Of a stretch of 64,000 nt of DNA, positions 1 to 64,000 are shown one piece after another. The stretch spans positions 1,952,001-2,016,000 of the forward strand of contig CBDBEV010000001.1 of assembly GCA_965204535.1 (NCBI GenBank), written 5' to 3'. This DNA is from a bacterium. GTDB taxonomy: Bacteria; UBA8248. The notes under the pieces are model-generated. The model searched no databases and was not told where the DNA came from. It saw nothing but the letters and a program-made list of their open reading frames with translations. The position numbers and the translations under genes are program-made. Position 1 is the first letter of the stretch, and every line of letters begins with the position of its first letter.

Positions 1-919
1 GGCGAACCCCAATGCCTGGAGAAAACCCAGGGTGAAGACGGCGGTCGTGAAGTTTATCCCCGAGTCCACCACGCGCGTCTCCGCGCTCATCTCGGGTGAC
101 GTGGATGTCATTGACAACCTGCCCCCGGCTTTGAGCGAACGCGTCCGGGCGGGCGGCAAAACGGACGTCATCGCCAAGCAGTCGCCGCGCACGAACTACA
201 TCCTGATGGTGATCAAAGAGGGCGCGCCCTGGATGGACGTGCGGGTCCGCAGGGCCATGAACCTGGCGATCAACCGCGAAGCCATCACCAAGAACGTGAT
301 GATGGGCTTCGCCAAGTCGGTGGCGATCATTCAGGGTCCCGCGAGCTTCGGCTTCAACCCCGAACTCAAGCCCTATCCCTACGATCCCGCCCAGGCGAAG
401 AAACTGCTCGCCGAAGCCGGGTTCGCGAAAGGATTCTCCTTCGACGTGTACATCCCCCGCGGACGCTTCATGATGGGCAAGGAAGCGCTCGAGGGCATCG
501 CCGGCCAGTGGGCGAAAGTCGGCCTCAAGGCGAACGTTCGCGTGATGGAATGGGGCGCGATGAAGAAGATCATCTTCAGCAAGTACAAGAAAAACGTGAA
601 ACCGTTCCTGTACTATCTGGCGCGGATGAACACGGCCTTCAGCGCAGAGCACATGTTCGCCGGCGCGATCAGCAGCCGCTCGGCCTACGGCGGATTCCGC
701 GACAAAGCCGTGGACACGATGATCAACGACGCGCGCTCGACGCTCGACAACAAGTCGCGGGAGAAAAAATATCAGGAAATCGCCCGCGTTCTGCGTCACG
801 AGAAGGTGCCGATCGTTCCGCTGTATCAGACTTTCCGCATCTTCGGCGCGAACAAGAAGATAGACTGGAAACCGCGCGCCGATGGAAAGCTGATAGCTGC
901 CGAGGTCGGCCTCAAGTAG
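1..919 (+). CDS. ABC transporter peptide/nickel-type substrate-binding protein (SBP family 5, DppA/OppA-like), 5' truncated by the window edge
   Basis: Frame is open from base 2 (ANPNAWRKPRVKT...). Family 5 SBP motifs: TRVSALISGDVDV, DVRVRRAMNLAINRE, YPYDPAQAKKLLAEAG. Followed by DppB/DppC-like permeases. Confidence 0.9.
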   Translation, partial: ANPNAWRKPRVKTAVVKFIPESTTRVSALISGDVDVIDNLPPALSERVRAGGKTDVIAKQSPRTNYILMVIKEGAPWMDVRVRRAMNLAINREAITKNVMMGFAKSVAIIQGPASFGFNPELKPYPYDPAQAKKLLAEAGFAKGFSFDVYIPRGRFMMGKEALEGIAGQWAKVGLKANVRVMEWGAMKKIIFSKYKKNVKPFLYYLARMNTAFSAEHMFAGAISSRSAYGGFRDKAVDTMINDARSTLDNKSREKKYQEIARVLRHEKVPIVPLYQTFRIFGANKKIDWKPRADGKLIAAEVGLK

Positions 920-947
920 GAGCGATTCTATCATTCGAAGCGAAACT

Positions 948-992
948 CCGGCCGGGGCGTGAATCAACCACGCCCTGGCCGGTGATTTTCAT
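948..992 (+). terminator. Intra-operon GC-rich hairpin (terminator/attenuator or mRNA-stabilising stem) after the SBP gene
   Basis: CCGGCCGGGGCGTG-aatcaac-CACGCCCTGGCCGG stem-loop followed by a T-rich tract (TGATTTTCATTT). Confidence 0.55.
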
Positions 993-1017
993 TTAACGTC
1001 TGCCGCTGGGTGGCTCA

Positions 1018-1935
1018 ATGGCCGGATATGTCGTCAAGCGCTTGATTCAGGCAATCGTCCTCCTCAAGTGCGTCATGATCATCGTGTTTCTCCTGCTTCA
1101 CATGACGGGCGACCCCGTTCTGGTGATGCTCGATACGGATGCGACCCACGAAGACATCGAACATTTGAGAAAACTCATGGGGTTCGACCAGCCGCTCTAC
1201 GTGCAGTACGGGCGGTTTTTCAAAAACGCCCTGCAGGGGAATTTCGGCGAATCCACCGAACACGGCGAATCGGCCATGGGTCTCGTTCTGGAGCATTTCC
1301 CGGCGACGATAGAGATGGCGGTCGGCGCCTTCGCCTTCGCCGTGCTCATCGGGATTCCCTTCGGCTGCCTGGCGGCATTCAGAGAGGGTTCGACCTACGA
1401 CAAGGGCTGCGTAGGCATCACGGTGCTGATGCAGGCGGTTCCCGATTTCTGGCTGGCGATCATGTTCATCATGTTCTTCTCGGTGACGCTGGGGCTTCTG
1501 CCCTCCTTCGGTCGCGGCGGGTGGGAGCATTTCATCATGCCGGCTTTCGCCGCCTCCACATATCACCTCGCCCGGCTCGCAAGGCTCATGCGCTCCCAGA
1601 TGCTCGAAGTGCTTCGCCAAGACTACATCACCACGGCGCGGGCGAAGGGGTTGAGCGAAAAAATCGTGCTCATGGTGCACGCGCTCAAGAACTCCTCGAT
1701 TCCCATCGTGACCGTCATGGGGCTGGATTTGGGCATTCTTCTCGGTGGAACCGTGATCATCGAGGTCGTTTTCGCCTGGCCGGGGGTCGGGCGGCTGGTG
1801 GTCGATTCGATCGCGAACCGTGATTTCCCGATCGTCCAGGCCGCCGTGTTTCTGCTGGCGTCGGGGTTCGTGATCATCAATCTGGCGGTGGACCTCGTCT
1901 ACGCCTATCTCGACCCGCGGATAACGTACGAATGA
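1018..1935 (+). CDS. Dpp/Opp ABC transporter permease (DppB-like)
   Basis: Hydrophobic helices; GFDQPLYVQY motif; EAA-like loop DYITTARAKGL; ends LDPRI. Confidence 0.93.
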   Translation: MAGYVVKRLIQAIVLLKCVMIIVFLLLHMTGDPVLVMLDTDATHEDIEHLRKLMGFDQPLYVQYGRFFKNALQGNFGESTEHGESAMGLVLEHFPATIEMAVGAFAFAVLIGIPFGCLAAFREGSTYDKGCVGITVLMQAVPDFWLAIMFIMFFSVTLGLLPSFGRGGWEHFIMPAFAASTYHLARLARLMRSQMLEVLRQDYITTARAKGLSEKIVLMVHALKNSSIPIVTVMGLDLGILLGGTVIIEVVFAWPGVGRLVVDSIANRDFPIVQAAVFLLASGFVIINLAVDLVYAYLDPRITYE

Positions 1936-2837
1936 GAGAACAAGCGCTCGCGATTCAGGAAACGATGGAACTCGAAGCGCTCCCGGAGCGCCCGAGGGTA
2001 TGGGCATCGCTTTGGAAGGATAAATCCGCACTCCTGGGCTGCGTGATCCTTCTCTCCGTGGTGGTGATGGCTGTCTTCGCGCCGCTGCTGGCTCCCATGG
2101 ACCCCCAGGCCCAACTCCTGGACAGAAACCTGAAACCGCCCATGTGGTCGGACGGCCAGCAAATCTACCTGCTCGGCACGGACCACCTGGGGCGGGACTT
2201 CCTGAGCCGCCTCATCTACGGCGCGCGCATCTCGCTGCTGGTGGGTTTTTTCGCTGTCTTGCTCACGGGATGCTTCGGTCTCTGCGTGGGACTGGTGGCG
2301 GGTTATTTCGGCGGAAAAGTGGATTTCCTGCTCATGCGGCTCGTGGACCTGGTGCTCTCGTTTCCGTTCATCCTGCTGGCCCTGGCGACCATCGCCATCG
2401 TGGGGCCGAGCCTCGTCGTGCTCATACTCGTGATGTCGATGCGCATCTGGGTCATCTACGCCCGCGTCGTGCGCGGCGAGGTGCTCACGCTGCGCGAGCA
2501 GGAGTTCGTCCAGGCGGCGCGGAGCATCGGCGGAAGTCATTTCCGCATCATCGTCCGCCATATTCTCCCAAACGTGTTGGCCCCCGTCATCATTATCGCC
2601 TCCCTGTATCTGGGGCGTATGATCATCATCGAGGCGGGCCTGAGCTTTCTGGGTCTCGGCGTGCCGCCGCCCACGCCCACCTGGGGCGGTCTGCTGAGCG
2701 ACGGGAAGGTGCACCTCTACACCTCCTGGTGGGTCGTCACTTTGCCCGGCCTGGCGATTACGGTGACGGTTCTGGGGGCGAACCTCGTGGGCGACTGGTT
2801 GAGAAACGTGCTGGACCCGCGTTTGAAATCGGTGTGA
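1932..2837 (+). CDS. Dpp/Opp ABC transporter permease (DppC-like)
   Basis: LGTDHLGRD, EFVQAARSIG, EAGLSFLGLG, PTWG; 4-bp ATGA overlap with the upstream permease. Confidence 0.93.
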   Translation: MREQALAIQETMELEALPERPRVWASLWKDKSALLGCVILLSVVVMAVFAPLLAPMDPQAQLLDRNLKPPMWSDGQQIYLLGTDHLGRDFLSRLIYGARISLLVGFFAVLLTGCFGLCVGLVAGYFGGKVDFLLMRLVDLVLSFPFILLALATIAIVGPSLVVLILVMSMRIWVIYARVVRGEVLTLREQEFVQAARSIGGSHFRIIVRHILPNVLAPVIIIASLYLGRMIIIEAGLSFLGLGVPPPTPTWGGLLSDGKVHLYTSWWVVTLPGLAITVTVLGANLVGDWLRNVLDPRLKSV

Positions 2838-2866
2838 GTTCGTTACGGAATGAGGAGAGAATATAG

Positions 2867-3898
2867 ATGAGCGATCCGTTGAGAGTGGCCGTGGTCGGGC
2901 TGGGCCGCTGGGGCAACACACTGGCGTCCTACATCGAGAGAACGCCCGGGATGAAGATCACCACGTGCTTCACCCGAACGCCCGAAAAACGAAAGGCGTT
3001 CAGCGAAAAATTTTCATGCGGCGAGGAGGCGAGCTACGAGGCGGTGGTGCGTCACCCCGAGGTGGACGCCGTCGTTATCGCGGCGCCCAACAACAAGCAC
3101 GCCGAACTCGCGATGGCGGCAGCCGAGCAAGGGAAGCACGTGCTCGTCGACAAGCCGATCGCCGCCTCCATCCCGGATGCCAAAAAGATGATCCGCGCGT
3201 GTGAGGACGCAGGCGTCACCTTGGGCGTAGGCGCGAGTTCGAGATGGCTCCGGGGCCATCGCCTCTTCAAGCAACTGCTCGATGAGGGAACCATCGGCAC
3301 CCTGGCGATGGCCGAGACCAACTACTCGAACGACCGGGGGCTTCACTACACGCCGGACAACTGGCAATGGTACGCGGAAGGCTCCCCCGGCGGCCCGCTC
3401 CTCCAGGTGGCCATACACCAGGTGGACAACCTCTTGTATCTCTACGGGCCGATAAAGCGCGCGTCGGCGGCCTTCAGCAAAATAAAGACAAAATCGGAAA
3501 TTCCCGACGTGAGCGTCGTGTGGTTCGAGTTCGAGTCCGGCCTTCTCGGCACCCTGGGAACGAGCTTCATCAGCCCGCGCACGCCGAACGGACGTTACAC
3601 CTACTTCATGAACGCCTACGGGGATGAGGCGAACCTCTACCACGACAGGTGGGAGGGCATCAAAATCCTGCGGCCGGACGGGGAGAAGCGCGAAGAGATC
3701 CCCTACGAGGAATACCCCAGGCAGGATTACCTGATAGAAGAATTCAAGGATTTCGAAGGCGCCGTCCGGGAAGGCCGCCCGCCGGAGGTGGGCGGAGCCG
3801 AAGGACTCCACGTGCTCGGCGCCGTGTGGGCGGCCATGCGCTCATGGGAGCGCGGCGAGCCCGTGGAAGTGGCGGAGGTGCTCGAAGAAAACGAATAG
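2867..3898 (+). CDS. Gfo/Idh/MocA family oxidoreductase
   Basis: N-terminal Rossmann VVGLGRWG; GKHVLVDKP; GGPLL..AIHQVD. Confidence 0.9.
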   Translation: MSDPLRVAVVGLGRWGNTLASYIERTPGMKITTCFTRTPEKRKAFSEKFSCGEEASYEAVVRHPEVDAVVIAAPNNKHAELAMAAAEQGKHVLVDKPIAASIPDAKKMIRACEDAGVTLGVGASSRWLRGHRLFKQLLDEGTIGTLAMAETNYSNDRGLHYTPDNWQWYAEGSPGGPLLQVAIHQVDNLLYLYGPIKRASAAFSKIKTKSEIPDVSVVWFEFESGLLGTLGTSFISPRTPNGRYTYFMNAYGDEANLYHDRWEGIKILRPDGEKREEIPYEEYPRQDYLIEEFKDFEGAVREGRPPEVGGAEGLHVLGAVWAAMRSWERGEPVEVAEVLEENE

Positions 3899-3952
3899 AC
3901 GCGAATGGCTCCGGCGGGGTAGACCCGCCCATCACTGGAAGGAAGGAGACCC

Positions 3953-5230
3953 ATGTACGACTACCGAATGACGGATGAGCAAAAAGAGTATCAGAGGATC
4001 GCGCATGAATTCGCGCGGGACGAAATCCGGCCCATCAGCCTGGAACTGGATCACAAGGAAGACCCGCTGGATTGCGCCTACATGCCCCATCTTCTCGAAA
4101 AACTCGACAAGACGGGACTGAGGACGATGAGCATCCCGAAGGAATACGGCGGCGGCGGCGTGAACGACCTGCTCACGCACTGCATCGTGGGCGAGGAGAT
4201 CTCCTGGGGCGACAGGGGCGCCACGGGGTTCATGCTCTCTTCCACGAAGATCTCCCACATCCTGAGCAGTGAACTCCTCGGAAACCCGGAGTTGGCGGAC
4301 TACTGGATGCGCGAGTACGTGAGCGACCCCACGTTCCTCATCGGCACGGCCACGACCGAGCCGCAATCGGGTTCCGAGAACCAGCTCCCCTACAACGGGG
4401 CGGACGGCGGATACCAGACCACCGCCGTGCTCGACGGCGACAACTACATCGTGAACGGCAAGAAGCACTTCATCTCCAACGTCGGATGGGCGCGGCTCAT
4501 GTTCACGTTCGTGCGCACGAACGCAGACGTGGGCGTCGAGCAGGGCGCTTCCCTCCTCATGGTGCCGACGGACGCACCCGGCGTGAAGATGGGTAAGGTC
4601 CACAACAAGATGGGCTACCGCCTGAACCAGAACGCGGAGATCATCTTCGAGGACGCGATAATCCCCGCCAAGTACCGCCTGGGTCCCGAGAACTGCGGCG
4701 TCTCCTATATCCGGCGCCACCTGCGCGGCGACGCCCTCATCAACGCGGCGGGCCAGATTGGCGTGGCGCGCGCGGCGTATGAGAAATCCCTCGAATTCGC
4801 GCAAAACCGCAAACAGAGCGGACGCCCCATTGCGCACCACCAGTCGGTCGGCATCAAGCTCGTCGACATGTACACGAAAATCCAGGCGGCGCGCGCCTAC
4901 GTGCACTACGCGGCATGGCGTCAGGACATGCGCCACGAGATTCCCATCGATCCGCCCATGACGCTCACCGCCAGCGCCTTCGCGCACGAGATCTCCTGCG
5001 ACGTCACGAAGATGGCGATGGAAATTCACGCGGGCGTGGGCGTTCAGCGCGAGAATTTTCTCGAAAAATGGTTCCGCGACACGCACAACATGCTTTTCTC
5101 GAGCGACGGCGGAAACAACATGAAGAAGGTGCGCGCGATGTACGCCATCACGGGCGAGTGGGGCGCGCGCAGCGAGGAGGAAAACCCCGTGCCCGGCGGC
5201 GCATACGTTGCGGTCGGAGACGGCCTCTAG
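3953..5230 (+). CDS. Acyl-CoA dehydrogenase family protein
   Basis: IPKEYGGGG, TEPQSGS, YIVNGKKHFISN, KMGYR, EIHAGVG..EKWFRD; strong RBS (AGGAG). Confidence 0.9.
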   Translation: MYDYRMTDEQKEYQRIAHEFARDEIRPISLELDHKEDPLDCAYMPHLLEKLDKTGLRTMSIPKEYGGGGVNDLLTHCIVGEEISWGDRGATGFMLSSTKISHILSSELLGNPELADYWMREYVSDPTFLIGTATTEPQSGSENQLPYNGADGGYQTTAVLDGDNYIVNGKKHFISNVGWARLMFTFVRTNADVGVEQGASLLMVPTDAPGVKMGKVHNKMGYRLNQNAEIIFEDAIIPAKYRLGPENCGVSYIRRHLRGDALINAAGQIGVARAAYEKSLEFAQNRKQSGRPIAHHQSVGIKLVDMYTKIQAARAYVHYAAWRQDMRHEIPIDPPMTLTASAFAHEISCDVTKMAMEIHAGVGVQRENFLEKWFRDTHNMLFSSDGGNNMKKVRAMYAITGEWGARSEEENPVPGGAYVAVGDGL

Positions 5231-5259
5231 ACCCCATCACCAGCAAGGGAGGAAAAAGG

Positions 5260-5640
5260 GTGGCCTCACGAACCCATCACGTGCACCACGTCGCCAAGGA
5301 TCCGCAGGCGGCGGCGGATTTTTACATCAACCATTTCGGCGGCGAGTTGTTCACGCCGGAGATCGAATACCGCGGCTCCCCCTACATCAGCGTCATGCTG
5401 GGCGAGGTGGAGATACGCATTCGCGGCTTAAGGGCCGATGAAGACGATTCCATGGCCAAGGTGGGCCGCGGACTGCACCACTTCGGAATCCAGGTGGAAG
5501 GCATCGACGAAGTGGCGCAGCGCCTGGAGAAAGCCGGCGTCGTCTTCACGAAAAAACCGGGAGACGGCGTTCTGGGTTCGCGCACGGCCTTCATCATCGC
5601 GCCCGATAACGTCGTGATCGAACTGGTGGAAGAACCTTAA
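5260..5640 (+). CDS. VOC (glyoxalase/bleomycin resistance) family protein
   Basis: GTG start at 5260 after GGAGG; HHV, GLHHFGIQV, AFIIAPDNVVIELVE. The ORF-track extension to 4915 overlaps the ACAD gene and is not used. Confidence 0.85.
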   Translation: MASRTHHVHHVAKDPQAAADFYINHFGGELFTPEIEYRGSPYISVMLGEVEIRIRGLRADEDDSMAKVGRGLHHFGIQVEGIDEVAQRLEKAGVVFTKKPGDGVLGSRTAFIIAPDNVVIELVEEP

Positions 5641-5672
5641 AACGATTCGTTTACACACAGGAGAAAGACCTG

Positions 5673-6893
5673 ATGCCGGGATTCGCGCGGGGCCAATTCA
5701 ACGTCGACTATGAAGAGCGCGTCGACATGGGCGCGCTTCGCCGAAAGCGCGTGGAGAAGGCGCAGAAAGCGATGGCCGAGCAGGACATCGACGCCCTTTT
5801 CCTCTGGAAAGTGGAGAACGTGCGCTACCTCACGAGCATGCGCTCCTCATTCCTGGCGCACCGGGAAGGTACGCGAAACGCCGTCATTCTCCCGCGCGAG
5901 GGGAGAGCCCACATTATGACGAACGGGGGCGAGATACCCCGCGTCTCGCGCGACATGCCCTGGATAGAGAAATTCCATCACCTCGCGAAGATGGAGGAAC
6001 AGCCCCTCGTGGACAAGATGATCCGCGAGACGCTTCGCCCCCTCTTCGAGGAGTTGGGCCTCATCGGCAAGCGGGTGGGCCTGGATCTCATGACGTTCAT
6101 CCAGTTCAGCGCCTACCAGAAGCACCTGGACGACGTGGAGTTCGTGAACGGCGATTCGTTCATGCACAAGGTGCGCCGCCACAAGATGCCCGAGGAGGTC
6201 TACATGATCCGCGAGGCCTGCGCGATCGCCGACGCCGTGAACGAGGAGGCCATGGACAGCGTACGGGCGGGAAAGCGCGAATGCGACGTGGCGGCGGACG
6301 CGATGAAGGTGCTCCACCACTACGGGGGTGAAATGGCGCATCTCGTCTCCCCCTTCGTGGCTTCTGGCGAGCACATGTCGCCGCCCTACCGCTTCGCCAG
6401 CGACAAGATCATCCGCAGCGGCGACCTGGTGTTCATCGACATCGGCGCGCAGTGGAACGGATATTTCGGCGACGTGGCCCGGACGATGATCTGCGGAAAA
6501 CCCTCCAAACGGCAGAAGGAAATCTACACCGCCGTGCATGAATCCCTGCAGTTGGGACTCGAGCGTACCCGCCCCGGTTTCACGAACAAGCAGGTGGCAG
6601 AGCGAATCTGGGAGACGGGCGAGAAGTACGGCTTGAGAAAGAACTGGTTCTCGCTCAGCATCGGCCACGCGGTGGGCACATCGCCCAACGAGCCGCCCTA
6701 CATCGGCGAACCAGACCCGGATTCCGAAGAAGTGGACCTCGAGCCCGGCATGGTGTTCGCCATCGAGCCGCTCATCTGGGTGCCGGACGTCCCCGGAGGC
6801 GGCGGCGTGCGCATCGAGGAGACGGTGCTCATCACCGAAGAGGGGCATGAGGTGCTGACGCGCTCGCGCATGGACGATCGCCTGCTGCTCTGA
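5673..6893 (+). CDS. M24 family metallopeptidase (Xaa-Pro peptidase/creatinase fold)
   Basis: NVRYLT; metal ligands intact: DIGAQWNGYFGD, GHAVG, AIEP, GVRIEE. Confidence 0.9.
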   Translation: MPGFARGQFNVDYEERVDMGALRRKRVEKAQKAMAEQDIDALFLWKVENVRYLTSMRSSFLAHREGTRNAVILPREGRAHIMTNGGEIPRVSRDMPWIEKFHHLAKMEEQPLVDKMIRETLRPLFEELGLIGKRVGLDLMTFIQFSAYQKHLDDVEFVNGDSFMHKVRRHKMPEEVYMIREACAIADAVNEEAMDSVRAGKRECDVAADAMKVLHHYGGEMAHLVSPFVASGEHMSPPYRFASDKIIRSGDLVFIDIGAQWNGYFGDVARTMICGKPSKRQKEIYTAVHESLQLGLERTRPGFTNKQVAERIWETGEKYGLRKNWFSLSIGHAVGTSPNEPPYIGEPDPDSEEVDLEPGMVFAIEPLIWVPDVPGGGGVRIEETVLITEEGHEVLTRSRMDDRLLL

Positions 6894-6977
6894 GGCGCGT
6901 CGCCTCGCCCAGGCCAATCACCGGAAAACTCCCGAACATTAAAGCGACGACTTGCCTGCTGCGACACTCGCTCCCGA

Positions 6978-7006
6978 TTGAAGGCGAGTCGTACGGGGCG
7001 TAGAAT
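6978..7006 (+). promoter_or_regulatory. Putative sigma70 promoter
   Basis: TTGAAG-N17-TAGAAT, about 40 bp upstream of the TTG start at 7048. Confidence 0.5.
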
Positions 7007-7047
7007 GCCGCGCGTTGTCCCTGTCCAAGTCATTGAGGAGGTTCGTC

Positions 7048-8148
7048 TTGGCCTTTTTCGAAAGAGCTGAACTCGGGGTCGCCGTCGTGGGGGCCGGACG
7101 TATCGGCACGCACCGCTCGCGCCTCGCGGCGCAGCACCCCGCCGTCCGCTTCCTTGCCATCTCGGACGCCGAGCCCGAACGCGCGAAGGCCTTGGGCGCG
7201 CGCGTGGACGCGCAGGTAACATCGGGAAGTAACGAGGAGGTCATCTCCCATCCCGAGGTGGGCGCCGTCATCGTCTCGACTTCCGAGTTCGCGCACGTGG
7301 AGCCGGTGCTTCAGGCTTTGGAGCTCGGCAAACCCGTTCTGGTGGAAAAGCCCATCGCGATGACGCTGGAGGACGCCGATAGGCTGCTCACCACTGCGGA
7401 AAAATACGAGACCGACCTCCGCGTGGGCTACATCATGCGCTACAAGCGGCGCTATTTCCTGGGGAAAGAACAGATACAGCAGGGCCGCCTCGGGAGGCTC
7501 ATCGGCGCGACGGGCCGCGTGTTCAACACCAGGGCGCAGGCGTTCGAGATACTGAAGCGCTCGGCGGACGCCACACCCGTTCTCGACGTGCTCACCTACT
7601 GGGTCGACATGATGTGCTGGTTCATGGAGGGAAACCCGCCGGCCGAGGTCGTCTGCCGGGGCGGCGGCTTCGTCTTCAAGGAGGCGGGGTATCCGAAGGT
7701 GGACGACGTGAGCTGGTCGCTCATCACCTTCGCCGACGGGGCGACCGTGAACCTGGGCATCTGCTACGCGCTGCCCGCGAAATACCCCACCGCGGGACAG
7801 AGCATTCGTCTCGAAGTCATCGGCACGGACGGCGTGATGCTGTTCGACGAAGACCACAAGGAGAACATCCTCTACACCGAGAAGGGCTATCCGCACGCCT
7901 ATGTCCCCGACCACCACCTGCCGATGGTTTTCCTCGGCAGCACGTCTTCGGGCGACTGGGCGCTCGACACGATGTACGGCCCCATCGGCGATGAGACCAG
8001 AAGCTGGCTGGATCACCTATCCACGGGGCGGCCCTGCCACCTCGCCACGGCGGAGGACGCTCGCCAGACCCTGGAGGTGACCATCGCCATGGAGGAATCG
8101 TCCCGCACCGGCGACGCCGTAAAACTCCCCCTGGGGGAGGGGCATTAG
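7048..8148 (+). CDS. Gfo/Idh/MocA family oxidoreductase
   Basis: TTG start after GAGGAGG; VVGAGRIG; GKPVLVEKPIA. Confidence 0.88.
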   Translation: MAFFERAELGVAVVGAGRIGTHRSRLAAQHPAVRFLAISDAEPERAKALGARVDAQVTSGSNEEVISHPEVGAVIVSTSEFAHVEPVLQALELGKPVLVEKPIAMTLEDADRLLTTAEKYETDLRVGYIMRYKRRYFLGKEQIQQGRLGRLIGATGRVFNTRAQAFEILKRSADATPVLDVLTYWVDMMCWFMEGNPPAEVVCRGGGFVFKEAGYPKVDDVSWSLITFADGATVNLGICYALPAKYPTAGQSIRLEVIGTDGVMLFDEDHKENILYTEKGYPHAYVPDHHLPMVFLGSTSSGDWALDTMYGPIGDETRSWLDHLSTGRPCHLATAEDARQTLEVTIAMEESSRTGDAVKLPLGEGH

Positions 8149-8288
8149 CGCATGATGCTTTTTTCCTTGAACAAACGGCGCGCGCCGTGCCATATCTGTA
8201 TGTAGACGGCGACGGCGAACCCGGCGCCGCGCCCGGCGCAAGGTGAAGCGAGGGCGTGGAAAACTACCCCGGTGAACGAGCCTTGGAC

Positions 8289-9815
8289 ATGAGCCAAACG
8301 AATCTGTTTCACGCCAGAAAAAGCGGGATTCTGCTCCACCCCACCTCGCTGCCGAGCGAGGCGGGCTTCGGCGATTTAGGCTCTGGAGCGTTCGAATTCG
8401 TCGACCTACTCGCATCATCGGGCCAGAGCTGGTGGCAGATGCTGCCCGTATGCCCCACGGACGAGACGGGCTCCCCTTATGTCTCCTCATCCACGTTCGC
8501 GGGAAACCCCCTGCTGATATCGCTCGATACGCTCGCGGAAGAGGGCCTCCTCTCCGCGAAAGATATAGAAGACCGCCGTCAGAACGGCGGAGGGGAAATC
8601 GAACCGGCGCAGGCGCTCCAGGCCCATGAATCGCTGCTGGCCAAGGCGTTCGAGGCGTTCTCGAACGACGGCGGGGCGCGCGACGCGGCATTTACGGCGT
8701 TTTGCGAGGCGCAGGCCGGCTGGCTGGCCGACTACGCGAGGTTCCGGGCGTTAAAGCGCGCGCACGGAGGTTCCCCCTGGTGGGAGTGGCCGGAAGACGC
8801 AAGAGCCCGCAATCCCGATGATCCCGGGTTCGAGGAAAACATTCGCTACACCCAATTCGAGCAATTCATCTTCGACCGGCAATGGCGCGCGCTAAAAGAC
8901 TACGCCGCCGGAAAGGGGGTCGGCTTCATCGGGGACATACCCATCTACGTCGCCCATGATTCAGCGGACGTATGGGCGCGGACGCAACTGTTCGAACTCG
9001 ACGAATCACGTCGCCCGCGCGCCTACGCCGGCGCGCCGCCCGATTACTTCAACCAGGATGGCCAGCACTGGGGGAATCCCCTCTACGACTGGGCCGCACA
9101 CCGTGAGGAGAATTTCGCCTGGTGGAAGATGCGCCTCGCCGTGAACGTCGCCCGGTTCGACGCCTTGCGCCTCGATCACTTCATCGGCTTCGCGCGGTTC
9201 TGGGCGATTCCGGCCGATGCGGAATCACCCAAAGACGGCGCCTGGCGCGAGGGGCCGGGCGAGGCCTTTTTCAGCGCGCTGGAGGAGGAATTGGGCTATC
9301 TGCCGCTCATCGCCGAGGACCTGGGTTCGGTGGGCGACGACGTCCACGCCCTGCGCGACCGCTTCGGCCTGCCCGGCATGCGCGTGTTGCAGTTCGCCTT
9401 CGACGGCAGCCCGGACAACCCGCATCTCCCCCACAACATTCCCGAGAACGCGGTGGTCTACACCGGCACGCACGACAACGACACCGCCCAGGGCTGGTTC
9501 CACGGCGCCGACCCGATTCTCCGAAACGAAACGCCCGCCGGCTTCGCCATATCGCGCGCCACGGCGCTCAGGACCTTCGGCGGCGAGCCCGAGGACATCC
9601 ACTGGTCGATGATCCGCGCGGCGATGAAATCACAAGCCGCCCTCGCCGTCATCCCCGCCCAGGACGTGCTTGGTCTCGGCAACGAGGGCCGCATGAACCG
9701 CCCCGGCGTCCCGCAGGGGAACTGGGTCTGGAGGATGCGCGAGGGCGCATGGAGCGGGGAAATCCAGGAGAGACTCCTGGGCCTCACGCAGCGCAGCGGT
9801 CGTGCTCCTGAGTGA
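8289..9815 (+). CDS. malQ: 4-alpha-glucanotransferase (amylomaltase, GH77)
   Basis: SGILLHPTSLP, GDIPIYVAHDSADVW, GQHWGNPLYDW, RLDHFIGF, IAEDLG, YTGTHDNDT, RMNRPG...NWVWR. Confidence 0.96.
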   Translation: MSQTNLFHARKSGILLHPTSLPSEAGFGDLGSGAFEFVDLLASSGQSWWQMLPVCPTDETGSPYVSSSTFAGNPLLISLDTLAEEGLLSAKDIEDRRQNGGGEIEPAQALQAHESLLAKAFEAFSNDGGARDAAFTAFCEAQAGWLADYARFRALKRAHGGSPWWEWPEDARARNPDDPGFEENIRYTQFEQFIFDRQWRALKDYAAGKGVGFIGDIPIYVAHDSADVWARTQLFELDESRRPRAYAGAPPDYFNQDGQHWGNPLYDWAAHREENFAWWKMRLAVNVARFDALRLDHFIGFARFWAIPADAESPKDGAWREGPGEAFFSALEEELGYLPLIAEDLGSVGDDVHALRDRFGLPGMRVLQFAFDGSPDNPHLPHNIPENAVVYTGTHDNDTAQGWFHGADPILRNETPAGFAISRATALRTFGGEPEDIHWSMIRAAMKSQAALAVIPAQDVLGLGNEGRMNRPGVPQGNWVWRMREGAWSGEIQERLLGLTQRSGRAPE

Positions 9816-9893
9816 GGGCGGCTCGGCGCGCTATTTGATTCGAATGACTGAGAGAAGAAAGTTTTGCGTGGCGCAAAAACGAGCGCGCATCAT

Positions 9894-10439
9894 TCACGAC
9901 TCCGACAATACGCTTCTTAGCCGAGCAACGAACTCAACGGCCTCCTGCGCCTCGTCAAAGCTGATATGCGGTTTTCGCTCGACAATTTCAGCCGCCATTG
10001 CATCGGGAGCTATTTCCTTTTTCTCTTTCGAGACATAATACGCTGTGGCGTATCTCTCCAAGGCCCTTGCCTTCATCGGCGCGAATTTATCCACGATTTT
10101 TTGAACTTTATGGGCATATTTCTCAATGGGTTTCGGGTATGTTTTCTTCAAAAGTTCCGCCCTCTCGCCGGGTACCAGTTTCGGTCCATACGGCCTCTGT
10201 TGCGGACGCGGTTTCAAAAAATCGTTCGCCCACATCCAGGATATCTCGTCGCTCAGGTCAAAGGAATAGGGGCCGTGCTTATAGAGAATGAAATCGAATT
10301 CCAGCGGGACTTCCAACAGATCTTGCAGAAAATAAGTCACCTTCTGAACGTGCGTTTCCCCGCACCAGCTGTCGGCGTCTCTCAGTCTCTCGGCCAAAGA
10401 CAATAAAACGGCGGCCCTCTCGAATCGCTCCATGGCCAT
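9894..10439 (-). CDS. Hypothetical protein, YwgA/Panacea (DUF4065/SocA)-like
   Basis: QKVTYFLQ...FILYKHGPYSFDL resembles the KLxY...F...(H/Y)GP signature; TAATG stop/start overlap with the HD gene. Confidence 0.6.
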   Translation of the reverse strand: MAMERFERAAVLLSLAERLRDADSWCGETHVQKVTYFLQDLLEVPLEFDFILYKHGPYSFDLSDEISWMWANDFLKPRPQQRPYGPKLVPGERAELLKKTYPKPIEKYAHKVQKIVDKFAPMKARALERYATAYYVSKEKKEIAPDAMAAEIVERKPHISFDEAQEAVEFVARLRSVLSES

Positions 10440-11758
10440 TACTCCTTTCCGGCGGACGAAAGGATTTCCTCTCGCTTCCCACTCAACCAAACATCGGCTT
10501 GTTCTTTCATTTCAGGTGAAACGAAAACATTCTCACAAGACGCCAGCGGAATGTTCGAGAATGTTTCTTTTTCACTCGCCGCTTCCGAGATTCTCGCGCC
10601 TTGTATGAGAACCGGAAAAAAGCTTTTTCTCCTGTCTTGAGTTCTCTGAATATGTTTCACATTTTGCTCACCGAATTTCCCGGATGCCGCTTCATATATT
10701 TTCCGACCCGGTTCCAAGAATTTCCGGTCCTCGGCGGCAGGTCTATAGATACTCTTGAAATGCCGACGACGAACGATGCGCTCGGCGTGCGCATGGGCGG
10801 GATGAGATTTATCTCCGGCAATGGATAACATAGCGGATATTACTTCATTATCCGTATATTTCAAATGGCCTTCATAATCTGTGGGAAACATTCCCCCCTC
10901 CAACCAGGAATTCAAGAAATCTACCAAATGCTGATCGTAAATGAGTCGGACGGAGTGAAAATAAATCTGTGAAAACATGAAATATCGCGCAAGCAGCAAT
11001 GCCTCGGCGGATTCCAAGCCGCCTTCCTCGACACCCAAAACCGGTTCCTGAGAACCATCCGCCCCCTCTTTCGGCAGTATCCTCATCGTATCGATTAAGC
11101 GGTGATGATCGAATTTCCCGTAGGCAACCCCCGCGTGATACGAATCCCGAAGCAGATAATCCATCCTGTCGGCCCCGAAAACATCCCCCGTGATGATTTC
11201 CGATAAAATGCTCTCCCATTCATTCAACTCGACACTCATATAATCTTTCGATTTCTTCGCTCCAATCGCCAGTTTCGCCACGTCTTTCGGCTGCACGCCA
11301 ATGTCTTCCCAAATACCCGCCATTTGCTCGCTCAAAATGATTTCCATCGTTATGCGCTCGTGATCCCAACCTTGCGGCAACAATGCTTCCGACGCATGGG
11401 AAAACGGCAGATGGCCAAGGTCATGGCATAACGCCGCGAGTCTTAATGTTCTTCGCCATTTCAGATGATCGAGGTCCCTATGCTTTGGAATAATACTCCT
11501 GACGGAAGCGGATTCCTGATAAACGTTCTCCGGTTCCGTCACGACATCATAAATCCTGCCGGCGAGTTCCATTACACCGAGTGAATGCTCGAACCTCTTG
11601 TGGGTTGCCCCCGGGTAAACGAGATAAGTCAGGGCCAGTTGGTGAATATGGCGCAATCGCTGAAACGGGAGCGAATCAAGAACTTTCCGCTCATCAGAAT
11701 CCAGTCTGATGAAAACATGGATGGGGTCTCGTATTTCGTGTGTTCTTTTCCTTGCCAT
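10439..11758 (-). CDS. HD-domain dNTP triphosphohydrolase-like protein (SAMHD1/YwfO type)
   Basis: IRDPIH, FQRLRHIHQL, YPGATHKRFEHSLGV, HDLGHLPFSH, DRMDYLLRD, IYFH. Confidence 0.9.
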   Translation of the reverse strand: MARKRTHEIRDPIHVFIRLDSDERKVLDSLPFQRLRHIHQLALTYLVYPGATHKRFEHSLGVMELAGRIYDVVTEPENVYQESASVRSIIPKHRDLDHLKWRRTLRLAALCHDLGHLPFSHASEALLPQGWDHERITMEIILSEQMAGIWEDIGVQPKDVAKLAIGAKKSKDYMSVELNEWESILSEIITGDVFGADRMDYLLRDSYHAGVAYGKFDHHRLIDTMRILPKEGADGSQEPVLGVEEGGLESAEALLLARYFMFSQIYFHSVRLIYDQHLVDFLNSWLEGGMFPTDYEGHLKYTDNEVISAMLSIAGDKSHPAHAHAERIVRRRHFKSIYRPAAEDRKFLEPGRKIYEAASGKFGEQNVKHIQRTQDRRKSFFPVLIQGARISEAASEKETFSNIPLASCENVFVSPEMKEQADVWLSGKREEILSSAGKE

Positions 11759-11764
11759 AGAAGG

Positions 11765-11773
11765 ATTATATCA
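11765..11773 (-). promoter_or_regulatory. Extended -10 promoter (TGnTATAAT), probably leaderless HD transcript
   Basis: Minus strand reads TGA-TATAAT-CCTTCT-ATG; no Shine-Dalgarno sequence between promoter and start. Confidence 0.5.
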
Positions 11774-11904
11774 TGTTTTCGTATAATTATCGCCATAAAA
11801 ATTACGAATATCAAATCTGGTCAGTCGATAAAATGAAGACACAAACGACATGGCGTGGGTAGAACCAACATAAAATATATTCTTGACGGAAAATAAACTC
11901 CCCC

Positions 11905-12438
11905 TCACGTAACGGGTGGTATCTCGAAGGCGTTCAGGGTTAGGGAGATGGCCGAGTAAAAACCCACGAGGGCGGTCAAGTCGACCACGCCCTTCTCCCC
12001 GAGCAGAGAGAACGCCTCCTGATAAACGTCGTCGGACACCTCTTTGGTTTCGAGCAATTCCTTGCAATACCGGTGAACGCAAAGTTCTAGATCCGTGCCT
12101 TCGGTAGGCGTCTCCTGCGCCATTACGGCGGCCACAAGCGCGGGCGTAAGACCGCTGTCCAAAGCCTGCGCCTCGTGGGCGGAGAAAGCATAAGTCGCCC
12201 CCCAATGGCGCGTGGTGATGATGATGGCGAGTTCGCGGATGTCCTCTGTGATGACGCTTTCCTCGTAATAAAACTTCATGAGATTGCGAAGGGCGATGAC
12301 GAGTCCCGGGCTTCGCACCCAGACCCCGAAAGGCCCGCGCATGCCGCCGCGCTGGTTGGCGATGAGTTCCTCATAGGCATCACGTTGACGGGGCGGCATA
12401 GATTCGGGTTCAAGCGGTGCGAGACGGCTCATCGGCAT
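11905..12438 (-). CDS. Carboxymuconolactone decarboxylase (CMD) family protein
   Basis: GPFGVWVRSP, RELAIIITTRHW, LGEKGVVDLTALVGFY; no CxxC motif. Confidence 0.8.
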   Translation of the reverse strand: MPMSRLAPLEPESMPPRQRDAYEELIANQRGGMRGPFGVWVRSPGLVIALRNLMKFYYEESVITEDIRELAIIITTRHWGATYAFSAHEAQALDSGLTPALVAAVMAQETPTEGTDLELCVHRYCKELLETKEVSDDVYQEAFSLLGEKGVVDLTALVGFYSAISLTLNAFEIPPVT

Positions 12439-12520
12439 CTCTCCTCATGGCGTCGTTCATTCAGAAATTTTGCTACAATGGCGAAAACATTCGTTTCTCT
12501 CATTGATAGCGAGGTATCTC

Positions 12521-12946
12521 ATGAACTTCGAAGATGCAAGACCGTTTATGGAGAAAAACCACAAGGGCATGGTCACGAGCTTAAGGCCGGACGGCACGGC
12601 GCAATCGAGCATCATCGTCTGCGGGGCGTATGAGGATTGCGCCGCTTTCGTCATCGTGCGCGGCTGGTCGGTGAAGCTCAAGAACCTGCTCAAGAACCCG
12701 CAGTGCACGGTGCTCTACGTCACCCCCGACTGGCGCACCTGGGTGAGCGTGGAGGGGAAAGCCAGACTCTTCGACTACGAGAACACCGAAAAAGAGGAAA
12801 TGCGCGTGATGTTCCGCGAGGTGTTTCGCGCCTGCGGGGATTCGGACCATCCCGACTGGGAGGAATATGACCAGGCGATGATAGACCAGGGCGCGGTCGC
12901 CGTGCTTGTCACGCCCGAGCGCGTCTACGGGCGTCTACCGGCTTAA
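12521..12946 (+). CDS. Pyridoxamine 5'-phosphate oxidase-like (PPOX class, FMN/F420-binding split barrel) protein
   Basis: TSLRPDGTAQSS, KLKNLLKNPQCTVL, WVSVEGKA, HPDWEEYDQAM, TPERVYG; GAGG RBS before ATG 12521. Confidence 0.8.
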   Translation: MNFEDARPFMEKNHKGMVTSLRPDGTAQSSIIVCGAYEDCAAFVIVRGWSVKLKNLLKNPQCTVLYVTPDWRTWVSVEGKARLFDYENTEKEEMRVMFREVFRACGDSDHPDWEEYDQAMIDQGAVAVLVTPERVYGRLPA

Positions 12947-13872
12947 TTCTCGATCGACTCCAAGAAAGCGGCGATTCCCTCCTCGAGCGAGAAGCTGTGC
13001 CGCCAGCCGGTTTTTTTCGCAAACGCGCGCGCGTCGAGGCCGATTCTGAACACCTCGCCCGCGCGCAGGGGGGCGCGTTCAACGCCTACGGGATTCTTAT
13101 CCATGCGGCGGCAGAGAATCTCGAGCAGCGCCTCGACCTCGGTGATGACGCCGGTGCCGATGTTGTAGACGCCGCCGTCCGCACCGCCCTTCCCCGCCGT
13201 GAGGAACGCTTCGACCACGTCTTTCACGAAGACGTAATCGCGCCCCGCGCGTCCGTGCCCGTATAGGGTGAGGGATTCTCCTTTCGTGAGTTTTTCCGCG
13301 AAAATCGATATCACGCCCGCATCGAGCGTCGCGCGCTGCCTCGGCCCATAGACGTTGCCCAGACGCAGCGAGACGACGGGAAGTCCGAAATGCTCCCCAT
13401 AAAAGGCGAGATAGCGCTCGCCCGCGACCTTGCTCATCCCGTAGTGGGATGCGGGGGCGAGGGGGCAGCTCTCGTTCACGATTTCCTCTTCCGGATCGCC
13501 GTAGCACGCCCCGCCCGTGGCGGCGTAGACGACCCGTGGTGGCGCATCCATGCTCCTGGCCGCCTCGAGGACGCTCAGCGTGCCCATGACGTTCGCCCGC
13601 GCATCCAATGAGGGTTCGGCCAGGCTGTGCGTTACGCTCGACTGGGCCGCCAGATGATGGATGACGGCGGGGCGCGCCTCTTCGACCAGGCAGCGCATGA
13701 ACTCCGCATCGGCCACGTCGCCTTCTCGGAAAACGGCGCCCGGCGGGACATCCTCCACCAGGCCGGACGCGAGATTATCCACCACCCAGACGAAATCGCC
13801 CGCCTCCAGACAGGCTTCCGCCACATGGGAACCGACGAAACCTGCGCCTCCCGTCACCAATACGTTCGCCAT
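12943..13872 (-). CDS. NAD-dependent epimerase/dehydratase (UDP-glucose 4-epimerase-like)
   Basis: VLVTGGAGFVGS, HLAAQ, YGMSK, NVYGPRQ, RDYVFVKD. Confidence 0.9.
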   Translation of the reverse strand: MANVLVTGGAGFVGSHVAEACLEAGDFVWVVDNLASGLVEDVPPGAVFREGDVADAEFMRCLVEEARPAVIHHLAAQSSVTHSLAEPSLDARANVMGTLSVLEAARSMDAPPRVVYAATGGACYGDPEEEIVNESCPLAPASHYGMSKVAGERYLAFYGEHFGLPVVSLRLGNVYGPRQRATLDAGVISIFAEKLTKGESLTLYGHGRAGRDYVFVKDVVEAFLTAGKGGADGGVYNIGTGVITEVEALLEILCRRMDKNPVGVERAPLRAGEVFRIGLDARAFAKKTGWRHSFSLEEGIAAFLESIEN

Positions 13873-14045
13873 CTCGGATCCTCAACCTATGTCATATCGA
13901 AACCGATATTTCAGTATGAAACCAACCATCATGGATTGCGGCGCGGATTTCAACCACGGGCCACGTTTTGCCGGAACCGCCCGCTCCTGATAGCCTTGGG
14001 CGCAAGTTCCAAGGCAAACGAGTTCGCTGTAAGGAGAAATCCGGT

Positions 14046-15038
14046 TTGGCCAGATACCTCGTCACGGGCGCTTCGGGCTTCATCGCGTCCAGGGTGTGCG
14101 AATTCTTGTTGGATGCAGATCACGCCGTCGTCGGGGTCGACGACATGAACGACGCCTATGACACCCGACTGAAGGATTACCGCCTCGCGCGCCTGAAGGC
14201 GCGGCCCGGTTTCGTTTTTCACGAAGCCGACATCACTCGTTCCGACACCCTGCGCGCGCTGTTCGCAGAAAACGCCGGAGGCGGCGCCCCGCCTTTCGAC
14301 GCCGTTCTGAATCTGGCCGCGCGCGCTGGCGTGCGGCAATCCATCGAGAATCCCTGGGGCTATTTCGAGACCAACGTCACCGGCGCACTGAACCTGCTCG
14401 AACTCTGCAAGGATTTCGGCGTCACCAAGTTCGTGCTCGCGTCCACCTCGAGCGCCTACGGGGCGGATACGCCCGCACCGTTTAGCGAAGACGCCCCGGG
14501 CGACAGGCCGCTTTCCCCCTACGCGGCTTCCAAGAAAGCGGCCGAGGCGCTCTGCCACACATACCACCACCTGTTCGGGATCGACGTGAGCGTGCTGCGC
14601 TACTTCACCGTCTACGGCCCGGCGGGGCGGCCCGACATGAGCCTGTTCCGCTTCACGCAGTGGATAACCGAGGGAAAGCCCGTCCTCGTCTATGGAGACG
14701 GAAAGCAGTCACGCGATTTCACATACGTGGACGACATCGCCCGGGGCACGATAGCAGCCATCAAGCCGCTCTCTTATGAGATCATCAACCTGGGATCGGA
14801 CGAGCCCGTCGTCTTAAGCGACGCCATCGCCCGCATCGAAGCCCTCACGGAGAAGAAGGCCCGGATTCGTTATGAGGAGAGCAACCCCGCCGACGTCAAG
14901 GCCACTTGGGCGAACATCGACAAGGCGGAGAGACTCTTGGGCTGGCGGCCCCGAGTGAGGCTCGCAGACGGCCTCGCGCATCTGGTGGAGTGGTACGCCG
15001 CCAACCGCGAATGGGCGAAAGAGGTGCGCACCGACTAG
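14046..15038 (+). CDS. NAD-dependent epimerase (UDP-glucuronate 4-epimerase-like)
   Basis: TTG start after AAGGAG; YLVTGASGFI, LAARAGVR, SPYAASKK, FTVYGPAGRPDM, RDFTYVDDI. Confidence 0.9.
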   Translation: MARYLVTGASGFIASRVCEFLLDADHAVVGVDDMNDAYDTRLKDYRLARLKARPGFVFHEADITRSDTLRALFAENAGGGAPPFDAVLNLAARAGVRQSIENPWGYFETNVTGALNLLELCKDFGVTKFVLASTSSAYGADTPAPFSEDAPGDRPLSPYAASKKAAEALCHTYHHLFGIDVSVLRYFTVYGPAGRPDMSLFRFTQWITEGKPVLVYGDGKQSRDFTYVDDIARGTIAAIKPLSYEIINLGSDEPVVLSDAIARIEALTEKKARIRYEESNPADVKATWANIDKAERLLGWRPRVRLADGLAHLVEWYAANREWAKEVRTD

Positions 15039-15140
15039 CAAAACCGTTCTTTCCGGCGAATTTCCCTCGCCCGTTACCCCTTCGGGGCGCTATGCACTAA
15101 ACTCACTGAATACTTTCACCCGTATACGGCAGGAGACGAC

Positions 15141-16181
15141 ATGAAGGCGATGGTATTGGCGGAGCCGGGCGCGCCGTTCGTTCTGGAAGAACGACCCATC
15201 CCCGTGGCGGGGCCGGGTGAGGCGGTGGCGCGCGTGCTGGCCTGCGGTTCGGGACTTACGATCGAGCACACCCGGGCGGGGCGCATGGGCGGGAATTTCC
15301 CGCTTGTGATCGGACACGAAATCACCGCAGAGATCACTCAGGTGGGCGCGGGCGTGGACGACCTCGCAGAAGGCGCGCCCGTGACGGCGTATTATTACTT
15401 CACCTGCGGGCGCTGCCGCTGGTGTCGCGTGAACCGCGAGACCCTGTGCGAGAATCTCGCCGGTCAGGTCGGCCGCCAGGTGGACGGCGGCTACGCCGAG
15501 TACATCAAGCTGCCCGCCCGAAACTTCATCCCCCTGCCCGAGGGGCTGGACTACAAGGCGCACCCCGCCGAGGTCGGCGTCATCTCGGACGCCATTGCCA
15601 CGCCGTATAAGGTGTTGCGCCACGCAGGCGTCCGCCCCATGGAGAACGTGGCCGTGGTGGGCGCGGGCGGCGGCGTGGGCATCCACATGGTGATGATGGC
15701 GCGCTGGGCGGGTGCGCGCGTCATCGCCGTCGACGTGACGGCCGACAAGCTGGGCAAATGCCGCGACATGGGCGCGCACGACACGGTGGACGCCTCTCAA
15801 GAAAACCTGGGCGATGCGTTTCGGGATTTGACCGGGGGCGCGGGCGTGGACGTCGTCGTCGATTTCGTCTGCACCGCCGAGGGGGTCGAGGGCGGCCTGC
15901 GCGGCTTGGGCAAGGGGGGCCGCTTCCTCGCCATGGGGGCGAACCGGATAGAGCGGTTTCCCTTCTCCCCGCGCGAGTTGCTCCGCGAGGAGCAGCAGAT
16001 CATGGGCAGCCGCTACGCCAATAAACAGGAGCTCATCGACTCGCTCGAACTCGTGGCGCGCGGCGATGTCTGGCCCCTCGTGAGCGAGACCTATCCGCTC
16101 GAAGAAGCCAACCTCGTGCACGAGCGCTTGCGTGAGGGCCGAGTCACCGGACGCGCCGCTCTGGTGATGTCTCAGGAATAG
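15141..16181 (+). CDS. Zinc-binding medium-chain alcohol dehydrogenase family protein
   Basis: GHE motif, structural Zn CGRCRWC...C, GAGGGVG, ends GRAAL; AGGAG RBS. Confidence 0.88.
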   Translation: MKAMVLAEPGAPFVLEERPIPVAGPGEAVARVLACGSGLTIEHTRAGRMGGNFPLVIGHEITAEITQVGAGVDDLAEGAPVTAYYYFTCGRCRWCRVNRETLCENLAGQVGRQVDGGYAEYIKLPARNFIPLPEGLDYKAHPAEVGVISDAIATPYKVLRHAGVRPMENVAVVGAGGGVGIHMVMMARWAGARVIAVDVTADKLGKCRDMGAHDTVDASQENLGDAFRDLTGGAGVDVVVDFVCTAEGVEGGLRGLGKGGRFLAMGANRIERFPFSPRELLREEQQIMGSRYANKQELIDSLELVARGDVWPLVSETYPLEEANLVHERLREGRVTGRAALVMSQE

Positions 16182-16204
16182 AAGACGCTTTCAGGCGAGG
16201 CCGC

Positions 16205-17665
16205 TCAACCCGAACCCACCGCTTCCTCCCCGAAGCGCTCGATCGTCTCGAGCGTCTCGCGCACGTCGTCCCAGGTCGTGTTGTGATTGATGATGCAGAA
16301 CCGGAGCGCGAACTTCCCCTTGAGAAGGGTGGAGGACACGAACGCCTTGTCGTCCCAGAAGATGCGGGCGAGAACCGTTCTGTTAATCTCCTCCAGCGCT
16401 TCCTCGTCCAGGCCGGCCTCCGCCGGATTGACCCGGAAGCAAACGATGCCCAGCGAGACGGGTGTGAGCATCTCCAGATGCGGGCTTTCGCGAACATACG
16501 CCTCGGCACGCTCGGCCAGCTCCATGCCCCTGGAAACAGCGCGCCTGAACGCGACCATGCCGAAGGTCTGCACCGACATCCAGACCTTGAGCGCCCGGAA
16601 CGAGCGGCTCAGTTGCAGGCCGCGATCCGAGAAGTTGGGGTGGTTCGCGCCCCATATCGTGTCCTGGAGAATGTCGTGGCGCACCGCGAAGGCGCGCTCG
16701 AGCGTTTTCACGTCCTTCACGAGCAGGGCGCCCGCCTCGTAGGGCTGGAAGAACCACTTGTGCGCGTCCATCCCGATGGAATCGGCGCGCTCCATGCCGC
16801 TGAGGAGTTCCTTGCCCCACTCGGTGACGGTCGCGAAGCCGCCGTAGGCGGCGTCGACGTGCAGCCAGACCCCCTGCGCCTCGCAGAAATCCGCCATCTC
16901 CACAAGCGGATCGACGGCCCCCGTACTGGAGGCGCCCGCGTTGGCGCACACCGCGATGGGGTGGAGCCCCGCCGCGCGATCTTCCGCCACGGCGCGCGCG
17001 AGCGCTTCCATGTCCAGGCGGAAGCGTTCATCACACGGAAGAAGCCTGATGCGCTCGGGCCGAATACCGATGATGCGCGCCGCGCGGACGTGCGCGCTGT
17101 GGCTCTGATCGGCCATGTAGACGCTCGCGCGCTCGGGATGACCCGCCGCTTCGCGCGCCGCGACGAAGGCGTCCAGGCTCGCCGCCGACCCCCCGCTCGT
17201 GAAAAGCCCGCCCGCGCTCTCGGGGTAGCCGACCCAGCGCCGGAACCAGTCGATGACGACCAACTCCAACTGGCTCGGGCCGCTCGCGACCAGCCAGGTA
17301 CATTGATTGACGTGGAAGCCCGAGGCCATGAAGTCCGCCAGCACACCGGGCCAGGTGGGCGAGGAGGGGATGAAGCCGAAGAAGCGGGGATGATCGTTGC
17401 GCCCCGTGAGGGGAAGTATCTCACGCGCGGCGCGCTCCAGAACCTCCACCGCGGGCCGTCCGTCCTCGGGTGGAGCCTCCATCAGTTGTTTTTCGAGCTC
17501 CTGCTGAAAGTCTCCGTCCCAGGCGCCTTCCCCGGGGAGGTTTTCGGTTCGCTCCACCAGGAGTTCCGCCGCCCTGCGCGCCAGAGCGAGCATCGACTCG
17601 GGCGTCATGCGGAGGCCGTCGTCTCCAAAGTCCGACGCCTCTCTTCTCTCGGAACTCGCCATCAT
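16205..17665 (-). CDS. Group II PLP-dependent decarboxylase (aromatic-L-amino-acid decarboxylase-like)
   Basis: HPRFFGFIP, GLFTSGGS, GAVDPL, WLHVDAAYGG, DAHKWF (PLP lysine), LSRSFRALKVW. Start uncertain (17665/17662). Confidence 0.88.
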   Translation of the reverse strand: MMASSERREASDFGDDGLRMTPESMLALARRAAELLVERTENLPGEGAWDGDFQQELEKQLMEAPPEDGRPAVEVLERAAREILPLTGRNDHPRFFGFIPSSPTWPGVLADFMASGFHVNQCTWLVASGPSQLELVVIDWFRRWVGYPESAGGLFTSGGSAASLDAFVAAREAAGHPERASVYMADQSHSAHVRAARIIGIRPERIRLLPCDERFRLDMEALARAVAEDRAAGLHPIAVCANAGASSTGAVDPLVEMADFCEAQGVWLHVDAAYGGFATVTEWGKELLSGMERADSIGMDAHKWFFQPYEAGALLVKDVKTLERAFAVRHDILQDTIWGANHPNFSDRGLQLSRSFRALKVWMSVQTFGMVAFRRAVSRGMELAERAEAYVRESPHLEMLTPVSLGIVCFRVNPAEAGLDEEALEEINRTVLARIFWDDKAFVSSTLLKGKFALRFCIINHNTTWDDVRETLETIERFGEEAVGSG

Positions 17666-17801
17666 GCCTCCACTGTCGTCCGGAACGATTGAAATACGTC
17701 GTGGGTCCAAGACGCCGGCGCAGGGCCCCGCCTCGCTCAACTCCCTTCACCGGAAGCTCGGACTTAAAGCGGAAATACCGGGATTTCTTCGATTCTATAT
17801 C

Positions 17802-17833
17802 TAACCACTATGGCCGATAACCACTATGGCCGA
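17802..17833. repeat. Perfect 16-bp tandem duplication (TAACCACTATGGCCGA x2)
   Basis: Read directly at 17802-17817 and 17818-17833, in the divergent intergenic region. Confidence 0.9.
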
Positions 17834-18161
17834 CCGGCGTCACCCAGTCAAGAAAACTCCTAGGTATTCCATTCCCGCCGGAGCGCCGGCGGCATCCGGT
17901 CCAGGGCGCCGAAAGCGGTATTGCGCCAAAAACATGACTATGAGTTGCCAAACATGAAGAAATTCTATATCGTAGGGAGCGTATTTCTTGGAGATGCAGT
18001 TCTGAATGACTACGTTGCCTATCCAGGAATTCGGTGGATGGGCTTGCGTTCATGTGAGATAATAAGGTATTATCCTAGGCACGTTACGTTTGTTGCCCAT
18101 GCATACACTCTCGGGGTGTAGGGTCAGAGGAATCTCACGCTGTTGGGAGGCAGAGCCAGGC

Positions 18162-18500
18162 ATGGAAATTAAGACTGAGCAGGAAAGCGGGACGTTGGTC
18201 GTGCAGGTTGACGGCCGCATCGACGGCGCCACCGCCCCGGATTTCGAGAGCACCATCAAGAACGTAATCAGCGAAGACGACCGCGCCGTCATCGTTAATT
18301 TCGAGGGAGTCTCGTATATCAGCAGCGCCGGCCTCCGCGCCGTTCTTCTCGTCGCCAAGCAGCTTAGTCAAAGCAACACGAAGTTCGCCCTGTACGCGCT
18401 CGGAGAACTGACGCGCGAGGTTTTCGAGATATCCGGCTTCGACCGCATCATTCAGATCCACAACTCGAAAGCGGACGCCCTCGCCGCGACCGCGAACTGA
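18162..18500 (+). CDS. STAS-domain anti-sigma factor antagonist (RsbV/SpoIIAA-like)
   Basis: GRIDGATAP, VSYISSAGLR (phosphoacceptor Ser), VFEISGFD; GGAGG RBS. Confidence 0.92.
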   Translation: MEIKTEQESGTLVVQVDGRIDGATAPDFESTIKNVISEDDRAVIVNFEGVSYISSAGLRAVLLVAKQLSQSNTKFALYALGELTREVFEISGFDRIIQIHNSKADALAATAN

Positions 18501-18644
18501 CGGCCGGAGGCGAAGAAGGAAAAACCTTTTTTTCGCCGTCTGACCTCCTGGATTCGCGAGTCGCGGCTTTCGCCGTGCCCCCCAACCATCTTTCGTCTTC
18601 CTCGATATTTTCTCGAATCTTTTCGGGTAGGAAGTCAGCGCGGA

Positions 18645-20834
18645 TCACCGCGGCAATTCGACGATCATTTCCGTGAATTCGTCCGGCTCGGTTTCGACCC
18701 GTATGTTTCCCCCATGCTGACGAATAATGTCGCTGGATAGAGAAAGGCCGAGCCCGGTGCCCTTGTCCGTCGGCTTGGTCGTGAAGAAGGGGTTGAATAT
18801 CTTCTCGACGACCTCGGGCGGCATCCCGCTCCCGTTGTCGCGAATGCGGACCTCGATGCCGTCCGGCCTGCACCTGGTAACGAGCTTCAGCGTGGGATCG
18901 TAGCGCGGCGCATCTTCGGCGGCGGCGACTTTTTGCCGTTTCTCATGGGTGGCGTAGCAGGCGTTGCTCACCATGTTCAGGAAGACGCGGCCCAGATCCT
19001 GCGGAATGACCTCGCATTCCACCATATCCGGATCCAAATCCCAATCGAGCGTGAGGTTGAAATTCGGGTCTGCCGCCCGTGCGCTGTGGTAGGCGAGGCG
19101 CGCGTGTTCGTCGAGCAGGGTGTTGATGTTGGTCGGCTGCGCCTCTCCCGAACCCCTGCCCATCTGGAGCATGCTCTCCACGATGTTGTTGGCCCGCTCC
19201 CCGTGTTCGCGGATGCGCTGGAGGTTGCCGGTGAGGTCTTCTCCGATTTCGGTGATGAGCTCGATCGGATCCTCTTCGTCCTGCTTTTTCTCCTCCTTGT
19301 CCTCCTGCGGTTCCTGCCCGTTTTCCTGCCCGTTGCCGCCGTGAGCCGCCATCTTCTCCAACTCTTCCATCAACTCCTCCATCAGCTCTTCGGAGACTTC
19401 CGAGAAGTTCTTGATGAAGTTCAGCGGATTTCTGATCTCGTGAGCCACGCCCGCCGTCAATTCACCGAGCGCCGCGAGTTTCTCGCGCATGACAATCTGA
19501 TCCTGCGCCTTTTCCAGATCGCCGAGCGCGCTTTCGAGTTCTTCGTTTTTGCCCTTGATCTCCTCGGCCAGTTTCTCCACCAGGTTGAGGCGCTGCACCT
19601 CCAGGGCATGGCGGCGGAAGATTTCGAGCGCGGCGGCCATTTCCGCGACTTCATCCTGCCCGCCGATATCGACTTTCTCCTCCAGATCGCCGTCGGCCAT
19701 GCGGCGCATGCGGTCCGAGAGCCGCCCGAGCCGACGCGAAAGCACACGGCCGATGAACAGCCAGCCGATCAGCACGGCGCCGATGAAACTGATGGCGCTC
19801 AGCGCGAGCAGGATGTTGCTGCCGGTGCTGATGGCCTGGGCGGAATCCTGGGTGGCCTGCTTCGCGCTCTTGCGGGCCGTGCCCACCAGCGTTTCGGTGG
19901 CGGCCAGAATTTTCGCTTCCTGAGATTCGTGAAACGCGAGCAACTCGCCCTGTTTCCTCTCGAGCGCCAGTTCACGCGCGCGCAGATTGAAACCTCCATC
20001 CTCCCCGATGCTCAACTCGATCATCTGTTCGAAGAGAGGCTCGAGAGCCGCGCGCACCGGAACCTTTCCAAGCGCGTTCATACGCCGCCGGATACCGCGC
20101 GCCGTGGCCTCGAAGCGCTCGCGCAACGGCTCGATCTGGGCGGCGTCCGATACGCTGAAAGCGGTAGCGAGAAGCTGGGTCGCGATAGTGGCGTCCGACC
20201 GCAAGCCGGCGATGTAGCGGTAGAGGTTAAACCCCTCCTCCGAGAAGTGCTTTTCACGGGGAACGGGCGCCGCGCCGATTTTGCCGTAACCCGTCATCGC
20301 GTAGAACAACTGATCGTCGATGGCGGGAACCATGACGTTGTTCAGCTCCTTGCGCACCCATGTGAGCTGGAGTTGGAGGGTATCGCGCAGATCGGTGAGA
20401 TTGAAGCGTTGCAGCACCAATCGTTTGATGGCATTGAGGTTCTCTATCAGCACGTCTCCGAGTTTCTTGATGCGCAAAGAGATTTCCTCATTCCCTTCCT
20501 GGCGAATCAGCGCCGCAAGCGCCGTCTCGAACGCCTCCTGGTCCTTGGCGACCTCGGTGGCTATTTGGTCCAGGATGTCAGGGTTCACCACCGCGGCCAG
20601 CCGCGGCGCGGCGGCCACCAGGGCGGTGCTCTCCTGGGCGATTCCGAAGGCGCTCGCCAGGAACGGGACGGTGCCTTCGTTCACGCGGTTCTGCACCTCG
20701 CCCACGAACCCGAACGAGACCCATGCAACCACGCTCGCGATGACGGTGAGAGAAGCGGCGGCGCCGATGCTGAGGTAGAGTTGCGTCGATATCTGGTAAC
20801 GCTTGTCCAGGAGGTTCTTCAGCGCGCTTTTCAT
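18645..20834 (-). CDS. Sensor histidine kinase with TorS-like helical periplasmic domain, HAMP, HisKA and HATPase_c
   Basis: Two TM helices; HAMP (DEVAEMAAAL); H-box AGVAHEIRNPLNF; N-box VFLNMVSNA; DNGSG; FFTTKP..GTGLGL. Start at MKSALK overlaps the SBP stop by 4 bp. Confidence 0.9.
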   Translation of the reverse strand: MKSALKNLLDKRYQISTQLYLSIGAAASLTVIASVVAWVSFGFVGEVQNRVNEGTVPFLASAFGIAQESTALVAAAPRLAAVVNPDILDQIATEVAKDQEAFETALAALIRQEGNEEISLRIKKLGDVLIENLNAIKRLVLQRFNLTDLRDTLQLQLTWVRKELNNVMVPAIDDQLFYAMTGYGKIGAAPVPREKHFSEEGFNLYRYIAGLRSDATIATQLLATAFSVSDAAQIEPLRERFEATARGIRRRMNALGKVPVRAALEPLFEQMIELSIGEDGGFNLRARELALERKQGELLAFHESQEAKILAATETLVGTARKSAKQATQDSAQAISTGSNILLALSAISFIGAVLIGWLFIGRVLSRRLGRLSDRMRRMADGDLEEKVDIGGQDEVAEMAAALEIFRRHALEVQRLNLVEKLAEEIKGKNEELESALGDLEKAQDQIVMREKLAALGELTAGVAHEIRNPLNFIKNFSEVSEELMEELMEELEKMAAHGGNGQENGQEPQEDKEEKKQDEEDPIELITEIGEDLTGNLQRIREHGERANNIVESMLQMGRGSGEAQPTNINTLLDEHARLAYHSARAADPNFNLTLDWDLDPDMVECEVIPQDLGRVFLNMVSNACYATHEKRQKVAAAEDAPRYDPTLKLVTRCRPDGIEVRIRDNGSGMPPEVVEKIFNPFFTTKPTDKGTGLGLSLSSDIIRQHGGNIRVETEPDEFTEMIVELPR

Positions 20835-22018
20835 CTTTTCTCCGGCCGCCGGATTTTTTCGGTTGGGATGTAGCGGCCGCCCTCGCCGACGACGGTGAGG
20901 AAAACGGCGTCCGACCCCTGGTTGTCGTCTTTGCCGAAGCGGAGCTTGAATCCGCCGAGGTCGATGGTGGCCGCGCGTCGCAGGCTTTTCAGAAGACAGT
21001 TGCGGTCGGGCTTGCGCCCGCACAACTCGAGGGCGCGAATGGCCAGTCTGCCGGCCATGTAGCCCTCGAATGAGACGAAGCTGGGAGTCGCGCCAGGTTT
21101 GTGAGTCTCCAGGTCCCGCCGGTAGTCGGCCGCGATCTCGAGATTCTCCATTGTCGGGAACGGAACCACCTGCGTGACGTAGATACCGACGCCGGCGGGG
21201 CCGAGTTCACGCACGAGCGCATTGCTGCCCACGAAGGATATTGTTACGAAAATCGGATTGAACCCCGTATGGCGCGCCCAGGCGATGAAGGAGGCGACCG
21301 GTTTGTAGGCCCCCACGAGGACCACCGCTTCGGGGTCCGCGCGCCTGATGTCGAGCAGGGCCGTTTTGACCGCCGTCGTATTCCGTGGATAGACTCCGGT
21401 GACCGCCGGTTTCAGGTTTCGTCGCTCCAGGGCGCGGCGAACGCCCCGGTAGCCCGCCAGACCGAAGGAATCGTTCTGGTAAAGCACGGCGATCTTCTTG
21501 ACGTCCAAGTCCTTGATCAGGCGATCCACTATCTCCTCGGTCTCCTGGAAATAGGAGGCCCGCAGGTTGATCACGTTCTTCCATTTGGGATCGCGCAAGA
21601 AGGCGGCGCCGGTGAAGGGCGCGATGTAGGGGACGTTCGCTTTTGCAGCGACTGGCGTGGCCGAGCGCGAGGTGGGCGTGCCGACGGCCCCGATGAGCGC
21701 GAAAACCTTGCTCTTCTCTATCAGCCGGCGGGTGTTCAGGATGGCGGCTTCGGGCTCATACGCATCGTCGAGGGATGTGAGTTCGAGCCGGCGTCCGTGA
21801 ACGCCGCCGCGCTCGTTCGCCGTGCGAAAGGCGGCTTCGACCCCGAGACGCATCTCCTCGCCCAGAACACTCGCGGGACCGGTGAAGGCGGCGGATTGAC
21901 CGAAAAGAATCCGGTCAGGAGAAACCCCGGGCACGGCCGCCTGCGCCCCCGACGCCGAGCAGATTATCGCTGCAGCAAGGAGGATAAACGCCCGGCAGAT
22001 TCGGAGTGGGAGGCTCAT
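20831..22018 (-). CDS. Periplasmic solute-binding protein (Leu/Ile/Val-binding, PBP type 1), with no cognate permease in the locus
   Basis: Signal peptide (..SGAQA); FGQSAAFTGP, GGVHGR, LDDAYEP, VFALIGAVGTPT, NLRASY, YQNDSFG. Confidence 0.88.
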   Translation of the reverse strand: MSLPLRICRAFILLAAAIICSASGAQAAVPGVSPDRILFGQSAAFTGPASVLGEEMRLGVEAAFRTANERGGVHGRRLELTSLDDAYEPEAAILNTRRLIEKSKVFALIGAVGTPTSRSATPVAAKANVPYIAPFTGAAFLRDPKWKNVINLRASYFQETEEIVDRLIKDLDVKKIAVLYQNDSFGLAGYRGVRRALERRNLKPAVTGVYPRNTTAVKTALLDIRRADPEAVVLVGAYKPVASFIAWARHTGFNPIFVTISFVGSNALVRELGPAGVGIYVTQVVPFPTMENLEIAADYRRDLETHKPGATPSFVSFEGYMAGRLAIRALELCGRKPDRNCLLKSLRRAATIDLGGFKLRFGKDDNQGSDAVFLTVVGEGGRYIPTEKIRRPEKR

Positions 22019-22434
22019 TCACTCCTCCGCTTGACAAGGCGCATATGGTTCTTGTTCTCCTCCCGTCGATAAGTCACATCGTCCATCATCGTCCGCACCA
22101 GGTGGATGCCGAGCCCGCCCACGGCGCGGTCTTCGATGCCCGAGTCGGTGTCCGGTTCGGGCGCGTCGGTCAGGGGATCGAACGGACGGCCGTCGTCGAT
22201 GATATCGATGATCACCGCCTCCGCGTCCGAGATGAGTTCGATGCTGATTTCCCCCCTTCCGCCTTCGCTACCATGATGCACGGCGTTGAGAATCAGCTCT
22301 TCGAGCACGAGGTCGACCTGGAATTCGATGTCGGGCGGCCAGTCCTGCTCCCGGCTGAATTCCCCGATGGCGGACTGGATGCGCGGGAGATCCGAGGCTT
22401 CGAATCCCATTGTCAAAGAAAGTTTCGCGCTCAT
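22015..22434 (-). CDS. Anti-sigma factor Ser/Thr kinase (RsbW/SpoIIAB-like, HATPase_c_2)
   Basis: EELILNAVHHG (N-box), DDGRPFDP, GGLGIHLVR..MDDVTY. Confidence 0.92.
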   Translation of the reverse strand: MSAKLSLTMGFEASDLPRIQSAIGEFSREQDWPPDIEFQVDLVLEELILNAVHHGSEGGRGEISIELISDAEAVIIDIIDDGRPFDPLTDAPEPDTDSGIEDRAVGGLGIHLVRTMMDDVTYRREENKNHMRLVKRRSE

Positions 22435-23648
22435 TCACTCACTCCACGGCGAAAAAGGGTCAGGCAAGTAATATCATCGAATTGAGGCGCTTTGCCCGCG
22501 AATTCCTTTACATCCTCAAAAACCTTCGTGTTGATCTCCCGGGCCGAGGCCGGCGACGCCCCCCCCAGAATCTCCCGGAGGCGGTCGAGGCCGAACTGAT
22601 CGGTCTTCTCGTTCTCCGCCTCCGTGACGCCGTCGGTGTAGAGAACGAGGGCCTCACCGGGGGCGAGAGTCGCATTGTACATGTCGTAACTGAACTCGGG
22701 CGCGATCCCGAGGGCGACTCCCGGATCCTGGGAAAGCAGGCTCGATGAGCCGTCGGCGTGAAGGACGAGCGGGGGGTTGTGCCCGCCGTTGGCGTAGACG
22801 AGTTCCCCGGACGTGGAGTCGTAAATGGCGAAAAAGACGGTGACGAACATCGCGGCGTCGTTGTTCTCCTGAAGCAGGCGGTTCACCTCGCTCAACACAT
22901 CACCGGGCCGGAGCAGACGGTTCACCTCGCCGAGCACGTCGCCCGGATTGGCGCGAGCGACAGCGACGCTGTTGAGCAGCGTGCGGCTCGACATCATGAA
23001 AAGGGCGGCGGGCACCCCCTTGCCGGAAACGTCGGCGACCGTGATGCCGATGCGGCCGTCGGAAAGGTCTATCACGTCGAAGAAATCACCCCCCACGTCG
23101 CGGGCGGGCTCCATGCCCCCGAATATCTCGTAGTGGGGGCTTTCGGGGAATTTCGTCGGCAGAATCGATTGCTGCATCTTGCTGGCCAGGTCGAGGTCGC
23201 TCCTCAAGGCGACGAGCTTGTCGCGCGCCTCGAGCGCTTCGCGCAGCATGGCGAGGTGCTCCAGGGTCCGTTCTATGGTGATCCGCAAATCCTCGAAATC
23301 GATCGGCTTGGTGACGAAGTCGAAGGCGCCCCTGTTCATCGCCGTGCGGATGTTCTTCATGTCTCCATACGCCGAAACCACTACGGAGCGCACGTTGGGG
23401 TCGACCGAGGGGATTTGCTTGAGCAGGGTGAGGCCGTCCATCTCCGGCATGTTGATGTCCGTGAGCACCATGTCGATAGGGTCGCCGCCATCGTTATCGT
23501 TCAAGCGCTCAAGCGCTTCGACCCCGTTGCGGGCGAAGACGAACGAATAGCGGCCTCTTCGTATCTCGCGCCGCATGCGCTGTAACACGAGCTGCTCGAG
23601 ATCGGGCTCGTCGTCGACCACGAGTATCCTGTGGGGTTCCTCCATCAC
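22431..23648 (-). CDS. Response-regulator REC domain fused to SpoIIE/PP2C phosphatase (RsbU/RsbY-like)
   Basis: ILVVDDE, TDINMPEMDG, FVTKP; VGGDFFD, ADVSGKGVPAA, NGGHNPP, YTDGVTEA, DDIT. Confidence 0.93.
   Translation of the reverse strand: MMEEPHRILVVDDEPDLEQLVLQRMRREIRRGRYSFVFARNGVEALERLNDNDGGDPIDMVLTDINMPEMDGLTLLKQIPSVDPNVRSVVVSAYGDMKNIRTAMNRGAFDFVTKPIDFEDLRITIERTLEHLAMLREALEARDKLVALRSDLDLASKMQQSILPTKFPESPHYEIFGGMEPARDVGGDFFDVIDLSDGRIGITVADVSGKGVPAALFMMSSRTLLNSVAVARANPGDVLGEVNRLLRPGDVLSEVNRLLQENNDAAMFVTVFFAIYDSTSGELVYANGGHNPPLVLHADGSSSLLSQDPGVALGIAPEFSYDMYNATLAPGEALVLYTDGVTEAENEKTDQFGLDRLREILGGASPASAREINTKVFEDVKEFAGKAPQFDDITCLTLFRRGVSE
22873..22946 (-). repeat. In-frame 39-bp tandem duplication inside the PP2C gene (PGDVLGEVNRLL-R-PGDVLSEVNRLL)
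   Basis: Two imperfect copies at 22873-22907 and 22912-22946; period 39 bp. Confidence 0.85.
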
Positions 23649-24085
23649 GGCCTCCCTTCCGCCAACATCTTGTCGCGCGCCTCGAAGGCTTCCCGCATCG
23701 ACTTGAGATGCTCCAAAGACTTCTCGATGGTAAGCCGCAAGTCCTCGAAATCAATCGGCTTGTTCAGGAAATCGAATGCGCCCCTGTTCATCGCCGTACG
23801 GATGTTCTTCATGTCCCCATACGCCGAGACGATGACACAGCGGAGCTTGGGGTCGAAAGCGGGGATTTGCTCGAGCAGGGTGAGGCCGTCCATCTCCGGC
23901 ATGTTGATGTCCGTGATGACGATGTCGATTTCATCGTCATTGTTTAAGCGCTCTAGCGCTTCGACCCCGTTGCGGGCGAAGACGAACGAATAGCGGCCGC
24001 TGCGAATTTCGCGCCGCATGCGCTGCAGCACCAGACCTTCAAGATCGGGTTCATCGTCGACTACGAGTATCCTGTGCGAATCCAT
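23645..24085 (-). CDS. Single-domain response regulator, close paralog of the REC domain of the downstream PP2C
   Basis: MDSHRILVVDDEPDLE...TDINMPEMDG...KPIDFEDL; near-identical to the N-terminus of 22431..23648. Confidence 0.9.
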   Translation of the reverse strand: MDSHRILVVDDEPDLEGLVLQRMRREIRSGRYSFVFARNGVEALERLNNDDEIDIVITDINMPEMDGLTLLEQIPAFDPKLRCVIVSAYGDMKNIRTAMNRGAFDFLNKPIDFEDLRLTIEKSLEHLKSMREAFEARDKMLAEGRP

Positions 24086-24478
24086 CGTCCGGGTCTCTCC
24101 ACCGCTTAGACTTAATCCGACCAACGATCAAGCACTTTCGAATTCCAGCTAAATGTATATAAGACTCACGCGGCGCGCAACTCATTTCTCACTCCGCCTC
24201 GTGCCCGAACGAACCTGCGCGGCGGCCTGCAACCCCCTGAAACCATGGCTTCACCGGCGCCCGCTCCCGGCATGAGGCCGCTCGGCCGCCGGATTTCGTC
24301 CATACCGGTTTCTCTTCCCGCGAGCATCCAGACCTCCTGAACCCATGAGGCGATTCCGCGCCGAATGTGGGTAAAGCGGCGAAAATTTCATCCGCCGCCC
24401 GGTTGTCCAGGCCCTCGGGTTCGCGTATCTTGGGGGACGAAGTGCCGCCATGCGCGAACCACCAGAGGAATCCCTGCT

Positions 24479-25066
24479 TTGACCCGTAAACCCAAAAGTA
24501 AAAAGAAAGGCGCAAGAGCCGCCGGAAGAAGGGCTCCGCGCCCGGCGAGAACCATTGGCTCGAAGAAGAAAAGCACCGCCCCGTTCGTGTGGGCGATCGT
24601 CATCGCCGCGGTCGTAATCGGCATCTACTACTTTACGGGCGCATCGGCGAACAAGGCGCGCGACGTGCCTTCCCTCGGCAACCGCCACATCCGCGTGGGC
24701 ACGAGCGGCGCCGTCGCCTACAACACGGACCCCCCCACATCGGGGCCTCACTATCCGACCATCGTCCCATGGGGCGTGCACTGGAAGCCGATCGACAAAG
24801 GTTTTCAAGTCCATAACCTCGAAGACGGCGGCGTGCTGGTGCAGTATGGCTGCGGCGATTGCCCCGAACTCGTGAAAAAACTCGAGAAAATCGTACGCGG
24901 CTACCCGAAGTTCGTCATCCTCGCCCCGTACCCGTCGATGAAACACAGAATCGCGCTCACCGCCTGGGGCAAGATAGATACGCTGGAGACTTTTGATGAG
25001 AAGCGCATCACCGCCTTCATCGACGCCTATCGCGGCCTCGACCACCACCCACGGGGGAGGAGATAG
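24479..25066 (+). CDS. DUF3105 family membrane-anchored protein
   Basis: YNTDPPTSGPHY, VHNLEDGGVLVQY, IALTAWG; basic N-tail plus one TM helix; TTG start after AGAGGA (start uncertain). Confidence 0.8.
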   Translation: MTRKPKSKKKGARAAGRRAPRPARTIGSKKKSTAPFVWAIVIAAVVIGIYYFTGASANKARDVPSLGNRHIRVGTSGAVAYNTDPPTSGPHYPTIVPWGVHWKPIDKGFQVHNLEDGGVLVQYGCGDCPELVKKLEKIVRGYPKFVILAPYPSMKHRIALTAWGKIDTLETFDEKRITAFIDAYRGLDHHPRGRR

Positions 25067-25172
25067 GGGTTCCGAAGGGAATGACATGCTTCGGTTGACG
25101 ACTTCTTTTCGCCGGTCGATTCGGAGGCGGCCGCCCCGCAAGATGCGTTGGGGATGACTCCCGGGCGCGCCC

Positions 25173-26945
25173 TCAACCCCCTCCGCCGCCGGCCGCGCCC
25201 GGAACCTCCACGCGCAGGGTCACGATGTCCGTGTCGTGGTATTGCTGGTGGCGAACCGAGGAGGCGAGGTGGCGCAGCAGTCTGAGCGAGACTTCACGCT
25301 CAATCGGCGCACCGGCGGTCTGCTCGCCGAGCAGCGCGATTTTGTCCTGAAGGTTATCCTCTCCGCCCGCGGCGACGAACTCCAGCACCGCGCCGCCGTC
25401 TTCTTTATGCGCCACCATGAGCAGACGCCGCCGCTTGCGGCTCTCGTCGGCTTCGTCCGGGCGCAGGAGCGTCAGCAGCGTTTCCTCGCCCGCGGCGTCG
25501 AGGCGATGCGCCATCGCCTCATCCCAGCCGCTGGCCGAGGCGAACTCACCGAGAAACTCCCTGATCTTCGGCAAGGCGGAGATGTCGAACGCCACCTCGA
25601 GACGGCTGCGGCGCGGTTCGGTGATCTCCACGAACAAGGTCATGATCATGGCGACGAGGCCGCCGGCCGTCATTCCGTTGTTCAAAAGGCCGCCCGCGAA
25701 CGTGGAGAAATACTCGGGATATATGACGCCGTTCTGGAAGCCGACACCCGCCCAGAACGCGACGCCCGCGACCAGCCCCTTGCGGTAGTCGATCCCGTCC
25801 TGAACGACCATCCGCATGCCGACCACGAAGAGCATCGCCAGCAGCACGGTGATGTAGGCCGCGGCGACCGGCCCCGGTATCGCCAGCACCACGGCGACCA
25901 GCTTGGGAAGAAACGCCAGGGCGAGGAACACCAGCCCGGCGGCGACTCCGACGCTGCGCGCGCCGACGCCGGTGAGTTCGGTGACGGACACGCTCGTCGA
26001 ATAGGTCGTGTTCGGCACCGTCGCCAAAAGGCCGGAGAGCAGGTTGCCCACTCCGTCGGCGGCCACCGCGCCCTGCACCGCCTTGAAGTCTACCGCCCGG
26101 GGCCGCCGCCAGGACACGCGCTGGATGGCGGCGCCGTCGCCCACGGTCTCGATGGCGCCGATCAGGGTCACGAAAACGAATCCCGGCAGAAGCGTCCAGA
26201 ACACCGGCCCGAAGCTCAGATCCAGGCCCGGCCATGTGCCCCGGGGAAGACCGATCCATGAAGCTTCGGCGACGCGGGCCGTATCGTAGATGCCGAACCA
26301 GAGTCCGACGAGCGAGCCCGCGACCACGCCGATCACCGGCGCCCACAGGCGCAGCGCACCCGTCGCCTTGAGCGCAATGCCGACGATGACCACCGCCGAC
26401 ACGAACGCGCTCAGCGGAGCTGCGAGCGGGGGAGCGCCCTTGGGCGCGTCATCGAGCATACCGAAGACGATGGGCATCACCGTCACCGCTATCAGCATGA
26501 TGACGGTTCCCGCCACGGTCGGCGTCAGCACCCGCCGGAACAACGAGAGACGCTCGGAAAGTACGAACTGAAAAAGCGAGGAGGCGAGGACCAGCGTGGC
26601 CAGCATCCCCGGCCCGCCCTTGGCGAGCGCCGCGATGCAGACCGCGATGAAAGCGCCCGATGTGCCCATGATGAGCACGTAGCCCGCGCCGAAGCGGCCG
26701 AGCCGGATCGCCTGGAGCATCGTGGTTGCGCCGCAGATCGCCACCGCGGCGAACACCGCCCACGAGAGATAGTCCTCGGCACCGCCGGCGGCGCGCACCA
26801 CGATCGCCGGCGTGAAAACGATGCCGCCCACGCAGAGGACGGCGAGTTGCAAGCCCAGGCCGAACGCGAGCAGGGGCGGTGGTTTCTCGTCGGCCTCGTA
26901 GCGTACGTCGGTGTTCGCGTGCCGGTCGGCGTCTTCGGCGCTCAT
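25173..26945 (-). CDS. NCS2 (xanthine/uracil/ascorbate) permease fused to a C-terminal degenerate RsbW-like GHKL domain
   Basis: NCS2 core (YEADEKPP..GLQ, TPTVAGTVI, ETVGD, ADGVGN, PNTTY, GVGAR, PKL, IPGPV) plus an ~145-aa soluble tail that aligns by eye with the RsbW-like protein at 22015-22434. Confidence 0.85.
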   Translation of the reverse strand: MSAEDADRHANTDVRYEADEKPPPLLAFGLGLQLAVLCVGGIVFTPAIVVRAAGGAEDYLSWAVFAAVAICGATTMLQAIRLGRFGAGYVLIMGTSGAFIAVCIAALAKGGPGMLATLVLASSLFQFVLSERLSLFRRVLTPTVAGTVIMLIAVTVMPIVFGMLDDAPKGAPPLAAPLSAFVSAVVIVGIALKATGALRLWAPVIGVVAGSLVGLWFGIYDTARVAEASWIGLPRGTWPGLDLSFGPVFWTLLPGFVFVTLIGAIETVGDGAAIQRVSWRRPRAVDFKAVQGAVAADGVGNLLSGLLATVPNTTYSTSVSVTELTGVGARSVGVAAGLVFLALAFLPKLVAVVLAIPGPVAAAYITVLLAMLFVVGMRMVVQDGIDYRKGLVAGVAFWAGVGFQNGVIYPEYFSTFAGGLLNNGMTAGGLVAMIMTLFVEITEPRRSRLEVAFDISALPKIREFLGEFASASGWDEAMAHRLDAAGEETLLTLLRPDEADESRKRRRLLMVAHKEDGGAVLEFVAAGGEDNLQDKIALLGEQTAGAPIEREVSLRLLRHLASSVRHQQYHDTDIVTLRVEVPGAAGGGGG

Positions 26946-27181
26946 GTCGTATCCTTCGCGGCTGGAAAACGGGTCCGTGGCGGATCCGATACCTCGGTTC
27001 GACCCCCTCGCAACGGAGCGTAAGTTTCTCACACCCTTTTCGGCCCCTCAAGAAAAAAGGCCCGCGAAGGATATCGACGGGCGAAAACCGACAAGCCTGC
27101 GGCATTTTCAGGCGAATATCGTGGTTTCGGGGGTTTTGGGTGCGAAAATCGCACTTTTTTCGGTGCATGAATACATTTTTG

Positions 27182-27209
27182 TTGACGAAAGAAACGCAAC
27201 ATATATACT
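27182..27209 (+). promoter_or_regulatory. Putative sigma70 promoter of the RiPP precursor
   Basis: TTGACG-N16-TATACT in an AT-rich stretch about 150 bp upstream of the GTG start. Confidence 0.55.
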
Positions 27210-27360
27210 TTTCTGAAAGCGTCTTCGTCTTATTTCGAGCGGAGGGACTGCAAGGCAAACACTCTCTCCCGAGCAAAGCGGCCGTGGCACCCAGGCAGTG
27301 GAGAACGAGGGGACACCACCTCGTTATCGGCCAGGGCCATATTCTGGAGAACTCGAGGCA

Positions 27361-27648
27361 GTGAAAACCGTAGAGGAAGTACGCGAAGAGATTGTCAGAA
27401 AAGCGAGCGAGAATGAGGCATTCCGCGCCGAATTGGTGGCCGACCCCAAAATCGCCATTGAAAAGGAATTGGGAGTCACCATTCCCGAGGGGTTCAAGAT
27501 CGGCGTGCACGAAGATAACATCATGAGCATCAACCTGGTGCTGCCGCCGGCCGAGTTGAGCGAGGAGGATCTGAGCGCCGTCGTGGCCGGAGCACAGATG
27601 TGGCAAGAATTCGCCAACGCCTGGAACAGCTTGAACCAGAACTCCTGA
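27361..27648 (+). CDS. NHLP-leader (nitrile hydratase-like) RiPP precursor peptide
   Basis: Leader EIVRKASENEAFRAELVADPKIAIEKELGVTIPEGFKIGVHED...LVLPP..ELSEEDLSAVVAG, then core (A)QMWQEFANAWNSLNQNS; 95 aa from a GTG start. Confidence 0.9.
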   Translation: MKTVEEVREEIVRKASENEAFRAELVADPKIAIEKELGVTIPEGFKIGVHEDNIMSINLVLPPAELSEEDLSAVVAGAQMWQEFANAWNSLNQNS

Positions 27649-27843
27649 TACGATATATCCAAATAGAGCAACAGTCCGTTCGGTCGGTTCGCCGAAAAAC
27701 CCCGGGAAGGGGATGGTTCGGGACGCCGCTTTGCGGGTTTGAACCGCGTTGCGGCCCGCTTCGCCGAAGGGAGGCCGGGGTGCCGCGCTTGCTCATCGCC
27801 GCCTTGCCCCCAATGTATGCGTCCCGCTCGGAAACAGGGTTCG

Positions 27844-28941
27844 ATGATGTCTGAGAATTTCGGGGACGTCTTTCCAAGGTTGCGCCGCTTTGTTCCATCG
27901 GCCTTACTCAACGGCCCATGGTGGGACCGCCTGGTGGAGCGCGTCGGTGAACTTCCGAGTTGGCTGACTCTGAATTACGCGGCCTTCGAGTTTCGGCTGG
28001 GAGACTCTGCGCCCGCCGCCGATTATTTCGTCTCGGTTGCGCCGGGGCGTCCGTCCATGGAGTATTACGTTCGTCTGGGCGAGGCCGCAAAACCCGACTC
28101 CGCGGAGGCGGCTCTCGGCCGCGTCTACGCTCTCATGAATGGAGCGGGTCCCCCTTCCGAATCATCAATCATCGGCTGGTTCAGGGCGTCGATGCTCGAA
28201 TACGACATCGCGGAGGTCCCCCCGGACCTGCGCCCGGCCCCGGGCGTGTTCCTGGCGCTCAAGCCTCAATCCGAACTGGATGAAGACGCCGCGGGCTCAA
28301 GGACACCCCACCGCCTGGCCGCCACCATAGCGAACGCGGTCGGGTGGGAGGAGGACGAGGCGGAGCGCCTCGCCGTGGAGCGGGCCTTCGCCGCCTTGCC
28401 CGGAAGTGGCGTGGTGGATCAGATTGGCGCCGCCCCCGAGCGCGGGCCGCGCCTGATTCGCCTGATCGTGGACGGGTTGAAACTGCGCAATGTGCCCGCA
28501 TTCCTGAAACGGCTGAAATGGGATGGCTCCACCCGGAAAGTGATGGACACGCTGGAGGAGATGCGCGATATGACGCCCGTCTTCCGAATGGCGCTGGACG
28601 TCTCCGCGCACGGCGTGGGGCCGCGCCTGGGTCTTGAGATGTACAGGCCGAGAAGCCCCTCGGACCTCGACTACTGGCTGACTTCGGGGCGCAACGCCTG
28701 GCGTCCCGTCATGAACTATCTAGAAGATATGAAATGGTGTCTGCCGGAGAAGGGGGACGGCCTGCGGGCGTTCCCGGGAATCGAGAGACTCTTCGAGGAA
28801 AAGGGCATGTCCATCCTGTACAAGGGAATCAACCACTTCAAGCTCTCGATCGAGGGCGACGCCGTAGAAGCCAAGGCCTACGCCGCCCTCGCCTACTTCC
28901 GGCTCTACGCCGACTCGGAGGGTGAATCGGAGCCGGGGTGA
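27844..28941 (+). CDS. Hypothetical RiPP maturase, possibly an ABBA-fold peptide prenyltransferase
   Basis: Directly downstream of the NHLP precursor; blocks FEFRL..ADY, LEYD..PAPGVFL, QIG..R..IRL, LDV..VGPRLGLE, NHFKL..EAKAY. The CDS is solid; the function is inferred. Confidence 0.55.
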   Translation: MMSENFGDVFPRLRRFVPSALLNGPWWDRLVERVGELPSWLTLNYAAFEFRLGDSAPAADYFVSVAPGRPSMEYYVRLGEAAKPDSAEAALGRVYALMNGAGPPSESSIIGWFRASMLEYDIAEVPPDLRPAPGVFLALKPQSELDEDAAGSRTPHRLAATIANAVGWEEDEAERLAVERAFAALPGSGVVDQIGAAPERGPRLIRLIVDGLKLRNVPAFLKRLKWDGSTRKVMDTLEEMRDMTPVFRMALDVSAHGVGPRLGLEMYRPRSPSDLDYWLTSGRNAWRPVMNYLEDMKWCLPEKGDGLRAFPGIERLFEEKGMSILYKGINHFKLSIEGDAVEAKAYAALAYFRLYADSEGESEPG

Positions 28942-28953
28942 TAAGGAGTGGAT

Positions 28954-29424
28954 ATGCGAATCGGGAAACGGGTGTGTGCGCCCGCTTGCGCGGTGCTGGC
29001 GGCGGTGATTCTTCTCCCCTCTTTTTCCGCGGGCCAGGACGAGCAGACGCTGCGCGGTGTTCAAAGGGTGCGCGTGCGCACGATGAAGAGCATCAGCCGC
29101 GCGATGCGCCGGGTCAAGGTCTATACGAAAAAGGCGAACTACAAGCGCGTCGCGGCGGCGGCCGAGGAAATCGCGCTGCTCTCGGCGGCGATTCCCTACT
29201 TGAGCCCCAAGGGCAGCGCTTTCGGCAAGACGCGGATCAAGGCGGAAGTCTGGAGCCGCTTCGACGATTATACGAAAATCGCCAGGGATTCGGCCCAAAT
29301 CGCGAGAGACGTCGCCAAAGCGGCCGTAGCGAAGGATAAAGCAGGCGTCTTGAAAGCGTTCAGCGCCCTGTCCGACAGCTGTACGCAGTGCCACAAGCCG
29401 TACCGGAAGAAGAAAAGAAAATAG
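28954..29424 (+). CDS. Cytochrome c' (class II cytochrome c)
   Basis: Signal peptide, R...MK, EVWSRFDDY, single C-terminal CTQCH..YR; AAGGAG RBS. Confidence 0.88.
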   Translation: MRIGKRVCAPACAVLAAVILLPSFSAGQDEQTLRGVQRVRVRTMKSISRAMRRVKVYTKKANYKRVAAAAEEIALLSAAIPYLSPKGSAFGKTRIKAEVWSRFDDYTKIARDSAQIARDVAKAAVAKDKAGVLKAFSALSDSCTQCHKPYRKKKRK

Positions 29425-29461
29425 ACCCGACTCCGCTCCATCAACAGATTCGAGGCCGCGC

Positions 29462-30337
29462 TTGACGACCCGGCCCACCATCCCCGGGCCCGACCCGGAC
29501 ACGAAACCGCCGAAATTCGAAGTTCCCGAGGGAGCGGCGGATTGCCACTTTCATATCTTCGGGCCCGAGACGGAGTACCCCTACGCGGAGCCGAGGCGCT
29601 ACACGCCCGTTCAGGTGCTGGAGAGCGACTACCGGAAGATGGCCGACGCCCTGGGCCTCGCGCGGGGCGTCGTGGTGCAGGCGAGCCCCTACGGCGCGGA
29701 CAACACGAGAGTGATCGAGGCGATTCGCGTCCTGGGGCCGGGCTATGCGGGCGTGAGCGTGGTGGATGCGGACGCCTCCGAGGAGCGGCTCGATGAGCTG
29801 AACCGGCTCGGGGTCCGGGGCGCGCGCATCAACTCGGCTTCGGGGGGCAGAAGCGGAATCGAGCGGATGGAGGAGCTGGCCGCCAGAATCAAGGATTTCT
29901 GCTGGCACATGCAGTTTCACATACACGCTGAACAGTTGGCTGAACTGGAGCCGGAGATAAGAAAATTGCCGGTCGACGTCGTTTTCGACCATATGGGTCT
30001 TTTCCCCGCGGATATGCCTCTGGCGCACCCTGATTTCAGGCTGCTGCTGCGCTTGCTCGAAAGCGGAAACGCATGGGTGAAACTGAGCGGCGCCGAGCGG
30101 ATATCCAGGAGCGGCCCTCCTTACCGCGACGCCATCCCCGTGGCGCGCGCCTTGGTCGACGCCGCGCCCGAGCGGGTGGTGTGGGGCACGGATTGGCCGC
30201 ACACAAACGTGAAACCCGCGATTCCCAACGACGGCGACTTGATGGATCTTCTCCCAGAATTCGCGCCCGATGAGCAAATACGCCGGAAAATACTGGTGGA
30301 GAATCCTTGCGCGCTGTACGGGTTCGGTGAGCCGTAA
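29462..30337 (+). CDS. Amidohydrolase_2 family protein (2-pyrone-4,6-dicarboxylate lactonase LigI-like)
   Basis: DCHFHIFGP, VVQASPYGADN, GVRGARIN, FDHMG, WVKLSG, WGTDWPH, ILVENP. Confidence 0.88.
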   Translation: MTTRPTIPGPDPDTKPPKFEVPEGAADCHFHIFGPETEYPYAEPRRYTPVQVLESDYRKMADALGLARGVVVQASPYGADNTRVIEAIRVLGPGYAGVSVVDADASEERLDELNRLGVRGARINSASGGRSGIERMEELAARIKDFCWHMQFHIHAEQLAELEPEIRKLPVDVVFDHMGLFPADMPLAHPDFRLLLRLLESGNAWVKLSGAERISRSGPPYRDAIPVARALVDAAPERVVWGTDWPHTNVKPAIPNDGDLMDLLPEFAPDEQIRRKILVENPCALYGFGEP

Positions 30338-30389
30338 TACTGAGGGTTATCGCCACTGCTAAAAATGGGAAGAACCACTCTCCCCTTGA

Positions 30390-30502
30390 GGGCCGCTGAA
30401 AAAGCCCCTCGTTGGGGGACATTGCCTTTAGCGAGAAGGCCGCTTTCGCGCGAACTCCCGACCTCCCTCTACGCCCTGAAATCAGGACTATTTCAATAGC
30501 CC
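30390..30502. mobile_element. Putative non-autonomous MITE, same family as 47550-47735
   Basis: Imperfect terminal IRs GGGCCGCTGAAAAAGCCC / GGACTATTTCAATAGCCC; shares TGAAAAAGCCCCTCG with the right end (reverse complement) of the 47.6-kb element. Confidence 0.5.
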
Positions 30503-30524
30503 CGTGGCGAAAGGCCCTCGCGGG

Positions 30525-31973
30525 TCAGCTCCCCAGCTTTTCCCGGAGTATCTCCTGCAAGGCTTTGGGGTTGGCCTTGCCTCCCGTCGCCTTCATCGCC
30601 TGGCCGACGAAGAAACCCATGAGCTTCGTTCTTCCGCCCCGGTAGGCTTCGACTTCTTCGGGGTTCGACGCGATCACATCTTCCACGACGCTCTCGATGG
30701 CGCTCGTGTCCGTGATCTGCCTGAGCCCCTTCTCTTCCACGATCGCTTCGGGGTCCTGTCCGCTCTCCGCCATCTGGTCGAACACCGTCTTCGCGATCTT
30801 CCCGCTGATGGTGTCGTCTGTGATGAGCGAGAGCATCCGGGCCAGCCGCTCAGGCGTTACGGGGCATTCCTCGATGGTGATCTTCCGTTCGTTCAACAGG
30901 CGCAACACGTCGCCCATCACCCAGTTGCTCGCCGCCTTGGCCTGTTCTTTTCCGGTTGCCGCAACGACCTGGTCGAAATAGGCGGCCAGTTCTTTCTCCG
31001 CCGTCAGCACTTCCGCGTCGTATCGGGGGAGGCCGAACTCCTCCTGAAAGCGTTTGCTTTTGGCGTCGGGCAACTCCGGCAGTTGCGCACGTACTTCATC
31101 GAGCCATTCCGCATCCACGGTGAGCGGCACCAGATCGGGGTCCGGGAAATAACGGTAATCATGCGCGTATTCCTTCGACCGCATCCCCCGCGTCACGCCG
31201 GCGGATTCATCCCAAAGCCTGGTCTCCTGATGGATGGCACCACCGGCATCCAGGACTTCGCGCTGGCGTTTTTCTTCGTATTCGAGCGCGCGCCGAAGGT
31301 TCCTGAAAGAGTTCATGTTCTTGATTTCCACTTTCCCGCCGAGTTCCTCCGAGCCTTGCGGCCTGAGGGAGATGTTGGCGTCGCAACGCAGACTGCCTTC
31401 CTGCATGTTACCGTCGGATATCCCCAGGTAGCGCACCAGGGTCCTGAGTTTCCGCATATAGGATTCAGCGTCCTCGGGGTTTCTCAGTTCGGGCTCTGAG
31501 ACGATTTCGAGCAGCGGCACGCCGGCGCGGTTGAGATCGGAATAAGAATGTTCCGGGTCTCCCAGCTCGTCTCCATGAATCAGCTTGCCGGCGTCTTCTT
31601 CCATGTGGATTCTCGTGAGGTTGACCTTCACGTCCCGCCCGTCCCTGGTGACGAAATGAACGTTCCCCCCCGTGCAGATGGGCTCTTCGTATTGAGAGAT
31701 TTGATATCCCTTGGGGAGGTCCGGATAGAAATAATGCTTTCGGGCGAACCGGCAGACCGGCGCAATCTCCGCCCCGACGGCCAGCCCGAGCCGCAGGGTG
31801 TATTCGATGACCTGCCGGTTCAGAACCGGCAGGACGCCGGGCAGCCCGAGGTCCACCGTGCAGGTGTGTTCATTCGGGCCTCCCCCGAACGCGGCGCTCG
31901 AGCCGCAGAATATTTTGCTTTCCGTATTCAGCTGGGCATGTACTTCAAGGCCGATAACCGTTTCGTACGCCAT
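30525..31973 (-). CDS. gatB: Asp-tRNA(Asn)/Glu-tRNA(Gln) amidotransferase subunit B
   Basis: VIGLEVHAQL, YFYPDLPKGYQISQ, HMEEDAGK, NRAGVPLLEIV, EGSLRCDAN, YRYFPDPDL, GFFVGQAMK. Confidence 0.98.
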   Translation of the reverse strand: MAYETVIGLEVHAQLNTESKIFCGSSAAFGGGPNEHTCTVDLGLPGVLPVLNRQVIEYTLRLGLAVGAEIAPVCRFARKHYFYPDLPKGYQISQYEEPICTGGNVHFVTRDGRDVKVNLTRIHMEEDAGKLIHGDELGDPEHSYSDLNRAGVPLLEIVSEPELRNPEDAESYMRKLRTLVRYLGISDGNMQEGSLRCDANISLRPQGSEELGGKVEIKNMNSFRNLRRALEYEEKRQREVLDAGGAIHQETRLWDESAGVTRGMRSKEYAHDYRYFPDPDLVPLTVDAEWLDEVRAQLPELPDAKSKRFQEEFGLPRYDAEVLTAEKELAAYFDQVVAATGKEQAKAASNWVMGDVLRLLNERKITIEECPVTPERLARMLSLITDDTISGKIAKTVFDQMAESGQDPEAIVEEKGLRQITDTSAIESVVEDVIASNPEEVEAYRGGRTKLMGFFVGQAMKATGGKANPKALQEILREKLGS

Positions 31974-31997
31974 CGTCTCCCTCAATCAAAATCCGGT

Positions 31998-33470
31998 TCA
32001 CAGCGGCGGGAGCGCTTCGTGGTGCGTCGTTGCTCTTTCGAACGCCGCCGCCGCTTGAAGAATCGTTTTTTCGGCAAATGGTTTCCCGACCAGTTGAAGC
32101 CCTATCGGCAGTCCTCTTGAAGTGAATCCACAGGGCTGGCTGATGCCGGGAAGGCCGGCCAGGTTACACGGTATGGTCAGAATATCGGAGAGATACATGC
32201 TGATGGGGTCGTCGAGGCGCTCACCGATCTCGAAAGCGGGAGTCGGCGCCGTGGCCGACAGCACCACGTCGACCTCCTCGAACGCGGTCTTGAAATCCTG
32301 AGAAATCAGTGTGCGGACCCTTTGCGCTTTCGTATAAAAGGCGTCGTAATACCCGGAAGACAGCGCATAGGTACCCAGCATGATTCGGCGTTTCACTTCA
32401 TCGCCGAAGCCGGTTTTTCGGCTGGCCGCATACATGCCGAACAAGGAACCGAATGTGGAATCCCCTTCCTTGCGCACGCCGTAGCGCACCCCGTCGTAAC
32501 GCGCCAGATTGCTGCTCGCCTCCGCGGGGGCGAGGATGTAATAGACAGGCAGGGCGTATTCGGTATGAGGGAGAGAAATTTCGAGAATTTCCGCTCCTTG
32601 TCTCTCGAAGACGGCAATCGCATCCTGAACCGCCGCCTCGACCTCGGGGTCCATCCCCTCGATAAAGTATTCTTCGGGAATACCTATCTTCAGACCCTGA
32701 ACCCCGGCTTCGAGATTTTCCGTGTAATCGGGGACCGGCTCATCGGCCGAAGTGGAATCACGGGAGTCGTGACCGCTGACGGCGCCCAGCAAGACGGCGG
32801 CGTCCCGGACATTTTTCGCAAACGGGCCGATCTGGTCGAGAGAACTGGCGAAGGCGATGAGCCCATAACGTGAGATGCGTCCGTAGGTGGGCTTCATGCC
32901 CACGACGCCGCAGCAGGCGGCCGGCTGGCGTATGGAGCCCCCGGTATCCGAACCCAGCGAGACGACGCAGGAGCGCGCCGCGACGGCGGCGGCGGACCCG
33001 CCGCTGCTGCCTCCCGGAATGGTTTTCAGGTTCCATGGATTATGGGTCGGCCCGAACGCGCTTTGCTCGCACGACGAACCCATGGCGAATTCGTCCATGT
33101 TCAATTTGCCGAGGATGACCGCGCCCGCGTCCTTGAGCCGGGCCACGGCGGTGGCGTCGTACGGGGCTTCGAAATTCTCCAGGAACCGGGAAGCGCAAGT
33201 GGTCCTGGTACCCTTCATGCAGAGAAGGTCCTTGACAGCCACGGGGACTCCAAGGAGGGGAGAGTCATCGTCGCCGGCGCCGATTTTCTGATCGGCGGCG
33301 CGGGCGGCGCTTATGGCCTCGTCTTCGAGAACGCTCAAATAGGCATGCACCCTCGCTTCGGTTTCGTCGATGCGTTCGAGATAGGCCCTGGCCAGTTCCT
33401 CTGCGCTGAATTCCCTTGCTCTCAGGTTTTCTGCGATTTCCGCGACGCTCAGATAAAGCAACTCGTTCAT
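31998..33470 (-). CDS. gatA: Asp-tRNA(Asn)/Glu-tRNA(Gln) amidotransferase subunit A
   Basis: Amidase signature [57 protein letters not shown]. Confidence 0.98.
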
Positions 33471-33658
33471 TCGCACTCCTCGTCGATGTGTCCGTCAATA
33501 CGCATTGCTTCGAGAGAAAACACCAAGGGCGGACGGCTCGTCAAACCCGGCCCCACGTAATTTTCATCGGGGCATCGGCAAAAAGCCGCTCCCGGCACAG
33601 GAGGCCCGATATCCGATGCGGCTCTTTGCCCGCCTGGACCCGGGCTTCCTTTTTTTCT

Positions 33659-34555
33659 TCATCGGCACCGGAGCAGAAAAGTGGCGTAGCCGAGAAACTG
33701 CCTTCCACCGCCGTCGTGGTATATCTCGAGGTCTCGTTGCCATCTGTCGAGCGTATCCTGGGCTTCGAGCGAGTCCGCATATTCGAGCCGGTTCTCGATA
33801 ATGGCGCGGGCTTGCGGGGCAAGAAAGGTTTCCCAGGCGTTCTCCGATTCGTGTTCCACGAATTCGACGCCGTATCCCTGTTCCATAAAGTGGCCCCGGA
33901 ATTCCTCCACGTCAATCGGTTCGCAGGGAAGGTAGGCGTCGAGCCATCTCGCCAGCCGTTCGGAGTCGCCGTCTTCATCTTCGGGTTTCCAGACCAGGCC
34001 GGAGAAGGCGATCCATCCCCCGGGCTTCACTATCCGGGTCAAGCTCCTCAGCTTGCCCGTGCCGTTCGAGGGGTAAGCGGGTCCGCACAAAAGCGCCAGA
34101 TCGAAATAATCGTCATCGAAGGGAAAATCATCGCTCGAATGCGTCAGCAAGTCGATGAGATGGGACAGATCTTCGAACAGAATTCGCCGTCTTCCATCCT
34201 CCACGAACTCGGGGCGATCATCGAGGCCGATTGCCGAACATCCGAACATTCGCGCGAGCGAAATGACGCTCCCGCCCTTGCCGCACGATGCGTCGAAAAC
34301 CTGAAAATCCGCTGACAAGCCGATATGCTCGCCAATCTTTTTGAGCGTGCTTACCGAGATGGGAACGAGGAAATGATTGTGCTTGAAACGCTCGAACAGG
34401 TCGGGTTGCATGAAGCGGGCTTGAAAGAGAGCTAAAAAATCGAGAGGCCGATTAAATCGAGCATCAGGATAATCGTGCTCAAGCCCAGGATTCCACCAAT
34501 GATGAGGGCGAACAACCCGAAGAGTTTTCCGTATACCATGACTGCTTTCTCCCAA
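33659..34555 (-). CDS. Class I SAM-dependent methyltransferase
   Basis: VFDASCGKGG (motif I), FPFDDDYFDL, VKPGGWI, ends GYATFL; start uncertain. Confidence 0.75.
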   Translation of the reverse strand: MGESSHGIRKTLRVVRPHHWWNPGLEHDYPDARFNRPLDFLALFQARFMQPDLFERFKHNHFLVPISVSTLKKIGEHIGLSADFQVFDASCGKGGSVISLARMFGCSAIGLDDRPEFVEDGRRRILFEDLSHLIDLLTHSSDDFPFDDDYFDLALLCGPAYPSNGTGKLRSLTRIVKPGGWIAFSGLVWKPEDEDGDSERLARWLDAYLPCEPIDVEEFRGHFMEQGYGVEFVEHESENAWETFLAPQARAIIENRLEYADSLEAQDTLDRWQRDLEIYHDGGGRQFLGYATFLLRCR

Positions 34556-34570
34556 CGATTAGAACAACGG

Positions 34571-35494
34571 CTATTTCTTTTTGCCTTTCCCCTTCGCGGA
34601 CGTCCCGGCAGGCTGCGACTTGCTGATCTGCATGAACACCTTGCCGTCCTTCAATACGGTAACACTTCCCGTCGACTCGCTGATAGCGAACGATATGGCC
34701 GTGCTCACTTCCGTTATACCCGCTCCGGCCATATGACGCGAACCCAGACCGGGGGGCAAATCATTCTCGGGCGCCGCGTTCAGGTGTCTCCCGGCGGCTT
34801 CGATGATCCCGTCTCCGCGAATGACGAATGCGCCGTCGATGGCGCTGAATTCCTTGATGGTCTCGCGCAGGGCCGGGTCCATGATGTTTCTCTGCTCTTC
34901 CGGGTATCCATGAAAGGGGTTGATGACGAGTTGGCGTGAATACTGCAGCACCAGATCATGGTCTCCCAGAACGAAAAGCGCGCCGCGGGGCTTTCCCTCC
35001 CGCCCTTCGGCGCCGAGTTCGAGAGCGAGCGACAAGACCGTCTCGAACACCTTCGGGTCTACGCCTTCAACGGCGCTTTGCGTTTCCGACGTCTGGAGCA
35101 TTTCTTTTTCGCGATCCAGATGAAAGACCATGAGCGTGTCGATTTCTTCGTTCTCGGGCAAGCCCGAAAGGCAAACCACGGTGTCGTTCTGGGTGATGGA
35201 GCCTTCGCTCAAGGCGATCACGACGCCCATCTTGATGATGTCGATCCGGTTCAGGGACAAGGCGGGCAATTGCATGACCTTGCAACCCCGCTTTTCCAGT
35301 TCCTCGTAGAGGTCGGGGGAGCAGGTGGTGGTGAAATGCTCCACGCCGACGGGGAGGTCCATCAAGGCGTCCAGATCCTTCATCGCGTCCGCATGAATGA
35401 AAACGGCCTTGGCTTCGAGTTCGTTGCAGATTTGCGAAGCCGCGGCGATGATGCTTTCGCTGAGGCCGGCTTGTTTTTCGGCCGCTTCTCTCAC
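34571..35494 (-). CDS. Diadenylate cyclase, DacZ-like (N-terminal PK_C-like domain plus DisA_N/DAC domain)
   Basis: EGREGKPRGALFVLGD, NPFHGY, IKEFSAIDGAFVI (DGA), GLGSRH, ISESTG. Confidence 0.88.
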   Translation of the reverse strand: MREAAEKQAGLSESIIAAASQICNELEAKAVFIHADAMKDLDALMDLPVGVEHFTTTCSPDLYEELEKRGCKVMQLPALSLNRIDIIKMGVVIALSEGSITQNDTVVCLSGLPENEEIDTLMVFHLDREKEMLQTSETQSAVEGVDPKVFETVLSLALELGAEGREGKPRGALFVLGDHDLVLQYSRQLVINPFHGYPEEQRNIMDPALRETIKEFSAIDGAFVIRGDGIIEAAGRHLNAAPENDLPPGLGSRHMAGAGITEVSTAISFAISESTGSVTVLKDGKVFMQISKSQPAGTSAKGKGKKK

Positions 35495-35496
35495 CC

Positions 35497-36969
35497 TTAT
35501 CCCTTTCCTTCCAGCGCCACGTAGAACGTCGTGCCCCGCCGCTCGACCACCAGCAGATTTCCCTTGTTTTTTCCTTTTTTCAACGCTTCCCGCAACTGTT
35601 CCGTATCGGCGATCGCCTTGCGGTTGGCCTCGATGATGACGTCGCCCCGGCGCAGACCGGCCAGGGCCGCGGGGCTGTCGGGCATTACGTTGGTGATGAC
35701 GACGCCCTTCTTCGCTTTCGCCCCGACTTGCTTTTTGACCTCGGGCGTCAGTTTTTGCCCCTCGATGCCCAGATCCTTCTGGAGCGTGGGTTTCGTCGCT
35801 TTCGCCATTTCTTCTTTCGAACCGGGCAGCCTGGCGACTTTCAGCTTGACCTCGCGTTTTGCGCCGTCCCGAATGATGCCGACTTCGGCGGTGGAGCCCG
35901 GCTTCAAGTCGGCTGCGGTCATGGAGAGTTGACGGGGAGTTTTGATTTTTTTCTCGTTGATGCTTACGATCACGTCGCCTCTTTTGATGCCGGCTTTTTC
36001 CGCGGGCGCGTTTTCAATCACATTGGAGACCAAAGCGCCGTGCGTATCCTTCAGGCCCAATCCCTTCGCCAGACTCTCGTTGACGGGTTGAATGGACACG
36101 CCCAGGAATCCGCGGGTCACCACGCCCGTGCGAAGCTGGGGGAGCAGCTTCTTGGCCATGTTGATCGGTATGGCGAAACCGATGCCGATATTTCCGCCGC
36201 TTCTGCTGAAAATGGCGGTGTTGATGCCCACGACGTTTCCGTTCAAATCGAAGAGGGGCCCGCCGCTGTTTCCCGGATTGATGGAGGCGTCGGTTTGAAT
36301 GAAGTCGTCGAACCGGCCCGATCCGATGACGCGCCCCTTGGCGCTCACGATCCCGGCCGTCACCGTGTGGGATAATCCGAACGGATTTCCGATGGCCATC
36401 ACCCAGTCCCCCACGCGAAGTTTTTCGCTGTCCCCGAGCTTGAGCGCGGTGAACGTATCTCCGGGTTTCGTTTCTATCTGGAGCAGCGCGATGTCGGTTT
36501 GGGAATCTCGGCCCACGACTTTCGCTTTTCGCTTCTTCTGATCCTGGAAGCGGATCGTGATTCGGGACGCTTTTTCGACGACGTGGTTGTTGGTGAGGAT
36601 CAGGCCCTTCTCGCTCACGATAAAGCCCGACCCCTGGCTCTGCTGTCTGGGCCGCGGCCGCGAACGGCCGCGAGGCCCGGGGCCGAAGGGGCCTTCATGG
36701 AAACGCCGGAAAAATTCGTTCCACATATCGCCGGGAAATCCCGGGAACTGGCTTCCCGAACTCGCTTCCACCCTCGTTTCCGTGCTGATGTTCACCACCG
36801 AGGGGCTGAGTTTTTCGACCAGTCCGGCCAGGGACGGTAGTTTCCCTGCACTGACTGCGGATTGGGCGTTCATCGGCGCGAAAAACAGGGCCAGACCCAG
36901 GAACGTCGCGACGAGAACGCAGGTGGAACGCACCGATTTGAATTTTGGAAGATAAAGAGTATTCCGCAT
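35497..36969 (-). CDS. DegP/DegQ (Do family) periplasmic serine endopeptidase with two PDZ domains
   Basis: Signal peptide, GSGFIV, LTNNHVV, TDIALL, QTDASINPGNSGGPL, two PDZ repeats. Confidence 0.95.
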   Translation of the reverse strand: MRNTLYLPKFKSVRSTCVLVATFLGLALFFAPMNAQSAVSAGKLPSLAGLVEKLSPSVVNISTETRVEASSGSQFPGFPGDMWNEFFRRFHEGPFGPGPRGRSRPRPRQQSQGSGFIVSEKGLILTNNHVVEKASRITIRFQDQKKRKAKVVGRDSQTDIALLQIETKPGDTFTALKLGDSEKLRVGDWVMAIGNPFGLSHTVTAGIVSAKGRVIGSGRFDDFIQTDASINPGNSGGPLFDLNGNVVGINTAIFSRSGGNIGIGFAIPINMAKKLLPQLRTGVVTRGFLGVSIQPVNESLAKGLGLKDTHGALVSNVIENAPAEKAGIKRGDVIVSINEKKIKTPRQLSMTAADLKPGSTAEVGIIRDGAKREVKLKVARLPGSKEEMAKATKPTLQKDLGIEGQKLTPEVKKQVGAKAKKGVVITNVMPDSPAALAGLRRGDVIIEANRKAIADTEQLREALKKGKNKGNLLVVERRGTTFYVALEGKG

Positions 36970-37234
36970 TTTTCCCCTTCTCCATACATCAAATGCGACG
37001 GCGGCGACAAACACCACATCACTGGTTTTAGATATACCAAAGTTCCATCCATGTGAAAATCGACAAATAGCTGAAAAAAGCTTGATTATCGCTTTCATCC
37101 TGGTTGGTGCGGATGAAAAGGAGCGATTCCCCGCTGTTCGCATCGACGCGGGGCGGGTGGAGGGATATTCTCCCCATGGCCTGAACGAATCCGCCGAAGC
37201 TCCGCCATGGCGACTTTCTTGAAACGATGAGCGT

Positions 37235-38110
37235 ATGAGTCTTGAATCCCAAACCATTTTACTCGCCATTTCGGCGGCTTTCGTGAGCGCGGCGACGAAC
37301 ATCACCTTCGCGCCCGCCTTGCGGCAGATGGGTTCGTTCGCGCTCGCCCAGTTCAACAACCTGGGCAACACCCTCATGCTGGGGGCCATCGGTTTCTGGC
37401 TCTACGAGCCGGGCAGTTTCCGCTGGGAGGCGTTCGCCTGGTTCGGCGTTCTGGGCGTGATGAACTACAGCATCAACCGCTGGGTCTTCTACACCGGCAT
37501 GAACATCGTCGGCCCCGCGCGCCACATCACCATCACGAGCATGGTCCCGCTTCCCAGCCTGATTCTGGCCGTCGTCTTCCTGGGAGAAGAACCCGGCCGG
37601 TGGGTGGTGCTCGGCACGGTTCTCGTCGTCTTCGGCATCGCCGCCGTGAGCTATGAGCCCTCGGGCGGCAGATGGTTCCGCGCAGGCATCGGCTGGTCGC
37701 TCATGAGCATGCTCATGCTGGTCGCAAGCGCCTTCATGCGCAAGCAGGGCATGTCGTACATGGCGGCGCCCGCCCTGCTGACCGCGTGGTCGGCCATGGT
37801 CGCCATCCCGACTTCCGAGGCCTTCCGGCATTTTCTCCCGAAGCGGTATTTCGAGTGGGGGTCGAAGCGCTATCTTCCGCTGCTGGTTTTCGGAACGATC
37901 ATCAACGGGCTGATGCAGATACTCATCAACCTCTCGCTCAAGGGAAAGCTCTCGCTGGCGGTTCCCATCCTGAGCAGCACGCCGATTTTCGCCCTGTGCC
38001 TCTCGGCCTTGTTTCTGCGAAACATCGAACGCCTGAACGCGCGCGTGGTGTTCGGCGTACTCATCGCCGTGTTGGGCATCGTGGCGGTGAGCATCGGCCG
38101 GCACGGCTGA
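37235..38110 (+). CDS. DMT/EamA family transporter
   Basis: About 10 TM helices, VFLGE, STPIF..LSALFL..E. Confidence 0.85.
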   Translation: MSLESQTILLAISAAFVSAATNITFAPALRQMGSFALAQFNNLGNTLMLGAIGFWLYEPGSFRWEAFAWFGVLGVMNYSINRWVFYTGMNIVGPARHITITSMVPLPSLILAVVFLGEEPGRWVVLGTVLVVFGIAAVSYEPSGGRWFRAGIGWSLMSMLMLVASAFMRKQGMSYMAAPALLTAWSAMVAIPTSEAFRHFLPKRYFEWGSKRYLPLLVFGTIINGLMQILINLSLKGKLSLAVPILSSTPIFALCLSALFLRNIERLNARVVFGVLIAVLGIVAVSIGRHG

Positions 38111-38117
38111 TCCGGCC

Positions 38118-38987
38118 ATGGACAACACGATGGGAATCCTCTGGGCGCTGGCCGCGGCGATCATGGCGGCGTTCACGGGCGTTCTCGCCGCGCGGCCCTT
38201 GCGGCACATGGGCCTGATGTCCGCGACCCTGCTCACCAACGTCTTCAACATGCTCGTTCTGGCCCTTTTCGGCTGGTGGGAATACGACCCCGCCGACGTG
38301 ACGGTGGAGGGCATGCTCTGGTTCGCCCTGTTGGGCGTCACCGCCTACAGCTACGGGCGGCTGGTGTATTACAAGGCGATTGACTCCATCGGCCCGCCCC
38401 GGCTGATGACGCTCATGAGCACGTCCCCGCTGCTCAGCCTGTCCCTGGCCGTCCTGTTCCTGGGCGAGCAACCCGGCCCGGCCGTTCTGGCGGGCACGGG
38501 CCTCGTGGTGGCGGGCGTCATTCTGGTGAGCTACGAACCCGCCAGGGGGCGCTGGTTCCAGCCGGCGATTCTCTGGGGTTTCGCGAGCGCTATATCGCTC
38601 GGCGTGAGCGTGTTCATCCGCAAGAAGGGCCTGGACGCCATGCCGAACGTCGCCCTCACGGTGGCGTGGTCGAACATGGTGAGCATCCCCATCATCTACA
38701 GCTTGAGATACATCTCCCCGCCCGCGCTGTTCGACTGGGGCCCGCGCTGGGCGGTGGTGACGATCATCGCGGTCGGCGTGCTGAACTCGGGCAACCAGCT
38801 CCTCTACAACCTCGCCATCATCAACGCCGAGGTCAGCGTCGTCGGCCCCATCATCGCCTCCATGCCGATCTTCTCCGTGGTTTTCACCGTCCTCATGCTG
38901 CGCGACATGACGCGCGTGCGGCCCCGCCTCGTCGCGGGCGTATGCGTCACCGTGGCGGGCATGATCGCCGTCGCGCTGGGGCGTTGA
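38118..38987 (+). CDS. DMT/EamA family transporter (tandem paralog)
   Basis: About 10 TM helices, VLFLGE; shares SYEP..GRWF..I.W with the upstream paralog. Confidence 0.85.
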   Translation: MDNTMGILWALAAAIMAAFTGVLAARPLRHMGLMSATLLTNVFNMLVLALFGWWEYDPADVTVEGMLWFALLGVTAYSYGRLVYYKAIDSIGPPRLMTLMSTSPLLSLSLAVLFLGEQPGPAVLAGTGLVVAGVILVSYEPARGRWFQPAILWGFASAISLGVSVFIRKKGLDAMPNVALTVAWSNMVSIPIIYSLRYISPPALFDWGPRWAVVTIIAVGVLNSGNQLLYNLAIINAEVSVVGPIIASMPIFSVVFTVLMLRDMTRVRPRLVAGVCVTVAGMIAVALGR

Positions 38988-39010
38988 GGGGTGGAACTCT
39001 CAGCGCGCGT

Positions 39011-42148
<3,138 letters not shown>

Positions 42149-42379
42149 TGGGTCCTCTGGGCATGGAACCGGGGCCGCCTCGCGTATCAGCCCCTCCGTT
42201 CTCTACAATCTTACCGGACGCCTGGGTTCCTCGTGGCGTTCATTCCCAAGCGCCGAACGTATGACTCAACCGGAGATGAAGCATGAGGGATTCGCGTCTT
42301 TCTTGCAATCAGCGGGTGATGTTCGTTTGAAATTTCTCGAAAGTCTGCTTCGCTGTTTCGCGCACAGCATGTCAAGACC

Positions 42380-42461
42380 GGTTTCCGGGGCCATATCCGA
42401 CGCGCTTGCCGATGCTTTCGGGCTGGGCGACGGCCGATTCGACCTTGGATTCATAGAAGGC
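42380..42461 (-). pseudogene. Possible degenerate relic of an hsdR 5' end
   Basis: Translates AFYESKVESAVAQPESIG (and DMAPE in the adjacent frame), resembling the HsdR start [24 protein letters not shown]. Confidence 0.35.
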
Positions 42462-42463
42462 TT

Positions 42464-43465
42464 TTATGGGGAGACGCGAAAGACTTTCAGCTCATGGTTT
42501 TCTACTTCCACCATTTCGAGGTTTTCTCTTTGGAAGAAGTCAGATAAGGCTTGAAAAAACTCATCCATGTTTTCTAAACCAACGATACCTGACAATTCAC
42601 GGCCGGAGCGAGTCAGAGCAACCCCCGTCAGCCTCAATTCTTGATTTAGATCACGCTCGCTGGTAGGGGGCAAAATCCAGTATCGGCCCTGAAAGCGGAA
42701 AGGCATGCGCATCAACTGAGGTGGCTTGCCAAATTCAAGTCCTATGCTCATCTTATAATTATACCAAGAATTGTAATCAGATATTATTAGCCCATGTTCG
42801 TTGAGACGGTTAAGTGCGTCGAAATTCAGGCCATACGTGTCCAGAGAGTTAGTTGCTGCGTTACCGCCAAGAGAAGGCACTCTGGCATCCACAAGTGTCT
42901 TTCCATCTGGGCTGAAGAACACACAGGCTGAGCAGAATCTTCTGAATAGGTGTGCGGTAGCCTGGTCAAGGTTCTTCAAGATGCCCAGCGTGCGAATGGA
43001 TGTGCTTTCCTTCCGCTCAACTTCGCCGGCGAGGATTTTCGCCCACAAAGATTGCATCTCTTCCGACGACACGTCCTGCACATCGCTGAAAAAACGGGCC
43101 GTCCAATCGTGATCTGGCTCCGTATCCGGAACGCTTTTTTCGCCGAGTTGCTCGGCCGCTTTTTCCACTACAGACTTGATATTCAATTGTCTTTTTTGTT
43201 CTTGAAACAAGATCCTCTGGTTTACAGATTCCGCAATGTTCAATTCACCAGCGAAGTTCTTATCCTCGGATACTAGAATTTCTCGTGCTTTCGTCTGAGC
43301 CTCGGCTTGAATTAGCAGGACATTGGCATCTCCATGAGCGGCTATCTCTTTTGCTTTAGCTTCTCGCCGGGCCATCCAAGGCGCTAACATCGAACCCGCG
43401 ACACTACCTATACCGCTAGCAACATAGTCCAACAGTTTTTCAAGCGCCTTAACATTCAGATCCAA
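42464..43465 (-). CDS. DUF2806-like hypothetical protein inside the R-M operon
   Basis: KRQLNIKSVV.KA, DHDWTARFF..VQDVSSEEMQSLWAKILAGEV..SIRTL; TTG start after GGAGG; AT-richer than its flanks. Confidence 0.75.
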   Translation of the reverse strand: MDLNVKALEKLLDYVASGIGSVAGSMLAPWMARREAKAKEIAAHGDANVLLIQAEAQTKAREILVSEDKNFAGELNIAESVNQRILFQEQKRQLNIKSVVEKAAEQLGEKSVPDTEPDHDWTARFFSDVQDVSSEEMQSLWAKILAGEVERKESTSIRTLGILKNLDQATAHLFRRFCSACVFFSPDGKTLVDARVPSLGGNAATNSLDTYGLNFDALNRLNEHGLIISDYNSWYNYKMSIGLEFGKPPQLMRMPFRFQGRYWILPPTSERDLNQELRLTGVALTRSGRELSGIVGLENMDEFFQALSDFFQRENLEMVEVENHELKVFRVSP

Positions 43466-43469
43466 AGTT

Positions 43470-45056
43470 TTAACCTCCCTCTCGGCTTCTAATACGCAAC
43501 TCCCCCGACACCAGCTTCGGAAGCAGTGCATCCCGCAGAGCGACGAGGGCGCGAGATTCTGCGGTATTGGCTCTGATTCTCTTATCTAGCGGCGAAGCGT
43601 ATGAATCGAATGCACCAACAACGTTAGGTTTTGATTCAATTGTTTGTAAGGCTTCAAACTGACCTTTGTTGATAGCGCCGAATACTGTCCCGGTATGCTC
43701 ATAATCTTGAAGTAACCCCTGAAGCATATTTGCAGAATAATAGCTTAATGATTTTGAGCCTGATTTATGTCTAAGTGCCGCCACCCCTCGACCGATGCAA
43801 CATTTCTCCCAAGCCAAGTTGATGTCCCCTACGGGTGCGCGCACGCTGACGAGAGTATCTCCAGGCTGCGCGATACGGGTCGGAGCAGTGCAAAACTTTC
43901 GATTTTCAGGATAACGGAATCCAAAATCAGTCCGGCCTTGGAAGAAAGGCAAGCCGTCACCATCTTCATTGTAAGTGCTACCTGGCGGAGATTGCCCCAT
44001 CGTAAGGTTGAAGCACTCTCCAAGTGCCTTCACCTCCCACCCCTCCGGTATCTCTCCCAATTCAGATTCCACCAGCCGGTCGGGGAAGAGGTCGGCGATG
44101 TGTTCGGGTAGGCCGGTGTCGCGGCCTTCCATCTTGGCGCGGACGGGGTCGAAATCGACGAACCATGACTTGAACAGCGCGCGGGCCATCGCCTCCAGCG
44201 TCTCGTTCATGCGTCGGTTCAGTTCGATCTTGTCGTCCAGCGTTCCGAGGATGTGCGCGATAGCGCGTTGTTCGTTTTTGTTCTTCGGAGCTCTCAAAGG
44301 CGCGGCCGTCATCGTGGAGGCGCTTGCGTTCGGCTGAGCGGATTTGTCCCCAAGGACACCGCGAATGTATTCCCAAAAATCATTAGACTTCAGGAAATAT
44401 GCGAGGAACCGCGCATCATAGTCAGGTTTTGCCTGTAACCTCACCAAGTAAGATGCGAACAAGGCAAGGGGAGGGTTCTTCACGTACATACTTGCCCCGG
44501 TTGATGCGCCTGTTCGCGCTATAACAATATCACCCTCATGAAGTTGATATTTCGATACAAGTTCATCATCAACTACGACATGGGGTACTTTTTGCCAGTC
44601 GATGTGTCCGGAAACAATATCCGTGATTCGAAGAAAGCGAGGTCCGGTTTCTCCGTTGGAAGCAGAGGCGGTAAGTCCATAATCAATTGAGCTACAGGCA
44701 TCAGCGAGTGTGCATTCAATCCACCCATCCACCTCACCCCGCTCTTCCTTCTCCACCAACACCACATGCTCTGCTTCGATCCGCTCGCGGAACTGCTCGG
44801 GTATGCCGTCCCAGACAAACAGGTCCACCCGAAAGGGCAGGCTGCTTTCCTCGAAGGCATCCCTGAGATCGGAAACCCGGCGTTCCTGCGCAGGCGTCGT
44901 GAAGACTACCAGGTCGAGGTCGGATTCCGGGCGCGCCGTCCACTTGACGCGGGAGCCGTAGACCCAGGCTGTAGTTCCGGGCAGGTCTCGTTCGAGCAGC
45001 GCCAATAAGGTTTTGCGCTGCTCCGTGGTAATGTCGATGGGTCGGTCTAGTCCCAT
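43470..45056 (-). CDS. hsdS: Type I R-M specificity subunit with an N-terminal fused minimal nucleotidyltransferase (MNT) domain
   Basis: N-terminal ~100 aa YGSRVKWTARPESDLDL...LPFRVDL (MNT), then TRD1, EQRAIAHILGTLDDKIELNRRMNETLE, GEIPEGWEV, TRD2, LRDALLPKLVSGE. Confidence 0.93.
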   Translation of the reverse strand: MGLDRPIDITTEQRKTLLALLERDLPGTTAWVYGSRVKWTARPESDLDLVVFTTPAQERRVSDLRDAFEESSLPFRVDLFVWDGIPEQFRERIEAEHVVLVEKEERGEVDGWIECTLADACSSIDYGLTASASNGETGPRFLRITDIVSGHIDWQKVPHVVVDDELVSKYQLHEGDIVIARTGASTGASMYVKNPPLALFASYLVRLQAKPDYDARFLAYFLKSNDFWEYIRGVLGDKSAQPNASASTMTAAPLRAPKNKNEQRAIAHILGTLDDKIELNRRMNETLEAMARALFKSWFVDFDPVRAKMEGRDTGLPEHIADLFPDRLVESELGEIPEGWEVKALGECFNLTMGQSPPGSTYNEDGDGLPFFQGRTDFGFRYPENRKFCTAPTRIAQPGDTLVSVRAPVGDINLAWEKCCIGRGVAALRHKSGSKSLSYYSANMLQGLLQDYEHTGTVFGAINKGQFEALQTIESKPNVVGAFDSYASPLDKRIRANTAESRALVALRDALLPKLVSGELRIRSREGG

Positions 45057-45463
45057 GTTTCCTCGCTCATCGTCTGGTAGAGGTCGATGGCGTCGTCGAT
45101 GAAGCCGCCCATGAGTTTCAGGCAGGCTTGCGCCTTCTCACCGCTGTAGTCGTGTGACGTACTGATCCGGGCATCGGCGTAGCGTATCCATTCCTCCATC
45201 GGCGCGGCGAACAGGCCGTTCTGATGAGCGAATCTGAAAACGCCTTTGGGGCTGTTGGGGGTATCCGCGATGCCCAGCGCCTCGATCAGGTATCGTCTCA
45301 AGACCTTCCACAGGCAGTCATAACAGGTCTCGAAACGTTGTATGACCGATTCGGCGATAGCCTCCTGGGTCAGAGCGGGCAGGGAATCGTCGAGTTCTCG
45401 ATAATTTCCGTATTGTTCCTCTAGCCGCTTGAGCGACATCTGGAATTTGTCGTATTCGATCAT
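45047..45463 (-). CDS. HEPN-domain protein (HI0074/nucleotidyltransferase substrate-binding family; HepT-like toxin)
   Basis: IQRFETCYD..WK, SPKGVFR, RISTSHDY (R-x4-H HEPN motif); overlaps the MNT-HsdS start by 10 bp. Confidence 0.88.
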   Translation of the reverse strand: MIEYDKFQMSLKRLEEQYGNYRELDDSLPALTQEAIAESVIQRFETCYDCLWKVLRRYLIEALGIADTPNSPKGVFRFAHQNGLFAAPMEEWIRYADARISTSHDYSGEKAQACLKLMGGFIDDAIDLYQTMSEETWD

Positions 45464-45485
45464 GCTCCCCCTCCGGTTGGGACCA

Positions 45486-45731
45486 TCAATTCGACGTGCG
45501 GCGGAGAACCAACGCCTCAACCATTTCGGCCCTGTCCAGCTTCTTTTTCTCCAGAAAACGGGGGTCTCCGTGCCGCCCCTCCCAGACATGCTTCCCCGTG
45601 TTCAGGCTGATCTTCGTTACGGATAGCTGTTGCGGAGAGAGGTCGTCGTAGCCCTCTTCGTAGCCGTTCACCACGACGCGCAGTCCGGCGGGATATTCCT
45701 GAAGCAGTCCGATCAACTCGTTGACCGTCAT
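45486..45731 (-). CDS. Small hypothetical protein (81 aa)
   Basis: AGGAGAG RBS, operon-like spacing after hsdM; MTVNELIGLLQEYP..LRVVV.GYE.GYDD. Confidence 0.7.
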   Translation of the reverse strand: MTVNELIGLLQEYPAGLRVVVNGYEEGYDDLSPQQLSVTKISLNTGKHVWEGRHGDPRFLEKKKLDRAEMVEALVLRRTSN

Positions 45732-45742
45732 CTACGCTCTCC

Positions 45743-47308
45743 TCACATCGGGAATCCCAGCGTCTTCAGGTTCCCGGCGATGGCGGCGTCGAGTTCCTCG
45801 CCCTTTTCCTGCTGCTCCCGAAGCTCCTTGACGAGGCGCTTCATCTTCTCCTCGAACGGCTCGCTATCCTCTTCCTGCGCCTCCGCGCCCACGTAGCGGC
45901 CGGGCGTCAGTACATAGCCATGCTTTTGCACCTCACCCATGCTCGCGCTCTTGCAGAAGCCGGGAACGTCGTCGTATTCCCCGGCATCCTCGCCGCCGCG
46001 CCAGGCGTGGTAGGTATCGGCGATCCGCGCGATGTCCTCGTCCGTCAATTCGCGGTGGGTGCGGTCGACCATGCGGCCCAGCCTGCGGGCGTCGATGAAG
46101 AGGATTTCTCCGCCGCGCTTCCTCTCCCGCGCCAGGAACCAGAGGCAAGCGGGAATCGGTGCCGTATAAAAAAGCTGCCCCGGCAGGGAGACCATGCAGT
46201 CCATGAGTTCCGCCTCGATCAGGTTCTTGCGAATCCCGCCCTCGCCCGACTGGTTCGAGGACATCGAACCGTTGGCCAAGACGAAACCCGCAGCACCGCC
46301 CGGCGCCAGGTGATGAACCATGTGCTGTATCCAGGCGAAGTTGGCGTTGCCTTTGGGCGGGACGCCGTATCGCCAGCGCGCATCGTCCGTGAGCCGCTCG
46401 CCGCCCCAGTTGGAGACGTTGAAGGGGGGATTGGCGAGTATGTAATCCGCCTTGAGGTCCGGATGTCGGTCGTTATGGAAGCTGTCCCCATGGGCGATCT
46501 GCCCTTCGATGCCGCGGATGGCGAGGTTCATCTTCGAGAGCCGCCACGTCGTGTAGTTCGACTCCTGGCCGTAGATGCTGATGTCGCCGCGCGCCCTTCC
46601 GCCGTTGCCGTTGCCGCTTGTGTGCGCGTCGATGAACTCGACCGACTGCACGAACATGCCCGAGGAGCCGCAGCATGGGTCGTATACGCGGCCCCGGTAG
46701 GGCTCCAGCATCTCGACCAGGAGCTTGACGACGCAGCGCGGGGTGTAGAATTCCCCGCCCTTCTTGCCCTCGGCGCTCGCGAACTGCGAGAGGAAATACT
46801 CGTAGACGCGGCCGAGAACGTCCTTCGAGCGGGCGTCCGCGTCGCCCACCCGGATGTTGCTGATGAGGTTGATCAACTGGCCGAGGCGCTCCTTGTCGAG
46901 CGCGGGGCGGGCGTAGTCCTTCGGCAGCACGTCCTTGACCGCCGGGTTCTCGCGCTCGATGGCCGTCATGGCGTCGTCGACGGTTTGGCCGATGGCGGGC
47001 TGCGGCGCTTGGTTCTTTAGATTCGCCCAGCGCGCCTCGCGCGGCACCCAGAAGATGTTCTCGGCGCGGTATTCGTCCGGGTCTTCGGGGTCCGCGCCTT
47101 CTGCCCGCTCGGCTTCCAGCCTGGCGCGCCTTTCCTCGAAGGCGTCCGAGATGTATTTCAGGAAGATGAGGCCCAGGACGACGTGCTTGTACTCCGCCGC
47201 ATCCATCGAGCCGCGCAAGGCGTTGGCCATTTCCCAAAGCTCGCGTTCATAGCCCGTCGTGGCTCCGTCCCCGGCTTCCTGGTTCTTATTCGACCCTGTC
47301 CGCGCCAT
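45743..47308 (-). CDS. hsdM: Type I R-M methyltransferase subunit
   Basis: [40 protein letters not shown]. Confidence 0.97.
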
Positions 47309-47549
47309 GGTTCCTTTATCCCATCTGTCAGGCGTCATCGGTGGATATGTCATTCGCCGCCGGGCAGTTTACAAACCGGGGCGGCCCTTGTCATCCGGGA
47401 AACCCGGTGGGCCGGTTCCTTCTCCGGGAAGTTCTCGTTCGTCGTTCCGGCGAACCCTCATTCATCAATCGGGTTCGACCTCCTCGCCCTGAAAACCAAC
47501 CCCCCTACCCCCCCTTGATAAGGGGGTAAAAAAGAAGCCCCCCCTGCAA

Positions 47550-47735
47550 GGGGTTGTTGAAAAACCCTGCAATGACGGCAACGAGATTCCGGCCTGCCGA
47601 AGGGAGTGTAGGGGCCGCATATATGCGGCCCGTCGTTGGAAGGCAAAAAGGCCGGGTCGCATGTATGTCGGACATATATGTCCGACATACACACAAACAA
47701 ATTTTCCCTCGGCGAGGGGCTTTTTCAACAGACCC
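47550..47735. mobile_element. MITE-like element with terminal IRs enclosing two REP-like perfect palindromes
   Basis: IRs GGGGTTGTTGAAAAACCC / GGGCTTTTTCAACAGACCC; internal GTAG+GGGCCGCATATATGCGGCCC (47608-47631) and the 30-bp palindrome TGTATGTCGGACATATATGTCCGACATACA (47662-47691). Confidence 0.65.
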
Positions 47736-47783
47736 GACATGGGGAGTTGGAGGGTTCGGGGCGGCGGACGACCTGCGGGGCGG

Positions 47784-48203
47784 CTACGGCGCGTCCCAGG
47801 GGTTCACGACGTCGACCTCGAGGCCGTCGAAATCGCGGACGTTTCTCGTCGCAATCGAAAGCGCATGCGCCACCGCCGTGCCCGCGATGAGCGCGTCCCC
47901 CATATCCAGAACGCGGCCCGCGCGATGCGCCCGCGCCCTCAGGGCCGCGGCCCGTGCGGCTTCGGGCCGGCCTACCGGCAGCACCCTGTCCGCGTATTCA
48001 GAGACGAACGCGAAGAGTACCACCCGGATTCCCTCGCGGCGGCGTCCGGGCGGGAGCAGTTCGACGCCGAAGTCCAGCTCGTGCAGGACGACGGTGGAGA
48101 GCCACAGATCCTCAACGTCGGCGAGGAACTCCGTCACCCCCGAATGCGGCGCGTCCTTCGTCAACTCCGAGATGACGTTCGTGTCGAGCAGGAACCCGCT
48201 CAT
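47784..48203 (-). CDS. vapC: PIN-domain VapC toxin
   Basis: FLLDTNVISE, HEL..G, DALIAGTA, IATRNVRDF, VNPW. Confidence 0.92.
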   Translation of the reverse strand: MSGFLLDTNVISELTKDAPHSGVTEFLADVEDLWLSTVVLHELDFGVELLPPGRRREGIRVVLFAFVSEYADRVLPVGRPEAARAAALRARAHRAGRVLDMGDALIAGTAVAHALSIATRNVRDFDGLEVDVVNPWDAP

Positions 48204-48484
48204 TCGGCATCGCCGCCCGCGAAGGGTATCTCTCTCCGGGAGCCTCTCGCCCCCGGAATCTCCAGGTTCGCGCCGCGCGGCATGTTCTCGACGAGCCACC
48301 GCCCCATGGGCTTGCGGGGCGACTCCTTCGCGTACCACTTCCCGGCGGGCACGACCACGAAGGGCCGCCTCGCGCCGATATGCTGCGGCCCCTCCTCCTC
48401 GGCGAGGCGCAACACCTCGGACAGGCGCGCCTTGGCCTCGGCGACGGTCCAGACTCGGCGGGGTTTGGGATGTCGTTCGGTCAT
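48200..48484 (-). CDS. Phd/YefM family antitoxin
   Basis: WTVAEAKARLSEVLRLA..EGPQHI; 4-bp ATGA overlap with vapC. Confidence 0.9.
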   Translation of the reverse strand: MTERHPKPRRVWTVAEAKARLSEVLRLAEEEGPQHIGARRPFVVVPAGKWYAKESPRKPMGRWLVENMPRGANLEIPGARGSRREIPFAGGDAE

Positions 48485-48565
48485 GGCTCCCTCAAGCGAA
48501 AAATATAGTCCAATATAGACTATATTACTGGTCGGCGTCAAGGGGAGGAAAACCACGTGTGGGGA

Positions 48566-48898
48566 CCGCATTTCCCCGCATTTGCGGCGAAGCGCTCATC
48601 GCTTCCTCCCGGCAACCGGAGGAAATTCTCTGCATCCCGTTCGAAACGACCCGCATTTGCCCGCAATTGCCGTCGCGCTGCCCGGGGCGCGAGCGCGTAT
48701 GATGGCGAAGCCGGGCGCTTCGTTCTCAAGTGATATGGAATTTCCGTAAATTCCTGAAAAATCCCGAAAAATCCGATAAATTAACGGGGTATTTCTGAAA
48801 ATTAAATTCTTGGGAAATGACGCCGCGGAATCCGGGCGCAGGAGGATTCTGCCACGGTCGGCCGGCCTCGCCATGACGGCAAATGCGGGGAAATGCGG
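48566..48898. repeat. Three copies (two direct, one inverted) of a CCGCATTTCCCCGCATTTGC(CGTC) motif around an AT-rich phased tract
   Basis: Copies at 48566-48585 and 48651-48674, and inverted at 48875-48898; A-tracts about 10 bp apart at ~48740-48810. Confidence 0.7.
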
Positions 48899-49361
48899 CG
48901 TGTTGCGGATTTCAGGGCGCGATTGCCGCGTTCGGGCTTTCCGCTTCAGGAGGAATCGACCGAAGCCGCCCGAGCCAACAAGGCGGACAATCGGCCGTAA
49001 TCCGGGTGCGCATCCGCGCGACTGGAGCGCGCTCCCGTTTCCGGGGCGGGAAGATACTTGTGCGGGGCCGCTGACCCCCGCGCGGCGTATCCGGCCCGCC
49101 GACGCCTCGTCCATGAGAGCGAAGCAGTTCGGCGTCCCCCGCCGGATTCGCCCGTCACCTCTCCAAACATCCGTCGAGGCTGCTCAAACGGCTTGAATGG
49201 TATCAGCGAAGGCGGCGGTGGGTAAAGATTTTGCAAAGGTTTCCGCTCCGGGCGCCCTTCGGGAATTGCCGGACGGGAGCGGCGGGGGTGGAATCCTGGG
49301 TTTCCCGGCCGGGATGAAACTGAAAATGCAAACGGTTCATTTTTATGGTGTTATATCGATT

Positions 49362-50645
49362 TCAGGTGGATATGGAAGCGGTTCCGCCCATGTAGGGGCG
49401 CAAGGCCTCGGGTATCGCCACGGAGCCGTCCGCGCGCTGGAAGTTCTCGAGAATCGCCACCAGCGTGCGGCCTACGGCGAGGCCCGAGCCGTTCAGGGTA
49501 TGGACGAATTCGGGCTTCGCACCCGCTCCGGGGCGGTAGCGGATGCCCGCGCGCCGGGCCTGGAAGTCCTCGAAATTGCTGCACGAGGAGATCTCGCGGT
49601 AGGTGTTCTGAGACGGCACCCAGACCTCGATGTCGTACGTCTTGGCGGCGGAAAAACCCAGGTCTCCCGCGCACAGCGTGACGACGCGGTAGTGGAGTCC
49701 CAGGCGCTTCAGGATTTCTTCCGCGTCTGAGGTGAGGGTCTCCAATTCCTCGTAGCTCGTCTCGGGGCGGCTGAACATCACGAGTTCGACCTTGTTGAAC
49801 TGGTGCTGGCGGATGAGGCCGCGCGTGTCCTGGCCGTAGGAGCCGGCCTCGCTCCTGAAGCAGGGCGTATAGGCCGTGTACCTGAGGGGAAGGTCCTCGT
49901 CGCTCAGGATTTCGTCGCGGTGGATGTTCGTGACGGGCACCTCGGCGGTGGGGATGAGGTAGTATTTTCCGTCGTTTACGCGGAAGAGGTCTTCCTCGAA
50001 TTTGGGCAGCTGGCCCGTGCCCGTCATGGCCTCGGGGTTCACCATGAACGGCGGCAGCCACTCGGTGTAGCCGTGCTCGTTCGTGTGCAGGTCGAGCATG
50101 AAGTTGATGAGGACGCGCTCCAAACGCGCGCCCGCCCCCCGGTAGAGCGCAAACCGCGCGCCGGCGATCTTGGCGGCGCGTTTCATATCAAGTATTTCCA
50201 GGGCTTCGCCCAGCTCATCGTGCGCCCTGGGTTCGAAGTCGAAAACGGGTTTCTCGCCCCAGACCCGCACGAGGGCGTTGTCCTCGGCACTCCGGCCTTC
50301 GGGCGTGGTCTCATGCGGCGCGTTGGGGAGTTCCAGGAGGATATCGTTTTGTTTTTGTTCGAGTTCCCTCAGTTCTCCCTCCATGGACTTGGCCTCGGCC
50401 GTCAAGCGCTGGTTCTCGGCCAGAAACGCCTCGACCTCCTCATCGGACGCCTTGTTCCTTTTGAGTTCGCCGATTTGCTTGCTGCGCTTTCTCACGTCGG
50501 CCACCCGGCTTTCGACCTGGTGGGTCAAATCCCGCCTCCGGGCGTCGATTTCCAGCAAGCCCGGGAGGTCCCAATCGCCGCCCCTTCGCGCGAGGGCGCG
50601 CGCCACCGCGTCGGGGTCTTGTCTGATGAGGCGAATGTCGAACAA
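49362..50645 (-). CDS. serS: Serine--tRNA ligase
   Basis: [63 protein letters not shown]. Confidence 0.98.
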
Positions 50646-50822
50646 TTTGCCGCTCCTCCATGATGTTCCCTTATGGGGTAGTGAACATAAAACGGGAGGT
50701 TGCGCGCGTCAACGGAAACATCTCCCGGAGGTGAAATAACCGCGCTGGATTTTGGTTTCGCAAATGGGTATTCTCGATGGATCGGATGCGTTTTCCGGCA
50801 ACGACAGGGGATGGAGACGAAC

Positions 50823-51296
50823 ATGTTCGGCATCATGCGGTTGATAGTGCGTTCAGGGGGCGCCGTGGCCGTCTGTCTGGGGATCGTGGCCCTGGCGTTC
50901 TACGGCATCGCGCAGACGAGCGTGATGATAGTGGATGAGCCCGCCCGGGGGTTCAAGGTGCTGGGCGTCTTTTTCGCTCTCTCCGTCGTGTTTTGCCTGA
51001 TGCTGAAATGGGTCTTGCGACAGGCTATTGCGCAGGCCCTCCGCCCCATCGGCGCGGCGAAAGAGGCGACCTCGCGCCTCGTTTCCATCGGCGAGGAAGG
51101 CGGCAAGAAAGCGTTTCGCTCGCTCGGCAAAAGAACGCGAAACGCGGGCAGCACGCTCACGTGGGCGGTGGGCGGAGCGGCCAGAACCCTGTGGCGCGTG
51201 CGGTTTGTCTGGCCCTCTTCCTGGCGCGGCCGCCGGGATGACGCGCAAAAGCCTGCGGATGTCATTCCCCTCAAGAGGAATCAGGAGGGCTCCTGA
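50823..51296 (+). CDS. Hypothetical membrane protein
   Basis: Two TM segments and a basic C-terminal tail; GGAG RBS before ATG 50823. Confidence 0.55.
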   Translation: MFGIMRLIVRSGGAVAVCLGIVALAFYGIAQTSVMIVDEPARGFKVLGVFFALSVVFCLMLKWVLRQAIAQALRPIGAAKEATSRLVSIGEEGGKKAFRSLGKRTRNAGSTLTWAVGGAARTLWRVRFVWPSSWRGRRDDAQKPADVIPLKRNQEGS

Positions 51297-51335
51297 CCTT
51301 TTGGATTGAGAGAGGCGGTTCTTCGGTCTTTTCGG

Positions 51336-51791
51336 CTACTCCTCCATTTGCTCGAAAATCAGATAGTGGCTTTCCTCCATGTTCAGATTCTTGTAAACCG
51401 CCTGGGCTGCCGCGTTTTGCGCGTCAACGTATAGCTGGAGGCCGCAGGCGCCCGCTTGTTCGGCGAGATTTTTAATGTGGTGGTGCAATGCCCTGTAAAT
51501 GCCCTGTTTTCTCTCAGACGGAACGACATACACGTTCTGAATCCACCAGTATTGGCCGTTGTTCCAGTCGCTCCACTCCAGTGTGACCCGGATTTGCCCC
51601 AGAATCTCGTCGCCCCGGTGCGCGAGGTAATATTGTCCCAGCGAAGGGTCGGCGAGGGATTTTTCCACGCCCCGGCGGACTTTCTCGGGTTCCAGACGAA
51701 GGTTTTCACTCTCCAAGGCCATCTCGATGTTGAATTGGACAATAGTTTCCGTGTCCTCGATAGTGGCCGGACGTATCTCGAAATTCATCAT
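51336..51791 (-). CDS. GNAT family N-acetyltransferase
   Basis: IRPAT, EWSDW..G.YWWIQNVYV..RKQGIYRAL, LYVD..N..AQAVY. Confidence 0.9.
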   Translation of the reverse strand: MMNFEIRPATIEDTETIVQFNIEMALESENLRLEPEKVRRGVEKSLADPSLGQYYLAHRGDEILGQIRVTLEWSDWNNGQYWWIQNVYVVPSERKQGIYRALHHHIKNLAEQAGACGLQLYVDAQNAAAQAVYKNLNMEESHYLIFEQMEE

Positions 51792-52074
51792 GCCTCCGAA
51801 TTGTCGGGTCTGGTTCGATTGTTCTGACAGACCCTATCCAATTCGATTCAGCAAGTAAAACCTATGCCGGGTGATATCGTTTCCCAGGGTTTCAGCCATG
51901 AACTTTGTGTGGAAATGCGCCTGTTGAGAAAAAAAGGGCTTTCAGCCCACAATAGATTCGGGCGTGGGGCAGCACTACGATTTCTCAGGTTTTTTCAGAA
52001 ACTTGCCCACACGAGTGTCGTTGGGTGAAATGAAACTGGCCAAGCAGGCGGGCCGCCGTAACAGGAAGCATGGA

Positions 52075-53355
52075 ATGCGCTTGAAACTCGGGATCTGTAT
52101 CGTTTCCGTTGTTTTTCTCACTCTCCCGGCGTTTTCCCGGAAGATATCAAAAAGCTTCATCTTTCCGTCCGTTCAAGCTTCGGAAAAAAAGGGGATTCCC
52201 GGCAAATGGAAGCGCTGGCAGGATTTCGTGAACGATCACTTCCGCTATCCGTTGCCTCCCATGGGCGAGGCGCCGGAATCATACAGAGGTGCTGAACGCT
52301 CTCTTTCGCCGGAGCATTGCGGCAGTTGTCATCCCGAGCAGCACAAACAGTGGAGAACCACGCTTCACGCCAAGGCGATGAGTCCGGGCATATACGGACA
52401 ACTCGTCGATATGTGGAAGACGAATCCCAAGCAAGCGCAAAGCTGCAACGAGTGCCACGCGCCCTTGGCGGAACAGCAAAAACGCGCGAAGCAGAGCGCG
52501 GACCCTCTGGCGAGATGGCGGAAAAACCCGGTCTACGACCGAAAGCTGGAGATGAGTGGACTGGCCTGCGCTGCATGCCATGTGCGCGATTGGCGCGTGC
52601 ATGGTCCCCAGAAGAAAGAGACCCCCGAAGGTGTAGACGATACGACAGGCAAAGGCCCGCACGCCGGTGTGGAGCGCACGCCATTTTTCAGCCGCTCTGA
52701 ATTTTGCATGAGTTGTCACCAGCACACGTTTCCCGGACCGAACGGGAAATCGATTCAGAATACCTACAACGAATGGAAAAACTCGCTTTGGGGCAAGGAG
52801 GGCGTCGCCTGCCAGAGTTGTCACATGCCCGACCGGGCGCATCTTTGGCGGGGCATACATGACAAGGATATGACGCAAAGCGCCGTGCAAATCGACGTTT
52901 CGCTGGGAGCGGAAGCGTCCGAAGAAATCGTGACGGCCGAGATCAAGCTCACGAACTCGGGCGCCGGCCATTATTTTCCCACCTACATCACGCCCTCGGT
53001 GGACGTGATCACCGAACTTGAGGACAAGAACGGGCGAAGAATACCGGGCTCAAGGCAAATCAACGTGATAGAGCGGAAACTCTCGTCCGATTTCAGCCGT
53101 GAAATCCATGACACGCGCATTCCCCCTCAAGAATCCATCACGTTTCGATACAGGAGAGGACGAAGAGAGGATGCCGCGAGGTTCAGGGTGCGCGTTCACG
53201 TGCGGCCCGATGCCTTTTATCACAATTTCTTCATTGAATTTCTCAAAAATCCCGACATCTCGAACTTGTCACGTAAGCTCATCATGGAGGCCCGAGACAT
53301 CGCGGCGTCATCGGGCTTTGACATTTATGATGAGAAACTCGAATTGAAAAACTAA
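52075..53355 (+). CDS. Periplasmic pentahaem c-type cytochrome (c554-like family)
   Basis: Signal peptide; five CxxCH motifs (CGSCH, CNECH, CAACH, CMSCH, CQSCH); C-terminal N.GAGHYFPT. Confidence 0.88.
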   Translation: MRLKLGICIVSVVFLTLPAFSRKISKSFIFPSVQASEKKGIPGKWKRWQDFVNDHFRYPLPPMGEAPESYRGAERSLSPEHCGSCHPEQHKQWRTTLHAKAMSPGIYGQLVDMWKTNPKQAQSCNECHAPLAEQQKRAKQSADPLARWRKNPVYDRKLEMSGLACAACHVRDWRVHGPQKKETPEGVDDTTGKGPHAGVERTPFFSRSEFCMSCHQHTFPGPNGKSIQNTYNEWKNSLWGKEGVACQSCHMPDRAHLWRGIHDKDMTQSAVQIDVSLGAEASEEIVTAEIKLTNSGAGHYFPTYITPSVDVITELEDKNGRRIPGSRQINVIERKLSSDFSREIHDTRIPPQESITFRYRRGRREDAARFRVRVHVRPDAFYHNFFIEFLKNPDISNLSRKLIMEARDIAASSGFDIYDEKLELKN

Positions 53356-55679
53356 TCAACCGATACGGCGGCGTTTCTTTCGCGAACCGCGCGAACGACG
53401 TCCTCCGGCGCAATCGGCAACGTGTTGAGGTTCGGGTTGGCCGGGTCCCCGATAGCGTCTGCTATCGCGTTCGCTATCGCGGGCGCTGCCGGAATGAGCG
53501 GCATCTCTCCCGCTCCCTTGGCCCCGTAGGGGCCTTCCACGTCGGGTGATTCCACGATCACGCTTTCGATTTCCGAGACGTCCAGACTGGTGGGATTGAG
53601 TTGGCTCTCGAAATCCGCATGCTCGATGATGCCCTCTTCGTGGTGGATCTGCTCGGCGAGGGCCCAGCCCAGCCCCTGTGCGATGCCGCCCTCTATCTGT
53701 CCGTTCAGGGTGAGGGGGTTCATGGCGAAGCCCACATCCTGCGCGCTGGTGATTCTCAGCACCCTGGTTTCTCCTGTTTCGGTGTCGACTTCTACTTCGG
53801 CGATTTGGGTGGCGAATTCTGGCCCGGGCCTCGAGGGTTCGGGGTGGCCGCGCACGTTGTCCGTCCGGTGGGGGGGATTCTCTCCGCGGTAGGATCCGCG
53901 CCCGGTCACGGGGCCGTCGCCTTTCCATACGGCCGAAAACGCCACATCGGCGAACGCGATGGCGCGTGAGGGTGCGGCGCGCACGAATATGTTTCCCTCG
54001 CCTATCTCCAAGTCTTCCGGGGAGGATTCGAGCATGCGCGCCGCCTGGCGAAGCATTTGCTCGCGGGCGTCTTCCGCCGCCATTCGCACGGCGTGCGCCA
54101 TGTTGAACGTGGTCCGGCTGCCTGCGCTGATGGCGTCGAAGGGCGTGGTTTCGGTGTCGGCGATGCGGACGCTCACCTTTTGCACCTCGGCTCCAAGAAT
54201 CTCCGCCGCCACCTGCGCCATCACGGTAGCCGCGCCCGTACCCAGATCGGCGCATCCGGCCAGCACGGCCAGGCCCCCGTCCTCGTTCACCTTCACGACG
54301 GCGCCCGACGCCCCTCCACCGGTGGGATAGCGCGCGCAGCCGATGCCCATTCCCCGCCTGATTCTGCTATTCTGATTTTCCTTTTTCTGCTTCCCCCAGC
54401 CCGCCTTTTTTCCCGCGCGCTCGAGCGTTTCCTTGATGCTTACGCTTTGTAGAATCGTGCCTGCGGGATCCTCGTCGTTTTCATCCATCCCGTTGAGGAT
54501 TCGAAAGGCGAGCGGGTCCATTTCCAGTTCCGAGGCGATGCGATCGGTATGGCGCTCGCAGGCGAAAGCGACCTGCGCCACGCCCAATCCCCGATAGGAG
54601 CCGCTGGGCGGAAGGTTTGTATACACGAGCAGACCATCGACCCTGACGTTTGGAATCTTGTATGGCCCCGCGCTGGTGTAGCAGGATTTGCCCAGCACCA
54701 TCGGTCCCGTCATGCAATAGGCGCCGTTGTTTGAGGTGATTTGTACGTGGCGCGCAATGATTTTCCCTTCCCGCGTCACGCCCGTGCGATAGCGCATACG
54801 GTATGCGTGCCTCGGGTTTCCGGTGATGGTTTCCTCTTCGCGATTGAGAGTCAACTGAACGGGCCGGTTCGACTTTCTGCTCAACAAAACGGCCAGGGCT
54901 TCCATCAGATGTTGGGATTTACCGCCGAACGCGCCGCCCACATGGGTGCTCACGACGCGCAGTTTGTTCATGGGGAGTTCGAGTATTTCCGAGGCGATGG
55001 CGCGCACCACGAAAGCCCCTTGGGTGGGCGAATAGACTATCGTGCTGTCCTCGGGTCCGGGCTCTGCGAGCATGGCGCGGGGCTCGAGATAGTTCTGGTG
55101 AACGCGGGGCGTTTCGTATTCGTCCTCGAATACGAAATCCGCGCGCACGAGCGCATCTTCGATGGGATCGCCCGAGCGTATGAGGATATCGGCGGCCACG
55201 TTTCCATAGCGCATGATACCCGGAAACGATTCGTAATCATCCAGCGTGTCATGCAGAAGCGGGGCGTCTTCCTTCATGGCGTCGGCCGTCGTGAACACGG
55301 CGGGGAGCACCTTGTAATCGACATGAATTTTCTCGAGCGCGGCTTGCGCGGCTTCGGGGGTTTCGGCGGCCACAGCGGCCACGCGTTCGCCAACGTAAAG
55401 CACCTTATCGATGGCGAGAAGCGGTTCATCGCGCACGAGCCTGCCGTGGCGGATGCCGGAAAAATCATCCGCCGTGACGATGGCGTGTACGCCGGGAACC
55501 TTCAAGGCATTGGTGGTGTCGATTTTCTTGATCTCGGCGTGTGGGTGCGGACTCAGGAGCAATTTCGCGGTGAGGCAGCCGGGCCTTCTCAAATCATCGC
55601 CGAAATCGGCGTATCCGGAGACCTTCTCTGCGGAGTCGAGTCTCGGTATGGATTTGCCCAGAACCTGATATTCGGGCAT
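53352..55679 (-). CDS. Xanthine dehydrogenase family molybdopterin-binding (large) subunit
   Basis: KVSG...F.DD, SPHPHA.I, VGGAFGGK, SYRGLG, DLGTG, AGSRTT, GQIEGG..QGLG, GAKGAGE. Confidence 0.93.
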   Translation of the reverse strand: MPEYQVLGKSIPRLDSAEKVSGYADFGDDLRRPGCLTAKLLLSPHPHAEIKKIDTTNALKVPGVHAIVTADDFSGIRHGRLVRDEPLLAIDKVLYVGERVAAVAAETPEAAQAALEKIHVDYKVLPAVFTTADAMKEDAPLLHDTLDDYESFPGIMRYGNVAADILIRSGDPIEDALVRADFVFEDEYETPRVHQNYLEPRAMLAEPGPEDSTIVYSPTQGAFVVRAIASEILELPMNKLRVVSTHVGGAFGGKSQHLMEALAVLLSRKSNRPVQLTLNREEETITGNPRHAYRMRYRTGVTREGKIIARHVQITSNNGAYCMTGPMVLGKSCYTSAGPYKIPNVRVDGLLVYTNLPPSGSYRGLGVAQVAFACERHTDRIASELEMDPLAFRILNGMDENDEDPAGTILQSVSIKETLERAGKKAGWGKQKKENQNSRIRRGMGIGCARYPTGGGASGAVVKVNEDGGLAVLAGCADLGTGAATVMAQVAAEILGAEVQKVSVRIADTETTPFDAISAGSRTTFNMAHAVRMAAEDAREQMLRQAARMLESSPEDLEIGEGNIFVRAAPSRAIAFADVAFSAVWKGDGPVTGRGSYRGENPPHRTDNVRGHPEPSRPGPEFATQIAEVEVDTETGETRVLRITSAQDVGFAMNPLTLNGQIEGGIAQGLGWALAEQIHHEEGIIEHADFESQLNPTSLDVSEIESVIVESPDVEGPYGAKGAGEMPLIPAAPAIANAIADAIGDPANPNLNTLPIAPEDVVRAVRERNAAVSVD

Positions 55680-55751
55680 GTCACCCCTCATCACCTTGTG
55701 CAAGGCATCGTCTCATGGTGAATCCCGTCGGTGAATATTAGACACCAGAGT

Positions 55752-56495
55752 CTATCTTACTTTCAATTTCTCGAAAAATCCGCGAATTCGCCTGGCGTTC
55801 GCACCAATATCGCCGACGCCGACGCGGGATTTCGAGCGGATGTCGAGGCGCGTCGTTCCGCTGCTCGACGTGATCCGTATGACGATATCGTCAACGAACC
55901 CGTACCAGAAAGTCGTGTCATAGGCCTCGATGCGTCCTTGATCCGGTTTTGATGACACCACATGCCAGCCCATGGCGTGCGCGGCGTCCTGAGCGCGCTT
56001 GAAAACTTCTTCTTTTGAAGTTTGGAAAATAAGTGGTTTGATATCCGGATACGCTTTTTTCTGCAGCCGCGCGATGCGCGTCCCCTCGTAGGCGGGCGGG
56101 TTCTTCGCCCCTGTCCTGAGCGTGAGAACGGCTTGAAAGACGGGCGGATTCCGGGTGTCCGTCGTGATGTCGTGAATCTTGGGCACCCGTCTCGCGATCT
56201 GCATGTGCGCGTGAAGAAAGCCCGCAACGATGAAGCCGAGTGCGATGCCGAGCGCGGCGGCCAACGTCTTGACCCTGGAGGCGTCGCGCAAAGCGAACAA
56301 GCCACCCGCCATGGAGACGGCGACTGAGATGAGAGCGATAACGGATGCGGACTTGAAAATCTGGAACCCCGTGCTGAAATGCCACAGTTCCCAGCGATGG
56401 CCCAGACCCGACGCCACGGCGGCCAGCGCGCAAGCACCCGATATGAACAGACCCACATACGATATGGATGAGAGGGATTGTGATTTGTCAGCCAC
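55752..56495 (-). CDS. DUF1499 family membrane protein
   Basis: Three TM helices, PKIHDITTD, QKKAYPDIKPL, FWYGFVDDIVIR, DIRSKSRVG..DIGANARRI. Confidence 0.85.
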   Translation of the reverse strand: MADKSQSLSSISYVGLFISGACALAAVASGLGHRWELWHFSTGFQIFKSASVIALISVAVSMAGGLFALRDASRVKTLAAALGIALGFIVAGFLHAHMQIARRVPKIHDITTDTRNPPVFQAVLTLRTGAKNPPAYEGTRIARLQKKAYPDIKPLIFQTSKEEVFKRAQDAAHAMGWHVVSSKPDQGRIEAYDTTFWYGFVDDIVIRITSSSGTTRLDIRSKSRVGVGDIGANARRIRGFFEKLKVR

Positions 56496-57087
56496 GTATT
56501 TTCTTTTTCAACCTCTCGATGGCATCCTGCAATTCTTTCGGTCCTTCGGGATTTTGCTTCACGTGCCCGAAGGCGTAGTTGATCGAGTTGGCGAAGTTTC
56601 TGTAGGAGACGGCCGCGATAATGTCCACGATGTTCTCCTCGCTGAAGCCGGCGGCCCTCAGACTTTCGATGTCCGTTTTTTGCATCGAGTGAGGCGTGTG
56701 GGTGAACTTCTCCGCATAGGCGAGCATGGCACGGTCCGCCGGGTCGAGGATTCCCGCGCGCTTCGGGTCGTCCAGCACCTCGGCTACTTCGGCGATGGAG
56801 GCGTCATCGCATTCGTCACGGAACAACTGCCCGTGGTTCATCGCTCAGCCGTATCACCCCCCATGGGCCGCCACGTAGAAGGCGAGCAACTCCGCCCGCC
56901 TCGTTCCGAGGCTCGAGCCTCCATGAACGGCGTGGCGGAGCGTTTCACGCCCGGCCAGAATATCGGGCCTCCTGCCCATCTCGAGAAACATCCTGGGAAT
57001 CGGTTTTCTCGCCTTGCGCAGGTCTTCGATAATTTCTTTTGTGGCTCCCTCCGCTACATACGGAGAAATGGGTTGAATCCAACTCAT
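56488..57087 (-). CDS. AhpD/CMD-family peroxidase-related selenoprotein candidate with a UxxU motif (two in-frame TGA read as Sec), 199 aa
   Basis: The 77-aa and 117-aa ORFs share a frame and are joined by GGG-TGA-TAC-GGC-TGA-GCG-ATG, i.e. G-U-Y-G-U-A-M-N-H, at the AhpD CxxC...H position. Strong RBS only at 57087. Confidence 0.82.
56817..56835 (-). promoter_or_regulatory. Putative bacterial SECIS hairpin
   Basis: mRNA CACGGG-CAGUUGU-UCCGUG stem-loop starts 9 nt after the second UGA (18 nt after the first), with a G in the apical loop. Confidence 0.55.
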
Positions 57088-57278
57088 GATGCTCCCCTTT
57101 AATGATAGGGAAAGAGGTTCTCAAGCATAGGAGAAATACGCAAGAGATACGTTCCACGTCATTGCTTTTTTTCTCTTGCTGCTGATCGCATTCTTCAGCA
57201 TAGATTGTCTTGCTTGTCATGGTAGTCGTGTTTCATTATCAACGTGTTAGATTTGTTTTTGCCTTGTCGGAGGACGCC

Positions 57279-57923
57279 ATGAATTTCGACCCGTCGCTGG
57301 TCGTCATCACCGACCGGGAGATATTGGCCCAGGCTTCCGGGTGGAAATTGAGGGATGCAGTTCGGGCAGCGGCGATGAGCGGGGCCGGCATGATCCAGCT
57401 TAGAGAGAAAAACTTGAGCGGCGTGGAGATGATTCGCCTGGCGGATGAAATGCGAGAGGTTCTGGAGGGAACCGGCTGCGCTTTTACGGTGAACGATCGG
57501 GTGGACGTCGCCATGGCCTGTGGCGCGGACGGGGTGCATCTGGGGCAGGAGGATTTTCCGGTTTCGAGGGCCAGGGAGATGGCGGGAGATACGTTGTTTT
57601 ATGGCGTTACAGCCGGAAAATCCGAATGGGCGTCGCGGGCCGCCGCCGAGGATGCGGATTATATCGGCGTAGGCCCTGTATATGCGACGGGGAGCAAGGC
57701 CGATGCGAGAGCGCCGATCGGGCCGGAAGGATTCCGGCGGATTATCGAACACGCCCCCGGCTTGCCCGCCGTCGCCATCGGGGGAATCGGTATCGAGAAC
57801 GTGGAGCCCGTCATCGAAGCCGGCGCCTCCGGCGTCGCTGTTATCGGTGCTGTGATGGGGGCGTCCGACCCGGGAGCCGCGACCCGGGAGTTGCGCAATC
57901 GCATCGAGAGGGCGAGAGGGTGA
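57279..57923 (+). CDS. thiE: Thiamine-phosphate synthase
   Basis: IQLREK, VNDRVDVA, DGVHLGQED, ADYIGVGPVYATGSK, VAIGGI. Confidence 0.96.
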   Translation: MNFDPSLVVITDREILAQASGWKLRDAVRAAAMSGAGMIQLREKNLSGVEMIRLADEMREVLEGTGCAFTVNDRVDVAMACGADGVHLGQEDFPVSRAREMAGDTLFYGVTAGKSEWASRAAAEDADYIGVGPVYATGSKADARAPIGPEGFRRIIEHAPGLPAVAIGGIGIENVEPVIEAGASGVAVIGAVMGASDPGAATRELRNRIERARG

Positions 57924-58948
57924 ACGGCGAAGCAGCGAGAGAGATTAGCGAGTTTGCCCTGATAGAACGCCTGAGAAACAAACTCGGCTCGGTGGGGAAC
58001 AGCGAGGACGTCATCGTCGGCAACGGGGATGATGCGGCCGTCATCAGGGCGGGGGATGGGAAATGCTGGGTCGTGACGTGCGATGCGCAGGTGAGCGGCG
58101 TGCATTTCCCGTCCACGGGGGATGTTTCCGGTTTCGCCGCGGGTTACAAGTCGCTGGCGGTGAACGTGAGCGATGTGGCGGCCATGGGGGGCAGGCCTCG
58201 CTTTGCGCTCATCTCGCTGGGCATACCCGAAAAGACGCCTGTTTCGTTTCTGGATGACGTGTATGGCGGGGTTCGCGCGCTCTCGGAGCAGTACGACATT
58301 TTGGTTCTTGGTGGAAACGTCACGCGGACGAGTGGTCCTTTGTTCGTCGACGTGTTCCTCGTCGGCGAGGTGATGGAGGAGCAGGTGCTTCGCCGAAGCG
58401 GCGCCCACGCGGGGGACCGGATTCTGGTGACGGGATATTTGGGAGATGCCGCAGCGGGACTGCATTTATTATCCGGGTCTCAAACACGAGTCCGGGAAGA
58501 CTTGTATGCCTCGCTCACCCGCGCGCAGCTGGAACCGCAGCCCCGGGTTGCGGAGGGGGTAGTTATCGCGGAATCGGGGTTTGCGACCTCCATGGTGGAC
58601 ATCAGCGATGGTCTGGCGGGCGATATCCGCCACCTGTGTGAGGCGAGCGGGGTAGGCGCGCTCCTCTGGGAATCCGAACTGCCCGTCTCCGGCGAACTGC
58701 TTGAAGCAGCCTCTGTCACCGCGAAAAAGCCCATGGAGTGGGCGCTGCACGGTGGAGAGGACTACGAACTTCTCGTCACGACGCCCCCTGAATTCGTTGG
58801 TGCGCTTCAGGAAGCCCTCCGGCGGGCGGGTGGGGCGCCGCTTACGCCCGTCGGAGAAATCCTGCCGGCCTCACAGGGAATTTCTCTCAAACGCGCAAAC
58901 GGGATTTTTGCGCTGGAAAACTTCGCCTGGGAGCATTTTTCCGCCTGA
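57920..58948 (+). CDS. thiL: Thiamine-monophosphate kinase
   Basis: EFALI, GDDAAV, GVHF, AVNVSDVAAMGG.P, DISDGL..D, GGEDYELL; GTGA overlap with thiE. Confidence 0.95.
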   Translation: MNGEAAREISEFALIERLRNKLGSVGNSEDVIVGNGDDAAVIRAGDGKCWVVTCDAQVSGVHFPSTGDVSGFAAGYKSLAVNVSDVAAMGGRPRFALISLGIPEKTPVSFLDDVYGGVRALSEQYDILVLGGNVTRTSGPLFVDVFLVGEVMEEQVLRRSGAHAGDRILVTGYLGDAAAGLHLLSGSQTRVREDLYASLTRAQLEPQPRVAEGVVIAESGFATSMVDISDGLAGDIRHLCEASGVGALLWESELPVSGELLEAASVTAKKPMEWALHGGEDYELLVTTPPEFVGALQEALRRAGGAPLTPVGEILPASQGISLKRANGIFALENFAWEHFSA

Positions 58949-59209
58949 AAGTTTTCGTCGTGAATGGGTGGCGCACCGCATGAGCCAAGCGTTCCCATTT
59001 TGAGAACTGATCCCCCGCGAGAGCGGGGCCTTGGAGTTTGCCCTTCGCATCGGCCACGTCTGGGAGAACTCGCGAAGACGTTTTTTACTATCATCCCGAT
59101 GCCGGGAAGAGCGCGTAGAATTTCATCAAGATTCCTTGACAGACAGCCCCGCGCCTTTGCACATTCTATACATTCGCAAAAATCTTCTTGGCTTTTACTC
59201 AGGATGGGG

Positions 59210-60454
59210 ATGATGAACGCACAGGGACCATTGAAGGGAATTCGCGTGTTGGACTTGTCCCGAATTCTCGCCGGGCCTTTTTGCACCACGATGCTCTCCG
59301 ATCTGGGTGCGGAAATCTTCAAGCTTGAATCTCCCGGAAACGGCGATGAAACCCGCACCTGGGGTCCTCCGTTCAAGAAAGGAGAAAGTGCCTATTTTTT
59401 GGGTGTGAACCACGGCAAGAAGAGTATCGTGGTCGACCTCAAAAAAAGCGAAGGCCTCGAGGTCGCCCGCGCCATTGCAAAAAAGGTGGACGTGTTTGTC
59501 GAGAATTTTCGCCCCGGCGTCGTGGATCGCCTGGGCGTCGGGTATGAGGCGCTGTCCGCCTTGAACCCCCGACTGATATACGTTTCCGTCTCCGGTTTCG
59601 GGCAGACGGGCCCGTATCGGGAACGCTCGGGTTTTGACATCGTCGGCCAGGCGATGAGCGGCATCATGAGCGCAACGGGCGAACCGGACGGCGGACCTTG
59701 CAAGGCCGGGGTTCCGCTCAGCGACCTCACGGCGGGCATGTGGGCGGCTTACAGCGTAAGCAGCGCATTGTTCGCCAGGGAGAAGACGGGCAGGGGGCAA
59801 TACATCGATCTGTCCCTTCTCGACAGCAGCGTGTCGCTGCTCACGAACCTGAGCGGCTGCTATTTCATGGATGGCAGCATGAGCGAGCGGTGGGGTTCGG
59901 CCCATTTTCAAATCGTCCCCTATCAGGCGCTCAAGGCCAAGGATAAGGAAATCATCATCGGCGTGACGAGTGATCGGTTCTGGGGTTATTTCTGTGACAT
60001 CATCGAGGCTCCTGAGCTGACGAATGACCCGAGGTTCGTCGACATTCCCAACCGCGCGAAAAATCGCGCTCAGCTCATCCCCATATTGGAGCGGTATCTC
60101 TGCAGGCGAAACGGAAATGAATGGCTGAAATTACTGGAGGAAAAAGGGATTCCCTGCGGCCCGGTTTATGATGTCGGCGAAGCGCTCGAGGATGAGCAGG
60201 TTCGCCACAGAGAGATGGTGGTGGAAACGGAACATTCGCTTCTGGGTAAAATGAACACCACCGGTGTTCCCCCAAAATTTTCCGAGCAGCCGGGGAAGGT
60301 GCAAGGGCCGGCTCCTTTGCACGGGGAACATACCCGGGAGATATTGTCGGAACTTCTCCAGTGGAGTGATGAAAGAATAGAAGAGTTGATTCGAGATAAT
60401 GTGGTTTCAGATCCGAAGCCCAGATCGGAGATTGGAATTCCCTTGGAAAATTGA
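59210..60454 (+). CDS. CaiB/BaiF family III CoA-transferase
   Basis: GPLKGIRVLDLSRILAGP, DLGAE, GDETRTWGPPF, KKSIVVDLK, ENFRPG, GFD..QAMSG. Confidence 0.93.
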   Translation: MMNAQGPLKGIRVLDLSRILAGPFCTTMLSDLGAEIFKLESPGNGDETRTWGPPFKKGESAYFLGVNHGKKSIVVDLKKSEGLEVARAIAKKVDVFVENFRPGVVDRLGVGYEALSALNPRLIYVSVSGFGQTGPYRERSGFDIVGQAMSGIMSATGEPDGGPCKAGVPLSDLTAGMWAAYSVSSALFAREKTGRGQYIDLSLLDSSVSLLTNLSGCYFMDGSMSERWGSAHFQIVPYQALKAKDKEIIIGVTSDRFWGYFCDIIEAPELTNDPRFVDIPNRAKNRAQLIPILERYLCRRNGNEWLKLLEEKGIPCGPVYDVGEALEDEQVRHREMVVETEHSLLGKMNTTGVPPKFSEQPGKVQGPAPLHGEHTREILSELLQWSDERIEELIRDNVVSDPKPRSEIGIPLEN

Positions 60455-60472
60455 GGACTCTCGATGAGCGCC

Positions 60473-61630
60473 TCATTTTGCAGACAGCCTTTCTATCAAT
60501 CCCCCGAGCAGCGCGCCTCTTGGCGCGAGCGAATCGAGTTCCAGGTATTCCTCGGCAGTATGCAAATTTCCACCTACGGGTCCCAGGCCGTCGAGAACGG
60601 CAACTCCAAGCGGGGAGAGGTAATTTCCGTCGGAGCCCCCACCGGTGGGGCCGTGCTTGAATTCGACGCCCGCATCCAGGGCGATTTCTGCCGCGATAGA
60701 GAGGAGTTTTTCCGTCCCATGGTTGAATTCCATGGCGGGTCTTCCGCTGATTTTTTGGAATATCGAGCGTGTCCCGTCGATGTGCGATTCGGAAATAATG
60801 CGATGCAGTTCATCCGTCATGGAATCGAGAGTCGCTTGTTGGTCTGCGCGCACTTCAATGTGGCAGGAAGCCTCGTCCGCCACGATGTGCGGCCTGTGCC
60901 CACCCGAAAGACCGGTGATGTTGATGGTCCCGTCTCTCCGTTCCAGGTTTTGGATGGCCACCATTTGGTGGGCGAGTTCGTGCACGGCGCTTCTGCCTTT
61001 TTGAGGTTCTACCCCTGCATGGGCCGAGACGCCGCTGACGAGCAATTTCCCGTAGCAGCTCCCTTTTCTCGAGGATACGATGGAGCCGTTTGCACGGCCG
61101 GACTCGATGATCAATGCCGCGGCGGCGTCTTTGCCGATTCGCTCTATCACTTCCCTCGAAGAGGGATTCCCGCGTTCTTCATCGGTGTCGTATAAGATAC
61201 TGATTTTCCCGAATTCCTCGAATCCTTCGGCCAGTAGCGCCTCCATCGCGAATTGACAAACCACGAGACATCCCTTCATGTCGGCCACCCCGGGGCCGCA
61301 GGCAATCCCGTCTTTTATGGTGAACGGTCTTTGCGCGGCGGTGCCCTCGGAGAAAACGGTGTCGCAATGGCCGATGAGGAATATATGAGGGCCGTCTTTT
61401 CTTACGCCGTGAAACGTCGCCAGAAGGTGGTCCCCCGTTTCATGCGTGCCGGGAATCATCTCTACGTCAGCTCCCATGGCGCGATATTTTTCAGCGAAAT
61501 GGGAGGAGACGGCGTTCGTTCCCTTGCTGGGAAACGTCGGGGAATCGATGCTCACCACGTGGGCGATTTGCTCGATGATTTCCTCTTGTCTGGCTTCAAG
61601 CGCTTTTCTGATGGCGGCCGCGCCGATCAT
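60473..61630 (-). CDS. M20 family metallopeptidase (carboxypeptidase G2-like)
   Basis: GHCDTVF, GPGVADMKG, DEERG, AHAG, GGGSDGN, LDGLGPVGG..HT.EEY. Confidence 0.92.
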   Translation of the reverse strand: MIGAAAIRKALEARQEEIIEQIAHVVSIDSPTFPSKGTNAVSSHFAEKYRAMGADVEMIPGTHETGDHLLATFHGVRKDGPHIFLIGHCDTVFSEGTAAQRPFTIKDGIACGPGVADMKGCLVVCQFAMEALLAEGFEEFGKISILYDTDEERGNPSSREVIERIGKDAAAALIIESGRANGSIVSSRKGSCYGKLLVSGVSAHAGVEPQKGRSAVHELAHQMVAIQNLERRDGTINITGLSGGHRPHIVADEASCHIEVRADQQATLDSMTDELHRIISESHIDGTRSIFQKISGRPAMEFNHGTEKLLSIAAEIALDAGVEFKHGPTGGGSDGNYLSPLGVAVLDGLGPVGGNLHTAEEYLELDSLAPRGALLGGLIERLSAK

Positions 61631-62412
61631 TCGTTTCGCCCCTTGCTGTAAAAATTTCCCGCAACAGAATCTCCCGTGAGCAGGTAATCGTAAATGCCGT
61701 CGGGTACGGCCTCAAATATCGTCTGAGCTTCCTGAAGGGCTTCTTGGGAGGTGCAATGGCTCAGGTAGAGTATCCGCTTTGCGCCTTTGGGAAACCGATT
61801 CGGGTAGCTCTCCGGATGACTCGCCAATCTCGCCAGATGATGTGCGCCGATAACTTCCCCGGCTTCTAAGCCTGCGATGGTGCGAACTTTTTCCATGCGA
61901 TGGACGATTCGCTCATCCGCTCTTCGCCCGATTGCGGCGAGTCCCAGCACGAGTACGCAATGAGTCGCTCCTTGGGGTATGACCGGCTCATCTGGCCCCG
62001 GGGCCTTGATGAGTCGTTTTCTGGCGCCATCGGTTTTCACGACCATCACGCCGTGAAAGCCCGAGGCGCGCAGGGCCTCCACTTGGTTCGCCTCGAGGCC
62101 GCGAAACATGTTCTGGGGCAGTTTTTTCTCTACCCAGACGACGGCGCCGCGCCCCGACCAATCACGGGCGACGGATTGCAGTTCAGCGTGACCCTCCTCG
62201 CTCAACAGCACTGGCGGCGCGTCTTCGCCGCCCAGGGCGTGGAGGTTCGTCGTGCTGGTGATAATGACGGGAAACGGCTCATCCAGCATCTCCCGGATGA
62301 GCCGCTTCATGAGCGTGGCCTTGCCGCCGGCGCCCATGACGCAGACCATGTCTCCGGGGGCGATGTCCATCAGCGGGCGCAGCTTTTGCGAAGAAAATGG
62401 TTCCATGGGCAT
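61627..62412 (-). CDS. yqeC: Selenium cofactor biosynthesis protein YqeC-like
   Basis: MGAGGKATLM, IITSTT, DGARKRLIKAP..DEPVIP, VLGLAAIG..VHR. Confidence 0.75.
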   Translation of the reverse strand: MPMEPFSSQKLRPLMDIAPGDMVCVMGAGGKATLMKRLIREMLDEPFPVIITSTTNLHALGGEDAPPVLLSEEGHAELQSVARDWSGRGAVVWVEKKLPQNMFRGLEANQVEALRASGFHGVMVVKTDGARKRLIKAPGPDEPVIPQGATHCVLVLGLAAIGRRADERIVHRMEKVRTIAGLEAGEVIGAHHLARLASHPESYPNRFPKGAKRILYLSHCTSQEALQEAQTIFEAVPDGIYDYLLTGDSVAGNFYSKGRNE

Positions 62413-62414
62413 CT

Positions 62415-63563
62415 TCAAGCCGCGGCACGATAGATTCTCTCGATGTCCTCGAGCGAGAGCTCTTTGGGATTGCAGCTTAAAAGACGCTCTAGCTTGAAGG
62501 CGGCTTCGGCCAGCTCCGGGATGGCGTGTGCGGGGACGTCCACTTCGCCGAGCCGGGTAGGCACCCCGCAATCGCGACAAAGTTTCTCGACCGCGCTGAC
62601 GGAAAGCCCGGCGGCTTCAGCCGTGGACATGTCATCGATGGATTCGCCCAGGATCCGGGCGATGCGGGCGAACTTCTCAGGCGCAGCGGCGTGGTTTTCC
62701 TTCATGACGTGGGAGAACATCAGAGAATTGCTGACCCCGTGGGGAATATGAAACCGCGAGCCGAGCGGATACGCCAGTGCATGGATGGCGCCCGCCCCGG
62801 CTCCTGCGAGCGCGACGCCGCCATAGTATGAACCCAGGGCCATGTTGGTTCTGGCCTCGATGTCGCTTCCGTCGTCACATACGCGCCTCAATGAGCGGGC
62901 GATGAGTTTCATGCCCTCCAGGCTGTACATCTCGCTCAAGGGCGTGGCGTTTCTGGCCACGTAGGTTTCCAGGCAATGCGTGAAGGCGTCCACACCGGCG
63001 GCGGAGGTGACTTTCGGCGGTGCGGAAAGCGTGAGATTCGGGTCGACGATGGCGGCGAACGGGATGACGTGCGTACTCACGATGGCCAGTTTCACCTGTT
63101 CTTCCGGCACAGAGAAGATGGCGTTGGGTGTGGCCTCGGCGCCCGTTCCACTCGTGGTGGGCGCCAGAATGGTGGAGCGGCCCGGTTTCGGCACGAGTTC
63201 TATGCCCAGATAATCCCTGGGCGCGCCGTCGTTTCCCAGCAGAACGCCGATGGATTTCGCCATGTCCATCGAACTGCCGCCCCCGACCCCGACGACGAGG
63301 TCGAAAGCGCTGTTTTTGAATTCATTATATGCATTTTCGAGATCGCCGATGGCGGGCTCTGGCGGGCACTCATCGTATATCGTTACTTCGACGCCGGCCT
63401 CCTTGAGAGGAGCCAGCGCCATGTCCGCCACGCCTGCGCCTCTCACACCCTTGTCCGTGAAGAAAAGCGCGTTGCGGGCGCCTAAAAACGCCGCTTCATC
63501 CTTGATTTTCGCTATGGTTCCGAGGCCGAACCAGGTTCGTTTCGGGTGGCGTATGCTGTACAT
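62415..63563 (-). CDS. Iron-containing alcohol dehydrogenase
   Basis: VGGGSSMDMAK, PTTSGTGAEAT, IVDP.LT, DAFTH, IHALAYPL...HIPHG. Confidence 0.93.
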   Translation of the reverse strand: MYSIRHPKRTWFGLGTIAKIKDEAAFLGARNALFFTDKGVRGAGVADMALAPLKEAGVEVTIYDECPPEPAIGDLENAYNEFKNSAFDLVVGVGGGSSMDMAKSIGVLLGNDGAPRDYLGIELVPKPGRSTILAPTTSGTGAEATPNAIFSVPEEQVKLAIVSTHVIPFAAIVDPNLTLSAPPKVTSAAGVDAFTHCLETYVARNATPLSEMYSLEGMKLIARSLRRVCDDGSDIEARTNMALGSYYGGVALAGAGAGAIHALAYPLGSRFHIPHGVSNSLMFSHVMKENHAAAPEKFARIARILGESIDDMSTAEAAGLSVSAVEKLCRDCGVPTRLGEVDVPAHAIPELAEAAFKLERLLSCNPKELSLEDIERIYRAAA

Positions 63564-63690
63564 GAGGCGAACTCCTTGCTCGTAAGCTGCTTTATCGGGA
63601 AATCGCTGCTCGGGATGTTTTGAACCCCATGGGTCGGCATTATCCCCATGCGCACGACCGGATGCAACGGATTCGGGGGAATTTCGTGAA

Positions 63691-64000
63691 TCAAGGCTTC
63701 CAGCGGCGGTTCATCAGAAGCCGCCATGCGTTCCGGTAGGCGATGAGCTTTCCGGCGGGCGGGCTGATGTTTCCAAGCACGTTTTCACGGAAAAAGAGCG
63801 TTCTTCCCGCATAGGTCCCCGGATTGGCTGGGGAGGAATCGTTCCCGGCGGTGAAATGCCCCACGCGCGCTTCGAGCAACGCCCGCCATTCGCGGGAGAA
63901 TGTTCCTCCCGGGTCGTAGAGATGATTCTTCCGTGGAATGGTTGCATCGGAGGCAGGCGGATCCTGGGTCAGGGTGAAGAGGAGGCCCGCGTGCCTCAGG
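63691..64000 (-). CDS. Possible C-terminal end of a hypothetical protein running off the window edge
   Basis: Frame stays open from 63999 to the TGA at 63691 (LRHAGLLF...MNRRWKP); no family recognised. Confidence 0.35.
   Translation of the reverse strand, partial: LRHAGLLFTLTQDPPASDATIPRKNHLYDPGGTFSREWRALLEARVGHFTAGNDSSPANPGTYAGRTLFFRENVLGNISPPAGKLIAYRNAWRLLMNRRWKP

Follow-up and report, generated by a model that had tools for sequence, protein, structure and literature searches.

The locus analysed here raises the question of what an NCS2 permease does with a C-terminal domain resembling the RsbW kinase of partner-switching systems, and whether this domain ties the permease to the partner-switching genes found beside it. 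The window, that is, the whole 64,000-nucleotide stretch of DNA that was analysed, contains the following features:

25173..26945, minus strand: NCS2 permease with a predicted RsbW-fold pseudokinase domain (590 aa, P0001)
25617..26945, minus strand: permease part, residues 1-443, predicted UapA/UraA/SVCT fold
25176..25616, minus strand: C-terminal domain of predicted RsbW/SpoIIAB fold, residues 444-590 (147 aa, P0002), the tail
24365..25066, plus strand: DUF3105 gene, between the fusion and the module
23645..24085, minus strand: stand-alone receiver protein, a near-duplicate of the RR-PP2C receiver
22431..23648, minus strand: response regulator with SpoIIE/PP2C phosphatase (RR-PP2C, RsbU-like), 405 aa
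22015..22434, minus strand: intact RsbW-type serine kinase, 139 aa (HATPase_c_2, E 1.3e-25)
20831..22018, minus strand: periplasmic binding protein (Peripla_BP_6), without ABC transporter genes alongside
18645..20834, minus strand: TorS-like sensor histidine kinase (HAMP, HisKA, HATPase_c), 729 aa
18162..18500, plus strand: STAS anti-anti-sigma protein, 112 aa

The fusion is encoded by one uninterrupted minus-strand open reading frame (25173-26945), which codes for a single 590-aa protein. The peptides quoted for the tail in the original prediction, and the neighbouring genes (receiver, RR-PP2C, RsbW, binding protein, kinase and STAS), were found as claimed. The fusion gene lies 2,739 bp from the start of the RsbW gene (22015-22434), whose product carries E46, N50, D80, G107 and G109 and is the sole full-length HATPase_c_2 match of this genome. 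Ser55 of the STAS protein (18162-18500) is conserved without exception in an alignment of 25 STAS proteins, and the Peripla_BP_6 protein (20831..22018) is the likely partner of the TorS-like kinase. Besides one plain permease, this genome encodes two copies of the fusion. Two further genomes of the genus (loci L134 and L135) lack the DUF3105 gene at that position, and there the fusion lies directly upstream of the RR-PP2C gene, on the same strand and 624-629 bp from the PP2C domain. A scan for promoters and terminators returned nothing exceeding chance.

The relationship of the tail to RsbW emerged from profiles and structure models. A Pfam search gave nothing credible on the last 147 residues of the fusion, with no HATPase_c_2 match in the window's tail; no STAS match was obtained by Pfam or by the fold search, which returned an RsbW-type fold, and the tail profile found no meaningful match among PDB sequences. 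Matches to DUF5691 and QSOX fell below the cut-off, conflicted with the fold and were rejected. In BLASTP, the alignment of the tail to the neighbouring RsbW was limited to tail residues 6-49 (32% identity), and a tail profile against a single RsbW gave a 60.5% probability across 49 columns. When 64 tails were compared with 24 RsbW proteins, profile against profile, the match covered 127 columns with a probability of 93.7% (E 1.9e-7). HATPase_c_2 was matched by 15 of the 64 tail homologues (E ≤1; best 1.9e-6). The AlphaFold model of the tail (pLDDT 77, with a low-confidence lid region at 98-110) gave a Foldseek E of 3.8e-7 to UsfX, and the best Foldseek and VIA-align matches were UsfX (Z 14.4), RsbW (13.4), the RsbW domain of Rv1364c (13.3) and SpoIIAB (12.6), with an rmsd of 2.4-3.9 over 102-118 aligned residues. 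SiaB (Z 10.4) and LvrC (Z 9.7) ranked next, followed by histidine-kinase domains (≤6.9). The tail is therefore predicted to adopt an RsbW-type GHKL fold, as had been proposed for the last ~145 residues, RsbW/SpoIIAB/UsfX coming first in the fold search. The related claim that the tail aligns end to end with RsbW did not hold in pairwise comparison; it stood once profiles were used on both sides, and in the fold search.

The window's protein belongs to a large family. The tail was detected in 2,897 proteins (E ≤0.001, among 6,208 candidates), forming 589 clusters at 50% identity; 81 of the 149 new representatives showed permease similarity, and the remainder were mostly fragments. Genomes carried 1-8 tail matches each. 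In the 80 closest loci tail identity was 62-97%, and the records came from many phyla, with labels that include Nitrospinota, Alpha- and Gammaproteobacteria, Latescibacterota, Nitrospirales, Binatia, Verrucomicrobia-type groups and Actinomycetes, among others. Judging by the taxa and by the polyketide synthase (PKS) cassette described below, we take the host lineages to be mostly sponge symbionts. A divergent Nitrospirales clade (clade B, P0274) is 33% identical to the window's fusion over 567 aa. Since PF00860 and PF13581 (HATPase_c_2) are both precomputed in 17 of 18 clade B proteins, this clade confirms the permease-RsbW architecture without recourse to a structure model. A permease tree with outgroups, made by a quick method, does not distinguish a single fusion event for the main clade (A) and clade B from separate ones. 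Among 2,536 candidates one longer form was seen, a KS-permease fusion, which is weak evidence that such forms are absent, and a plasmid search returned plain NCS2-level matches only (the best 10 of 306 at 23-29% identity).

Is the tail an active kinase? The reported loss of the N-box Asn, DxG and GxG motifs from the fused copy was confirmed: in the window's tail the N-box Asn (N50) is replaced by T492, the G1 Asp by A525 and the G2 Gly by S553. In true RsbW proteins the same three residues, and also G107, do not vary (24 of 24 aligned). Throughout the main clade the N-box position holds Thr, Ser or Ala (Asn in 1 of 137), with Ala in place of the G1 Asp and Ser in place of the second G2 Gly. 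Clade B tails retain the G1 Asp and the second Gly, and have His for the N-box Asn. With these residues gone, the tail is unlikely, on sequence grounds, to bind ATP or to act as a kinase. A pair of glutamates, absent from the original prediction, is kept: among 145 locus-derived copies E487 is present in all and E488 in 143, and by clade the counts are 137/137 for the main clade and 17/17 for clade B. In a profile alignment anchored on SpoIIAB, E488 aligns to SpoIIAB Glu46. A preprint (10.1101/2022.07.14.500015) describes Glu46 as the catalytic base and Asn50 as a Mg2+ ligand, and places Ser45 and Thr49 near the STAS site. A Glu patch that is kept while the nucleotide pocket is lost would be the pattern expected from a pseudokinase that reads STAS.

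The permease part matched Pfam Xan_ur_permease (PF00860) at residues 30-402 with 146.8 bits (gathering score 27) and NCBIfam ncs2 (TIGR00801) with 168.6 bits, under the cut-off of 291.8. Modelled at full length (pLDDT 87.7), the protein matched UapA (Foldseek E 2e-17), UraA and SVCT1 (best 5i6c, 8omz and 8jez; TM to target 0.70-0.82) and then SLC26. Like the NCS2/NAT/SLC23 proteins (UapA, UraA, SVCT1), whose fold it shares, the window's copy keeps the equivalents of UapA Q85 (Q33), E356 (E266), D360 (D270), D388 (D297) and T416 (T325). Unlike them, it has changed H86 (to L34), Q408 (T317) and N409 (S318), likewise the equivalents of G411 and R417, and it bears the extra 147-aa domain, which the plain NCS2 proteins examined here do not have. 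The NAT signature Q/E/P-N-x-G was without a match (T317-S318-V-S320), and the TM1 Gln-His motif reads Q33-L34. N409 of UapA is termed irreplaceable for transport in PMC3405029. The cargo of the window's copy is probably not a purine of the UapA type.

Loss of the H86, Q408 and N409 equivalents is general in the main clade. The TM8 Glu and Asp and the TM9 Asp of the window's copy (E266, D270, D297) are not family-wide, with Glu in 89 of 137. Clade B retains the H86, E356, D360, D388 and N409 equivalents, with Gly-Asn in the NAT signature and Gln-His in TM1, the changed residues being Q408 and the signature Gly/Arg. In divergent members the pocket residues are hypervariable and the E356-equivalent Glu is kept by only 4 of 24 representatives, yet the structural Gly/Pro residues and the tail Glu pair are fixed. 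Each half of the fusion is of a known kind and neither is a complete member of it: the tail has no ATP motifs and the permease no NAT signature.

We then asked which genes accompany the fusion, using 158 loci that yielded 147 distinct copies of near full length; this set is non-random and rich in close relatives. A gene for STAS, RsbW or PP2C was present within 8 kb of 19 copies, 30 copies lie in PKS cassettes and 98 are near neither. A dedicated link of the fusion to the adjacent module, as the original prediction had it, is not supported, because 128 of the 147 copies are without module genes within 8 kb. The 19 module-adjacent copies represent four lineages, namely the window's genus, one Nitrospirales group, clade B and one Latescibacterota genome. 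In the Nitrospirales group the fusion is 127-167 bp from RsbW. At the clade B locus L123 it is 50 bp from a PP2C gene with another sensor domain and 155 bp from RsbW, followed by STAS, and PP2C adjoins the fusion in 4 of 5 clade B metagenome loci. In the Latescibacterota genome the distance to the module genes is 4.7-6.6 kb. The fusion adjoins modules with two different phosphatase types. Fusion and RsbW were found within 10 kb in 6 of 50 genomes (3 lineages), against ~1 expected by chance; at a lineage-level p of ~0.08, only the very tight cases (127-167 bp, with 0.1 expected within 1 kb) are clear of chance. An NCS2 gene 3 kb from a module in genomes G020 and G033 (L096, L103, L120) proved to be a plain 453-aa permease without the tail and was excluded from the adjacent set, and a copy 17 kb from an RsbW (G026) was left out of it.

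The five-gene module itself (binding protein, TorS-like kinase, RR-PP2C, RsbW and STAS) recurs across phyla in varying order, and across phyla it carries its own sensor genes. A search limited to sigma70 genes gave none in 65 loci, of which 57 hold an RsbW-type gene; 3 of the 19 queries were wrong-frame. Three genomes of 1.7-2.0 Mb that carry both the fusion and RsbW encode just three sigma70 genes apiece, read here as RpoD-, RpoH- and ECF-like. For the window's subfamily, no conserved catabolic neighbour was seen among 102 crude neighbour ORFs, many of them wrong-frame.

The PKS-linked copies probably bring a named protein into the family. To our knowledge, SupE is a named, uncharacterised permease of the sponge-symbiont sup PKS cluster. 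The sup-type cassette location applies to the 30 copies mentioned above and not to the window's own copy. The second fusion of the window's genome (L001), 65% identical to the window's copy, is in a PKS cassette composed of a hydrolase, the permease, a PPTase, an ACP-sized ORF and a type I PKS of 3,482 aa; the fusion stands between the hydrolase on one side and the PPTase, ACP-sized ORF and PKS on the other. Table 1 of PMC3908369 lists ORF17 of the swf fosmid pPS11G3, a permease of 557 aa with SupE (ABE03914) as its nearest homologue. It has an anti-anti-sigma gene on each side, upstream of swfA, and the accessible part of that report calls it just "permease", without describing a tail. From context and length, the fusion copies of the PKS cassettes are probably SupE; the name was absent among the family clusters looked up. 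The window's copy differs in standing outside any PKS cassette, and its pocket is of the Glu/Asp rather than the Arg kind. The residue at the E356 position follows the gene context: it is Arg/Lys in 30/30 PKS-cassette copies, Glu in 63/98 unlinked copies, and Glu (12), Gln (4) or Lys (1) in the 17 module-adjacent main-clade copies.

Does the fusion depend on partner switching even where the genes are apart? HATPase_c_2 (E ≤1e-10) was detected in 50 of 50 fusion-bearing genomes (from 50 of the 80 loci) versus 4 of 14 controls. With four sampled clades pooled at strict cut-offs, RsbW was present in 73/74 genomes with the fusion versus 21/243 without it, counts that are inflated, kin being non-independent and the shared gene pool of one habitat uncontrolled for. 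By clade, the figures with and without the fusion were 14/14 versus 2/41 (Pfam, E 1e-10), 24/24 versus 4/87 (RsbW profile A3, E <1e-40; 22/87 without the fusion at 1e-12), 20/21 versus 5/29 (profile A3, E <1e-40; 16/29 without the fusion at 1e-12) and 15/15 versus 10/86 (E 1e-25). Since, in addition to kinship and habitat, profile A3 was built from fusion-bearing genomes, the Fisher values for co-occurrence overstate it. The dependence runs one way: the module is found without the fusion, and the fusion almost never without RsbW, of which there are one or two genes per fusion-bearing genome. In one genome (G211, 96% complete) an intact fusion copy was present and no RsbW or STAS was found. That copy shares 89% identity with the window's fusion. 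The sequences beside it correspond to repeats present in multiple copies in the window's genome, pointing to recent acquisition or mis-binning. The expectation that homologous fusions co-occur with STAS, RsbW and PP2C genes was thus borne out for RsbW at the level of the genome and, by adjacency, in four lineages, while 128 copies lack these genes nearby; a genomic link is present. Neither of the outcomes named as refuting the original prediction, a tail without a Bergerat/GHKL fold or fusions with no link to partner-switching proteins, was obtained.

Building on the observed fusion, motif pattern, gene module and co-occurrence, we favour, with a probability of roughly 0.45, the reading that the protein is an NCS2 transporter whose tail docks unphosphorylated STAS, the partner-switching module turning transport on and off as its output. 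The binding protein and the TorS-like kinase would phosphorylate RR-PP2C, whose PP2C would dephosphorylate Ser55 of STAS, and RsbW would re-phosphorylate it. Free STAS would bind the tail through the surface around E487/E488. Since the tail presumably cannot phosphorylate and release STAS, its occupancy would report the phosphorylation state of STAS, and bound STAS would alter transporter activity, rebuilding the SulP/SLC26-STAS arrangement in two proteins. One module per genome could in this way govern several transporter paralogues with different cargo. Docking of the small STAS switch protein by the tail is likely, because RsbW is nearly always co-present and several lineages place the fusion beside the whole switch. 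Control of transport is favoured as the outcome because the module comes with a sensor of its own, because no sigma factor is linked to it, and because varied, context-specific pockets share one invariant tail with one or two RsbW per genome; a pocket that tracks the operon fits transporters with real cargo. The wider proposal, that a sigma-less module uses dead RsbW domains as STAS readers on an NCS2 family including SupE and thereby gates transport, is put forward tentatively, at somewhat less than even odds.

Some observations go against transport as the output. The irreplaceable N409 of UapA is lost and E356 is kept by few divergent representatives, which would suit a sensor equally, and there are the 128 copies distant from module genes and the G211 fusion without RsbW or STAS. 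The fold, motif and co-occurrence data are shared by a reading in which the permease is an input: it would sense a ligand, and its conformation would govern the retention of STAS at the membrane by the dead RsbW domain. STAS so held would be titrated from the true RsbW, and paralogues that differ in their pockets would feed a single switch in parallel. We rank this reading, the one originally proposed, second and consider it rather unlikely, and it stays live because transport residues are eroded (H86, Q408 and N409 in the main clade) and a catabolic operon is lacking, the window's subfamily being a lone mobile gene. The hypervariable pocket of divergent members, set against their fixed Gly/Pro residues and Glu pair, would fit a sensor, as would the arrangement in L134 and L135, where RR-PP2C follows the fusion immediately and in the same orientation. 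However, the module already owns a dedicated input and has no linked sigma output, its adjacent copies share no common pocket, and clade B retains five of the transport residues, from H86 to N409. The 30 copies inside biosynthetic PKS cassettes, with their consistent Arg/Lys pocket, suit export or import.

It is improbable, in our view, that the tail, as a captured RsbW domain, has only a structural part to play (dimer contact, folding or stability) and does no signalling at present, co-occurrence then reflecting a shared, horizontally spread gene pool. Most copies are indeed unlinked to the module, the module occurs without the fusion in 21/243 genomes, G211 has neither RsbW nor STAS, and tails of 62-97% identity in different phyla indicate that the gene spreads laterally with ease. 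But a structural remnant would not be expected to keep a pair of acidic, surface-type residues near-invariant at the substrate site down to 33% identity, nor to stand in tight adjacency to two different module types, and the repeat-flanked, 89% identical G211 copy is consistent with recent arrival or mis-binning. Least probable among these readings is a different partner for the tail: the true RsbW, in a heterodimer that would tether or inhibit the kinase, a sigma factor, or the acyl carrier protein of the PKS cassette. The pairwise likeness to RsbW is confined to tail residues 6-49, an N-terminal stretch of one strand and helices that corresponds to the side through which SpoIIAB dimerises, and an ACP gene lies near the PKS-linked copies. 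Against this, the invariant residues are at the STAS-serine site, beyond the N-terminal part alone, there is no linked sigma gene, and the tails could pair with each other, since NCS2 proteins are dimers.

How does the fusion compare with known systems? The Sia system acts via STAS on a non-sigma effector. We know of no transporter effector in switches of the SiaABC/LvrC type, nor of a dead kinase fused to one. Pseudomonas SiaABC (PDB 6kko) and Leptospira LvrC (9qih) are similar to the present case in having RsbW-fold proteins in modules. With RsbW/SpoIIAB/UsfX (PF13581; PDB 6m36, 6m37, 1l0o, 1th8, 8ih8; Rv1364c 3ke6) the tail shares the predicted fold (Z 12.6-14.4), the 127-column profile match, the catalytic-base Glu and the gene linkage to STAS and PP2C. 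It differs from them in that the main-clade tail is without the N-box Asn, G1 Asp and G2 Gly and is fused to a membrane transporter, with no linked sigma factor found. SulP/SLC26 proteins likewise combine the same transporter fold with a cytoplasmic domain from the partner-switch toolkit, in their case a C-terminal STAS domain (PMC8256260), whereas in the fusion that domain is of the STAS-binding kinase fold, and STAS would be a separate, phosphorylatable protein. The fusion is real, the mechanism is one that we infer, and no description of an NCS2-RsbW fusion was found in the literature searched, subscription journals and supplements lying outside its reach.

The family is abundant, with 2,897 proteins, and probably includes SupE, a permease still without an assigned role. 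If the favoured reading is true, partner switching would extend from sigma factors to the direct control of a transporter, with STAS phosphorylation gating membrane transport in a two-protein, switchable version of the SLC26-STAS arrangement. The fusion would then offer a separable model of STAS action on the UraA/SLC26 fold, and it would provide a first handle on the regulation of the sup pathway.

The fusion permease of the window lies beside a partner-switching module that was found repeatedly in many phyla. The genes concerned are:

16205-17740, minus strand, PLP-dependent decarboxylase adjoining the STAS gene
18162-24085, module of RR-PP2C, RsbW, binding protein, TorS-like kinase and STAS
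23645-24085, minus strand, stand-alone receiver
27298-27648, plus strand, precursor of a RiPP with an NHLP leader (TIGR03793, above cut-off)
27739-28941, plus strand, 400-aa protein, the next gene after the precursor

The same module occurred at further loci (L084, L085, L087, L089, L092-L094, L096-L098, L100, L101, L114-L116, L118, L120, L121 and L128), and beyond the closest relatives its TorS-like kinase was 35-68% identical. No linked sigma70 gene was found at the module loci, and no account of the module appeared among the papers listed in our literature search.

The stand-alone receiver and that of the neighbouring RR-PP2C gene share ~80% identity and form a tandem duplication; the duplicate is retained in close relatives and missing at L134 and L135. 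Several close relatives carry the decarboxylase gene twice in tandem, and at L017 and L082 it adjoins the fusion. The RiPP precursor and the 400-aa protein, which matched no family in Pfam or NCBIfam, also adjoin the fusion gene as a pair in a distant Gammaproteobacterium (L018).

Other fusion genes were observed in the following settings:

L141:1895-6728, genes upstream of a fusion of the divergent clade B
G000:C2:2403965-2419530, sup-type cassette (L001) in the window's own genome
G305:C12:166022-171987, G329:C1:1132167-1138418 and G353:C1:3577855-3580667, fusion genes in tandem, two or three per array

A 415-aa protein whose N-terminal part is STAS-like precedes the clade B fusion, together with two large ORFs resembling binding proteins. 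The cassette comprises a type I PKS (3,482 aa), an ACP-like ORF (79 aa), a PPTase, a second fusion permease and an alpha/beta hydrolase. The three array-bearing genomes, of the class Binatia, carry 6-8 matches each. Two single-member clusters, a ketosynthase-permease-tail fusion (P0379, 1,135 aa) and an integrase-arm/permease-fragment fusion (P0032, 423 aa), are probably remnants or artefacts.

RsbW-like domains also occur outside the fusion. Nitrospirales genomes that lack it (e.g., G110, G114, G121 and G142) carry such a domain within ~930-aa reading frames, whose architecture differs from that of the fusion. ESM Atlas clusters of 114-163-aa hypothetical proteins scored 0.92-0.97 to the fusion tails, and HATPase_c_2 was detected in 15% of one such cluster (379 members); these are possibly free-standing dead RsbW proteins. 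A second, unlinked STAS gene of the window's genome (L002, G000:C1:720016-720324; 35% identical) is an alternative candidate partner for the fusion tails.

Follow-up and report, generated by a model that had tools for sequence, protein, structure and literature searches.

In this study, we found that the minus strand of the window (the whole stretch of 64,000 nucleotides analysed) carries at 57087-56488 what is almost certainly a single read-through gene, coding for an AhpD-like protein with a UxxU motif. As judged from the sequences, selenocysteine (Sec) is very likely inserted at both UGAs, and by analogy with AhpD enzymes a redox relay through a diselenide is somewhat favoured. The reading as a whole, an AhpD-type redox protein in which a single hairpin directs Sec to both active-site UGAs and which cycles between selenol and diselenide, is probable.

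Reading frame, conservation and origin of the UxxU gene

As a preliminary description of this DNA had stated, the ORFs at 56854-57087 (77 aa) and 56488-56841 (117 aa) lie in one frame of the minus strand. Their junction is TGA(56856-54)-TAC-GGC-TGA(56847-45)-GCG, and the frame from 57087 to 56488 is interrupted by these two TGAs only. Read through, it gives a 199-aa product with U78 and U81, and the translation contains ...RRAELLAFYVAAHGG-U-YG-U-AMNHGQLF.... The ribosome-binding site reported for the upstream start, AAAGGGGAG, is present at 57100-57092, 4 nt 5' of the ATG. No match to a sigma-70 promoter or a terminator was found. The features are listed below; all lie on the minus strand.

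57092..57100, minus: ribosome-binding site, 4 nt ahead of the ATG; GGAG(G) stands here in most orthologs
56488..57087, minus: full gene with two in-frame TGA codons, AhpD-like (TIGR01926), 199 aa (translation, HMM, model)
56890..56892, minus: Glu66, -12 from the first Cys position, the spacing of the AhpD proton-relay Glu (relay comparison)
56863..56868, minus: Ala74-His75, diagnostic of the UxxU clade (23/23 UxxU; Thr-Ile/Leu in 8/8 CxxU sisters)
56854..56856, minus: first TGA, U78; sister paralogs have Cys, TGC/TGT (DNA reading, alignment)
56845..56847, minus: second TGA, U81, where AhpD-like selenoproteins usually have Sec (alignment, literature)
56833..56835, minus: His85, +4 from the second Cys position, relay-His spacing; the codon also opens the hairpin (relay comparison)
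56817..56835, minus: SECIS-type hairpin, a stem of 7 pairs with one bulge and AGUU as the loop, whose G is at +18 relative to U81 and +27 relative to U78 (folding, conservation)
56821..56839, minus: alternative hairpin, weaker and mutually exclusive with the main one, loop GGGCA at +22 from U78 (folding)
56488..56490, minus: true stop, TGA; TAA in 17/23 orthologs (ortholog alignment)
55752..56495, minus: DUF1499 gene, downstream, with an 8-nt overlap of the stop; a neighbour in 19/19 same-genus loci and in the g3 locus

Standard annotation had been expected to split such a gene, and public gene calls do so, into 77-aa and 117-aa 'hypothetical' pieces. Both exact fragments are present in the public protein collection, where 25 of 25 matches were C-terminal fragments of 117-120 aa; the two named ones were 'hypothetical protein' from Nitrospinota. 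Since the public gene calls found cut the gene in this way, the redox inventory of the lineage is under-annotated.

TGA was present at both sites in all 24 orthologs whose DNA was read (23 aligned and a 24th read separately), at identities down to 51%. All belong to one family (f1), with relatives labelled Nitrospinota. Full-length two-TGA matches occurred in 24 of the 51 phylum genomes (host genus 19/23, g3 1/1, g2 4/5), again all in family f1; because the genomes are kin, these counts are not independent events. A '2 TGA' row in G025 proved to be CxxU plus the terminal stop and was left out of the count. Terminal stops varied among the 23 aligned orthologs (TAA 17, TGA 6), and the internal TGAs were invariant. 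The spacer between them was Tyr-Gly throughout, with synonymous changes only. Codon 83, the internal ATG83, was ATG in 19, GTG in one and a non-start codon in 3, so the start codon is not conserved. Pooled pairwise dN/dS was 0.137 for codons 2-77 and 0.166 for codons 82-199 among the 19 same-genus orthologs, and 0.173 before and 0.255 after the motif among all 23. These ratios indicate that purifying selection acts on both gene halves, and the same-genus values showed no relaxation past the first TGA, a check that the preliminary description had proposed.

A metagenome search with a pattern permitting Cys or TGA at either site gave 12 loci, 8 UxxU (four of them alike in the region shown) and 4 CxxU; neither CxxC nor UxxC was found among the 12. 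Contigs from 3 RNA-library runs of two studies, labelled sponge and coral metagenomes, cover both codons with no other letter there; as contigs, they do not show transcription, strand or level. One database fragment on a 943-nt contig, P0220, has Gly at position 78; it is 1 of 15 members listed from a cluster of 47. Three genomes of the host genus, 99-100% complete, gave no ortholog with this query, and the G010 ortholog carries an in-frame deletion of codons 10-114, the locus lying on two contigs (L151 and L152; G010:C4 and C5). These absences indicate that the gene is dispensable. A plasmid search gave distant matches only (best 32%), and sampling of other phyla comprised 3 genomes. The UxxU variant is so far seen in one bacterial family among those searched.

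The same host genome carries a CYGU paralog that is 48% identical. A profile search of 1.84 billion representatives returned a full-length Cys/Cys relative, P0027 (CIGC), together with fragments ending at CTG, which are consistent with CxxU. The best 150 profile matches gave 190 aligned stretches, 48 of which did not cover the motif; Cys/Cys was found in 86 of the 142 that did. Cys or TGA thus stands at both positions in the CYGU paralogs, the CIGC outgroup and these Cys/Cys stretches, as the preliminary description had anticipated. In the tree including P0027, from which 14 rows had been dropped (12 near-identical UxxU and 2 CxxU), the UxxU rows formed one clade with support of 100/99, nested among CxxU rows; in a first tree without a close outgroup, support for their monophyly was 52/65. 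That the two paralogs arose by a recent duplication inside the genus was rejected (p-AU 0.001). With CxxU in the closest paralog and CxxC in the outgroup, a stepwise gain of Sec is suggested; the simplest reading of these sequences would be CxxC to CxxU to UxxU, with one gain. Outside the UxxU lineage, clusters P0048 and P0106 represent a sister subfamily that is cut at the same place; C-terminal fragments of this subfamily bear the label Betaproteobacteria, and another cluster has N-terminal fragments that terminate at CTG.

The hairpin and predicted selenocysteine insertion in the host

The hairpin at 56835-56817 folds as previously described, with -7.6 kcal/mol in a 36-nt window. It is a modest structure: isolated it gives -6.1 kcal/mol, and the threshold of the SECIS model is -7.5. 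Its loop (AGUU), stem (7 pairs) and spacing agree with that model. The published bacterial consensus has a loop of 3-9 nt, a stem of 4-16 bp, G in the first two loop positions and a distance of 16-37 nt from the UGA (PMC13188914). The distance of the loop is 16 nt for U81 and 25 nt for U78, both within this range, in agreement with the SECIS-compatible placement claimed earlier.

The shuffle z-score of the hairpin was unremarkable (-0.37), so that support for it comes from conservation. Synonymous variation was the lowest of the gene at codons 82-90 (0.096 versus a median of 0.393). Pairing was kept in 98% of cells, compared with 25-43% when the structure was slid, and the hairpin arose in 1.1% of 5000 synonymous recodings. 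In 15 UxxU rows, RNAalifold and pair counts gave one-sided changes only, with no compensatory change on both sides of the stem. Mean fold energies of the same window were -6.5 kcal/mol in UxxU (9 distinct), -3.0 in near CxxU (8), -9.2 in far CxxU (16) and -0.8 in CxxC (4); the far CxxU sequences are well folded, CxxC is nearly unfolded, and UxxU is stronger than its near CxxU sisters. These results indicate that the hairpin is under selection. In CxxU sisters of an AT-richer genus (L056, L057, L068, L078, L153), the hairpin is weak and its loop lacks G, outside the SECIS consensus.

By our own hairpin heuristic, the loop G of 38 host selenoprotein genes stood at +18 to +22 in 32, at +26/27 in 4 and further out in 2. 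With U81 at +18 and U78 at +27, the element is tuned to U81, and its register for U78 is unusual but not unprecedented. Eight AhpD/YciW paralogs in the host (e.g. C2:819171, 940876, 2805867) have a common SECIS-like signature, loop GGUC at +22, which differs from the +18 register of the subfamily of the UxxU gene. The alternative hairpin came out as the most favourable fold of its window in 20 of 23 UxxU rows and in 0 of 8 CxxU rows; it is a weak lead only, since it also arose in 22% of synonymous recodings that kept the main hairpin. A bolder proposal, which we consider unlikely, is that the mRNA refolds between overlapping SECIS hairpins (+22 for U78, +18 for U81), switched by the ribosome, and that the diselenide AhpD acts as a reductant of low potential for the 40 or more selenoproteins of the proteome.

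The host genome (4.56 Mb, 95.7% complete) contains selA, selB and selD, all over cut-off, selD itself with one in-frame TGA. A single tRNA-Sec gene with a UCA anticodon lies 6.5 kb before the window start. The Sec machinery on which the preliminary description had made its proposal depend (selA/selB/selC/selD) is therefore all present. A second Sec-like tRNA was found neither with Rfam nor with an nhmmer HMM of five tRNA-Sec genes, and an ARAGORN scan of the host at lowered threshold for a hidden suppressor tRNA gave noise only. There is a degenerate second tRNA-Cys-like gene at G000:C1:762222-762296 on the minus strand; its anticodon is GCA and its variable arm is short. In five relatives, no tRNA-ReC-like gene was found; 6/6 matches over cut-off had a UCA anticodon and were called SeC. 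As the host genome is 95.7% complete, absence of tRNA-ReC from it is not proven. Within the window, yqeC (selenium cofactor biosynthesis, over cut-off) lies at 61630-62580 (minus). An ORF at 49362-50645 (minus) is presumably seryl-tRNA synthetase-like.

The host has 13 TIGR01926 matches, with one TGA in 10, two in one (the UxxU gene) and none in 2. A first coding-potential scan gave 496 TGA candidates dominated by antisense frames; redone, it gave 83. Among the 40 examined, an NCBIfam domain extends across the TGA in 28 and a Pfam domain in 2 more; the remaining 10, gene junctions or without explanation, were left aside. By this count, the host has some 40 selenoprotein candidates besides the UxxU gene. 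The ten richest genomes in BSepDB include three 'Nitrospinota' ones of GTDB phylum UBA8248, with 48-54 genes (PMC13326102). The host candidates (L100-L133, L013, L015-L027) include three deiodinase-like, five OsmC-type, GrdA/GrdB-like, three PrdB-like and three UGSC genes, together with several Prx/Trx, rhodanese, DsrE, DUF3179 and about 12 AhpD/YciW-like CxxU genes. L120 (G000:C2:1923732-1924214, minus) has a TIGR01244/Blh-type sulfur transferase domain with the TGA inside the match (FVHUKATGRAG). L132 (G000:C2:72904-73404, minus) is a GrdG-like frame (reductase component B alpha) between GrdA- and GrdB-like genes; its TGA, 36 codons ahead of the next stop and outside the matched domain, may be a true stop or Sec.

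Two other readings of the TGA codons were weighed against Sec at both. The first TGA could be a real stop, giving either a split two-chain protein or a pseudogene that re-initiates at Met83. The public gene calls give exactly these two fragments, the host genome has similar TGA..TGA-x-ATG junctions at other places that look like gene boundaries, and one relative has lost the gene by deletion. Against this, neither TGA is ever replaced by TAA or TAG, the spacer kept Tyr-Gly, codon 83 is not a start in 3/23 orthologs, dN/dS is low in both halves, and one family model (TIGR01926) spans the junction; we regard a real stop as extremely improbable. It is also quite improbable, if less so, that one UGA, most likely that of U78, is read as Cys, for example by tRNA-ReC (SelC*), which would make the protein an ordinary CxxU AhpD-like selenoprotein. 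tRNA-ReC was reported in about 56% of UXXU hydrogenase genomes, where the authors warn that UGA may mean Cys (PMC13582414); U78 is off the main hairpin register of the host, and the degenerate tRNA-Cys-like gene is there with its GCA anticodon. But that gene has a short variable arm, the single tRNA-Sec-like gene over cut-off has no second copy by the five-gene HMM, and the six matches in the relatives are all UCA and called SeC. Moreover, reversion to TGC/TGT would be expected if Cys sufficed, and it was seen in 0/24 orthologs.

Fold, proposed mechanism and alternative functions

With both U entered as C, the protein scored 88.0 bits against TIGR01926 (cut-off 81.8) and 73 bits with the stops left in. 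Pfam CMD (PF02627) gave 22.8 bits (E 9e-5; gathering score 23) and 28 bits for the CxxU paralog. Scores below cut-off were obtained with NF053654 YciW-related (29.3 bits versus 310) and NF041238 CFYUT (22.9 versus 175). A profile from 24 aligned sequences matched 10 PDB sequences, the best being 6K40 (E 4e-23). The AlphaFold2 model had a mean pLDDT of 86, and 94-95 at residues 71-90 around the motif; a fold search with it found 6K40 best, followed by 2PRR, 3C1L, 2PFX and 2OYO, with Bmp8 and PA0269 lower. The AhpD-type identity proposed at the outset is borne out by the TIGR01926 score, by the relay spacing given below and by the AhpD fold of the model, and the protein is predicted to have the all-helical AhpD fold.

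The relay spacing Glu-x11-Cys-x2-Cys-x3-His is found as Glu66/U78/U81/His85. In PA0269, the relay is Glu36/Cys48/Tyr50/Cys51/His55, and the Tyr/His position is called not absolutely conserved (PMC3141380). This third motif position is Gly80 here and Tyr in 75 of the 86 CxxC matches. Ala74, His75 and Ala82 are specific to the UxxU clade and changed together with U78.

We propose the following mechanism. SelB-Sec-tRNA on the hairpin would deliver Sec at U78 first, with the loop 25 nt away, and three translocations later a second SelB complex would reload on the hairpin, still folded, to serve U81 at a distance of 16 nt. U81, activated through Glu66-water-His85, would attack a peroxide or the disulfide or selenenylsulfide of a partner; U78 would then resolve the U81 intermediate to a diselenide, which a low-potential donor such as a dihydrolipoyl protein would re-reduce. 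In work on M. tuberculosis AhpD, the second motif position is reportedly the attacking residue. By analogy, U81 as attacker fits the placement of Sec in the CxxU relatives. SelB is recruited early, while the SECIS is still far from the ribosome, and E. coli recodes a single UGA at 30-40% efficiency (PMC4513850); at such an efficiency per UGA, two in series could yield little. AhpD is reduced by lipoyl proteins and acts on peroxides or AhpC (review PMC8945050). Diselenides have very low potentials (PMC2397514) and are hard to reduce, which counts against diselenide cycling.

Among the neighbours checked, no reductant gene adjoins the UxxU gene. DUF1499 and a Mo-enzyme subunit lie downstream and thiE/thiL are divergent, with synteny mainly within the genus; DUF1499 was not within the examined flanks of the g2 loci. 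These neighbours give no clear lead on substrate. A multiheme cytochrome c gene at 51964-53355 (plus) is convergent with the Mo-enzyme subunit gene. The ORFs at 45743-48571 (minus) we take to resemble a type I restriction-modification methylase and a PIN-domain toxin-antitoxin pair.

Two further readings accept Sec or selenolates at both positions and differ in function. Bmp8 is a debrominase of the AhpD fold, and sponge and coral habitats are rich in organohalogens. The protein could be a reductive dehalogenase like Bmp8 with two Sec inserted, in which a selenolate attacks the halogen as in deiodinases. Bmp8 (6OHI/6OHJ) is matched by sequence (E 2.8e-4) and fold (E 5e-6), the host has three deiodinase-like selenoprotein candidates, and the RNA runs with the gene are labelled sponge and coral metagenomes. 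However, the matches to peroxidase-related proteins are much stronger (E 4e-23 to 1e-15) and the genes checked included no neighbour of dehalogenation type, so that we hold dehalogenation to be distinctly unlikely. Even less probable, and in our judgement very improbable, is a role of the two selenolates in binding or buffering a soft metal or metalloid rather than in cycling as a redox pair. This would agree with the cataloguing of another bacterial UxxU family, NF041115, as metal-binding, with the appearance of His75 together with U78, and with the syntenic Mo-enzyme subunit gene in the genus, but the Glu/His relay of redox AhpDs is intact and the neighbours checked include no metal-resistance genes.

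Comparison with known systems

The preliminary description had treated UxxU motifs as rare. They are less exotic in bacteria than that implied, as several bacterial UxxU families are published: UxxU is catalogued in Prx-like (PF00578), NF041115 and FmdB-like (TIGR02605) families, whereas the catalogues consulted give AhpD-like, CMD-like and AhpD-related selenoproteins as CxxU only, in all four AhpD/CMD entries (PMC13188914, PMC9312934, PMC2398784). SelL contains a diselenide and is found in marine bacteria as well (PMC2397514). Nor is one SECIS for two UGAs a new idea, having been proposed for 16 UXXU group 4 [NiFeSe] hydrogenases (PMC13582414). In the literature searched, outside which most subscription journals fell, we found no description of a UxxU AhpD, and no experimental test of one bacterial SECIS serving two nearby UGAs. 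The BSepDB pipeline handles multi-Sec genes and covers such genomes (PMC13326102); the searched part of one of its supplements has no AhpD or UxxU text, and its online entries may already include UxxU AhpD proteins.

A bacterial SECIS sits at a constrained distance behind its UGA, and this gene is a natural test of one hairpin serving UGAs 9 nt apart. As it is small, and as its genome also holds a CxxU paralog 48% identical to it and there is a CxxC outgroup, the CxxC, CxxU and UxxU forms can be compared directly in decoding and redox chemistry. If the proposed reading is true, diselenide catalysis would extend to the helical AhpD fold.

With other bacterial UxxU proteins (Prx-like, NF041115, FmdB-like, hydrogenases, SelL), the gene shares two UGAs three codons apart. 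Unlike the thioredoxin-type, metal-binding and hydrogenase families, it has the motif in an all-helical AhpD fold, with a CxxU paralog in the same genome. Its best sequence and fold matches are the AhpD-like protein of D. radiodurans (6K40) and the JCSG structures 3C1L, 2PFX, 2PRR and 2OYO (E 4e-23, TM 0.67). The relay spacing is common to both sides, but the 6K40 group are Cys/Cys enzymes, 22-27% identical in the fold alignment, and unlike AhpD relay enzymes with Tyr the UxxU protein has Gly at that position. The D. radiodurans AhpD-like mutant is H2O2-sensitive, and its CxxC is needed (review PMC8945050). Bmp8 belongs to the same fold class at 17% identity and is Cys-based. The closest system is the AhpD-like CxxU selenoprotein family ('AhpD-like 1', TIGR01926/COG2128; PMC13188914, PMC2398784), with which the protein shares a TIGR01926 score above cut-off and predicted Sec placed second in the motif; its SECIS-type hairpin opens on the His codon, a feature also of 16 distant CxxU relatives. 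It differs from this family in that the first Cys is also UGA (UYGU), giving two predicted Sec. With a UxxU rather than a one-Sec CxxU motif, it is filed as a variant: the UxxU protein is a predicted two-Sec form of the catalogued one-Sec AhpD-like family.
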